Positions 1-64,000 of a stretch of 64,000 bases of DNA are shown piece after piece (position 1 is the first letter of the stretch; every line of letters begins with the position of its first letter). Under the pieces are notes generated by a model. It was not told the DNA's origin and searched no databases. It saw nothing but the letters and a program-made list of their open reading frames with translations. Source of the stretch: Octopus vulgaris (taxonomy: Eukaryota); NCBI GenBank assembly GCA_951406725.2, contig OX597828.1, positions 71,610,001-71,674,000 on the forward strand, in the 5' to 3' direction. The position numbers and the translations under genes were made by a program.

Positions 1-1
1 T

Positions 2-34
<33 letters not shown>

Positions 35-609
35 ACATATATATATAAAATCTAAACAAAAAATGGAACAAGAAGGTAACAAGTGACAAAAAAACATTTG
101 GACTGTAGGTGATACAAAAAAGGACAGGAAAAAACAAGGATGGGTCATTCAGAGCTTTCAATCTTCAATCAAGAAGCAGATTGTCTTTGCAGTTTCGGAT
201 AGTTAATCTCGAGACTGCTGTAATCTGGCCGGCCCCAAGGAAATCTAAGCTAAGAGCACTAGATTCTTTGGAAGAAAGCAAGTAAGTGTTTGTGTATATA
301 TAATTATACACATTTGTGTATATGTGCACATGCGCTTGCCTGCGTATCTGTGTAATTTGATGATTTTGATATCGTTAGACATTTTATAATTTTCCGTTCT
401 GGTCGTCTGCTTATGACGAAGTATTATTTTTAATGTTTCGACTGCAATAATTTCAGACCCACCCCCACCATCAACCAAGAAAATTAAAATTAAAAGTGAT
501 AACCGTTGTCAAATTTGACAATTGCAAATAAAAATAAAACATTTTTTAGAATTTTCATTTTAATGGCTTTTCAAAAAAATGATTTTTCCTTTTTTTTTCT
601 TTTTTGCAG

Positions 610-729
610 AAAACATGTCAGGTGGGAAAACAAATCTATGCAATGGTGTCAAGATTTATTACCCAATTAAATGAGCAACCAGAACTCGATAAAAGCATTG
701 TGATAAAATCTTTGCAGGAAGCATCGGCA
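610..729 (+). CDS. Internal coding exon of host gene (KTCQVGKQIYAMVSRFITQLNEQPELDKSIVIKSLQEASA); gene begins upstream of the window
   Basis: Long polypyrimidine tract ending TTGCAG at 609; 120-nt open frame; GTAAGT donor at 730; phase 0/0. Confidence 0.8.
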
Positions 730-899
730 GTAAGTGATGGAACTCATTGTTTAACCTAATTCTTCCCTCATTATAGACATATTCAAAATTCCTGCATAAT
801 AAAACATAATTCCTGATTAATTAACGAGAAGTGCACGAAGCAGCGTTGATTGCCATATAGTGTGTACAAATATATTTCACATGCTCGTCTACTTTCAGA

Positions 900-1927
900 T
901 GTGTCAAATATAATTGTACACCTCCTACATTTCAATTAGCGTTGCTTAGTGTGTTTAATTAATTCCAAACTGACGAAGTTTTGCATTTATAAGCAAATTT
1001 AGTATTTGTTGTTTAAATACAAGAGCGGCTGTTCTTAGCAGTCTAGGAACAATGGATTCGGTGTTCATAGCTGATGAGGCTTAAGGATGCAGAAACACGT
1101 GTCATACAAATCTGTTGACGTCATTCTGTCCAGTATGATGTGTTTTTCACACACATCATCTATAAGAGCAATTTATTTCCCCAAATAATTTTAGCAGTGA
1201 AGGTCTCTCCACGTCTGAGTGTATTTGAATGTATCAAATACAATCGCATTATTGTACCCAGCTATATTTGAAAACATTGCTCTTTGATGTGCCTGTAGTT
1301 AATTGATTGCAGCTTCACTAAGCTTCGTACATTTGAGCAAATTTACTGTTTGCTTTTTAAATGTAAGAACAGTGTTGTTGTGTGATTGCAGGTGATGGAT
1401 TCAGCATCTGTAACTGATGAAGCATAACAATGCAGAAACACGTTGTATAGTCTAATGATCCCATTCATAGACCACGTTGTGTTTTTCACACACACACACA
1501 CACTGTCTATTAGGAAAATTTCTCTTCCAAGACAGTTTCTGTCCAAGGCCTGTCCAAGTGTATACAAGCATGTTAAATATAAATACACAGCTTTACTTTA
1601 ACCAATACTCCTTACTGTGTCTCTGGTTAATTAATTCCAGCTTAACTAAGCTTTGTACCCATCAGTAAATATAATATTTGCTGTTTAACTATAAGAACAG
1701 CAGTTGTTTCGTATGCTGTGAACGATGGGTCTGGCGTCTGTCGCCAATGAAGCGCATCAGTGCAGTAACTCGTTTCTTTCTGTCCAATGACGTCAGTCAC
1801 AACTCATTATGGTGTGTTTTTTTTACACACATCATGTGTATAAGGAGAATTTCTCTCCCAAGACAGTTTCCGCAGCAAAGGTCTGTCCATGTTCGAGTGA
1901 ACACGTGCGTGTTAAATATAATTGTGA
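900..1927 (+). repeat. Diverged tandem array of three ~330-340 bp units, each with a hammerhead-like core (retrozyme-like or Penelope-derived)
   Basis: A TGT..AAATA(T/C)AA anchor recurs at ~900, 1230, 1571 and 1910. Shared blocks: TTAATTAATTCCA, TGTTTTTCACACACA, CCAAGACAGTTTC. CTGATGA...GAAAC at 1071-1096 and 1414-1439. Confidence 0.85.
1065..1110 (+). ncRNA. Type I minimal hammerhead ribozyme motif (partly decayed)
   Basis: CTGATGA 1071-1077; short stem II region; GAAAC 1092-1096; palindromic ACGT loop; GTC cleavage triplet at 1101-1103. Stem I is poorly paired in this copy. Confidence 0.6.
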
Positions 1928-2240
1928 TCGCGTGATCGTGTGATCGACCAGACTGTCAGATGGTGTTATGCCTCGCTGGCCACAATGCACTTTGCATCAT
2001 TTATGGTTATGAATAATGCCACCCTGCTGGCTAGGTGAGCAGACCAACATTCCACCCACCCACCCACCACCGCGACTGGAAGGATATTCCGTCGTAGGGT
2101 GGCCCATGTACAGCTGAGTGGACTGGAGCAATGTGAAGTGAAGTGTTTTGCTCAAGAACACAATGCACCACTTGATCCAGGAATTGAACTCTCGATCAAT
2201 CACGCTATCGTGAGTGCAGCACCCTAACCACTGGGCCACT
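1926..2240 (-). mobile_element. tRNA-derived SINE (family D; second copy at 46472-46765)
   Basis: Minus-strand head with A box (GGCCCAGTGG) and B box (GAGTTCAATTCC); body shared with 46472-46765. Confidence 0.75.
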
Positions 2241-2347
2241 CCTGTATTATTTTTCATTAGTCTTTCTCCTTCTCCAATATGGCTTGTTGCAGGTGCAAAT
2301 GAAATATATAACCGAAGGGACGCAGACAGGTGCAAATACTTGGAGAT

Positions 2348-2351
2348 GAGA

Positions 2352-2418
<67 letters not shown>

Positions 2419-2598
2419 AGAGAGAAAGAGATAGTAAGAGAAACAGAAAGAGAGGGAGGAAGAGTGAGAAAGAGAGAAAGGGGGAGAGGGAGAGAGAAGA
2501 AGAGAAAGAGAGATAGACAGACAGAAAGAGAAAGATTGTAAGAGAGAAAGCGAGACAGAGATAGACAGACAGGATGAGAGAGAACGAAAGAGATAGTA

Positions 2599-2651
<53 letters not shown>

Positions 2652-2800
2652 AAGAGAAACAGACAGACAGAATGGGAAAGAGCGAAAGAGAGGAAGAGAG
2701 AGCTAGTAAGAGAGAGAGACAGAATGGGAGAGAGCAAAAGAGAGACAGTAAGAAAGAGATAGTGAGAGAGAGAGATTGAGATAGGGAGAGGGGAGAGGGG
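2348..2800. repeat. (GA)n-rich microsatellite
   Basis: Direct inspection. Confidence 0.95.
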
Positions 2801-2905
2801 GAAGGTTTTGTAGGAGGTTTTCAGCTATGTAATCTTACTTCATAATTCCTTGAGCAAGTTCTTCCATTCCAGTCAGCTGCTAAAATGTTATTCTTTTATC
2901 AACAG

Positions 2906-2986
2906 CTCTACACCAATGGCATAACGATCTACAAAGAAATCTCTCTCTATTCCCTCTTGAGGATAATGGAGAACAATTATGTTGTT
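2906..2986 (+). CDS. Internal coding exon (LYTNGITIYKEISLYSLLRIMENNYVV); TPR-like helix pair
   Basis: Acceptor TTATTCTTTTATCAACAG ending at 2905; 81-nt open frame; GTAAGT donor at 2987; phase 0/0, in frame with both neighbouring exons. Confidence 0.8.
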
Positions 2987-3083
2987 GTAAGTACAATCAT
3001 TTTGTTCACGACTTTCGGACATAGACAAATCTGTGGCTCACAGACCAGTGACGTCCATATAAATACGATATATAAATACTTAG

Positions 3084-3683
3084 AGGCGGCGAGCTGGCAG
3101 AAACGTTAGCACGCCGGGCGAAATGCGTAGCCATATTTCGTCTGCCGTTACATTCTGAGTTCAAATTCTGCTTAGGTCGACTTTGCCTTTCATCCTTTCG
3201 GGGTCGATGAATTAAGTACCAGTTACTCCCTGGGGTTGATGTAATTGACTTAATCCGTTTGTCTGTCCTTGTTTGTCCCCTCTGTGTGTAGCCCCTTGTG
3301 GGCAATAAAGAAATAGGTATTCAGTCCATCTTTACGTTCTGAGTTCAAATTCCGCCGAGGTCAACTTTGCCTTTCATCCTTTCGGGGTCGATAAATAAAG
3401 TACCAGTTACGCACTGGGGTCGATGTAATCGACCTCATCCATTTGTCTGTCCTTGTTTGTCCTCTCTGCGTGGAGCCCCTTGTGGGCAATAAAGAAATAG
3501 GTATTCAGTCCATCTTTACGTTCTGAGTTCAAATTCCGCCAAGGTCGACTTTGCCTTTCATCCTTTCAGGGTCGATAAATAAAGTACCAGTTACGCACTG
3601 GGGTCGATGTAATCAACTTAATCCGTTTGTGTGTCCTTGTTTGTCCCCTCTGTGTTTAGCCCCTTGTGGGTAGTAAAGAAATA
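3084..3683 (+). mobile_element. tRNA-derived SINE (family A) with its 3' ~182 bp triplicated in tandem
   Basis: Head GGCGGCGAGCTGGCAGAAACGTTAGC; B box GAGTTCAAATTC; core GCCTTTCATCCTTTCGGGGTCGATAAAT present three times; possible TSD ATATAAA(T/C)ACT. Confidence 0.9.
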
Positions 3684-3767
3684 TATATAAACACTGTGAT
3701 GGATGTGTGTAGAGGTGTTGTATAGACCGAGCTATCTATGTACATCTTATGTAGAACTGTAGTGCAT

Positions 3768-4090
3768 TGAAGGTGCGTGGCTTGTAGGTTTGGGAATTCG
3801 GCTGACAATCATAAGGCCGTGAGTTCGATTCCCAGTGGTGAGTTGTGTCCTTGATCAAGATATTTTATTTCACGTTGCTCCAGGCCACTTTGCTGGCAAA
3901 AACAAGTTGTACCTGTATTTCAAGGGACCGGCCTTCTCACATTCTGTGTCCTACTGAATCTCTCTGAGAACAACATCAAGGGTACGCGTGTCTGTGGAGT
4001 ATTCAACCACTTGAATGTTAATTTCATGAGCAAACTTTTCCGTTGATCGGATCAGCTGGGACACTCATCGTTGTAACTGACGGAGGGTCA
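3768..4090 (+). mobile_element. tRNA-derived SINE (family C)
   Basis: B box GAGTTCGATTCC; body matches the inverted copy at 17531-17808. Confidence 0.85.
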
Positions 4091-4137
4091 CATTTTTTTT
4101 AGACATTATATAGAAATGGGTGTGCATATAGATATCA

Positions 4138-4532
4138 TCCTTATATATAAAAGTGAAGTTATGTGTCTGTCTCCTATGATTTAGATTCCTATCTACTCCC
4201 ACATTTTGCGGTGCAGTGTAACCAAAAGCGGGTATCTTATAGTCGTGATTCATATCGAGCCCTTCTGGGTATTAGCGCGCATCTATGATGAGTCTACGAT
4301 TTAAAAAAAAAATTTACCATCATTTATTCCCATTTTTAATGCATTTTTTTGCTATTATATAAGGGAAGTAACTCTCAAAAATGTATTATTAAATCTCAGA
4401 ACGTAAAAAGCTACAGTAACACCCCCGTTTGTGGTTAGCCATATTGAGATGGCTATTATACTTTACATCTCTAAAAATGCTTATATAGTTATTTCCCTTA
4501 CAAACCCGAGCAACGCCGGGCGATACTGCTAG
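4138..4532 (+). mobile_element. Non-autonomous Helitron, copy 1
   Basis: A|TC 5' end; subterminal hairpin CCCGAGCAACGCCGGG (4505-4520); CTAG|T 3' end; no TSD; two more copies in the window. Confidence 0.9.
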
Positions 4533-4708
4533 TATATATATATTATACCTGTGATATGTAAATAATAACAAAACATAAAACAGTGATGTGTACAAAGATG
4601 TTATATTGATCTGAGGTATGTATGTAGATATTATATTAATGGTTACGTGTATATAAGTGCGATATCAGACTGTGGTGTGTATATAGACACACCACAGAAA
4701 TGGATGTA

Positions 4709-4838
4709 CATTATTTACATTATTTACATTTGACAGATATTTGTCCTCATCTTGTTTGTTGTTAACACAACGTTTTGGTTGATACACCCTCCAGCCTTCA
4801 TCGGGTGTCTTGGGTTCTATTCTTAAGGTATTTTTCAA

Positions 4839-4897
<59 letters not shown>

Positions 4898-5328
4898 TGT
4901 TGTGTCTGGGGAGAGTCATTTTCTTTTTGTGCCTTATTATGTAACACACTCACCTGTAAAATTTCCACTTTTTTCAAAAATAAAAATAAAAATAAAAATA
5001 AGAGAAAAGTGGAAATTTTACGTGTGAGTGTGTTACATAATAAGGCACAAAAAGAAAATGACTCTCCCCAGACACAACAGAATATGCTTCAACACACGAA
5101 CTCATATAAAGAATCTTGCAAACCAAATCCCAAAACGAAATTATTATTATTCAGACCACTGCCTGGAATTGAACTCGGAATCTTGGGGCTAGTAGCCTGC
5201 ACTCTTAACCACTACGCCATATGCCTGTGGTGTTAACAACAAACAAAATGAGGACAAATATCTGTCAAATGTAAATAATGTAAATAAAGTACATAATTCC
5301 CCACCTCTTAAATATAGAACTGTATTAT
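4709..5328 (-). mobile_element. Composite tRNA-headed element with hammerhead-bearing tail, inverted terminal segment and an inserted foldback
   Basis: 12-bp TSD AGAAATGGATGT at 4697-4708 and 5329-5340. tRNA-like head on - at ~5150-5225. Inverted copies at ~4710-4768 and ~5230-5290. Inner palindrome at ~4893-5083. Confidence 0.8.
4764..4809 (-). ncRNA. Decayed type I minimal hammerhead motif
   Basis: Minus strand reads GACAC-CCGATGA-A-GGCTGG-loop-TCAACC-AAAA-CGTT-GTGTT. Stem I has 5 bp and stem III is the ACGT palindrome. Three transitions restore CTGATGA, a full stem II and GAAA. Confidence 0.6.
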
Positions 5329-5691
5329 AGAAATGGATGTGTGTATAGATACTATGTAGAACTAGAGTGTATATCCATATGTGGTGTGTACATAGATATT
5401 ATATGCTCTACAGTTTGTACACAAATATGGTGAGTGTGTAGATATTTCGTAGACCTGTGATGTATTTATAGATATTTTATCCTTTTTTCTATAGGTACAA
5501 GGCATGAAATTTTGTGTGAGGGGTTCAATCATCTTCATTGATCCTAATACTCAACTGGTACTTATTTGGTGAGGGGGGTGGCTTATATATTTTGCTTAAG
5601 GATATCAATGATTTTAATGAAGCGAAGAGTTTTCAAATGTGAGTCGAAACCCCTGGGATGTATTTGGTCGAGTGAAGGTTTACCGCTGTAC

Positions 5692-6019
5692 TTGAGACCC
5701 CCTTCGGTCATGAATGACCATGGGATTGCACCTACATAGTTACCCTCCGAGGTACAAGTCTGGGCAGGGTTGTTTATGGAAAACCAGCAGTCGGCCATGC
5801 ATACCAGACTCCCCTCTCCATGCCACCAATGTTATCCAAAGGGGCCGATACATTTTGGCACCAGTGACGTCGCAGCTCATTTCTACAGCTGAGGGTACTG
5901 GAACAATGTGAAATAAAGTGTCTTGCTCAAGAACACAACACGCAGCCCTGTCCCAGAATCGAACTCACAACCTTACGATCATAAGCTCGATGCTTTAACG
6001 ACTGAGCCATGCGCCTTCA
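5692..6019 (-). mobile_element. tRNA-derived SINE (family E)
   Basis: Minus-strand head TGAAGGCGCATGGCTCAGT...GAGTTCGATTC; shares the TCTTGAGCAAGACACTTTATTTCAC block with family C. Confidence 0.75.
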
Positions 6020-7029
6020 CTGCTGTGATACAGCAGAGAGATTAATACTCTAATGGAGCAGAAGGTAAGAGAGGACGTATTAGTTTATTACAGATGAGAA
6101 TCTAATACAACAAAAGAGACAAATTACCTGTTAGTGGACGACAGCAAAGGACTTAGTGTTCACTTTTGTACCCATGGTGACGGAGAATTTATCGGTGTTT
6201 AGAAAGATGCAATATTTATATGGAATGGAGAAAGAAGAAGCTTTATTATGTTGGCAATTGAGGAAATTTTCGACTCTAATGAAAGTCTATTGAACATTTG
6301 CCACAAATTCTCTCTCTACACGACATCATATCGACTGCAAAAGAAAGTCTTCTGGCACGAAGGGAGGCGTGCTAGGAAATCACAGATAATCAAGGAAAAT
6401 TGTTAATTGGATGTAAATATCCGTAATGATGTTCTTCAGCGGAATCAAATCAGTTGAGGCGGCACCAAATCCGAATCTGTTTTGCAGATCAGCTGAAACA
6501 GCTTCTTGCTTAATTGATCCATTATTGCAATATTTTTGATAGCTCAATCAATCCTTCTAAATTGGACTTTGATTAATCTGACAAAGAAGGTGTCTTCTTG
6601 GCCCACTACCATCTTTATGTTCCAGTGAATCTCCTCCTCATTTACAGTCAAGCGTTGCACAGACTTTTGGCAAGTTGAATCAGTCATCCAGGTTCGAGTC
6701 TTAGTCCAGCCATTTTACCTCGCAAATCTGGAACTTCAGATCATAATAAATAGCTTACAGAGGGCTTAGCCCCATCCTGGATTATCTAACTTTTAATCAT
6801 TATCTTTTGTTGGTGTCCGGTGAAGCGTTATCAAACGTTTTTTCCTATACCAATTCCTGTTCCTCCAACCTGGCAGACTTCTGAGAATTATGAAGATATC
6901 ACAGAGAAACTCTAATCATGTCACTTCATTTACATTACTAATGCCTGCAAGAAAGGCATGAACATCACAAAATTCTGATTCCCTACCCCCCCACCCTGCT
7001 ACACAACTATACTTGTTATTGTTCTTATT

Positions 7030-7240
7030 AAGGTGGTAAGTTGGCAGAACCGTTAGCACATCGGGAAAGTGTTTCTTTTCTATCTTAACATTCTGAGTTC
7101 AAATTCCCGCCGAGACCAACTTTGCCTTTTAGCGTTCTGGGGTCGATAAAATAAAGTACCAGTTAAGACCTGGGATCAATGTAATCGAATTGCCTCTTTC
7201 CTCAAAATTGGTGGCTTTGTGCCTAAATCAAAAACCAATA
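7030..7240 (+). mobile_element. SINE family A, diverged (another copy at 7430-7640)
   Basis: GGCAGAA.CGTTAGC head, GAGTTCAAAT B box and GGGGTCGATAAAATAAAGTACC core. Confidence 0.75.
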
Positions 7241-7285
7241 TTCTTACAGAATTCTTTCATCTTATTTCTTTTTTTTATTTTGTAG

Positions 7286-7363
7286 GTCTACAAAGCTTTA
7301 GAAAGCAACGACACTGCACGAAAACTTTGCCTTCATGAGAAATTCTCCAATATCTTCCACTAA
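7286..7363 (+). CDS. Terminal coding exon (VYKALESNDTARKLCLHEKFSNIFH*)
   Basis: Acceptor CTTATTTCTTTTTTTTATTTTGTAG ending at 7285; phase 0; TAA at 7361-7363. The joined peptide EASALYTNGITIYKE...ENNYVVVYKAL resembles the TPR pattern EA..LY..AL.I......LNNLA.LY. Confidence 0.75.
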   Translation, partial: VYKALESNDTARKLCLHEKFSNIFH

Positions 7364-7644
7364 TTATAATCAAGCTGTCTTTGTAAAATAAGGAATTATT
7401 ATTATTATTATTATTCATTAATACTATTAAGGCAGCGAGCTGGCAGAATCGTTAGCGAACCAGGCAAAATGGTAGGGCAGTATTTCATTTGTGTTTACAT
7501 TCTGAGTTCAAGTGCTGCCTACTTTGACTCTGCCTTTCATCTTTTGGGGTCGATAAAATAAGTACTATCTGTGTGCTGGGGTCGATCTAATCAACTTACC
7601 CCTCCCCTGAACTTGCTGGCCATGTGCCAAAATTTGAAATCATC

Positions 7645-8690
7645 ATTATTGTTATTATTTCTTTTTATCACATGCGTAACGGTTGCATGCGTAACGGTTT
7701 TACTACCTGCAGCCAACGGTACCATGCCATTTGTTCTTTTCACCTCTCTAATACTTTCCTGATGATTCTGGCCATGCCAAGGAGGCAAACGTTTTGTAAC
7801 AGTTCTACTGGGCACTCTATTACAATTTTCTTTATATTCTCTTTGATGCCTTCTGACACTGTCCCCAGGGACCCAACAATAATTAACACTATCTTCACCT
7901 TCTTCATTCTCCGTAGCTGGGCTATTTCGTACTTAAAAGGGTTGTATTTATCTATATTTTTGCATCCCTTCTTCATGGGTCAAAGGGTCATGCAACATCG
8001 ACTAAATAGCACATGTGGTGCATCTTGTCGGCCACCAATAGGTCCGGTCTGTTACACTCTAGCACCTGATCTGTTTGGATTGGGAAATCCCGGAGGATTT
8101 TGCAAGTCTCCGACTCCACCACTCTGTGTGGTTTGTGCTCATACCACGTCTTGCCTCTCTCTAGCCCTCACTTTTCTCACAGTTTCCAATGTAGCACCTT
8201 CGCTACCTGATCATGTCACCACCACTTGTAGAAGTTCTGGGCAAGTCGAGGGCATTCGTTCGTGATATGAGCAGCAATGGTTTCGTCCACTCTATTACAG
8301 ATGCAGCACAGCAGATACACTTGCTCGTACCACAGGTTGACCCTCCAATTCGTGGCCAAAGCTTGGTCTTGCGCTGCCAGTATTGTACTCTCAGTCTGTT
8401 CTTTTAGTGTTCTTTTCTTCAGCCAATTCCACCTGTTTTCCAGCAACTTCCGCTGTGGCTGCATGGAATTGATTGTGTAGTTGTTTGTTGTCCAACGCTT
8501 TTTCATGTCCTTTTTGTACTTCTTCCTTTGTTTTTCCCCCTTTTCTCTGCTTTTAATACGTCCTCACATCTAACTGACGCTACTAAGGTCTCCTTACTTT
8601 GGGATACGAATCTTATTAAGTTTCCGAGTTAGATATGTACATAGTCTTCCATATTTATCAATTCCCTTCCTCCACCTGTTCTCTTCATGT
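7645..8690 (-). mobile_element. 5'-truncated, disrupted R4/Dong-like non-LTR retrotransposon (restriction-like endonuclease type)
   Basis: Minus-strand translation gives ILAAQDQAL, the CCHC knuckle CCIC...ETIAAHITNEC, the RLE motif DFPIQTD...NRPDLLVADK...LVDVA, and C-terminal VELLQNVCLLGMARIIRKVL; stops and frameshifts present; tail lies in (TAA)n. Confidence 0.85.
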
Positions 8691-8732
8691 ATTATTCTTC
8701 TTCTTCTTCTTCTTCTTCTTCTTCTTCTTCTT

Positions 8733-8799
<67 letters not shown>

Positions 8800-8805
<6 letters not shown>

Positions 8806-8980
8806 CTTCATAACACAGTGTAAGTAAAAATGCACCGGAGCCTTTAGTCACCTGTCAAGTCACAACAAGGACCTCACACAGATAATACTTTCCTTAAGAT
8901 GTGCGCTGTGTCCAATAAGGCCGCTTTTTGCAAGACATCAATCTTGCATGGGATTTCTAGTTGCCTTTAGAAGTCTTGTG
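8800..8980 (-). mobile_element. Short 3' end of a second R4/Dong-like family
   Basis: LQKAALLDTAHILRKVLSV* followed by a 3'UTR and (TAA)n. Confidence 0.75.
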
Positions 8981-9279
8981 AGTTATCATCATCATCATCA
9001 TTATCGTCGTAATCATCATTATTATTAAATGCCACTATTGTAAACAATATATTTTTTCTCCAATTTATCCATTTCTGAATAAAATTTAACGGTAAATGTA
9101 TATAAATTAGTCTTTAAGTTACCTTTTTGTATGCTGCTATGGATCTTCCCAAGTGGACAAGTTGCATATTGTTTATGTAATAAACACTAGACCAGTGGTT
9201 CCCACCCTGGGGTCCGCAAAGGTACTACTGGGGGTCCATGAATTGAACTCAAAATTTCATATATATATATATATATGTT

Positions 9280-9489
9280 CTTTTATTCCTTTATTTGTTT
9301 CAGTCATTTGACTGCGGCCATGCTGGAGCACCACCTTTAGTCGATCAAATCAACCCCAGGACTTATTCTATCAGTGTCTTTTTGCCGAACTGCTAGGTTA
9401 CGGGCGCATGAATACACCGACATCGGTTGTCAAGTGATGGCGGGGTGGGGGACAAATACACACAAATATATACATACATACATACATAA

Positions 9490-9524
<35 letters not shown>

Positions 9525-9695
9525 TACACACACGAGGGGCTTCTTTCAGTTTCCATCTACCAAATCCACTCACAAGGCTTTGGTCGGCCCTAGGCTATAG
9601 TAGAAGACACTTGCCCAAGGTGCCACGCAGTGGGACTGAACCCAGAACGATGTGGTTGGAAAGCAAGCTTCTTACCACACAGCCACTTCTGCGCC
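9280..9695 (-). mobile_element. tRNA-derived SINE family B, near full length
   Basis: Reverse complement of the 28543-28944 copy; B box GGTTCAGTCCC; internal microsatellite. Confidence 0.9.
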
Positions 9696-9952
9696 TATAT
9701 ACATACATACATACATACATACATAAGTGAATGTGTATTTGTAAGCCAATTTAATTTCTGCCAACACTGACTTTGAGTATGTAATTTCAGGCAATAACTC
9801 GGATTCCTTTTATTGAGCCTGGTCGCAGTTCATTTAATTTTGTACAGCGTCTGGTTGTCGTCTTAGAGGTGGTGACCAGTGTCAAAAAATATCATTCATA
9901 GCAGACGTTCTCTCAGGCTCAGAAGTTACAGACCGAGTTGTGATCTATGATA

Positions 9953-9988
<36 letters not shown>

Positions 9989-10038
9989 TGTATGTATGTA
10001 TGTATGTATGTATGTATGTATATGTATGTATGTATATG

Positions 10039-10070
<32 letters not shown>

Positions 10071-10142
10071 TATGTATATATATATGTATATATATATATA
10101 TATATGTATGTATATATATATATGTATGTCAGTGTAATATAT

Positions 10143-12210
10143 GTGTAATGTCAGTGTTCATAATCGTCAGAGTGTAAGTTCCTTGAGAGAAAAGCTGAAC
10201 CTAAGAAGCGTCAGTTGTGGCGTGCAAGAGAGACGGCTGCGCTGGTATGGTCATGTGACAAGAAAGGCTGAAGATAGTTGTGTGCAAAAGTGCTACACCC
10301 TAGCAGTGGAGGGAACCTGTGGAAGAGGTAGACCCAGGAAAACCTGGGACGAGGTGGTGAAGCACGACCTTCGAACTTTAGGTCTCACTAAGGAAATGTC
10401 TAGAGACCGAGACCTATGGAAGTATGCTGTGCATGAGAAGACCCGGCAAGACTAGTCAGGCCATAACCCGTGGCCCCGACCTGGGACGTAGTCAGTCCTG
10501 TGCATACCTTCCTTCTTGTGACACTTATGAAGACCTGTTGAGGCAAGTGAAAATCAAATCAAATCAAATTAAAACAAATCAAATAGATGAACATCAGTGG
10601 AATTGTATTCTTTGTGGTACCAGTGCCGGTGGCACACAAGAAAACCACCCAAACATGGCCGTAACCAGTACCGCATCGACTGGCCTCCGTGCTGTGGGCA
10701 CAACAAACACCATCCGATCGTGGCCGTTCGCCAGCCTCATCTGGCACCTGTGCCGGTGGCACATAAAGACACCATCCGAAGACCCGGCGACGTAGTCAGT
10801 CCACCTGTGCATACCTTCCCTCTTATGACACTTGTGAAGACCTGTTGAGGCAAGTGTGTGACACTGGTGGAGACCTGTTGAGGCAAGTGTGTGACCCTTG
10901 TGAAGACCTGTTGAGGCAAGTGAAAATCAAACCAAATCAAAATAGATGAATATCAATGGAATTTGTATCTTTGTGGTTCCAGTACAGGTGGCACACAAGA
11001 AAACCATCCGAACGTGGCCGTAGCTGGTACCGCATCGACTGGCCTCCGTGCTGTGGGCACAACAAACACCATCTGATCGTGGCCGTTCGCCAGCCTCACC
11101 TGGCACCTGTGTCGGTGGCACATAAAAACACCATCCAAAGACCCGGTGACGTAGTCAGTCCACCTGTGCATACCTTCCCTCTTATGACACTTGTGAAGAC
11201 CTGTTGAGGCAGAGGCAAGTGTGTGACACTTTGTGAAGACCTGTTGAGGCAGAGGCAAGTGTGTGACACTTGTGGAGACCTGTTGAGGCAAGTGTGTGAC
11301 ACGCGTGACACTTGTGAAGACCTGTTGAGGCAAGTGAAAATCAAAAAATCAAAATCAAAATCAAACCAAATCAAAATAGATGAACATCAATGGAATTTGT
11401 ATCTTTGTGGTTCCAGTACCGGTGGCACACAAGAAAACCATCCGATCGTGGCCGTTCGCCAGCCACATCTGGCACCTGTGTCGGTGGCACATAAAGACAC
11501 CCGTGGCCGTTCGCCAGCCACATCTGGCACCTGTGTCGGTGGCACATAAAGACACCATCCGAAGACCCGGCGACGTAGACAGTCCACCTGTGCATACCTT
11601 CCTTCTTGTGACACTTGTGAAGACCTGTTGAGGCAAGTGAAAATCAAATCAAATCAAATCAAAATAGATGAACATAAATGGAATTTGTATCTTGTGGTAC
11701 CAGTGCCGGTGGCACACACAAGAAAATCATCCGAACGTGGCCGTAGCCAGTACCGCATAGACTGGCCTCCGTGCTTTGGGGACGTAACAAACACCATCCG
11801 ATCGTGGCCGTCCGCCAGCCTCATCTGGCACCTGTGTCGGTGGCACATAAAAACACCATCCGAGCGTGGCCGTCTGCCAGCCTCGTCTGGCACCTGTGTC
11901 GGTGGCACATAAAAACACCATCCGAGCGTGGCCGTCTGCCAGCCTCGTCTGGCACCTGTGTCGGTGGCACATAAAAACACCATCCGAGCGTGGCCGTTCG
12001 CCAGCCTCGTCTGGCACCTGTGTCGGTGGCACATAAAATCACCCACTACACTCTCGGAGTGGTTGGCGTTAGGAAGGGCATCCAGCTGTAGAAACACTGC
12101 CAGATCTGACTGGCCTGGTGCAGCCTTCGGGCTCCCCAGACCCCAGTTGAACCGTCCAACCCATGCTAGCATGGAAAACGGACGCTAAATGATGATGATG
12201 ATGATGATGA
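10143..12210 (+). mobile_element. 5'-truncated RTE-clade LINE: ORF C-terminus, internally tandem-duplicated 3' region and (GAT)n tail
   Basis: RRLRWYGHV...EGTCGRGRPRKTWDEVVKHDL...DRDLWK is the typical RTE C-terminus (stop at 10455); GC-rich 3' region ends in (ATG)n at ~12189-12211. Confidence 0.9.
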
Positions 12211-12486
12211 TGTATATATATATATGTATGTATATATATATATGTATGTATATATATATATGTATGTATATATATATATATATGTATGTACATATACGTA
12301 TGTATATATGCATATATATATTATATTATATCATATTATATTATATTATATTATATTATATATATATTATATTATATTATATATATATTATATTATATTA
12401 TATATATATTATATATATATATATATTACATTATATATATATATATTATATTATATTATATATATATTATATATATATATATATAT

Positions 12487-13190
12487 ACTTTGGTACTTTG
12501 ATACTTTGATAGGTTTCGGCCATTATTGGCCCAGGCCATGTCTAACTTAATAGCACCACCTGGTGAAGTCTTTCAAGTCAGAATTTTGGCACTATGGCCC
12601 ACTCAAGTAGAGAGTTATTGTTTACAGAGACATATCCGGGTGTAGGGGGTTTATCCGGGATTTCTTGAAGGAATCTGTCCAAAGACTTCTTGAACCCTAT
12701 AGGGTCAGTTTCTGTTTTAATGTGTTTTGGTGTAATGTTAAAGAGAGCGGGGCCAATTGAGGTGAAATAATTGTGCCGTATTGTTGTTATGAGATGAGAG
12801 TGCGATTTTTGTTTTGGGCGGATGGCACGGGGCCCAAGCCTTGGATGTACCTTAAAGGTGATGCCAACATCATTTGGGCAATGCTGATGGAATATTTTCC
12901 ACATCATGCAGATGATGTAGCGCTCACGACGACGTTGGAGAGAATAGAGTTTTAGCTTTTCTAGTCGACCCCAATAGTCGAGGCCTGTCATGCCATCTAT
13001 CTTTTTTGTGATTGCCCTTTGAGGTGCTTCAACTTTTATGATACCTTGTATTGTGTGGGGAGACCACAGTGGACAACAGTATTCAAGGTGGGGTCGGGCA
13101 AAAGTGGAGAAGAGAAGGATAATGGTGTGGATATCTCTCGACTGGAAAGTTCTGAGAATCCAGGAACACATTCTGCGGGCCATGTCAACT
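12487..13190 (-). mobile_element. 5'-truncated CR1-clade LINE 3' end
   Basis: Open 201-aa frame with [13 protein letters not shown]...QRAITK...RLEKLKLYSLQRRRERY; short 3'UTR with a GGCC...GGCC stem and an (ATCAAAGT)n octamer tail; inserted in (TA)n. Confidence 0.9.
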
Positions 13191-13205
13191 TTATATATAT
13201 ATTAC

Positions 13206-13265
<60 letters not shown>

Positions 13266-13293
13266 GATAAATCTCAGAGCGAGTTATGCATCA

Positions 13294-13350
<57 letters not shown>

Positions 13351-14139
13351 TACATACATACATACATGTAAGGATAAGCATATTAAAAGAGGTCCGTAGG
13401 AAAACTCATTTAAATAAGAGGGTCGGGAACCACTGTTGGGAACCATTGCACTAGAAGAATGTGACACCATGGCACATTATGCCATGAGCTGCCATGAGCT
13501 GACACTGGAGAAATATTGTAGATCGTTTACCATTTATCTGTTAACTGCTTCAGTCATTGGACTGCGGCCATGCTGGGGCACCGTCTTCAAGGGTTGTAGT
13601 TGAACTAATTGGCCTTAGTGTTTGTATATATTTTTAAAGCCTGGTACTTATTCTATCAATCAGTGTTTGCTGAACCGCTAATGTCAATGGAAAGTAAATA
13701 AAATGTGTGTCTCTGTGTTTATATACATACATGCGTAGGTAAATATTCTTATGCATTTAGCAATATCAGTAGTGAGATACGAACTCTCGATCCTCTGGTT
13801 GATAGATTATATCGACTCAGTTCGTTCCACGGCCCATCTCCCACACCTGCTACATCACCAGCATCTCTGTCTTTGAAAATATTCTTGGAACTAACGATTT
13901 ACCAAATCTGAACGTTAATTGTAGTTACTGGGATATTCTTGGCTTTTAACGTGTAAAAATGCTTGGCTTCGGCAAGAAAATTGTTGCTTAGAAAAACAGC
14001 AATGGATATTGTTGTTGCTGTTGTTGTTGTTGTTGTTGTTGCTGTTTTTTTCATGGTAAACCAAAAATATAAAAAATTAAAATTAATTCTTTAAAATAGC
14101 AACGCTTTATAATTTTCCGTGCTTTTTATTGGCGATACT

Positions 14140-14390
14140 GGCGATGATGATGATGATGATAGTGACGGTGGTGGTGATGATGGTGGTTATGATGGTAGTG
14201 GTGGTGGTTATGAAGATGATGGTAATGATGATGATGATAATGATGATGACGACGATGATGATGTTGATGATGATGTTATTGGTGGTGGTGATTGTGACGA
14301 TGACGGCACTGCTGATGATTACGATGATGGTGATAATGATGACGACGACGACAACGACGACGATGGTGGTGATGATGATGATGATGACGT
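14140..14390. repeat. Degenerate (GAT/GGT/GAC)n trinucleotide tract
   Basis: Direct inspection. Confidence 0.9.
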
Positions 14391-14829
14391 TGGTTAGTTT
14401 GATAATAACACTGTGTAAATTGCTTCTGCTTCTACTATCTGTTGGTGCCATACCAAAAGGAAACCATTTAGCAAAATAATAATCGATTGGAGATTTTTTT
14501 TTTCTTTTTGAAAAACAAACGCCCATTGAGAGTTATTCCATTGTAAAAATGGTTGCTGAAGTTCCACAATCCTTCAATTTCAATTTCATAGCAAAAAAAC
14601 CCAAAAAAACAAAGAAAAAAAGAAAACACAAAAAAGAAAAAAAACCGACAAAAAATTACCATAAAGACGTAATTGTAATGTATAATTTGTAAAATTTATT
14701 TTTATTTTATAATTTCACGTTTTGTTTTATTTTCAACATATTGAATTTCAAATTTATTTCCAACTTAAAAAAAAAATCCTTTGAATAAAATTTCGAATGA
14801 TTGGTTGATTGGTTCGTTGAAGATCGATA

Positions 14830-15070
14830 TTTTAAACGATTTACAGGTTGAGCGACGAAATATTATTTCGAATATTTTAATCTAGTTTCGTTAAAGTTCT
14901 TGGAAGAGGCATGAACACCACAGCCTCTCCTTCGAGTCAACGGACCTGATTTTAAACGATTTACAGGTTAAATTACGAAATATTGTTTCGAATATTTTAA
15001 TGTAGTTTCGTTAATGATCTTGGAAGTGGCATGAACGCCACAGCCTCTCCTTCAAGTCAATGGACTTGAT
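14830..15070. repeat. Tandem duplication, 2 x 120 bp
   Basis: TTTAAACGATTTACAGGTT...CACAGCCTCTCCTTC.AGTCAA.GGAC.TGAT repeated at an exact 120-bp offset. Confidence 0.9.
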
Positions 15071-15978
15071 TACACTATGATAGGTGATTCTATTAACTCT
15101 AATTATCACGTGACTGCGCGAGCTAAATCTCATATTTTCAGTTTTCATGGACGGACCATGGCTGAATGGTTCAGAAGTTTTCTTCGCTATCAAAGTTGCC
15201 GAGTTTAATTCCATTTTGTGGCAGATTGAGCAAGTGTCATCTTCTACGACCTCGGGTCAACCCAAGCCCCGTGACGGAAATTAGGTGGAAGGAATCAAAG
15301 CCTCTTTGGTTGATTGAACCGGCAATCCATTGTACATTTTTGTCAAGCTGTCTCTCACTGATTCTGGCCCAGGATTACATAAAAGGCACTCGTGTCCCTG
15401 GAATAGTCAGCTACTTATGCAGTGATTCAATGAGCAGGTAATTCAGTCGGCCAAAAATCTGAATGTTCATCGTCGAAACCGACCAAGATCCGTGATTATT
15501 TTCTATGTCATTAATTCGTTCACTTAGAAATAAACGAATGCCACGAACTTATTAAATATAACAGCAATAAGGTCTCAAAACATGAGGTTTGGTATTCGAA
15601 GAATGGAAATGATTTTCTTTCAGAATCAGTTGAGAATCTCACTGATAAAATATGGAGCAAGATCTTGCTCCAGCTGGCCAGAAAGTATGCTACGTATAAA
15701 CGAACAAAGTAGATCAGTGTTTTGAATACATCTGTAAGAGATGTTACGCTCTCACTATTCCCCGTCTCTGTTTGTCTGTCTGTATGCTATTCCATGAGGG
15801 TAAAATCAGCCCCCCAACCCAAAGTACTCCATCTGGTGAGAGATGAATTTTATCTAAGAGCCTGAGATTGCGTGAAGGCAGCAGATGTGTTATAAAAAGT
15901 TGTCTGAGTTGTTTTCCTTGCATGAAACTATTAGTAGCTCAAAAATATATACTGTGTTTATTAGATAATACATATATA

Positions 15979-16029
<51 letters not shown>

Positions 16030-16493
16030 CATCGTTTTCTCTCTAATTCTTTCTCTAATTCCCTTTTTTCTCCCTTTCCCCGTTTTCTATCTGTCTCTCT
16101 TTTTCCTTTTCTCTCTCTCGTTGCTCACACGTTACCATCGCCCATCTTTCTTTTCTTTCAGAAGTGTCCTAAGGACTAGATATATCCTATTTCTCTCTTC
16201 TATCTTTTCTCTTGTCAAAGAAAATATTTCTCCAGCGTTCACCATTTTACCTTCGTTCTGATCTAACGACCCTCCATGTTTGTTCACGTTCGGTTTCCTT
16301 GTATGTCTCCACCGTCCTGATTTTGTTCCCAAATTTGACCATCCATAAATCGAAAAATTTATTTTGGTACTTATGGGAACAACTGTCTTCGAGACTCATA
16401 TTGTCGTTCAATGCTCGAAATGAGGAGTAGATAGACAACTGACAACTGATGAAGGGTCGTTCTTTATGTTACTTGTCCTGTTTTACATTTGTT

Positions 16494-16497
<4 letters not shown>

Positions 16498-16544
<47 letters not shown>

Positions 16545-16558
16545 TATATATATAAATG

Positions 16559-16616
<58 letters not shown>

Positions 16617-16634
16617 TATATATATATAAATGTG

Positions 16635-16669
<35 letters not shown>

Positions 16670-16703
16670 TATATATATATAAATGTATATATATATATAA
16701 ATG

Positions 16704-16765
<62 letters not shown>

Positions 16766-16766
16766 A

Positions 16767-16826
<60 letters not shown>

Positions 16827-16914
16827 GTATATATAAATGTATATATATATATATAAATGTATATATATATATAAATGTATATATAAATGTATATATATAT
16901 ATATATAAATGTAT

Positions 16915-16947
<33 letters not shown>

Positions 16948-17008
16948 AATGTATATATATATATATAAATGTGTATATATATATATATATAAATGTATAT
17001 ATATATAA

Positions 17009-17088
<80 letters not shown>

Positions 17089-17182
17089 GTATATATATAT
17101 AAATGTATATATATATATATAAATGTATATATATATATATATATATATAAATGTATATATATATATGTATATATATATATAA

Positions 17183-17213
<31 letters not shown>

Positions 17214-17375
17214 AATGTATATATATATGTATATATATATATAAATGTATATATATATATGTATATATATATATAAATGTATATATATATATGTATATAT
17301 ATATATATAAATGTATATATATATGTATATATATATATAAATGTATATATATATATGTATATATATATATAAATG

Positions 17376-17407
<32 letters not shown>

Positions 17408-17482
17408 TATAATATATATATATACATGCATATATATATATGTGTGTGTGTGTATGTATATACGTGTACGTATGTATATATA

Positions 17483-17528
<46 letters not shown>
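16498..17528. repeat. (TA)n array punctuated by AAATG
   Basis: Direct inspection. Confidence 0.95.
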
Positions 17529-17530
<2 letters not shown>

Positions 17531-17531
<1 letters not shown>

Positions 17532-17808
17532 GACCAATTCGTCGGTTACGACAACGAGGGCCCCAACTGATACGATCAACGGAACAACTTGCTCGTGAAA
17601 TTAACGTGCAAGTGGCTGAGCACTCCACAGACACGTGTACCCTTAACGTTGTTCTCAGGGACATTCAGCGTGACACAGAGTGTGACAAAGCTGGTTCTTT
17701 GAAATAAAGGTACCAACGTGAAATAAAGTGTCTTGCTCAAGGACACAACGCGTCGCCGGGAATTGAACTCATGACCTGACCATCGTCAGCCGAATGTCCT
17801 AACCACTA
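17531..17808 (-). mobile_element. SINE family C (internally deleted)
   Basis: Reverse complement matches 3768-4090. Confidence 0.8.
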
Positions 17809-18117
17809 GCAATTACCCAAGGTGCCACGCAGTGGGACTGAACCCAGAACCATTTGGTTGGGAAGCAAGCCTCTATGTATATATATATATATATTTGGTT
17901 GGGAAGCAAGCCTATATGTATATATATGTACATATATATGTATATACATACACATGTATATGTATATATGTATATATATGTATATGTATCTATCTATATA
18001 TGTATGTATTTATATATATATGTATTTATATATATGAATGTATATATATATGTATATATGCATATATATGTAAATATGCATGTATGTATATCTCTATATA
18101 TATGTATATATGCACGC

Positions 18118-18154
<37 letters not shown>

Positions 18155-18173
18155 ATATATATATATATAACAA

Positions 18174-18272
<99 letters not shown>

Positions 18273-18352
18273 TATGTATATATATCAATATATATACATA
18301 TATATCAATATATATACATATATATATAAACATATATGTATGTATATATATA

Positions 18353-18428
<76 letters not shown>

Positions 18429-18750
18429 AAACTTCTTATGATAGCATGAAATTGTATATATCTTAATTTGTATATTTCATAATTTGTACGATAGCATGAA
18501 ATTAAAACATTATCATTGACTCCTTAGATATGTTTTCCACAATCAAAACCGGTTGACTCTGTAAATATCTTATTTCATAAAAAAAATATATAAATATTTT
18601 GTCCAAAATAAAATTTCTGTTATACACCTTAACATGAAAATTTCTTAAAAGTTATTAATTATTTATAAAAAAAACCCAACTTCCTTAATGTGGATTGCAC
18701 TTTATACGTGTTTTTGGAAATATTGGTCAGCGAAAACGCTTGTGCGCGCG

Positions 18751-18816
<66 letters not shown>

Positions 18817-19018
18817 TGTGTGTGTGTGTGTGTGTGTAACTGGAAATTTATACAAAATATTCAGAAATATGTGTTGTAATTATTTATAGGCGCAGGCGTG
18901 AGTGTGTGGTAAGTAGCTTGCTTACCAACCACATGGTTCAGTCCCACTGCATGGCACCTAGGGAAAGTGTCGGGCCGACCAAAGCGTTGTGAGTGGATTT
19001 GGTAGACGGAAACTGCCG

Positions 19019-19077
<59 letters not shown>

Positions 19078-19080
<3 letters not shown>

Positions 19081-19457
19081 TTATATATAAAAGTGAAGTT
19101 GTGTGTCTGTCTCCTACGATTTAGATTCCTAACTACTCCCACATTTTGCGGTGCAGTTTAACCAAAACCGGGTATCTTATAGTCGTGATTCATATCGAGC
19201 CCTTCTGGGTATTAGCGCGTGTCTAAGATGAGTCTACGATTAAAAAAAAAAATTTACCATCATTTTTTTCGCTATTATATAAGGGAAGTAACTCTCTAAA
19301 AATGTCTACGATGAGTCAACGATTAAAAAAAAATTTACCATAATTTTTTTTTCCATTTTTAATGCATTTTTTTGCTATATTTTGGCTATAACCCTCTAAA
19401 AATGCTTATATAGTTATTTCCCTTACAAACCCGAGCAACGCCGGGCGATATTCCTTG
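19078..19457 (+). mobile_element. Non-autonomous Helitron, copy 2 (3' end CTTG), lying between two oppositely oriented SINE B heads
   Basis: Near-identical to 4138-4532 with internal indels; hairpin present; SINE B fragments at 18888-19020 (+) and 19495-19657 (-). Confidence 0.85.
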
Positions 19458-19884
19458 TATATATATATATATATATATATATAAACAGACACGTATACGA
19501 CAGGTTTCGTTTCCGTCTACCAAATCCACTTACAAAGCTTTGGTTGGCCCGAGGCTAGAGTAGAAGACACTTGCCCAAGGTGCCACGCAGTAGGACTGAA
19601 TCCAGGAGCATATGGTTGGGAAGCAAGCTTCTTATCACAAAGCCATTCCCGCGCCTAATTTAGTTTATTCTATTGACATAAAAATAAATAAAAGGTGAAG
19701 TCGACCTGTGAGTGATTTGAACCCAAGTCGTTTTAAAGAGCCAGACAAAGGATCACTAGACTGTCTCATCGTCCCAGAATCTCTGCAGGTAACACAGCCA
19801 CAGCGCATGCGTGTATATCATCATCATTGCAGGATACCAAATCTTCCACGCATTTCCGTGCTGACATCCGATCGATTTCATAAA

Positions 19885-20277
19885 TCTTTATATATAAAAG
19901 TAAGGTTGTGTGCTGTCTGTCTCCTACGATTTAGATTCCTAACTCCTCCCACATTTTGCGGTGCAGTTTAACCAAAACCGGGTATCTTATAGTCGTGATT
20001 CATATCGAGCCCTTCTGGGTATTAGCGCACGTCTACGATGAGTTTACGATTGAAAAAAAAAATTACCATCAATTTTTCCCATTTTTAATGCATTTTTGGT
20101 ATATATAAGGGAAGTAACTCTCTAAAAATTTATTAAATATCAGAACGTAAAAAGCTACAGTAACAACCCCCCTTTGTGGTTAGCCATATTGAGATGGCTA
20201 TTATACTTTACATCTCTAAAAATGGTTATATAGTTAATTCCCTTACAAACCCGAGCAACGCCGGGCGATAATGCTAG
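19885..20277 (+). mobile_element. Non-autonomous Helitron, copy 3
   Basis: A|TC start, the same hairpin, CTAG|T end. Confidence 0.9.
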
Positions 20278-20378
20278 TCGTAGACAAAATCCCTTTTATA
20301 CAAAAGTGAAAGAACAAGCGATCCGGCGTATTCAGGTGAAAACTGGTTCAAAGCAGAATGGTCAGGTGGCAAAATATA

Positions 20379-20495
20379 ACGGAAGTGAGATGTATGCGTT
20401 CATCACCCTCGCTCGGCTTTTAGGAGTAGTTTTTTGTTTCAGTCTAGTTCTGGCTGAGATTAAGTATACCGGAAGTAACATTCGCCCACTTCCTG
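20379..20495. promoter_or_regulatory. Cluster of three ETS-type sites
   Basis: ACGGAAGTG at 20379, ACCGGAAGTA at 20468 and CACTTCCTG at 20487, in unique CpG-containing sequence. Confidence 0.3.
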
Positions 20496-20660
20496 TTCAC
20501 TTGCGCAGACGTGACTGAATGGTAAGAAGTTTGCTTCCCAACCACATGGTTCCGGGTTCAGTCCCACTGCGTAGCATCTTGGGCAAGTGTCTTCTTCTAT
20601 AGCCTCGGGCAGACCAATCTTTGTGAATAGATTTGATGGACGGAAACTGAAAGAAGCGCG

Positions 20661-20760
<100 letters not shown>

Positions 20761-21074
20761 GATGATGATGATGATGATGATGATGATGGTAATGAAGATA
20801 ATTGGTATGATGAATTTGAATATGAAATTGATGGTGATGATGTTGATGATGATGAGGATGATGATGACGATGATGATGATACTAGTAGTAGTCCTAGAAG
20901 CGAAATAAGTGCCAAATTCCTTGTTCCGTTGGCCAAAACTAATTCTCTTCTCACTTCTTATTCTTTCTCGTCTCCAGTTCTGTTGTTGCAGCCTTGATTC
21001 TTTTTCTTGATTCTTTTTCTTCAGTTTTTTCCAATAAAAAAATTGGTCGAAGAGCAACAGGAAGTATAAATGGC

Positions 21075-21470
<396 letters not shown>

Positions 21471-21786
21471 CGGTGGATGGGTGGGAGGAAGAAGAGTATC
21501 GATGAGAAAATATGATGGAAGAATGGCGAAGAGAAAGTTCTGTGGAGAATCTCGTCAATTACCAAAATTGTTCCATCAATCTAAGCAGCGCCATTAATGA
21601 GATGAAATAGCTTCGAAAATAGTTTTAACAATTCCAGGAATTGAGGAAAATGGTCGATGGTTTAGTATTATTAACAGGTTAACATAGATTTAATGTATCG
21701 ATACATCTATGTCTGTCTGTGTGTCTGTCAGCCTCTGCGTATCTACCCAGTTACCCACCCGTCTATCTTTCTATCTATATATGTAT

Positions 21787-21818
<32 letters not shown>

Positions 21819-22377
21819 ACTCTCTCTATCTTTCTATCTGTCTGTCTGTCTGTCTCTTTAATAAATAATTCATCACAGATAGAATTATATGAAATAAAAC
21901 GATTTATTTTATCTTCGTATTCCCCCTCCCCCCATTCCCATTTCTCTCATCTTCATCTCTCCTTCTCTCTTTTTCTCTCTCTCTTCTCTTCCTGTCCTCT
22001 CACTATTCTTTCTCTCTTCCCTTTCTTCTCTATAACTCTCCTTCCTATCTCTATTCTGCTCTTTCCACTCCTCAGCTCTGCCACCATCTCTCTCTCTCTC
22101 TCTCAGTTCTTCAACATTTTCCCTTTCTTCTCTCTCTCTCTCTCTTTAACAACTCCCCATCGTCACTCCCTCTCTCCGATTCTCTTCCTCCACCTTTAAC
22201 TCATTATTCTCGCTCACCCTTCCTTCCTTGCTCTCCTCTTTGCTCTTCTCTCCTTCTCTCCATCCTTTTCTATCCTGTCCCCCATCTCTCTCTACTTCTT
22301 TCTCTATCGTTCTTCTTTGCTTCACCTCTCTTTCTTCCTTCCTCTTCCTTCTTCCGCCTCCTTTTTTCTCTCCCGTG

Positions 22378-23555
<1,178 letters not shown>

Positions 23556-24309
23556 AAAAAACAAAGATCTCTCTCTCTCTCTCTTCTCTTCGTCTTCTCT
23601 CTCCCTTTTCTCTTCCTCTTCTCTCTGTCTCTCTCTGTCTCTCTTCTCTTCGTCTTCTCTCTGTCTCTGTCCCTCTTTTCTCTCTGTCTCTCTCCCTTTT
23701 CTCTTCCTCTTCTCTTCGTCTTCTCTCTCTCTTTTCTCTTCGTCTTCTCTCTCTTTTCTCTTCGTCTTCTCTCTCTCTTTTCTCTTCGTCTTCTCTCTCT
23801 CTTTTCTCTTCGTCTTCTCTCTCTCTTTTCTCTTCGTCTTCTCTCTCTCTTTTCTCTTCGTCTTCTCTCTCTCTTTTCTCTTCCTCTTCTCTCTGTCTCC
23901 ATCTCTTTCTCTTTTCTCTTCATCTTCTCTCTGTCTCTCTCTCTTTTCTCTTCGTTTTCTCTCTGTCTCTGTCTCTTTTCTCTTCTCTCTGTCTGTCTCT
24001 CTCTTTTCTCTTCGTCTTCTCTCTGTCTATATTCCTACCCACCCACCTCTCTCCCACACTCTCTCTTTCATTTCCTTTGTTTTTATTCTCTCCCCACCTC
24101 TTACCCCTTCCTCTCTACTACACCCGCCATGCCACCCCTCCCCCAGCACAATATTCAGTATTCATCCGTTATTACCGATTCCAGAACTGTAATTCTGAAA
24201 AATGGTGTTGGTGGTTGTGGTGGTAGTGGTGGAATTCAATGTTTGATTTGAAGAATCGGGGAAATAATTGTTATTCAGAGAAGAGTTTTTGGCGGATTAG
24301 AAGAAGGTC

Positions 24310-24337
24310 ATGATGATGATGACGATGTTGATGATGG

Positions 24338-24371
<34 letters not shown>

Positions 24372-25058
24372 AATGCAGATAATTAGAGGAATATGAACAT
24401 GAACATGAATATGAATATGATAATGGTGATGATGATGATGATAGTGGTGGTGGTGATGATGTTGGTGATGATGATGATGATAGTGGTGGTGGTGGTGAAG
24501 ATGACGACGACAATGATAATGATAGTGATGATGATGGTGATGAGGATGACGACAACAACTAGTAGCAGCAGGAAGAAGAAGAAGCAGAAGAAGAAGAAGA
24601 AGAAGAAGAAGAAGAAGAAGAAGAAGAAGAAGAAGATGATGATGATGAAGAGGAAGAAGAAGAAGAAGCAGGAGAAGAAGAAGAAGAAGAAGAAGAAGAT
24701 GATGATGATGAAGAGGAAGAAGAAGAAGAAGCAGAAGAAGAAGAAGAAGAAGAAGAAGATGATGATGATGAAGAGGAAGGAGAAGAAGAAGAAGAAGAAG
24801 AAGAAGAAGAAGAAGAAGATGATGATGATGAAGATGAAGAAGAAGAAGAAGCAGGAGAAGAAGAAGAAGAAGCAGAAAAAGAAGAAGAAGAAGAAGAAGA
24901 AGAAGAAGAAGAAGAAGAAGAAGAAGAAGAAAAAGATGATGAAGAAGAAGAAGAAGCAGGAGAAGAAGAAGAAGAAGAAGAAGAAGAAGAAGAAGAAGAA
25001 GAAGAAGAAGAAGAAGAAGGAGAAGAAGAAGAAGAAGAAGAGCAACAACAACAATAAT
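24310..25058. repeat. (GAT)n / (GAA)n compound trinucleotide array
   Basis: Direct inspection. Confidence 0.95.
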
Positions 25059-25553
25059 TCTTTCTAGAATGATGAGAAGATGAAAGTCACTTATTTCGAC
25101 CCTTGTTTTTCATTGGTACTTTATTTTATCGACCCCGAAAAAATAAAGTACCAATGTCTGTCTGCCTGATTGCCTGCCTGCCTGCCTGTCTGTCTACCTG
25201 TCTGTCCGCATGCATGCCTGCCTGCCTGTCTGTCTGTCTGCCGGACAGTTTGTCTATCTTATTAAGGAATATGGGCAAGCAGCTAAGGTGTTGCATTTAC
25301 AGTCACAAGATTGTGGTTTCAATTCCAGGATACGGTGGTTGCGTTTCTCGAGCAAACCAATTCCTTTCACGTAGTTCCATTCCATTCTGCTGGCAAGAAA
25401 TGAGTTAATCCAGCGATAGACTGACACACCATTTCCAGGGAATGTTGGCCTAATCGCCTAGCTCACAAGGTGGCTTCATTCAAGAGTTACAACTCAAGGA
25501 ATCGTATAGTGACCAGCGGTGTAGAACAGCATTCGATAGTTTGGTCAATATAG

Positions 25554-25615
<62 letters not shown>

Positions 25616-25827
25616 ATACATACGCACACACCCACACACACACACACACTCATACATACGCACACACCCACACACACACACACACAAGTACGTACGTACG
25701 TATGTATGTATGTCATTATTCAGTTTATTTCAAGATCTCTTGCCAATAGAAAAAGAGCCGGTTTCTAACCGAGATCCAAGACTCCTTCATTGGAATTTCA
25801 ACATCAACAACAATGGTACTTTTATTT

Positions 25828-25961
25828 GTATGTATGTATGTATGTATGTATGTATGTATGTATGTATGTATGTATGTATGTATGTATGTATGTATGTATG
25901 TATGTACGTATGTAGCATGTATGTATGTATGTATGCATTTATGCATGCATGTATGTATGTA

Positions 25962-25992
<31 letters not shown>

Positions 25993-26650
25993 ATATATGT
26001 ATGTATGTATGTATGTGTGTGTATGTATGTATGTATGTGTGTGTGTATGTATGTATGTGTGTATGTATGTATGTATGTATGCATGTATGTATGTATGCAT
26101 GTATGCATGCATGCATGTATGTATGTATGTGTGTGTGTGTATATGTATGTATGTATGTATTTATGTAAGTATGTATGCATGTATGCATGCATGTATGTAT
26201 CTATGTATGTATGTATGCATGTATGTATGTGTGTGTGTATGTATGTATGCATATATGCATGCATGCATGTATGTATGTATGTATTTATGTATGTATGTAT
26301 GTATGTATGTATTTATGTATGTGTGTATGTATGTATGTATGTATGTGTGTATGTATGTATGCATGTATGTATGTATGTATGTATGTATGCATGCATGTAT
26401 GTATGTATGTATGTGTGTATGTATGTATATATGTATGTATGCATGTATGTATGTATGTATGTATGCATGTATGCATGCATGTATGTATCTATGTATGCAT
26501 GTATGTATGTATGTATGTATGTATGTATGTATGTATGTATGTATGTATGTATGTATGTATGTATTTATGTATGTGTGTATGTATGTATGCATGTATGTAT
26601 ATATGTCTGCTAGCATGCATGTATGTATGTGTGTCATGTATGTGTGTGTG
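25828..26650. repeat. (TATG)n tetranucleotide array
   Basis: Direct inspection. Confidence 0.95.
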
Positions 26651-27487
26651 CGTGTGTGTATACTCTCGTGTCTACGTGCAACTCGTTCCTGCTCGTACCT
26701 GTTTGGTGGTCTCTCGCATAAAGTCTCTCCCTCTTCTCTTTTCGGGTTTTGTTAAAACCGAGGGCAGGGGCTGTGAATGATCCCTTCGTTGTTTCTTCCC
26801 CTGTCTTCTCACCATCGATTATGCTTGCCTCGGTTCTGATCGTTGGTTCCGTCTGCTAACGCCGCCATATTGAAATAAAAAAAAAGCAATGCACCGTGCC
26901 TCGCCAGAAAACACGAAATATGAAATATGAAGAGAATACTTAAAAACAAAAATAAATAAAATGATAAATAAATGTTAAAAAACTAACTTTTCTTCTGTCC
27001 AGGAAACTTAAGGTCTTCGTTAGTCCAAGCTCAAACTTTCCTGAAAGTACTCCATGATTAAAGGAAAATACAAAGAAACGTTTTTTTTTTTATTACGAAA
27101 CCTGGAATACTTTTCCAAGCGGGATCTCTGTGGACGATGATGATAATGATGATGATTTCTAACCAAAGCACAAAACTTGTAGAATAATCAAAATGGTGAT
27201 GAAAATAATAATAATAATAATAATAATGACAACAACAACAACGACGATGACAACAACAACAACAATAACAATTATTTCCACTGGAAAGCACAAGGCCTCA
27301 AATTTGGGGGAAGGGATTAAGTCGATTACATCGATCCTAGTGTTTCACTGGTACTTAATTTATCGACCCCTTATCGGGGTCGACAAATTTTGAACTCAAA
27401 ACGTAGCGACGGGCGAAATACCATTAAGCATTTCCTATAGCGTACTAACGATTCTGTCCGCTTACCGCTTTTATAATAATAATGATG

Positions 27488-27537
<50 letters not shown>

Positions 27538-27544
27538 AATGATG

Positions 27545-27608
<64 letters not shown>

Positions 27609-27622
27609 TGATAATGATGATG

Positions 27623-27753
<131 letters not shown>

Positions 27754-27754
27754 T

Positions 27755-27787
<33 letters not shown>

Positions 27788-27790
27788 AAT

Positions 27791-27947
27791 AGGGGCTGCA
27801 ATAAGGGTGGAGCACTTGCAGAAAACAGCACTGCTTGGAACCGGTCGAATACTCCGGGAGGTGCTAGAAAAAGGTGTTACTTTAGTTCACTGGTAGTGAA
27901 CAGCTGACACTGTAGTACATCTCCAGTGTTAGAAACTGTGCAAATGC

Positions 27948-27948
<1 letters not shown>
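27791..27948 (+). mobile_element. Short 3' end of an R4/Dong-like element embedded in (TAA)n
   Basis: VEHLQKTALLGTGRILREVLEK; (AAT)n on both sides. Confidence 0.75.
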
Positions 27949-28031
<83 letters not shown>

Positions 28032-28229
28032 AATAGTTTCAAATCTTACCACAAGGGCAGCGATTTCGGGGGAGGGTATGAGTCGATTACATCGACCCCA
28101 GTATTCAACTGGTACTTTATTTTATCGGCCACGAAAGGATGAAAGGAAAAGTCGACCTCGGTGGAATTTGAACTCAGAACGTAGGGACGGGCGAAATACC
28201 GCTAAGCATTTCGTATATAAAAAAATGCT

Positions 28230-28542
28230 CTGATGTTTGAATAATTCACCTCTGGAAACATAGGTGTTTCGTTCAACATCCTTAAACAACTCTTATTCAG
28301 GAACCTTTTGAGCGGGATGGGTTACTCGACCAGAAGAAAATTCTAACTGGACCCCACCTGCAAGGTCATGTGCTGTTAATCTTGATATGAGATCACCATG
28401 TCGCGCACATATGGTTGTGATGCATGTGCCTGGTGTACCCTTATCACTGGGGTAGTCATGATGAATATACTGGGCTTCATACATTTTACCCCAGTGTCAC
28501 TTTGATGGCATGCACTGCTCTATCACTCAATAATAATAATAA
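28230..28542 (+). mobile_element. Probable LINE 3'UTR fragment ending in (TAA)n
   Basis: GC-richer block ending CACTCAATAATAATAAT; family not identified. Confidence 0.4.
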
Positions 28543-28944
28543 TGGCTGTGTGGTAAGTAGCTTGCTAATCCACCACATGGTTCCGGGTTCAGTCCCACTG
28601 CGTGGCATCTTGGGCAAGTGTCTTCTGCTATCGCCCCGGGCCGACCAATGCCTTGTGAGTGGTTTTGGTAGACGGAAACTGAAGGAAGCCTGTCGTATAT
28701 ATGTATATATATATACGTATGTGTGTATGTGTTTGTGTGTCTGTGTTTATCCCCCTAGCATTGCTTGACAACCGATGCTGGTGTGTTTACGTCCCCGTCA
28801 CTTAGCGGTTCGGCAAAAGAGACCGATAGAATAAGTACTGGGCTTACAAAGGATAAGACCCGGGGTCGATTTGCTCGACTAAAGGCGGTGCTCCAGTATG
28901 GCCGCAGTCAAATGACTGAAACAAGTAAAAGAGTAAAAAGAGAG
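28543..28944 (+). mobile_element. tRNA-derived SINE family B, near full length
   Basis: A box TGGCTGTGTGG and B box GGTTCAGTCCC; multiple copies in the window; A-rich tail. Confidence 0.9.
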
Positions 28945-28986
<42 letters not shown>

Positions 28987-29561
28987 TATAAAGATGATGA
29001 TGACGACGATGATGATGATAATAACGATGATGATAATGATGATGATGATGATGATATGAAAAGAAACATAGATATTGCTAAGGATCACCATGAAAAAGAT
29101 ATCGCCTAATCGAAGTATTAGTTAAAAAATGCGAAAATATATCTCAAGAAAATTGTAGAATAATCCAAATGAAAATGAGGAAACAGAAATAAGGTGGGTG
29201 GCAGATTAGAATATAAGTCATCACCATAAAACAGGAGCATTGGAGGATTGCTTAAAAGGACGTACACAGATACAAAAGCCAAACACCAGACACAAACAAC
29301 AGGTACAACTATACACTGCGCATATAATTGGTAAGGTTCTTTCGGCATAATGGAAATAACACACAAAAACTAACAACAAACAGCAAAGATAATAAAAGAC
29401 TGCACTCACCCAAGACTCACAGAGCGGCGCTCGTTCGGACAGAGAACGTAGACAATGAAAATAAAATTACTGTTAAATGCTAATAGTGATGACGATGAAG
29501 ACGAGGAAAAAGCTGCAATCCAATATATGCACACACACACATTTATATAGACACTCACACG

Positions 29562-29609
<48 letters not shown>

Positions 29610-29813
29610 AATTATATAATATATAATTATATTTATATAATTACACACGCACATACACACAAACACACACACATATACGGCGTGCTTCTTTCAGTTTCTG
29701 TCAACCAAAATCCACTCACAAGGCTTTGGTTATTCCGAGGCTATATTAGAAAACACTTGCCCAAGGTGCCATCAGTGGGACTGAACCCGGAATCATATGG
29801 TTGGGAAGCAACT

Positions 29814-29854
<41 letters not shown>

Positions 29855-30015
29855 TGCACACACAGACACACACGCACAGACACACACACGCACACACACA
29901 CACACACCTGCTTGGACATTTATATCCCTCCTCTTACTATAAATACATTCATACACACACACATATATATACATATACATGTACATACATACATATATAT
30001 ATATGTATATATATA

Positions 30016-30065
<50 letters not shown>

Positions 30066-30114
30066 CATACATATATACGTATATTTACATACACACACAC
30101 ACCCATACATATAT

Positions 30115-30662
30115 AATCAAAAATAAGCAACAAGGATATCCAGAGGTAATGCAGTACGATTGTTTCACGCAACTCCATTTAATTGAAGAATTGAACAACC
30201 ATTACATGAATTTAAATGCAGAGCAATCCTCAGCTGCACAAAGACAATTTAATTAAATTAAAATAGATGGACACATTAGTAAAATTTTACCTAAGATCTC
30301 CAAGAAGTTAAGGAGATGGACAAAGAACATTGTTGCTCTTCCTTCCACTTAGAAGCTACAATTTTCTTTGTCTATCTCCTTAACTTGGAGACTTCAGGCA
30401 AAATTATACTAATGTGTCCATCTATTTTAATTAAATTAAATTCTGTCTTTGTGCAGCTGAGGATTGTTCTGCATTTAAATTGATGTAATGGTTGCATTGT
30501 TCAATTAAATGGAGTTGCGTGAAACGATCGTACTGCATTACCTCTGGATATCCTTGACATTTATTTTGATTCTAATCACCTTATTTTGAAATTGTATGGA
30601 TAATACCGTACTAAATTCTGGTGCCTCAACTTAAGTACCATATTCATCTGAATCTAAACTTT
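30115..30662. mobile_element. Inverted pair of hammerhead-bearing repeats (Penelope-like inverted pLTR arrangement)
   Basis: Arms at ~30116-30328 and ~30363-30571 are reverse complements; the right unit continues to 30662. Confidence 0.85.
30451..30538 (+). ncRNA. Type I hammerhead ribozyme motif with extended stem II
   Basis: Stem I GTGCAG/CTGCAT; CTGAGGA at 30457-30463; 57-nt hairpin stem II; GAAA at 30521-30524; palindromic stem III ACGATCGT; GTA triplet at 30530-30532. Confidence 0.75.
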
Positions 30663-30667
30663 TGCTG

Positions 30668-30726
<59 letters not shown>

Positions 30727-30738
30727 TTATATATATAT

Positions 30739-31082
30739 ACAACTTATAAACAAGGGCAAAAGAAAATTATTTCTATGCCCATCTGCTGATAACAGACTTT
30801 TAAATCGTCAATTTCCACATATTATTATATACCCACTACAGAAATACATTGCGGTGAAATCGAGGAAAGCCAGCCACCCAGCCACCCAGCCACCCAGCCA
30901 CCCAGCCACCCAGCCACCCAGCCACCCAGCCAACAGAATTCTGTTGGCTTGCTTTCCTCGATTTCAGCACAGCATATTTCTGTAGTGGGTATTTAATGAT
31001 ATGTGGAAATTGACGATTTAAAAGTCTGTTATCAGCATATTGGCATAGAAATAATTTTCTTTTGCCCTTGTTTATAAGTTGT
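30739..31082. mobile_element. Foldback element / MITE with ~130-bp arms and an internal (CAGCCACC)n expansion
   Basis: ACAACTTATAAACAAGGGCAAAAG...CTTTTGCCCTTGTTTATAAGTTGT; central palindrome GCCAACAGAATTCTGTTGGC. Confidence 0.85.
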
Positions 31083-31175
31083 TTATAATTTTAACCTTTA
31101 AATGCTGCCACTTTTTTGATGAAATTTTTTTCTGTAAAAAATCTTCATCCTATATTAGTAGTAGTATTAGTAGTA

Positions 31176-31246
<71 letters not shown>

Positions 31247-31309
31247 CTCAGTGGATCATATATCTGAAAAAGAAGTTCACTCTAAAGGATAGCGTAGAAA
31301 TGTATTTAC

Positions 31310-31913
31310 ATGCAGTTAAATTTATGTCCGGACATTGAGTGACCAATAGCTTCGAATTCGTAAAACCCTTTGCTTCATAGATGAATTGTCAGACTTTAAT
31401 GATAGAAGTCATATAACGTCTCTTCAAACGGGATGTAGAAAACTGTTACGGTCAGTTAACATGTAAAAAAAGATTAATATACTCATTTTGAGCTTTAAAT
31501 AGGACGAATTATCTCCCTCAGACCGGTCTGGTTGAGATATCTTATGGATCTTGAATCTCTTTCAAACTCAAGACACGAGATCTATAGTTCCTGCTCGCAT
31601 TTCTAACGGAACATGCTGCAAGCGCGGGATTCCCCGTTCGTCGATTAGAGTTGGAAAAAGTTATTGCAGACCGGAAACAACCTAAGGGCGAAAACGCCCT
31701 GTTCGCCCTTTAAGTCTATAAGAGTTATCGAAGGGAGATAACTCTTTCTGTTTAATTCACAAATTAACTGACCGAGATGATTTTCTACCTCCAGTTTGAA
31801 GAGAGGTTATATGCCCTCCACCATTAGAGTCTGGCGAGTCGTCTATAAAGCTAAGGGCTTTATGGATGCGAAATAATTGGTCACTCTATTACCGGACATA
31901 TATTTAACTGCAT
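31310..31913. mobile_element. Older MITE with diverged ~150-bp inverted repeats
   Basis: Paired blocks ATGCAGTTAAAT.TATGTCCGG / CCGGACATATATTTAACTGCAT, CTCTTCAAAC / GTTTGAAGAG and CGGTCAGTTAA / TTAACTGACCG. Confidence 0.75.
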
Positions 31914-31929
31914 ATAAGTATTATATGTT

Positions 31930-32148
31930 CTTTTTTGTTTCATTTTATTTGTTACAGTGATATGATTGCGGCCATGCTGGAGCACCGTCTTTAGTCGACA
32001 AATCGACTCCCATGACTTATTCTTTGTGAGCATAGTCTAGCGGTCTCTTATTCTATCGGTCTCTTTTGCCGAACTGCTAAGTTACGGGGACGTAAACACA
32101 CCGGTATTGGTTGTCAAGCATTGGTGGGGGACAAACACAGATACACAA

Positions 32149-32204
<56 letters not shown>

Positions 32205-32366
32205 CTTACTTTTCTCTCAGTTTCCGTCTACCAAATCCACTCACAAGCCTTTGGTCGACCCAAGGCTATAAAAGAAGTCACCTGCTCCAGGTGCCCCGCA
32301 GTGGGACTGAACCCGGAACCATATGGTTGGGAAGCAAGCTACTTACCACACAGCCTCTCCTGCTCC
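31930..32366 (-). mobile_element. SINE family B, near full length
   Basis: Reverse complement of 28543-28944. Confidence 0.85.
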
Positions 32367-32667
32367 TATATATGAATTTTAAAAAAATTTTCAAGAAATT
32401 TTCACAATAGCAAAAGAACAATAATTACTGATGGAAAAGTTCAATAATAAAAGTAGAAAAATAAATGATAAAATTCATTTTTGACTGAAAGACTTTGAGT
32501 TTTACCTGTCATCGTATTCAGCAGGTGAACAGAATTTCTTTCTGATGTATAAATGTGTTTATATACACCGGAATGAAGATGGTTTTGCACTGACGGAAGA
32601 AGGGACGAAACGAAACTGAATATCTCTGTGAAAACGAATATTTATAACCCACATACACATCCACATG

Positions 32668-32725
<58 letters not shown>

Positions 32726-32944
32726 AACTAAAAAACGAAGCCAAATATCAATAAAAACGATTTAAATGTCAAAGGTAAAATAGAATAAAAAAATGTATAA
32801 TAAATAAAAAGACAAGTGCTGTGTGTATCTGCAAGTAACAATTTTATTCAAAAAAGTTTTATCATTTTCATTATTATTGTTATTATTATTAGTGTTATTA
32901 TTCTTATTTCATTTTTCTTTTTTTCTTTCTTTCTTTCAATTAGT

Positions 32945-32975
<31 letters not shown>

Positions 32976-32996
32976 TTTTGGCAGTATGCAATGGGC

Positions 32997-33056
32997 ACAG
33001 CCAATGAAAAGTGAGAAATAAACAGCCAATGAAAATTGTGAATTAACAGCCAATGG
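32997..33056 (+). promoter_or_regulatory. Triple CCAAT box (ACAGCCAATG x3)
   Basis: CCAAT at 33001, 33026 and 33050, each in full NF-Y context AGCCAATG. Confidence 0.4.
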
Positions 33057-33350
33057 AAATTGGAGCATGACAGCGATGTGTCGATTCATTTATGCATCTC
33101 TTCAGAACATATCGATTCTTTAACGAGATTTATCGACCGTCAACAATCCGTTGGTATTACGTCTTCTTGACAGTTGTAAATCTCATGGAAAAAAACCCCA
33201 GAATTCCTACATTCACTCTCAAAGAACAAATAGCAAATAGGAACGCAAAAACGTTATATATATATATATATGTATAATATATATATATATATACAAACAT
33301 ACATACATACATAAATGAATTAAAAAATCAATAAATGTATTTTTGCATAT

Positions 33351-33390
<40 letters not shown>

Positions 33391-33412
33391 GATATATATG
33401 TATACACACATT

Positions 33413-33454
<42 letters not shown>

Positions 33455-33684
33455 CAACACATATTTATGTACAAATATGCCTATTTACATACGCACACAT
33501 AAACACACACACACACGCACACATATATATATACGTATGCGTATATCTAAATTTGGAAAATATTTGTGCATGTATATGTGTATGTATATCTATGTATTTA
33601 TATATAAAGATGTACATACGTATATATATACATACAGACATACATTAATATATATCGTCATATTTATATGCGTATATGTGTTTC

Positions 33685-33728
<44 letters not shown>

Positions 33729-33731
33729 CTG

Positions 33732-33780
<49 letters not shown>

Positions 33781-33830
33781 TTGTGTGTGTGTTACATTTA
33801 CGTATGTATGTATATAGGTATACAAGTATA

Positions 33831-33875
<45 letters not shown>

Positions 33876-34001
33876 TATATAAATTTATATACCTATTTAT
33901 ATACATATATATATATATATACATAATACATACATATATATATAATACATATATACATATATATATACATACATATATATACATATATACATATATATAT
34001 A

Positions 34002-34034
<33 letters not shown>

Positions 34035-34049
34035 TACATATATATATAC

Positions 34050-34093
<44 letters not shown>

Positions 34094-34493
34094 GACATGA
34101 ACCGATTATTTGTATAAGAAATATTGAAATGTATTGCTACTATTTTTTGTTTAATTCAATTAGGCAAAAAAAAAAGGAAAAAGAATTATCAAATAAACAA
34201 ATCCGTAAATAATAAAAATAATAATAAAAAATCTTAGAAGAGAATTCGGAGATGTAATTGAAGAGATGAAATGATTAACATGAGTTGCAATTAGCATACC
34301 ATCTCGTATCCAGAGCAGAAAAATTCAGGAAAAAAAAAAGAAAACTTTCTCTCATACACACGTTAAAAGAAAACCATTTTTTTTGTTTTGTTGAGGTTGT
34401 CATCGAAATAAAAACAATAATAATACTGCTAAAAAGCGTTGTTTGTGTCTCTGAAAATAAAGCGGACCAAAAGAAATGAAATAATGTTTTGAG

Positions 34494-34582
34494 CAAGATG
34501 GCGGACTGTTGATGAATTAGTTTAAGAGAGCTCTTTTCTAGAGGGAGAGAGAGAGAAACGAATAATCTGATCTGACTTCCGG
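34494..34582 (+). promoter_or_regulatory. YY1 + ETS motif pair
   Basis: CAAGATGGCGG at 34494-34504; ACTTCCGG at 34575-34582. Confidence 0.35.
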
Positions 34583-34693
34583 TTCTCTCTGTGCATATGT
34601 GTTTTTGTATGTTAATATACATAAATGTGTGCGTATATTTATACACACACATACACACATATATTTATATGTATATATGTACATACGTACATA

Positions 34694-34753
<60 letters not shown>

Positions 34754-35264
34754 CATTCATACATACGTTCACATATATGTATATATGACTGTGTATGTAT
34801 ATGATTGTGGATGTAGTTTTATATGATGAAGTGTGTCTGAGTGTGTATGTGTTGTTCTATATCTGGTGTGAAGGAATGTATGCTTCTAGAAACTGTTACT
34901 TTGATATTAGGCATACGTGCATGTCAACAAAATGAGACACACACACGCGCACACACACATATATATGCATGTGTCTGAAGAGCCGTTTTATGCCGAAACT
35001 AAACATCATGTAAAAATGCGTAGACGACCTGTTTTTCGAACTATTTTATATGTGTGTGTGTGTGTTTGTATGTGCGTGTGTATGTGTATGTAAACATGTG
35101 TGTGAGAGCCTCTCTGTGTTTGTGTGTGTATGTGTGAGAGAAAGAGAGAGAAAGAGAGAGTGGCTGAATAGGTGTGTTAGTGAGGGATTGTGAATGTATT
35201 ATAGATAAAAATAATATCAACAAGGTGTTATTGAAGAATCTATAGATATATATGTATGTATGTA

Positions 35265-35408
<144 letters not shown>

Positions 35409-35873
35409 TCGAGAGCTGCATTTACCCGATTTTCACAATCGACTGAAAAAAGTAAAAAAACCGAAACGTATAACTAATGTATAGACGAGTACCTTCTTGT
35501 TTCTATTTTTATTTCCCTTCCCTCTGAAATCTTATAAAAAATAAATAAAAAATATCTTCAGTTCTGCACAGTTACACATACTACCTTCAATAAAAGGAAA
35601 GAACCTCCCCCACCCCGTCCCCCCAAAATCCCTGTTGAAACGCTAAAAGTTTATTACTTTCGCACAACTAGTTCACTCCAAGTAAAGAAATAAAATGGCG
35701 GAATATAAAAAATATATATCTACAATACAGAGGAAAAAAACAACATTACAAAACAAAAGAAATAACCTTTTTACTTAATGGATATATTTTTCTAAAATGA
35801 TATATAGTCACGTTCGATGTTCTGTTAAACTCTATCTCTTTGCTTTTGCAATATATTGCTTTCTGTAACATTA

Positions 35874-35943
<70 letters not shown>

Positions 35944-37895
35944 TTATATCTTTTTTCTTTATCGATATTGTGAACGATGGTCTGATGCAAATATTAGAGA
36001 TGATAAATGTGGAATCAGTACTCTCCTATAATTGATATAAAGTGAGGGAGAAAAAAAAAATAAAAAGGCAACACGAATATGTGTAGGAAAAAGGTTGAAA
36101 TGTGGGTGGTGGGGGTGGTAAAAGAGAAAGAGAGAAGAGAGAAGAAAAAGAGAAAAAAATCGGTGTTCAACATAATAACCAATGTTATCGTGATTTTCTT
36201 TTTCTTTAGATATGCTTTTTTTTCCGTGGAAGTTCCATTGTAAAAGACTTCTGTTTAATACCACGACTCTGATGGAACTTTTAGCATGAAAGGTATTGCC
36301 CGTTCCTAACTGTTCGGCTTCATACTTCTACATACATACAAAACGTATATACACACACTCACATACACACAAGCATATATATTTATACATATAATCATAC
36401 ATATATAATATAAATACACACACACACACACACGCACACGCACACACACACACACGCACACGCACACACACATATATATATATATAAAGACACACACACG
36501 TAAATATAAATGTGTGTGTGAGTGTATATATATATAAATATGTGTATACATGCACATATAAATTATAAATTTCACTGAAACAAATATACACACCAGAAAG
36601 TTAAAGAATATCTTTGCAAACCAGATGGTGTTTGGGACAAAGTCTTTGCCAGCTAATCCTGGTTCAGCAACTTTAAAACGAGGCTCAGCCTGCAATGGCT
36701 GACGTATTTAGTTACCAAAGTTTGAAATAAATGAACAAAATGAATTAAATTGTAAACCGAAGAAAATCAGAAAAGAACTTGTTTGTAATTGTTGTTGTTT
36801 AGCTTCGGGTGGTCCCTTGTTAAGTATGACTATGATCAAAGGCATTCCAACCGTGACGATCCTGTCTTTTAATGAATTTGTAAGACTACCTTATGTAATG
36901 TGTGCTTTTCATATTTAAGACAATAATGTGTGATTTGAGGGGTATTTCACTGCTATTTCTAAAAGTTGAACGACTGTGTATAGAGGTTTCCTCGTTGGCT
37001 CATAGAGGCTTGCTGCATACGATATCTTGGTGACGTTAAATTCTGGCAGACGATTATTTTTGCGTGTTTGTGGGGAAACAATTTCAATATACCGTAATAC
37101 TACCTAACACATAATTTCCAAAGCAACTGCTATTGACTAACCAACGTAAGATCCTTAATAAACAAATCACATATACTTATTTACAGTTATTAAAAACTAA
37201 CGAAATCACTTCTGTCTATATATCTGAATCTAGTGTTTTCTGTTCGCTCCTTTATCTTACGAATTCTTTCCTACAGATCTACTCCTCTATTCTTTTCCCA
37301 CCATTTTCTTCTCTTCCACCGCCCTTGCTTCCTCATCTTCCTTTCTATCACATCCTCTTCTTACCCACCTCATCCAGATATCGTCTGTTACTCTCCGTCT
37401 CTCATTATTACTTTCACTTTCTCTCTCTGTCAGTCTCTCCCTCTGTCATTCTATCTTTCTGTTTGTGAATTTTTCTCTCTGCCTGCCTGCCTACCTGAAC
37501 GTCTGTCTCCATCTTTCAGTATATCTGCCGTTCTAGTTCTCTGAATGCTTGTCTATCTCGCAGCCATTCTATCTATTGCCATCGTCTATCTATCTAAATA
37601 TCTCTATCTATCTTTTACACTATGTCTGCCAGTCAATGCTTCTTTATTGCTTGTGTATCTCACATTTGGTCTCTACATAAGCCCTGTCAGTCTGTCTGTC
37701 TGTCTTTCTAAACACCTGTCTTTGTCTATCTTCCAATGTGCTTGCCAATACAAATCTCTTACGCTTATCTCTCTGTAAGTCTATTTATACAGGAATAACA
37801 TGTCCCCTTTGTTACTATTTCTCACTGTTAATCAATCAGTCTTCAAACAAGTGTACTAAATTACTTACAAAGACACACAGACACACACACACACA

Positions 37896-37949
<54 letters not shown>

Positions 37950-38138
37950 CATACATACACATATACACACATATTTATATACTGGCTTTTTATATAAGTT
38001 GACATCAATACCCATTCATTCATTCGGAAATGTGTACACGAATTACAACTTATTTATCTACACACACACGCGCGCGCACACACACGCGCACACACACGCG
38101 CACACACACACACACACACGCACACACACACACACGCG

Positions 38139-38173
<35 letters not shown>

Positions 38174-38194
38174 GCGCACACACGCACACGCACG

Positions 38195-38249
<55 letters not shown>

Positions 38250-38272
38250 GCACACACACGCACACACACACG

Positions 38273-38326
<54 letters not shown>

Positions 38327-38749
38327 TACCTGTGACTTCATTAACAGACACCATACTCACTGATATTAATCTGACCTACCTTCCATCATAATTACCGATT
38401 AAATTTATCGATCTCTGCTGATTCGCAAGAAAAAAACAAAACAAAAAAAAAAGGCAGAACCACTTCGATTACCTTGGCTAATTACAGAACTGTCAGGAAA
38501 CAAGCGAGTTGTTTTGTGTTTCGAAGAAGATGTCTGACAATTGATTTTTTTGTCTTTTATCCTAGATTTTTTTTTCTTAGCTTCCATTTCATTGATCTTC
38601 TGTGTCACAGTACGTTCTTACCAGACAGACAAGCAGACAGCCAGGCGGACAGACAGACAGGAGCACAGACAGCCAGGCGGACAGACAGGCAGCGAGATTG
38701 AAAAGAGACTCAACGTAGATGTTGTAAGTACAGAGTCCCCTGTAGATAT

Positions 38750-39220
38750 TTAACCCTTTGCCATTTAAACTTATTTCTTTACTACCCACAAGGGGCTAAA
38801 CAAAGAAATGACAAACAAGGACAGACAAACGGATTAAGTCGATTATATCGACCCCAGTGCGTAACTGGTACTTAATTTATCGACCCCCAAAAGGTTAAAG
38901 GCAAAGTCGACCTCGGCGAAATTTGAACTCAGAACGTAGCGGCAGACGAAATACTGCTAAACATTTCGCCCGGCGTGCTAACGTTTCTGCCAGCTCGCCG
39001 CCTTTTAAACTTTGCCATTTAAACTGGCCATATCCAACCCAATATTCTACCTGTTTTATGTCCAAACCGGCCAGATCCGGCCTCTCACACCTACCATACA
39101 ATGTCAGTCTAAAACTAAACAATCGCATCATCGAAAGACTACAAGGTAATGAGTAATTAATTCAAAACATTGTAAACAAACAAGGTTTACATTTGGCAGA
39201 GGAATCTGAATGCTGAAGCG
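38750..39220. mobile_element. TTAA-CCC-ended (piggyBac-type) MITE remnant interrupted by a SINE A
   Basis: TTAACCCTTTG at 38750; the sequence resumes after the SINE at 39010; right end decayed (AATGCTGAAGCG). Confidence 0.45.
38772..39009 (-). mobile_element. Full-length SINE family A with a 16-bp TSD
   Basis: Reverse complement of 3084-3315; TSD CTTTGCCATTTAAACT at 38756-38771 and 39010-39025. Confidence 0.9.
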
Positions 39221-39936
39221 ATGGACGAGATGTTACTTGAACATGTGAAGACACGTGGCTTAAGCTGTTGCCCTCGCGATCGCGAGTTCGTAGTTTCGAT
39301 CGCCGGACCAGGTGGTAGGCTGTGTTCTTGAGTAAGCACTTCTTTTTATGTTACTCCGCGACGGGTTCGCGTCCAGTTCAGGAGGAAGGTTGTGATGTCG
39401 GTCCCTCATAAGCAATGGAAGCCTGGTAACCGGCCCCACGACTTCTAAGACTCAATACAATTAATAACAGTGAGGTGGGGGGGTCTTACTATATTACTTG
39501 TAGATACAGTAAACTTGCAATTGAAGGCGGACTGTAAAAGATGGTGAGGATGCTGGTGTTTCTGCGCCAACTCTGAAGAAAAGATTGCAATAAAAGAGAG
39601 AAGCGGATAATATACAAATTATTTTTATTGGATTATTCATAGACAAATCAGCTCCTATGACCCCCTTCTGAGGATCACATAACTGGTGGGACGAACAGGG
39701 GATGACACACCCAGGCCTGACACCTCTGTCTCTCAAGGTTTACACCGGAGTGAACTCGGCTGAAGGCACCTAAGGCCCTTGCTGGTGGTGTTTAACAGTT
39801 GTGACAACATGGCAGCCTGGTTTCGTAAACAAAATGTTATCTAGGTAGGAAGTGGAAAAACTGGGAATTATAACGTTATTTCGCAGGTTTGATACCAATT
39901 TCGCTATACTGTACTATATTATATTATATTATATTA

Positions 39937-39970
<34 letters not shown>

Positions 39971-40080
39971 TTATCGTATATAGAATAGTATATAATACTA
40001 TGGTAATAACACAATGGTATATATATCATTGCATTTTATATAACTATAATAATTAAAGTATATATATACATACATATATG

Positions 40081-40132
<52 letters not shown>

Positions 40133-40671
40133 TATATATATCTTAAAGTAGACAAATGTATATCAACGTAGACAGTTTCTTATAGGTAGTTGTATATCAA
40201 AGTAGGAAGATGTGTTTTAAAGTAGACAGATATAAATAATGCAGACAGTTCCTGTCTGTATACTGAAGTAGACTGTTGCGCATATAAGTAGACAACTGTA
40301 TTGTCTAACCTAAATCTAAAACTAGGCTGTTGTGTAGTACAGAGAGACAAATATCTGCTAAATGAATTCCTTTAGTCTCACTAAGGTTGATAGATGCATA
40401 AGAAAAGACCCCCCCCTCCCAGCTCAGTTTAAGTCTAACCAAACACCAACTTTCCAGTTTTTCAACTGTAAGGCAGCTATTGATTTCTCTACCATTCTAT
40501 TTTCGATTTTGTATATTTATAAATTGTGTATAATAACAATATCGTTTTGGTTACTAGCTTGCTAAAACTATCACCAGCAGTACAGGAAACCACACTAAAC
40601 ACTTGGTTGTAATGCATGTCTTTCGAATGCTTTATTCTAAGTTAAACCCAGGTAGACCGTTTGACCAATAT

Positions 40672-40893
40672 TGGTTTCAAATTTTAGCTCAAGGCCAGCA
40701 ATTTTGAGGGAATGGGTAAGTTGATTAGATCGACCCCAGTGCTCAACTGGTACTTATTTTATCGACCTCTGAAAGAATAAAAGTAAAAAAAAAAAAACCA
40801 AACGCGGTGGAATTTGAACTCAGAACTTAAAGTCAGGCGAAAAACCGATAAGCACTTCGTCCAGTGCACGAGTGATGCTGCCAATTCTCCGCC
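40672..40893 (-). mobile_element. SINE family A variant (others at ~27290-27470, 28036-28212, 45537-45712 and 48570-48675)
   Basis: GATCGACCCCAGT...CTGGTACTTATTTTATCGACC...AATTTGAACTCAGAAC blocks. Confidence 0.75.
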
Positions 40894-41470
40894 CATGTTG
40901 GACTTTTATTGAAAAGAGAATAAATGTTTGTTCCTTACTAAACGACACACGCTACATGTAGAGTAAATTAGCTTCGAATATTTGGTGGAATATAAGAAAA
41001 AAATTCGCGAGGCTACAGGGTTGTCTATCGATTGATTTTATACACTTACTGGCAGGGTTTATTAAGTTGATGGGGGTGGATCTACGTCGTTTGGAAACGA
41101 TGGGGCTTTACATGTTTGATAAATTTAGTTATCTGCACTTGAATTAACATGCAAGTGACCGAGTATTCCACAAACATGTTTACCCTTAAGGTAATCAGTG
41201 CAACTCAGTTGTGGTGTGGCAAGGCTGTACCTTTTGTATTAAAGGTACAATCTATTCAACGGGATTCCATACAGTTTCCATATATTAAATTTCGCTCACA
41301 AAGTTTGGATCGACCCGAGGTTACAGAAAATGAAATCTGTTTATGTTGCTACGCAGTGGGATCGAGCACGGAGTTCGTGATTAGGAAGCAAAGTTCTTAA
41401 CTAATCGGCCATACTGTGCCTATGAGATTTATTAAAATACAGCTAATATATAAAGGAAAATTCATCCTCG

Positions 41471-41519
<49 letters not shown>

Positions 41520-42343
41520 TAAGCTAATGTAGTTTTAATTAATTAGCTCTATTAACTGAAATATATTTCCATGTACCTGATTATATATTTATACGCCTCC
41601 CCACCCCACAACAATAACTAGTACACTTGTAGTCACCCCACTCTACAGATATCGTTCTCTCTACCCCGTCACTAACATCGCCATCTTACAATCTATACCG
41701 CGATTTGGTCTAGTCTAAAAATACCTGATAACATCATGTTACTCTAACCTACAACATTACATGCCCTCAATTTTCCAATAATTCACGTTAACTTTTGGCA
41801 TACTTTCTACCCTACATCCCTTACTCCCACCCCCTATCAAATGTTTTATTCAAAACGCAACGTCGATTTTCCACTCCACCCATCCCCCCCATCACACCGC
41901 AGTGTTTTTAGTGTCGTCTGTTCAACGCTATTCGCTTTCTCTCGTTTTCGTTCAAATCTGCCATATTTAATACTCGTCATATTACATTTTCTCCGCTCAG
42001 CGTGATTCTTCACTGTTAAAAACTCTATATTTGACTAAAATAGGTTTCAGTTTTCTTTCGAACAATTGATTAGTATTTGAGAGGAACGATCTAAGTCAGA
42101 TCCGATGTCACCTGTTATAGATTTAAAACATCTTCAGCATTTAAAGTGCATACGTACGTATAAAGTATAATGTCTCTAACCACACACACATGCATATATG
42201 TATGTATATATATATATACACACACACCTAACTGTTGTGTATTCTTGATGCCCTTAACCGTGTGTGTGTGTGTATGCGCGCGCGTAGGTGTTGTTTCATA
42301 GGCTTAAAATTAATGATTTCAAGCTTATAGGCTGAGATCGATA

Positions 42344-42412
<69 letters not shown>

Positions 42413-42575
42413 GATGTTTCACATTAGATAGAATCCTATTAATATTACGTTAACTTCTGACCTTAAACTATCGTTGTTTATTTTTTCTCAATGATAAAAT
42501 CTGGAGGTCACGTAATATCTCTTTTATTTAAAAAAAAAATCGAGGTTTCTATAAGCAGACGACACCAAATATATG

Positions 42576-42608
<33 letters not shown>

Positions 42609-44896
42609 ATATATGTATGTATGCATATATGTATGTATGTATGAATGTATATCGTTGGTGAAAATTAATTTGAGAGATAGAGATTTTTGAAATAAGAAAG
42701 AATAAGAGACTCCAAAATCACATGGCATTTCATACAACTGAAATATACTCACAAAAACAGACAAGCATTCTTTTAGAGTCTATATTGCAAAAAAATAATG
42801 AAGATGGAAGAATTACTGAACTTTAACAAACTATTGCTGTCTAGACGGACAAAAAAATTTTGAAATATTCATAGCTTATCGTATTTCTTAAACAGTTCTT
42901 TGGAACTCTAGAAAAAGATTATCATATTTCTTTTTCATTCTTTAATTCTAAAAGTGATCAAATTCTGTGTCAACTGCTCTCGAAAACTAATTAGGTGATC
43001 ACTTCTGTTTATTTTTAATTAATTAAATTAAGACATGAAATATTTGTCTGGTTTCTTTGACATTTACGTCAGCCATTAAGACTGATGTGGTTTATTGTCA
43101 ATCATTATAAGATGGAGAAGTTGTATCACATATCTTATGACTGGTTTTATTATTCCAGACTTTAAGACATCACGTGATTTACTTAACAGTTAATGATCGG
43201 TTATTTTGGCAAAGGAAAGAATATAATTGACTTCGATTACTTATCTGTTTGATAGGACTATTACCCTATGTAATATTGCCTATATCTCGAAGAGTATTCT
43301 TTCCCAAGGAAGGACATACTTGCAGAATACCTCTTAGTTCTACAGAGTTCTTAGCTTGCATGTTATAACTTCTGCAAAAAGTCAGATTTTGGTTTAACCT
43401 TTGACCATGTCAAAGGTTATATTTACTTTCGATATTTCGGTTTTATAAGCTATTGGGTGTTCACGTAATGGATGTAAACACAAAGCTTAGTCAAATTAAA
43501 TCTATATATACACAGTACATGTATATATAAGAGGTGTTAGCGTCAACCATATCGAGAGATGTTGGCCCAGTCAGTCGTAGTTAAGTGAATCGGATTAGTA
43601 AGGCCTCGGATGGAATTGCGGGAATCTTTTGATATGGTCGCATTGACACCATGAATTAGCCGGTCTTGAAGTTGTTGTTTATTAGTGGTAAGTTATGATA
43701 AGGTTGGTGGGTAAATAGACTCTTGTGATGCGACAAAAATATCAATCAAAAATGTTGCAATGGGAAAGCGTCATAGACAGAAGCGAAAAGTTTCTTTAGA
43801 GTCAAAGAATCTTCTCGTACTGTAAATGAAACAAAGCTTTTATTAAACAATGCGTGAAATAAATCGTTGGAAAGAAGCGCTATAAAATCAAATGAAATTT
43901 CCGAACGACAATATTTACATCACAAATATTTCGAAAGCGCATTTCGTTTGATTAATATTCATTAACCAAACTGTTTGTTATATATTAATTACAAACAGCC
44001 GAACTTTACACCGAAAGTCCTAAATTTGCCATAACAAAGGAGAATTATATTCCTAACGCAAAAGTAACGAACGGAAAGTCACAATAATGTCTCCAGATTT
44101 TAAAATTGAATTTTGTTTATTTATTTCCAAATCTACTTTCAGTTTTATATTGAAAGTAAAAATTGTTTAGATGAAAAGAGAATTCATATTTGATCGTTTA
44201 GATCAAATATTTCTCTAATGATTACAAAGTTGTTTTAATTATCGAAATTATTAGTTTTTGTTAATTCTCGTAGCATAAATGTGGATCTCAAAAATTTGCC
44301 CCAGAATTTAGATTCGGAATATATAAATATATATATACTTTCGAATATAAACCTAAATTGCTATCCACAATTAAAAACTCTTTAATTGATGCGTGTTTGT
44401 AGAGTGGCATAAACACATTCAGACTCGTAAAGGTAAATGGTTTCTCGCAGTTGTGGTTTCATCCATAAGGATTAGTGTCAAAGGAATATATAATTTCCAA
44501 GGGAATAAGATTAAAGATCAGTAAGAAGTGGAAGGAGTGCATAATAATAAAAATATTCATATAGATTTATTTCCAGACTATGCACTGCTTTACTAGTAGT
44601 CTATGTTCACGAAGGACCCACTTGAATATAACGGTGGGATAAAGTATAGTTTAATTTAGGATTTTCTGGTGTCATTAGATAATCTTCACTTAAATTTGTT
44701 TTTAAGAGTGTCCATTTTCTTTAGGATTTATGGAAACCAAAGAGACTCAACCGAATCTCAAAGATTTCTTCTTTTCTTGTCAATCAGGGGAATATTTTTT
44801 CCAGAATAAAGTTGGGATGTTATTTATGATACTCTGCCTGTCTAATTAACTCATCCACACACATACACACACTCGTATACACACTTCCATACATAC

Positions 44897-44927
<31 letters not shown>

Positions 44928-44985
44928 TGTATGTATGTATGTATGTATATATGAATATATGTATTTATTTTTTAAATATACGTTG

Positions 44986-45071
<86 letters not shown>

Positions 45072-45709
45072 ATGTGAAGCCTAAATGTGTTTATCTGCGT
45101 CACTACTCCTCTATGTATATATATATATATATATACACACATATGTGCATGAATAATTGTATGCATGTATGTATGCGTGCACAGTTTCCTATTTTCGTTA
45201 TTTGGAACGATCAACGAAAGAAAAATAAAGATGGTCTCACTATTACTTTTATCAATCTATTAACACCGCAGTAAATGTTTCGTAATCCCGTAAATATATA
45301 TTTGACTAATAAACGCATTCGCAAGATAAATCTCCACCATTAGATTTTCAGAATTGACTCTATTTCTGTCATATCTATGCCATTAGGAAGCTTACGCCTT
45401 TCAATGTACAACCCTAGCTATTAAAATAGTACAGTAATACAATTTTATAGTGTGTGTGTATATGTATATATGTTTGTATTATTATTATCATTATTGTTAT
45501 TGCTTTTATCATTATCATTATCATGATTATTATTAATGCTTAGCGGTATTTCGCCCATCGCTCCGATGTGGGTTCAAATTCCGCCGAGGTCGACTTTGCC
45601 TTTCATTGTTTGGGTTCGATAAAAGAAATACCGGTTCAACATTGGGGGTCGACGTAATCGACTGATCCCCCACCCACCAAATTGCTGTCCTTGCGCCAAA
45701 ATTTGAAAC

Positions 45710-45797
<88 letters not shown>

Positions 45798-45903
45798 AAT
45801 AATAATAAAATACATTATTATAGTCTCATGATAATAAAATTACCAAACAGTTTCATGCCAGAAACAACACCAGCAATCATCAGAAATAGCTGAATGAACA
45901 GAC

Positions 45904-45938
<35 letters not shown>

Positions 45939-45982
45939 TGTATACAGATACATGTATATAATATGATATAATGTATATATAT

Positions 45983-46038
<56 letters not shown>

Positions 46039-47707
46039 CATATATATGTATTTATACGTATATATGTATACACACCTGTATATGTGTATTCGTTACATCT
46101 GCCTACTTATCAACTATATTTACCTCTTTAAAATATCTACCTATATGCAAACATTGTATGTATATGTATGGCCTATTTCTACTCATATATTCCCTACATC
46201 TGCCTATATATATCCATTAGATTGGTTTAGGACAGCGAAAAAAATTACCCCCCCCCCCCCAAAAAACAAACAAAACAAAAAAACAAAAGAAGAAAGCAAC
46301 AATTTCAAGAATGAATCGTGATTTAATTCTTCTCTACAGCTGTTTCAAGGTGTAGCTGTATGTAAAACATATAATTAATTTAAATGTGATTGCTAAGCCG
46401 TTTCATCACATGATAAAACTGAAATATGAAAATTCCAAACATCGTAACCGTTTTAAAAGTATTCATCATATTTGATCAGGTGCTGATCGACCCGACTAGT
46501 GGATGCTGTTATACGTCGCTGGTTACAATGCACTTTGTATTGTTTTAGCGTCCAATTGATGCCTTTCCTGCTGGCCAGGTGAGCAGGCCAACACCCCTTC
46601 CGCTCGGAAGGCTATTCTGTCGCAGGGGTACCCGTTTACAGCTGAGGGGACTGGAGCAACGTGAAATGGAATGTTTTGCTCAAGAACACAACGCGCTTCT
46701 CGGCCCGAGAATCGAACGCACGATCTAGTGATCGTGAGTGTAGCGCCCTAACCACCATACCACTTCTACATCTGCCTTATGTTCACTGTCCGTCCGTGTG
46801 TTCAATATATTTGCCAATGCATTCAGTATATATTCAATATATTATGGTTTAGCCTAGAAATACGGACGCTGGTCATAGCATTTGCCAGCTGCCGGCCCTC
46901 CCGTAGCGACCCACACTAATATCCTTAACATCCACGTCCAGCGACAATATATAATTTATGTCGTTTTGTTGTCTCTTGATGTGATGTCTACTTTATACTT
47001 AGCGTTCATGTCCACTGTATGTCATCCCCGTTGCTGTCTACGTAGTATATTCCGAAGTATTGTCTACATTACATCATCATCGTCATCATTATTATTATTA
47101 TTATCATTATTTTTATCATTATTTAGCATCTCTTTATCTGCTGCTGCTTACAACTAATCTATATTCATTTAATGTCGGCCAACTCCTTACATTTACTGTT
47201 GATTCTATAATCCTGTTATCGTCTGCTTTATCGCCAATTTGTATCTTGATATTATCTACTCTTGCAGTTTCGACTTAGACTGGCCGAATGTTTTGTTTTA
47301 TGAAGTCTCCTCACACTGTCGTCCAACGATCTCTTAATTAGGATAACACATTATGTTGTATCCACATTATTCAACCATGTGCCAGAATGGTCTTTATAGA
47401 ACCTAGAACAGCAAAACAGTACAGTTCAACGAAGACGATAACTTGTAGAAATGTTAAAAGGTTTCATATTAATGTTTTAATTCCGGCATTTGTGACTGCT
47501 TATGATCAGGACAATTCATTTTAAATACAAGATAAATATTTAAATAAAATTAGAATGTAATAATTCTTATACTATGCATTATAGATTTCAATCCAGGGAC
47601 ACAAACACACACACACACACACGCATGCACTCGCTCACATACATATATAAGTAACGAATTAGAAATGGTATATTTACAATTCTGAGCCACAAGACAAATT
47701 CATGACA

Positions 47708-47753
<46 letters not shown>

Positions 47754-47855
47754 CGCTTAGGCATAGCGATACTAGGTTAACCTTGTGTTAGAACTTAATA
47801 TTCATAGACTTCGGAACAGTAATAAGGGATTATAAAAACGACAAAAGAACCCAAA

Positions 47856-48031
47856 AATTATATAATGAACTGCATTAGCTTACTGGTGTTTCTGCTATAA
47901 GACGCAAATGCATTCATAGTTCCATGGATGTTAATCTGAACCTATAGAGAGATTCGCGAACATGCAACTATGAGTGCATTGCAGCGTATAGCAGAAACAA
48001 CTGTAAGGTAATGAAGTTCATGATATAGTTT
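47856..48031. mobile_element. Foldback element with ~70-bp imperfect arms
   Basis: ATGAACT.CATTA.CTTAC..TGTTTCTGCTATA...ATGCATTCATAGTT.CATG is mirrored by CATG.AACTATGAGTGCAT...TATAGCAGAAACA...GTAAG.TAATG.AGTTCAT. Confidence 0.75.
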
Positions 48032-48676
48032 CTTCTTCTTTTGATATTTTAAATTTCTTATATATATATATATATATATATGAAACTTATAAATGAAATA
48101 TAGTGTTATGTATTGACCTTCTTTTTTATGTATTGCTGGGTATAGAATAACGCAGAAAAAGGTTTACTGTAGCGCAGAGTGCTGTGTGTAGGGACTATGA
48201 TATAGGCTATAGTTGGTGTAAGGATGGGAGGGGGGGTCTATGAAATAGGGTATTGCTATGCAGTTGCTCTCTTATGGGTATTTTTGAAGGAACGTGTACC
48301 GTAAACCTTTGCTACGATTAGGGTGTTCGAAAGGATTATGATGTAGGGGGTCGAGTTAGTGCTTGGGATATTTCTCTGCAGAGAATAACACTTTGGTAAG
48401 AATGTACTGGAGTTGTATTGTGGGAAATCAGTGCCGTACAGAAAATTTTCTAGGAGCCAAAGAGAGAGAGAGAGAGAGAGAAAGAAGGGAAGATATACCG
48501 TGATAGGGTTGTTTTGGAGCTGAAGAAAAAGGCGTTTAAAAGAATAATTTGTTCGGACAGCAGAGAATAGCACAAGGTTTTGAAGTGAGGGAGAAAGTCG
48601 ATTACATCGACCCCAGTACTTTACTGGTACTTATTTTATCAATTCCGAAAGGCTGAAAGGCGAAGTCGACCTCAAA

Positions 48677-48717
<41 letters not shown>

Positions 48718-49914
48718 ATATAAAATATGTGTATCCTTTTGTGTGTGTATGAAAGAGGGTAACTGGGACAGATAGTGGTTGATGTAGTGTGATAGCTAAG
48801 TGGAGGTAGGAAAATAAATAAATACAAGCTGAATGGCGAAAAAAATTAAGCTAACATTGACAACAAACTTTCACTATCATTGCTGTTTCCTGACGAAATA
48901 TCTCCTCATTGAAGGAATAGTAAATACAGTTGTCACGAAACAAAGAAGGTTCCATAACACGATAAGAATTAAGCACGATGAAAAAAGAGAGAGAGAGAGA
49001 GAGAGAGAGCGAGAAAAAACGTAGGTTTTAGTGAATAAATATCCACGAAAGCTTTTCTCTATGACCAAGTCTTCTGAATTGAATAAAGAATTATATAAAA
49101 ACAATGACAAAAAAAAGAAAAACCGTACTTATTCTCAAATTATTAATGCTACCATTTGGGGAATGTCTGATGTGATTGAGTTGTAGCTATTTGTAGGACT
49201 AATACGACAGAGAAAAAAACTGAGACCATCACCCATACATACATACATACATACATACATACATACATACATACATACATACATACATACATGCATACAT
49301 ACATAGGTGTGTGTGTGTGTGTTCCTATACGTTCTGATACGTACATACACACTTTATAAATGCACAAATATCCTTTCATTGAATCCCTTAGAATGAAACT
49401 AGAAATACAAAGATCAGACCAACCAAATTGTTTCTCTGTTTCCTGAGTCTGGACTGACGGTAACAAAGAATATAAAAAGAATCAAAGTATAAAATCATAA
49501 ACGATGAGAATGGAACACGAAAAGAATAGAAAAAGAAGCAATTTATAGAGTTAGCTTTGTCGTCGATGTGTGTTGTGCAATATCATCATTAAATATCAAC
49601 GATTGTTCTCCATTAAAGACCTTTTATTTTAAGATGATCTCAGCAACAAGTTAGAGGCCATTTTATACACTGGCCTCTGTGGTCACGTGTCCATCTCCTT
49701 TGCCATGCATCGTGCCAGCTGCAGTTTACATAATACTACGCACACACACACACACACACACATACACACACACACAGAGTCACATACGCACATACGCACT
49801 CACGCTCATACACACTTACACACACAAATTTTCTTTTTGACTCTTGCGCAAATAACACATAGAAAATAAACACACTCGTACACACATGGTCTGTTGAGAA
49901 ACAACACACTCAAA

Positions 49915-49986
<72 letters not shown>

Positions 49987-50053
49987 TATACATATACATG
50001 CATATATATATACATACATATATATATATACATGCATACATATACATATACAT

Positions 50054-50129
<76 letters not shown>

Positions 50130-50265
50130 GAGTGTGTGTCCGTTACAATCGATTATGGGAATGTACAACAGATCAATATTCGCTTAACGACGTAATACAT
50201 TAACATGGACACTCAGGCTCGTTCTTTCACTATATACATTCGTGAACATATGTATATATAAATAT

Positions 50266-50352
<87 letters not shown>

Positions 50353-50539
50353 ATGTTACATATGTACACATATATATATATACACACATACGTACGCATG
50401 TACATACACACACATACACACACATATACAATTGATTCGACACTCCGAATAGAGCCACCTCATCAGTAAATATTCTGTCGTCATTCTTAAAATTGGTTTA
50501 AAATAATAAGCTTAATGTAACACATACCTACCTACCTAC

Positions 50540-50601
<62 letters not shown>

Positions 50602-50708
50602 TATGTATATATCATTAGACATAGTATGTTATATGCACAAAGAGGTATATTATTCAAGCCCAAAACAATACATGTACATGCAGATACGCCTTACGTAGAA
50701 CCACAAAA

Positions 50709-50739
<31 letters not shown>

Positions 50740-50989
50740 AACAAAAAATTTGTATTTGGAAATTAAAACCAACCGCTAAAATTCTAAAGATTTACACTGT
50801 CTTGTTTCCATTCTTCCATTTACGGTAAAACGGAGACCCTAGAAATATTTGTATTAAAATCATTTGGTCCTGTCACAGTACTTGCTATTTGCCGATGGAT
50901 TTTTTGGGGGTTTTTTGTATCATCTATGGTAAAACCCACTAAACAGATAAATTTATAACTATGTAAGTGTACCATAATTCGTGGGGAGG

Positions 50990-51048
<59 letters not shown>

Positions 51049-51233
51049 CTATATTGTAAATCACTACAACTGTTTCAGCGCGTTATTATCTGCTGGTAAT
51101 TCTGAATATTACATATATTATATATATTGCATTAACCCTTCAGGTGTGCAGGGTCCAATGCACAGCTAAATCATAATTAGTTTCTCTTTGTTTTAGACCC
51201 TCACTGTTATGTTATTTTTAGCATTCCATTGAC

Positions 51234-51270
<37 letters not shown>

Positions 51271-51637
51271 AGTGTACATTCACATATAAATATATATTTC
51301 GTATATGAAGGTACGGTTTCCACAAACATGTATATGTATGTGTATATATGTCCGTCTGTAGATCAGCACATGTCTTTGTGTATGTGCGTGCTTGTCTAGC
51401 ATTTTTGGATAGAGAGGGCAGAATGATGTCTTACTGCTGCTGGTGGAATGCGAGCTGGGTCTTTATCAACCCTAGTTGGGTCAAACTGGCCAAAGTGGGT
51501 CTGATGTCGAAAGACCCTAGAAACATCACTTGATGATGTTTCTAAGAACCAAAGAACCTAGAAACATCACTTGATGATGCACCCCAGAGCACCCGCGAGA
51601 TGTATCTTGGATATATATTTGTATATATATATATATT

Positions 51638-51686
<49 letters not shown>

Positions 51687-51867
51687 ACACACATGTACAA
51701 AAATATGTATGTATATATGTATGTATGTATGCAGGAGTGTATGAGTGTGTTTGTGTACGTGAAGGTGTGTAGTGGCTTTAGGTTCTGCCGTATGTTATAG
51801 CATCGATAATATTACTTCTACCCTGAATTTATAAACACTCCATTTTTTAAACTAATTTCAGAACAGA

Positions 51868-52061
51868 TTGAAATAGAATGCCCGATAGGGCTCCTACGGA
51901 ATGTTTGCCTCTGACGGACAGCAAGGGTTATCACGAGGGTTCTAAGCACTTGAAAGACTGCCGTGAACGTGTGGATACCCAAGGTTACAGGTAGTAACCC
52001 GCTACCCATATAAATCCTACCAGGAATAAGACCAAATCTGAGCTTTGTTTTTATAATGATG

Positions 52062-52092
<31 letters not shown>

Positions 52093-52319
52093 CAACAACA
52101 ATAACAGCAGCAACAATAATAATGATAATAATAATAATAAGAAGAATGCCCGGTAGAGCTCCTACAGAAAGTTTGTCTCCTAGGGACCACAAAGATTATC
52201 AGGAGGGTTCTAAGCATTTGAAAGATAGCAGAAAACTTGTGGATACCTAAGGTTACGGGTAGAAAACCACTACCCACATGAATCCTACCAGGAATAAGAC
52301 TGAACCTGAGTCAAACCAA

Positions 52320-52320
<1 letters not shown>
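51868..52320 (+). mobile_element. Two tandem R4/Dong-like 3' ends separated and followed by (TAA)n
   Basis: IECPIGLLRNVCL*RTARVITRVLST* and ECPVELLQKVCLLGTTKIIRRVLSI*, with homologous 3'UTRs; related to 7645-8690. Confidence 0.8.
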
Positions 52321-52392
<72 letters not shown>

Positions 52393-53036
52393 GTAACGAG
52401 AACAAGAACAAGAACAATAACAAGAATAGTAATAATAACAACAAAAACAATAGTAATAAAAAAAAAATACGCCTCGGATGAGATATGAACTTGGTAAATA
52501 AAGGGACCTAAATAAACAGGTTTTGTTCGTTGCTCTGCTGCCTCCCCCGGTTTATCATCCTGACATCAATGATTTCTGAGTGAGAGACAAGGTCACATGT
52601 TTTGGTGAATGGGGGTGGGGGTGTTTCTGATGAGTTCTATGATCGATTAAAATCGATATCCTATTCATGATTGCTACTTCTTTTCTTCATCTCCGAAGTA
52701 TGAAAATCAAGTTGATCCGAGTGAGATTCGAACGTGGAACTCAGACATAGAACAAGATATTTTATTTGAATTAACACCGTCAATGTTATCTACAGCCACC
52801 ATATATATATATATGTGTGAATTACGTAAATATGATGTCGTATACTTCCCTTCGTCAACACACAATATGGAACCCTTACTAATTCAGCTTTAAGAATAAT
52901 AATTAAAGAAAGATAAACATTTAATTTAATATAAATATTTCATTTTATATTAACCTAACCATAACATAAGAAGCTGAAACCCCCGATACGCACACAAATA
53001 CACACATACACGCAATGTATTATATTACAGTATATG

Positions 53037-53070
<34 letters not shown>

Positions 53071-53609
53071 CAGTCTGTTACAATATATTGTAATGCTCAC
53101 TAATACGTAATCTTAACAAACTATTGAATAGCATCTTGCGACAATTTCCAATAAAATTTATAATACTATCGCATTAAGACACAGTACACATTTACAAAAT
53201 ACTAATCATATCTCCATTTGAAATAAATTTAAAGTACAGTCGAAAAGAAAAATCGAGTCTTGACATTATTTTTTGCTTCGACGTGTGAAATGGAAGAAGC
53301 AGACGACAAAATTTTCAGTGAATTCCTAGTAGTTGAAAATTACAAGTTCAGTGTTTAGCAAGTTGCTGCTGTTTTATAATAGTCCCCCCCCCCCCCAAAT
53401 GATTGCAGAAATCAATATTTTATCATTAGCTATTTCTGGCGCATTGCTACAATGCACACAGCCATTGCCCGGGAGTGAGGCGTTCCACTTGATACTATTT
53501 CGCCGGCAACACTATACAGTGCAGCAAGCTGTCCATGGATACAAACGCGCGCACGCACACACACACACAGATATATGCATATATGTACATATATGTGCAT
53601 GCATATATA

Positions 53610-53649
<40 letters not shown>

Positions 53650-53768
53650 CATACATATGATTGTATATAAATACATACATATACTTACATAAATATTAAT
53701 ATATATATGTGTGTGTGTGTGTGCCTGTGTGCCTATGTAAGTGTGTGCGTGTGTGAATGTATACATAG

Positions 53769-53818
<50 letters not shown>

Positions 53819-53833
53819 ACATGTATATATGTA

Positions 53834-53909
<76 letters not shown>

Positions 53910-54092
53910 CATATATATATATATGTTATATATATACATACACAGACACACACGCATACACACACACACATATATATATATCAAATCGGTTTGTGCACAT
54001 GCCTGCGCACGCACACGCACGGGTACAGACATGCACGCATTGATATATGCATAAATACATGTGTGTTATTTGCATGTTTATATGGAGAAGGC

Positions 54093-54143
<51 letters not shown>

Positions 54144-54209
54144 TCATAAACTTACAGAAATCTCTTATAAGTAATTATTAACGTTTGAATATCATCCTAG
54201 TCATCATCG

Positions 54210-54258
<49 letters not shown>

Positions 54259-54942
54259 TATCCTTATGATCATCATCACCATTGTCATCATCTTCGTTAT
54301 AATTAATTGTAATTATGAGTATTATGCATTTTCAGCAATTTTCAGTAATTCAGTAGACGTTCCAGTAGTAGTCGTAGCATCAGAACCGTAGGGAAACTTA
54401 ATTATGTAGAACTCAATACATACATACATACATACATACATACATACATACATACATACATACATACATACATACATAAATACACACACATATACATACA
54501 TACGTACGTATACATATCTATATTTATACACACATATACACATATATACATATATGCATATACATACCTCTCTTCTTCCTAGCGCCTAAATATATCATAT
54601 CTCCCAGTTAACAAGTTCCAGAGTTGTAATGCTGCTACAACCTTACAATATCTTTCTGAGTAATTTGCATTTCATCACTTGGTTCTTTGATCAAGAATTC
54701 CATAAAATATTTTTCGCATTTTCCTCGTACTTTGGCAGAACAGTTACCGTTTGTTCACAGATTGATTCTACTCTCAACAATTTCTGTTGAATATTTTGAG
54801 TAAGCTATATGTCTACAGACAAAATAATAGATAGTGAATTGTAATATGTAAACAAAGTATTTGTTTTAGAATTTTACAACAACCGTAGACACACACAAAC
54901 ACACGCACGCACATACGCACATACGCACACAGAGGCACATAC

Positions 54943-55037
<95 letters not shown>

Positions 55038-58000
55038 GCTACCTACTTACCTTGCTCTGGAATTAACGACGTGAATAACAAGAATACGAAAGACGAAGTG
55101 AGAACAGTGTAATTATTAGTTTGACACGCAATAAAATGCAAGAAATCAGAAGTGTTTCTGACGTTTCAAACTTTAAACCTTCTTCAGAAATTTTGCTAGA
55201 AGGAAAAATGTTGAGGAATACATAGTTGCGTACACACACATGCACTCACACACACACGTATATGTGTGTACATAAATATACATACATACACACACACACA
55301 CACTTACATGCAGACACACACACACACACATATATATATAAATGTACATATATATAGTAACAGAGTGACATTATCTTTAAGTTATTTCTAACGTAAAAGC
55401 TTCTTTACTTCGCCGCAATTCATTAATGGCGAACGAAGGAAAAAGCGAAGAATGAAGAATAAAGATTTTCTTCAGCAACTCAAGTGATTATATCTTGATG
55501 AGGTAGACACTAAAATTTTCAGTAACACTTGGTATTCTGTAAGAGAATCGGCAAGAAGTTAAAAAAAAAAAACAAAAAAAAAAGTAAGAAAGAAAGAAAG
55601 AGTACAACTACTTAGAGGTGAAATGTTGTTAAAATATCTCGAACGATTCTGTGTTTGAAAGTCGACAATTTTTAGGGGTTGAAGGTAGGTGGTGCAGATT
55701 GATGATGTAGGTTACAATGGTAATGATGTTGATGATGATAAGGAGGTAGCAGAGGAAGAGGAGAACGATTGTTCTGATACAACCTACGAATCTATGGCTT
55801 TCCTTCATACGCAGACATACCTTGTCGATGTAATCTATGCTTTTAGTGCCTGTCTATTGTTCTACATTTTGGGAATGTTACAAAACAAAAGGAGAAGAGC
55901 TCATGAGACTCAGAATATATGTGATGCGAAGTCAGATACAACACCACGAGGTATCATTTAAAAATATTGTCTCCCTTAAAAATATGTGTTTTGGGCTTGG
56001 TCGGAAAGGTGTTCTTTTTCATTTCATGAATCAATTTTAAGGAAGAATTTCTTTCAAAATTGGTCTAATGAAGTAAATCTAAAGGAAAATGGACCTTTTT
56101 CAAACGTCTGCACTCCGATATGTCAAGGTAAATATAGCCTGTAAATAAAAGGAAATAGGGGGGAAGATTTCGTTCAGAAATAAAGTTTTCAGGCTTTAGA
56201 TAATAACTGAAAACAGTTCATGTGTTTGTTTGAAGACCGAGCTAAATTTGACATTCCGTTTTCACTGAAAATAGAATGTTTTTAACACCAAAGTTTATCA
56301 AATATTTGAACCTGAAGTCACTATTTTTGTAAAATGATTTTTCTCTTTTTTCTTTTTGTAATTGAGATCCGGAGTTTGTTCCTCCAAATATGGCAATGTT
56401 TATTTTTAACTACCAAATAAAAAATTTTAAATATAAAAATAAAAATACCACGAAATAAATGAAAAAGAAACAAAATCCCTTTTTATGTTCTATTTATAAA
56501 ACCACCAAAAATAGTTTATGGAGAATCTATGAAAGCAGAACCGGTATTTTGCGAATTGAAGCTGAAATCGAAGACTTGAAGATTTGTGGAATTCAGTCAC
56601 AATAAAATAGGCGCCATAACCCTTGAACAGTGTTTGTTTCTCAGCCGAAACAGTTTATTTATAAAACACAAAACCTTTCGTAGGAATAAACCAAAATTTA
56701 CATTTATATTCGATTTCCATTCCACTTTTATTCATCTAAAGATATTGAAAAAAAGGTGGGTGGGGAAAGAAGCTATATGAAGGAAATATATTATTTCCTT
56801 CGTGACTGAAATTTTAATGAAAGTGTTTTTGAAATGGAGGGAAAAAATGGATTATTAAAAAGTTCATTGATTACCCGTTAATATTTAGGAATCATTTATT
56901 TATTTAAAGGTAAATATTTTGCAAAAGTAAAGAGATTCATGGCCTTTTAACCAAATATCCGTTTCTTGATATCAAATGTACATATTTCGTGGAACATTCC
57001 AAAGTAGTGTTGTTCTATGATTATTAAATGTAAGATATTGTGGAAATATTGGTCGAGTGGAAATAAAAGAGTGGACTTCGAGGTGGAAATCGGTTAAATA
57101 TTTGTCCTAAATCATTTTTTGGTAAAAAGAATTATTGAATTTTGGTCATTTGGAAAAGAATGAAAAGGCTTAAAAAAGAATAAATATTAAATTGAAATAT
57201 GCCACTCAAAAGATATATTGAAATTTTAATCCAAGATTTAGTAGTCATGGACGAGAGGAGACCATGACGTTAAACATCGCTTGATTTCAGGGATAGAAAG
57301 TTTTATATAGTATTAAAGCTTCAACAATGTGGACCTACCTCTCCCAGGGAAATCCAACTGAGAACGTAGACGTTAAATTTACATAAATTTGCATAACAAT
57401 AATATTTCAAACTGCCGAAAAAATTTTGAACGTTGTACATTTTATAAATCTATGCGGTCATTTATGTGCAAATATTGGAGAGAAAAAAAATGAAAATAAA
57501 AACGCAAATTCATACCTGAACTCTAATTTTTTTTTCTCATTGATCCACTCATGTAAGACTCTCTCTCTTCATCTGTTTATCTAACAGATCATCTATCTCT
57601 TGTTTACTAAGCCATCCATCCATCCGTCCATCCACCCATCCATCCATCCATTTATTCTTGTCATTCCTCACTCTGCTCATTAACCAATCAATCCCTTTCC
57701 CCCCACACTCATCACCCCACCCACCCTTTTTCTGTTCAGTTATACTTACATCCATTACAACGAACCGATCTGTTTTAATGCTCTCCGCCTCCGTTTCCAC
57801 CTCCCCCCAAACTTTCAGCGGCTTTCTTGAGAACCGTATGAAGTAAAATTATAAAAAAAAAAAAAATAACAAAAGCCCAACAAAAAATTGTATTTCCTCA
57901 AGTCATCTATTTGAGGGAGGGGATGGTGGGGGGTGCGGTGGGGGTGTAATATATGTAATGTCAAAAAATAGAAATGTCCGGTAAAAAGAATCATCGTAAT

Positions 58001-58148
58001 AGATAGATTGATTGATCATTGGTTAAAGATTGATCTCCGAGAGACAAATATGAATGATCAGGCCATGTTGCAACATGTTATAGACTTTCACAATGGTATC
58101 TCTTGGTAAAAACACTGAAAAAATATACAGAGTTATTAGTAAATTATG

Positions 58149-58180
<32 letters not shown>

Positions 58181-58665
58181 AATTCGTGCATTTTAAAAAA
58201 AGAAGGCTACCAGTTCTATCTTTGTATATCAATCTGTCATGTCGTCTGCTTATCTACCAATCTACTTACCTATCTATCTCAGTCTATATAACCATCTGTA
58301 TATCTGGCTATCTAGCTATCTATCTGTCTATCCATCTATCTATTTATCAGTCTCTGTGTCTGACTGTTTGTTTGTCTGTCTGTCTGTGTGTCTATCGATT
58401 TAATTTTCGTTAAATGCATTAAGACGAGTCTATCTGCGTTGCTTTGTCGCATTTGTCGGTTTTCTTGTCGTCTGTGAATCTGTGCGAACAGATGCTGAAA
58501 GGTGTATATAACAAAAGTATGTTGCAATTACGGCTGTTTCTATGTATTTAGATGTATATGTGTACGTGTGAAGATTTTTGTTTTGTATCTGAAAGAATAT
58601 ATATATGCATGCATACGCATATATACATACATATATTCATATACATATATACATATATATGTACG

Positions 58666-58697
<32 letters not shown>

Positions 58698-58798
58698 TAT
58701 GTATATATATATATTTATACATACATACAAGCATCTGTGTATATACATATGTACACATAAACGTATATGTATATACGTATATATATATAATATATATA

Positions 58799-58936
<138 letters not shown>

Positions 58937-59757
58937 CTGTGTGAATATATTTATTTAAAAAATACACCCTTTAATACACTAAAAGTGCAAATGAGTAAGT
59001 GAAATTTTTATACTTTTTCCCCCACCATTAAATATATTTTTGAAAGAGGTCAAGGGCGAGAGAAAGGCTTCCAAGAACTTCTCAATTCTTCCAAACATTC
59101 CACCATTATGATTGAGGAAAAAATTGTCTTTTTATTGAGTTTATGCAAATTAGACACACACACAGACACACGCGCGCGCACAAATAACAAGACTATTGCA
59201 AAAGTTGTTGGCATTTCACCTTGGCAAGTGTGTTGAATTATTATTTCTTTTTTCAGTAAAAGAACTGGTGAAACTCTTTTACCTTCAATTAGTGACAAAG
59301 GAATATTCAATTGAATGCCCTGAAATAAATACACAAATAATAAAAGTTGCTTGAGACGGAGGGTTTTTAAGAAACCAACTGCCGTATTAGCTCTAATGTT
59401 TGGAATTGTCTAATAAAAACTGCTTAAGAGAGATAGAAAAAAAGAACGATTTTTTAAATTTTAAGTTCATTTTGTGCTGTTTAATATTTAGTTACAGCAT
59501 CCAATTCTGGAAAGATCGAGGAAAATATAACCTTAAAATCAAATTTTTAGTCATTTTTCTGTTTCAAAACCATGCAGAAGAAATTGAAAGTTTAAAATTT
59601 TTTTTCTTTGTTACAAATACTATTTCCCTGAAAAAATAACGAGAAAAAAAAAAGACAGAGAAAAAGACATAAAAAACATTATTTTTGATTTTATTTCTTG
59701 CTTTACGAATTTTGAAATAAAAGCAAAAACAATATTAGTGTTCAGAACTAACAAAAT

Positions 59758-59832
<75 letters not shown>

Positions 59833-59933
59833 GTATATATATATGTATATATATGTATATATATATGTATATATATGTATATATATATATATATATGTAT
59901 TTATATATGTATATATATGTATATATATGTATG

Positions 59934-59978
<45 letters not shown>

Positions 59979-60002
59979 TATAAACAATAAGAATTTTCGC
60001 AA

Positions 60003-60200
60003 AACCGGATGTCCGGTCTCAAAGACAAAGACATCACGTGCTCTTCCGTGTTAAAACATGTTCATTTTTAATAAATAACATATATTTCTGATCTTCATTG
60101 ATACAATTGATTTTCTGTTTAAGCACAGATAGAAAATAAAACAAATGAAACGACAGCGTTTGTTCCCCAACCGCCATCTTGGTGCTCCTAAAATGGTGTT
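60003..60200 (-). promoter_or_regulatory. Promoter-like motif cluster (ETS, E-box, YY1)
   Basis: ACCGGATGT at ~60004, CACGTG at ~60035, CCGCCATCTTG at 60171-60181. Confidence 0.3.
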
Positions 60201-61035
60201 CACACGAATGTACATGGTGACAATAATTTAAAACTCCCAAGATTTAAAAAAGGATTTCTCCCTTATTCAAAAAACATTGTATATATATAATTAATATATA
60301 TATATATATATACATTAAAGAAGATAGGCTTTTTTTAATGAATTTTTTTCTTCCAATATCATTTTAAATTAATATCAACAATGAAATAGCAAGGTTAATA
60401 GCATTCTTAATAAGATTAAACAAATTCTTCAAATTTCTTCTAATGCAATCGGATTAAAATGTTCAATCATTTTGTTGTTTGTAAACAACAAAATTCAGTT
60501 CAATGCTATGTGAATTTTAAAAAAAAAACCAACAATATTTTAATCAGTTTAAAAATCAACAATCCAGTGAGTATCGATCATCATAGGAACAGGACATTAT
60601 AAAAGACAGAGAAGATTAGAGAAATAAGAAAAGATTCGATCACTACATTGTAGTAAGTCTTCGATTTCTTGGAAGTACGGTGACATAAAAATGTGTGATA
60701 AACAAGAATTACGAAACACACGGACAAGTCTGCTTTTTTTTTCCAACATATTGTTGCATATGTATATCACAGTTAACCATTATAGCTGAAAGGTAATTCA
60801 TACCATGGAATACCTCCGTGGGACATCATGTAAAAGAAAAAAAAAACAATAAAAAGGAAAGAATAAAGGAAAAAATATTTAAAAAAAATAATAATGACAC
60901 AACCAAATTTTAAAAAAAATTGTTAATAAATATAGAAAGAACAAAAATATATTTACACAATGATTAAAAAAAAACAGATTTGGTGTCTTAAAAAACACTT
61001 CCAATTATTGCATTCTAAACATAAACCAAATGCGA

Positions 61036-61038
61036 ATG

Positions 61039-61129
<91 letters not shown>

Positions 61130-61136
61130 CAACAAC

Positions 61137-61182
<46 letters not shown>

Positions 61183-61223
61183 GTGATGATGAGAATGATG
61201 ATAATAATAATAACGATGATGAT

Positions 61224-61300
<77 letters not shown>
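61036..61300. repeat. (AAT)n/(GAT)n array
   Basis: Direct inspection. Confidence 0.95.
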
Positions 61301-61302
<2 letters not shown>

Positions 61303-61446
61303 GCATAATTTAAAATAACTCCCTATTTTATATAATTTCGTTGACCTGTTCAGAAGAAAATCTGACATATGTATATACACACAAACACATAACCCACGAC
61401 ATGCTCTCCCCACACCGCGTTCACACGATCAGACACACATGCACAG

Positions 61447-61479
<33 letters not shown>

Positions 61480-61497
61480 TATACGAATACATATACA

Positions 61498-61591
<94 letters not shown>

Positions 61592-61622
61592 CATATGTAT
61601 ATATATATATACATACATATAT

Positions 61623-61654
<32 letters not shown>

Positions 61655-62374
61655 TTGTGCACACATATATACGTGGGTCGGTGTTTGATAATACATACAT
61701 ATTGTATATACACACATATAATATGGATAGCTGTGTAAATAAAAAAGAATAGCTTCGAAAGTGAAACTAGATCATTGTCAGACATTGCAAAAAAAAAAAA
61801 AAAAAAAATGAAAGAAAAATAAATACAGTGGTAAAACTATCGGTATAAGAAGCTATAAAGCTTTCTTTGGTGGCCAACACTGCATGGAACGTCAGTCACA
61901 TCTACGACAACGTATGTCTGTTCCGTAACAACTCCATGTTACACGCACGTGATTACTGGGCTCTATGTATGTATGTATGTATGTATGTATGTATGTATGT
62001 ATGTATGTATGTATGTGTGTATGTGTGTATGTATGTATGTATGCATGTATGTATGTAAGTATGCATGTATGTATGTATGTATGTATGTATGCATGTATGT
62101 ATGTATGTACGTATGTATGTATGTATGTATGTATGTATGTGTGTATGTATGTATGCATGTATGTATTATGTATGTACGTATGTATGTATGTATGCATGTA
62201 TGTATGTATGTATGTATGTATGTATGTATGAATGTATGTATGTATGTATGTATGTGTGTATGTATGTATGTATGTATGTATGTATGTATGTGTGTATGTA
62301 TGTATGTATGTATGTCAGTATTCAGTTTATTTCAAGATTTCTTGCCAACAGAGAAAGAACCGGTTTCTAACCTA

Positions 62375-62934
62375 CACAGGAAGTAAATAGACACCTTTAA
62401 TTTTCAAAATTTCTCATCTAAGCGTCTTAATATGTTTTCAGCGGTGTAGAATTTACAATGTAATTATTCTTTTTCACTCCAGGTGCCATTATATTAAACA
62501 TTTCCGAAGAGTAACCATGCCACGCACAAAAATTCAGCAGAACTGTCAAATTTTCAAAGCGGTCGTATTGTTGGGGAATCTGAGGCTGGTCTTAGACAGC
62601 GAAAAATTGCCGAAAATCTTGAAATTCGTCTTGCTACTATTAATAGAATTATAGTGCAATTCAAAAGCCAAGGAACAGATTCTCGTCCCGGCCGACCTGG
62701 GCCCTCGGAAAGGAAGCTTCGCTGTTTCAAGAGAATTGTGGAAAACGAACCCCGTTCGATGGCTTCTGATATTGCAAAACAGCTAGAAGTTAATCCAAGA
62801 ACGTGTGTTACATATCTGCATAAGCTTGGGTATTATGGACGAACAGCTAGAAGAAAACCTCTCTTTCAACCACTTGATATCAAATCAAAGATTTTGAAAA
62901 TTAAAGGTGTCTATTTACTTCCTGCATGTCTGTG
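62375..62934 (+). mobile_element. Internally deleted Tc1-family DNA transposon
   Basis: Perfect 34-bp inverted repeats at 62377-62410 and 62891-62924; TA at 62373-62374; interrupts a short repeat that is intact at 25711-25825. Confidence 0.9.
62517..62884 (+). pseudogene. Tc1 transposase N-terminal DNA-binding region, frameshifted and lacking the DDE domain
   Basis: [20 protein letters not shown]...[16 protein letters not shown]...SRPGRP...SDIAKQL...[17 protein letters not shown]; one base missing in the A-run after codon 4. Confidence 0.85.
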
Positions 62935-63437
62935 TCAACCCAAGGCTCCTTCATTGGTATTTCAACATCAACAACAGGGTATTTTTGTATGCATGTATGT
63001 ATGTACGTGTGAATGTATAATAGATATGTATACATATGTGTGTGTGTTTATGCTTCTTTTGTATGCATGTGCGCATATACATCTATGTATCTATGTGAGT
63101 ATGTCTGCATGAAAAGCAGACCAAGTTTTGTTTTTATCTGATCCGATTTTAATTAAACTGAATTTAACTGATCCGATTTTTAGTTGATTAGGCTTTGAGT
63201 TGATTCAACTCTTCGTTGATCTAATGTTTAGTTGAACAGTCTTTCAGCCGATTCGACTTTTGGCTGATCCAGGCTTTAGTCGAACAAACTTTAATTGAAA
63301 AATAAGTGCAACATTTCAAATGAAATGTTTGTACTCTATACACAAGCACATAAATGATGATATCCACATATATACAATACTCACACATATGTGTACATAT
63401 ATATGTATGTATATATGTATATATATATATATGCACA

Positions 63438-63532
<95 letters not shown>

Positions 63533-63652
63533 GTGCCCAACGATGGTTTAGCTGGGCGAAATATCGAAGTCACTGCGAAAAGTATTCTTGCTTAATAATT
63601 ATAAATTTGAGCTCTACAAAAGTATTGAGTAAATCATAAGAGTAATCTAAAA

Positions 63653-63899
63653 TTGGAGTAAAGATTGTTTGCCAACATAACATGGCAGTCCTGGTTGAGG
63701 ACGAATGTTGCTGTAATTTAGCCCCAGGAGACCGCATCTCCAGCTGGCTACACGACACTATCTGTGTCCTTATATTTTCGAAGGACACATATCGTGTCGT
63801 ATAACCAACTGGAGACGACGTCTCCTGGTGCTAAATTACAGCAACATTCGTCCTCAATCAGGACTGCATTGTTATGTTGGCAAACAATCTTTACTCCAA
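63653..63899. mobile_element. Near-perfect foldback element (~120-bp arms, ~9-nt loop)
   Basis: TTGGAGTAAAGATTGTTTGCCAACATAAC...GTGTCCTT-ATATTTTCG-AAGGACAC...GTTATGTTGGCAAACAATCTTTACTCCAA. Confidence 0.9.
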
Positions 63900-64000
63900 A
63901 GTATTGTTGCTGAATATCTTTCGTTGAGAGATTTACAAATAGTAATTTTCTAATCTAAGATTATATTTTATTATAACTGAACATAAACACACACACGCAC

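Follow-up and report, generated by a model that had tools for sequence, protein, structure and literature searches.

The insertion at positions 30112–30664 of the window, by which we mean the whole 64,000-nucleotide stretch of DNA analysed here, is best read as a 5′-truncated, head-to-head copy of a Penelope-like retrotransposon (PLE) with Hydra-clade protein motifs and a predicted type I hammerhead ribozyme. The 57-nt stem II of this ribozyme shows covariation among related families, and the inverted pairing of the two arms is likely an integration by-product and not a switch. We give this reading as a whole a probability of roughly 85%. The single inverted locus is in itself of little importance: what matters is that a long stem II with covarying pairs extends the range of known hammerhead architectures and reveals a class missed by Rfam, and that, with thousands of copies, the positions of 5′ ends relative to the predicted cut can be tallied, so that in vivo cleavage becomes testable from the genome.

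Positions such as −205, +41 and +132 are given in nucleotides relative to the predicted hammerhead cut site. The inverted pLTR arm (30112–30358, minus strand) stretches from the 5′ end common to the family, at about −205, to the short 3′ end at +41 and carries no tail, and the sense pLTR arm (30359–30664, plus strand) is 5′-truncated at about −177 and extends to the long 3′ end at +132. Because the minus arm extends as far as 30358 and the plus arm follows directly, the layout is head-to-head (5′–5′), with the hairpin loop and inversion junction spanning 30338–30360 and the junction itself at about 30358/30359. The earlier note had seen here an inverted structure with a hammerhead on each strand, and both motifs are indeed present, at 30451–30538 (plus) and 30149–30239 (minus); the duplex of ~210 bp that it claimed also holds, although its length is slightly greater, with about 228 alignment columns at 87.7% identity (30112–30337 vs. 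30354–30574). The ~90-nt 'tail' found on one arm only (30575–30664, plus strand) is likely the stretch between two reverse transcription start sites, by analogy to the element treated in the consulted parts of PMC11167929. The insertion is flanked by (TA)n/(CA)n on the left (29960–30111) and (CA)n/(TA)n on the right (30665–30739), and no target-site duplication is discernible at these flanks. From the family majority the sense arm diverges by 3.9% and the inverted one by 4.2%, the latter being also the median of the copies. An antisense open reading frame across the hammerhead motif was considered and ruled out by stops in all frames. Elsewhere in the window, a second copy of the family (22901–~23330, minus strand) is more diverged (7.2% from the majority), not inverted, and features two U·U pairs at the base of stem II, and two other inverted-repeat elements directly beside the insertion, probably MITE-like, occupy 30727–31094 (arms of 150 nt, 91%, with an 8-bp tandem between) and 31303–31920 (arms of 165 nt, 79%).

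The plus-strand motif has every element previously described for it: a 6-bp stem I (30451–30456/30533–30538) with an outer G·U pair, CUGAGGA (30457–30463) and GAAA (30521–30524) as read from the sequence, a 2-bp stem III whose loop is palindromic (ACGAUCGU, 30524–30531), and a GUA site (30530–30532) with the predicted cut at 30532/30533. It thus presents the CUGANGA/GAAA/UH core between three helices that defines a type I hammerhead. The minus-strand copy is real but no exact mirror: its core is intact and its stem II measures 60 nt, but its stem III palindrome is broken by a G-to-A change and its apical helix disrupted by a 3-nt insertion together with substitutions, leaving it more damaged than its plus-strand counterpart. 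The motif is not a chance occurrence, as a descriptor scan of 765 kb of family-enriched loci returned 56 distinct motifs vs. 0–1 per shuffle in five shuffles. Within the family the core accumulates fewer substitutions than its surroundings (14/701, or 2.0%, vs. 3.7–4.1% in the flanks), so that the preferential core conservation on which the earlier note had staked its proposal is present but only modest, and the core is invariant across families whose endonucleases (ENs) are 51–77% identical. Rfam has no match at gathering score in the whole 64-kb window; within 30100–30680, hammerhead families are absent at E ≤ 10, and only hairpin-like miRNA models appear, below threshold.

In place of the G10.1–C11.1 pair, the window's family has U·U and most sister copies have G–C or G·U. 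Such a U–U pair next to the core had been flagged as non-canonical; U10.1·U11.1 proves, however, to be ordinary among Hydra hammerheads, being found in 14 of the 25 published families (table data of PMC8557442, as consulted) and in 14 of 35 distinct sense hammerheads from metagenome Hydra loci. The latter come from 77 loci retrieved with an RT homolog alignment, 37 of which carry a hammerhead; an earlier, first metagenome scan had given no match. Natural hammerheads with U10.1·U11.1 are also reported in the consulted part of PMC3088659, according to which U·U cleaves better than other mispairs. A GUA site is likewise normal in this clade. Three of the metagenome loci, L201 (+1074, +1271), L144 and L191, feature two different hammerheads near each other or on both strands.

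Stem II (30464–30520, plus strand) is opened by the U10.1·U11.1 pair and continues as stacked helices: helix IIa (30465–30467/30517–30519), a short run of pairs (30469–30470/30513–30514), helix IIb (30472–30478/30505–30511), and the apical helix IIc (30481–30488/30492–30499) with a 3-nt loop. Its unusual length, already remarked upon in the earlier note, is borne out by comparison: stem II measures 57–60 nt in the window's family and likewise in two sister groups with ENs 51–77% identical to an older-subfamily copy, vs. 12–26 nt in the 25 published Hydra families (PMC8557442, as above) and 10–30 nt in the 35 metagenome hammerheads. Judged from these sequences, the predicted stem II arm is about twice the longest length among the Hydra-clade relatives compared.

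Covariation supports this fold, in a distal register different from the one first suggested. Across 26 chosen sequences, the GTAATG/CATTGT register of the earlier note pairs in 78.9% of cells with a covariation score of 0.215, and a GAUGUAA/UUGCAUU helix with its 3-nt loop does better: the proposed structure has 88.0% of cells paired, compared to 23–52% in slid controls, and a covariation score of 0.408 vs. 0.193 in shuffled and at most 0.084 in slid alignments. The signal resides in IIa, at the base of IIb and in IIc, with three pair types per position (A–U/U–A/C–G in the apical helix, U–A/A–U/G–C near the base); the interior of IIb, where gaps spoil the alignment, was judged by eye and not counted. 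Two-sided changes affect 10 of 25 pairs, a count that is not significant in itself (136 of 500 shuffles at or above it), and since the 26 sequences, drawn from three family groups in the genome, fall into about four related groups of rows, the covariation counts stand for few independent events. Stems I, IIc and III also emerge unaided from RNAalifold. It is likely that selection on the elements has maintained the long stem II, as a module with a structural or protein-binding role. Pair 10.2–11.2 is A–U in the older subfamily and U–A or U·G in the younger one, with a second U·U in one subfamily. Stem II deletion copies also occur (L094 −4527, L028 and L091), the one in L094 having an intact core and a 35-nt stem II and thus offering a natural shortening control. 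Long stem II regions are seemingly common in this genome: eight further, unrelated type I hammerheads with stem II regions of 44–64 nt and a palindromic stem III lie at L113 −2004, L004 −3279, L128 +9795, L046 −114, L107 −9627, L044 −3306, L120 +3573 and L129 +2656.

The genome (2.8 Gb, 227 contigs) holds the family in high copy. With an arm as query we obtained 3595 candidates, of which 40 were scored and found 90–94% identical, and two exact patterns returned 697 matches (a single 29-mer) and 557, with none in reversed controls. The pLTR copies are dispersed, single or inverted, rather than arranged as the short tandem direct repeats, each with a hammerhead, of non-LTR retrozymes. Upstream of the pLTR lies an AT-rich UTR with internal duplications, preceded by a GIY-YIG endonuclease: EN, 3′UTR and pLTR are collinear on one strand in 7 of 20 ten-kb loci (L091, L093, L094, L101, L102, L103 and L106), and RT pieces are found upstream in four (L092, L095, L098 and L107). 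The linkage to RT–GIY-YIG reading frames that the earlier note had asked about is thereby established, as is its assignment of the arms to a Penelope-like pLTR with a type I hammerhead. Its notion of a separate non-autonomous family does not survive, the copies being truncations of a 4–5 kb RT–EN element as indicated by the EN-to-pLTR collinearity in seven loci. RT followed by a C-terminal GIY-YIG EN on the same strand as the pLTR, as well as 5′ truncation, an inverted 5′ copy and an optional tail, are features of EN+ PLEs that this family also displays. RT, EN and pLTR meet on one locus only in L107, of the older subfamily, and no intact ORF of the window's exact family was present among 40 ten-kb loci. 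The Pfam GIY-YIG match on L107 is weak (E 3e-4, below cut-off) and RVT_1 matched homolog P0065 only, with no useful match for the L019 EN or the L129, L109 and L098 pieces. A pLTR upstream of the ORF, in partial tandem, is seen in sister family L114 and in none of the own-family loci examined. In several loci (L032, L045, L054, L059, L093 and L102) the 3′UTR is expanded to several kb by ~780-bp internal tandem duplications. In three RNA-seq runs, of which about 6% each was covered, 656, 691 and 395 reads belonged to the family, with strands about equal and no pile-up of starts or ends at the cut; fragmented libraries of unknown strandedness would not show one. The window junction is bridged by no X21 read and by no listed contig of three other runs, the material deriving mostly from other copies or species.

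The assignment to the Hydra clade is a motif-based one. The proteins feature CxCX5C, DKT, YRDD and CxxC...E...N...CxH and lack CCHH, and section 11 of PMC8557442 gives CxCX5C, DKT, absence of CCHH, CxxC and CxH as marks of this clade. The CxCX5C linker occurs in L093, L095, L098, L102, L103, L105 and L107, and DKT replaces DKG in L095, of the window's own family, and in L114, L127 and L129; an N-terminal RWK is present in sister family L114, the sole own-family copy (L095) reading RMRWI. Among 98 full-length RT homologs, DKT is found in all 98, RW[KR] in 84, CxCX5C in 83 and a CCHH-like motif in none. Neptune-clade membership was considered first and dropped in view of the CxCX5C linker and the absent CCHH. 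The 3′ flanks of 30 loci, inspected by eye, show the (TA)n insertion preference. Hydra elements are described as generally short (<3 kb), a tendency as worded in PMC8557442, and the EN-to-tail part alone measures 2–5.3 kb here, with short UTRs in sister families. A search for Hydra-type endonucleases gave 17015 candidates in the genome, 150 of which were scored at 55–100% identity, so that the clade seems to be much more abundant here than PMC8557442, with one octopus family listed in the consulted part, would suggest.

To gauge how insertions begin and end, we used 98 of them, namely the first 100 of the 557 tail-pattern matches minus 2 duplicates, selected by tail pattern only. An adjacent inverted arm was called in 57, of which 6 are microsatellite artefacts and 51 credible, and in 40 of the 57 called it ends at +29 to +51; the family has two fixed 3′ ends, +41 and +132. 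Eight of the 98 carry a whole hammerhead on each strand and, since Penelope-13_HM has the same layout, the inverted pair is not peculiar to this locus. Arms start at −207 to −200 in 14 of the 98, as does the minus arm in the window (−205), with several sequence variants at this shared 5′ end, and the cluster suggests the RNA start. We propose that transcription would begin near −205 in the pLTR, that the RT–EN protein would nick both strands of the (TA)n target, and that internal cDNA priming would occur at +132 on one strand and at +41 on the other, the two cDNAs then being joined at their 5′-proximal ends into a head-to-head hairpin; the two-primer model is an analogy from the Poseidon-clade element PAc. 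For the hammerhead of an active element, cutting would require a same-sense dimer, formed in tandem transcripts via the palindromic stem III, and probably help from protein.

Sense arms end near the predicted cut more often than elsewhere. Of the 80 that reach the bin from −4 to +15, 16 end within it, compared to 1/64 in the next bin upstream, 23/443 over eight upstream bins and 16/275 downstream (Fisher p 4e-4, 4e-5 and 3e-4, respectively), the bin edge at −4 having been set after a first look at the ends. The chance of any of 13 bins being this high is 0.003, and p = 0.005 without the five ends at +12/+13. Sense-arm 5′ extents were used for these counts, the 'either arm' measure being polluted by 6 microsatellite matches. 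Only 6 ends fall within −4 to +8, and 5 of the 16 have an inverted arm passing through the cut. In vivo cleavage may have left this excess immediately 3′ of the predicted cut; stalling of the reverse transcriptase at stem I fits the same ends, and so does fold-back at a palindrome, given that GGATATCC at +13 invites it, that five ends lie at +12/+13 and that a palindrome at −60 also displays a slight rise (6/61). As 64 of the 80 sense arms read through the bin, uncut RNA was the main template. It is conceivable, though we hold it as speculative and rather doubtful, that the Hydra-clade PLEs of this host lineage evolved a hammerhead with a conserved three-helix stem II insertion as a docking module for the RT–EN protein or for dimer assembly, that thousands of these escape Rfam, and that the 5′-end excess is a fossil degradome of in vivo cutting and retrotransposed cut RNA.

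Two other accounts of the family deserve weighing. Its ribozyme could be a decaying relic, with the long stem II as neutral baggage and the U·U and further basal mismatches having inactivated it: one subfamily has the second U·U at 10.2/11.2, most copies stem from uncleaved RNA, and the copies, at a median of 4.2% from the majority, include no intact ORF in the 40 loci. We regard this as unlikely, however, as the 10.2–11.2 position has A–U in the older subfamily and U–A or U·G in the younger, U·U is the better-cleaving mispair as noted above, and the core does not vary across families with ENs 51–77% identical. Somewhat less probable still is that the ~340-nt unit from −205 to +132 propagates itself as a non-autonomous, SINE-like family derived from master copies of its own. 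The family owes its SINE-like look to many short copies sharing one 5′ end, and both the −207 to −200 cluster and its several variants speak for such a unit; yet other copies are continuous through the 3′UTR into the EN, a shared 5′ end is also expected from cDNA reaching the RNA start in an upstream pLTR, and the loci examined contain no tandem short arrays.

A functional duplex/ribozyme switch at this locus, as the earlier note had imagined, has in its favour a full core on each strand and arms able to pair over ~228 nt, and is nonetheless highly improbable. In the model, computed for the 553-nt plus transcript, the duplex at −310.7 kcal/mol is favoured by ~121 kcal/mol over the −189.5 kcal/mol obtained with the ribozyme forced, and in a growing chain the sense arm is captured by the antisense arm on emergence (173/182 nt). 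The arms differ at 17 of 209 positions (8.1%), close to the 8.5% median between loci; they have diverged as unrelated copies do, and therefore nothing kept them complementary. Furthermore, the stem III palindrome is gone from the minus copy, dimerisation in cis is impossible for copies on opposite strands, and the layout itself recurs, both in the sample above and in the consulted parts of PMC4209133 and PMC8557442. Hammerheads with a short helix III are thought to need dimers (PMC4209133 and PMC6765202, as consulted). Even in a single arm, the ribozyme fold (−47.2 kcal/mol) lies 11 kcal/mol above the minimum of −58.2 kcal/mol, and self-pairing of the stem III palindrome is worth −10.0 kcal/mol. 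With an integration by-product as the preferred reading of the inverted pair, the copy at 30112–30664 is likely inert because, by these models, the long duplex would form in any read-through RNA and sequester the ribozyme.

Most of what is described here has counterparts in known systems, which we compare on the basis of the consulted parts of each source. The Hydra-clade EN+ PLEs of Craig et al. 2021 (PMC8557442), such as Hydra-1_Obim and Penelope-13_HM, share the C-terminal GIY-YIG, the CxCX5C linker, DKT, the absence of CCHH, and CxxC and CxH, as well as (TA)n targets, a sense type I hammerhead in the pLTR and frequent U10.1·U11.1. Inverted 5′-truncated copies and tails are described there for PLEs, and in Penelope-13_HM the inverted 5′-truncated copy likewise gives a hammerhead on both strands. 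They differ in their shorter stem II (12–26 vs. 57–60 nt) and tail (30–40 vs. ~90 nt) and in being generally under 3 kb, whereas here the 3′UTR alone reaches several kb through its ~780-bp duplications; the same source calls it unclear what hammerheads do in EN+ PLEs. The metazoan PLE hammerheads of Cervera and de la Peña 2014 (PMC4209133) are similarly type I, with a helix III that is short and palindromic and is predicted to require dimers, occur mostly as single truncated copies, and include dual motifs 100–700 bp apart on opposite strands, but their 'larger than usual' helix II is 6–8 bp, as is the 'long helix II' of PMC13725137, compared to about 20 bp in three stacked helices here.

PAc, the Poseidon element of Frangieh et al. 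2024 (PMC11167929), is alike in its two internal RT starts defining the tail, its AT-rich targets, the cutting and extension of both strands, and its use of mainly uncleaved RNA as template; protein-assisted hammerhead cleavage has been shown for it, with cleavage dispensable in vitro. It belongs to another clade, its ORF starts inside stem II, and the consulted text reports that no RNA-seq reads terminate at the cut; here, by contrast, genomic 5′ ends are in excess beside it. Stem II length alone has PLE precedent, since PLE-X1_sMoe and PLE-X1_sTam have a long stem II plus loop, which the table cells of PMC8557442 File S2 put at about 53 and 47 nt, respectively; these are spike-moss, EN-minus elements listed under Chlamys and marked as deviating, with a short stem and a large loop, in a table that gives no covariation. 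A literature search, whose reach did not extend to Lünse et al. 2017, the supplement of PMC4209133 or that of the preprint 10.64898/2026.07.22.740005, returned no description of a three-helix long stem II architecture. Set against these systems, the PLE insertion is ordinary, and the hammerhead with its long covarying stem II is, provisionally, what is new.
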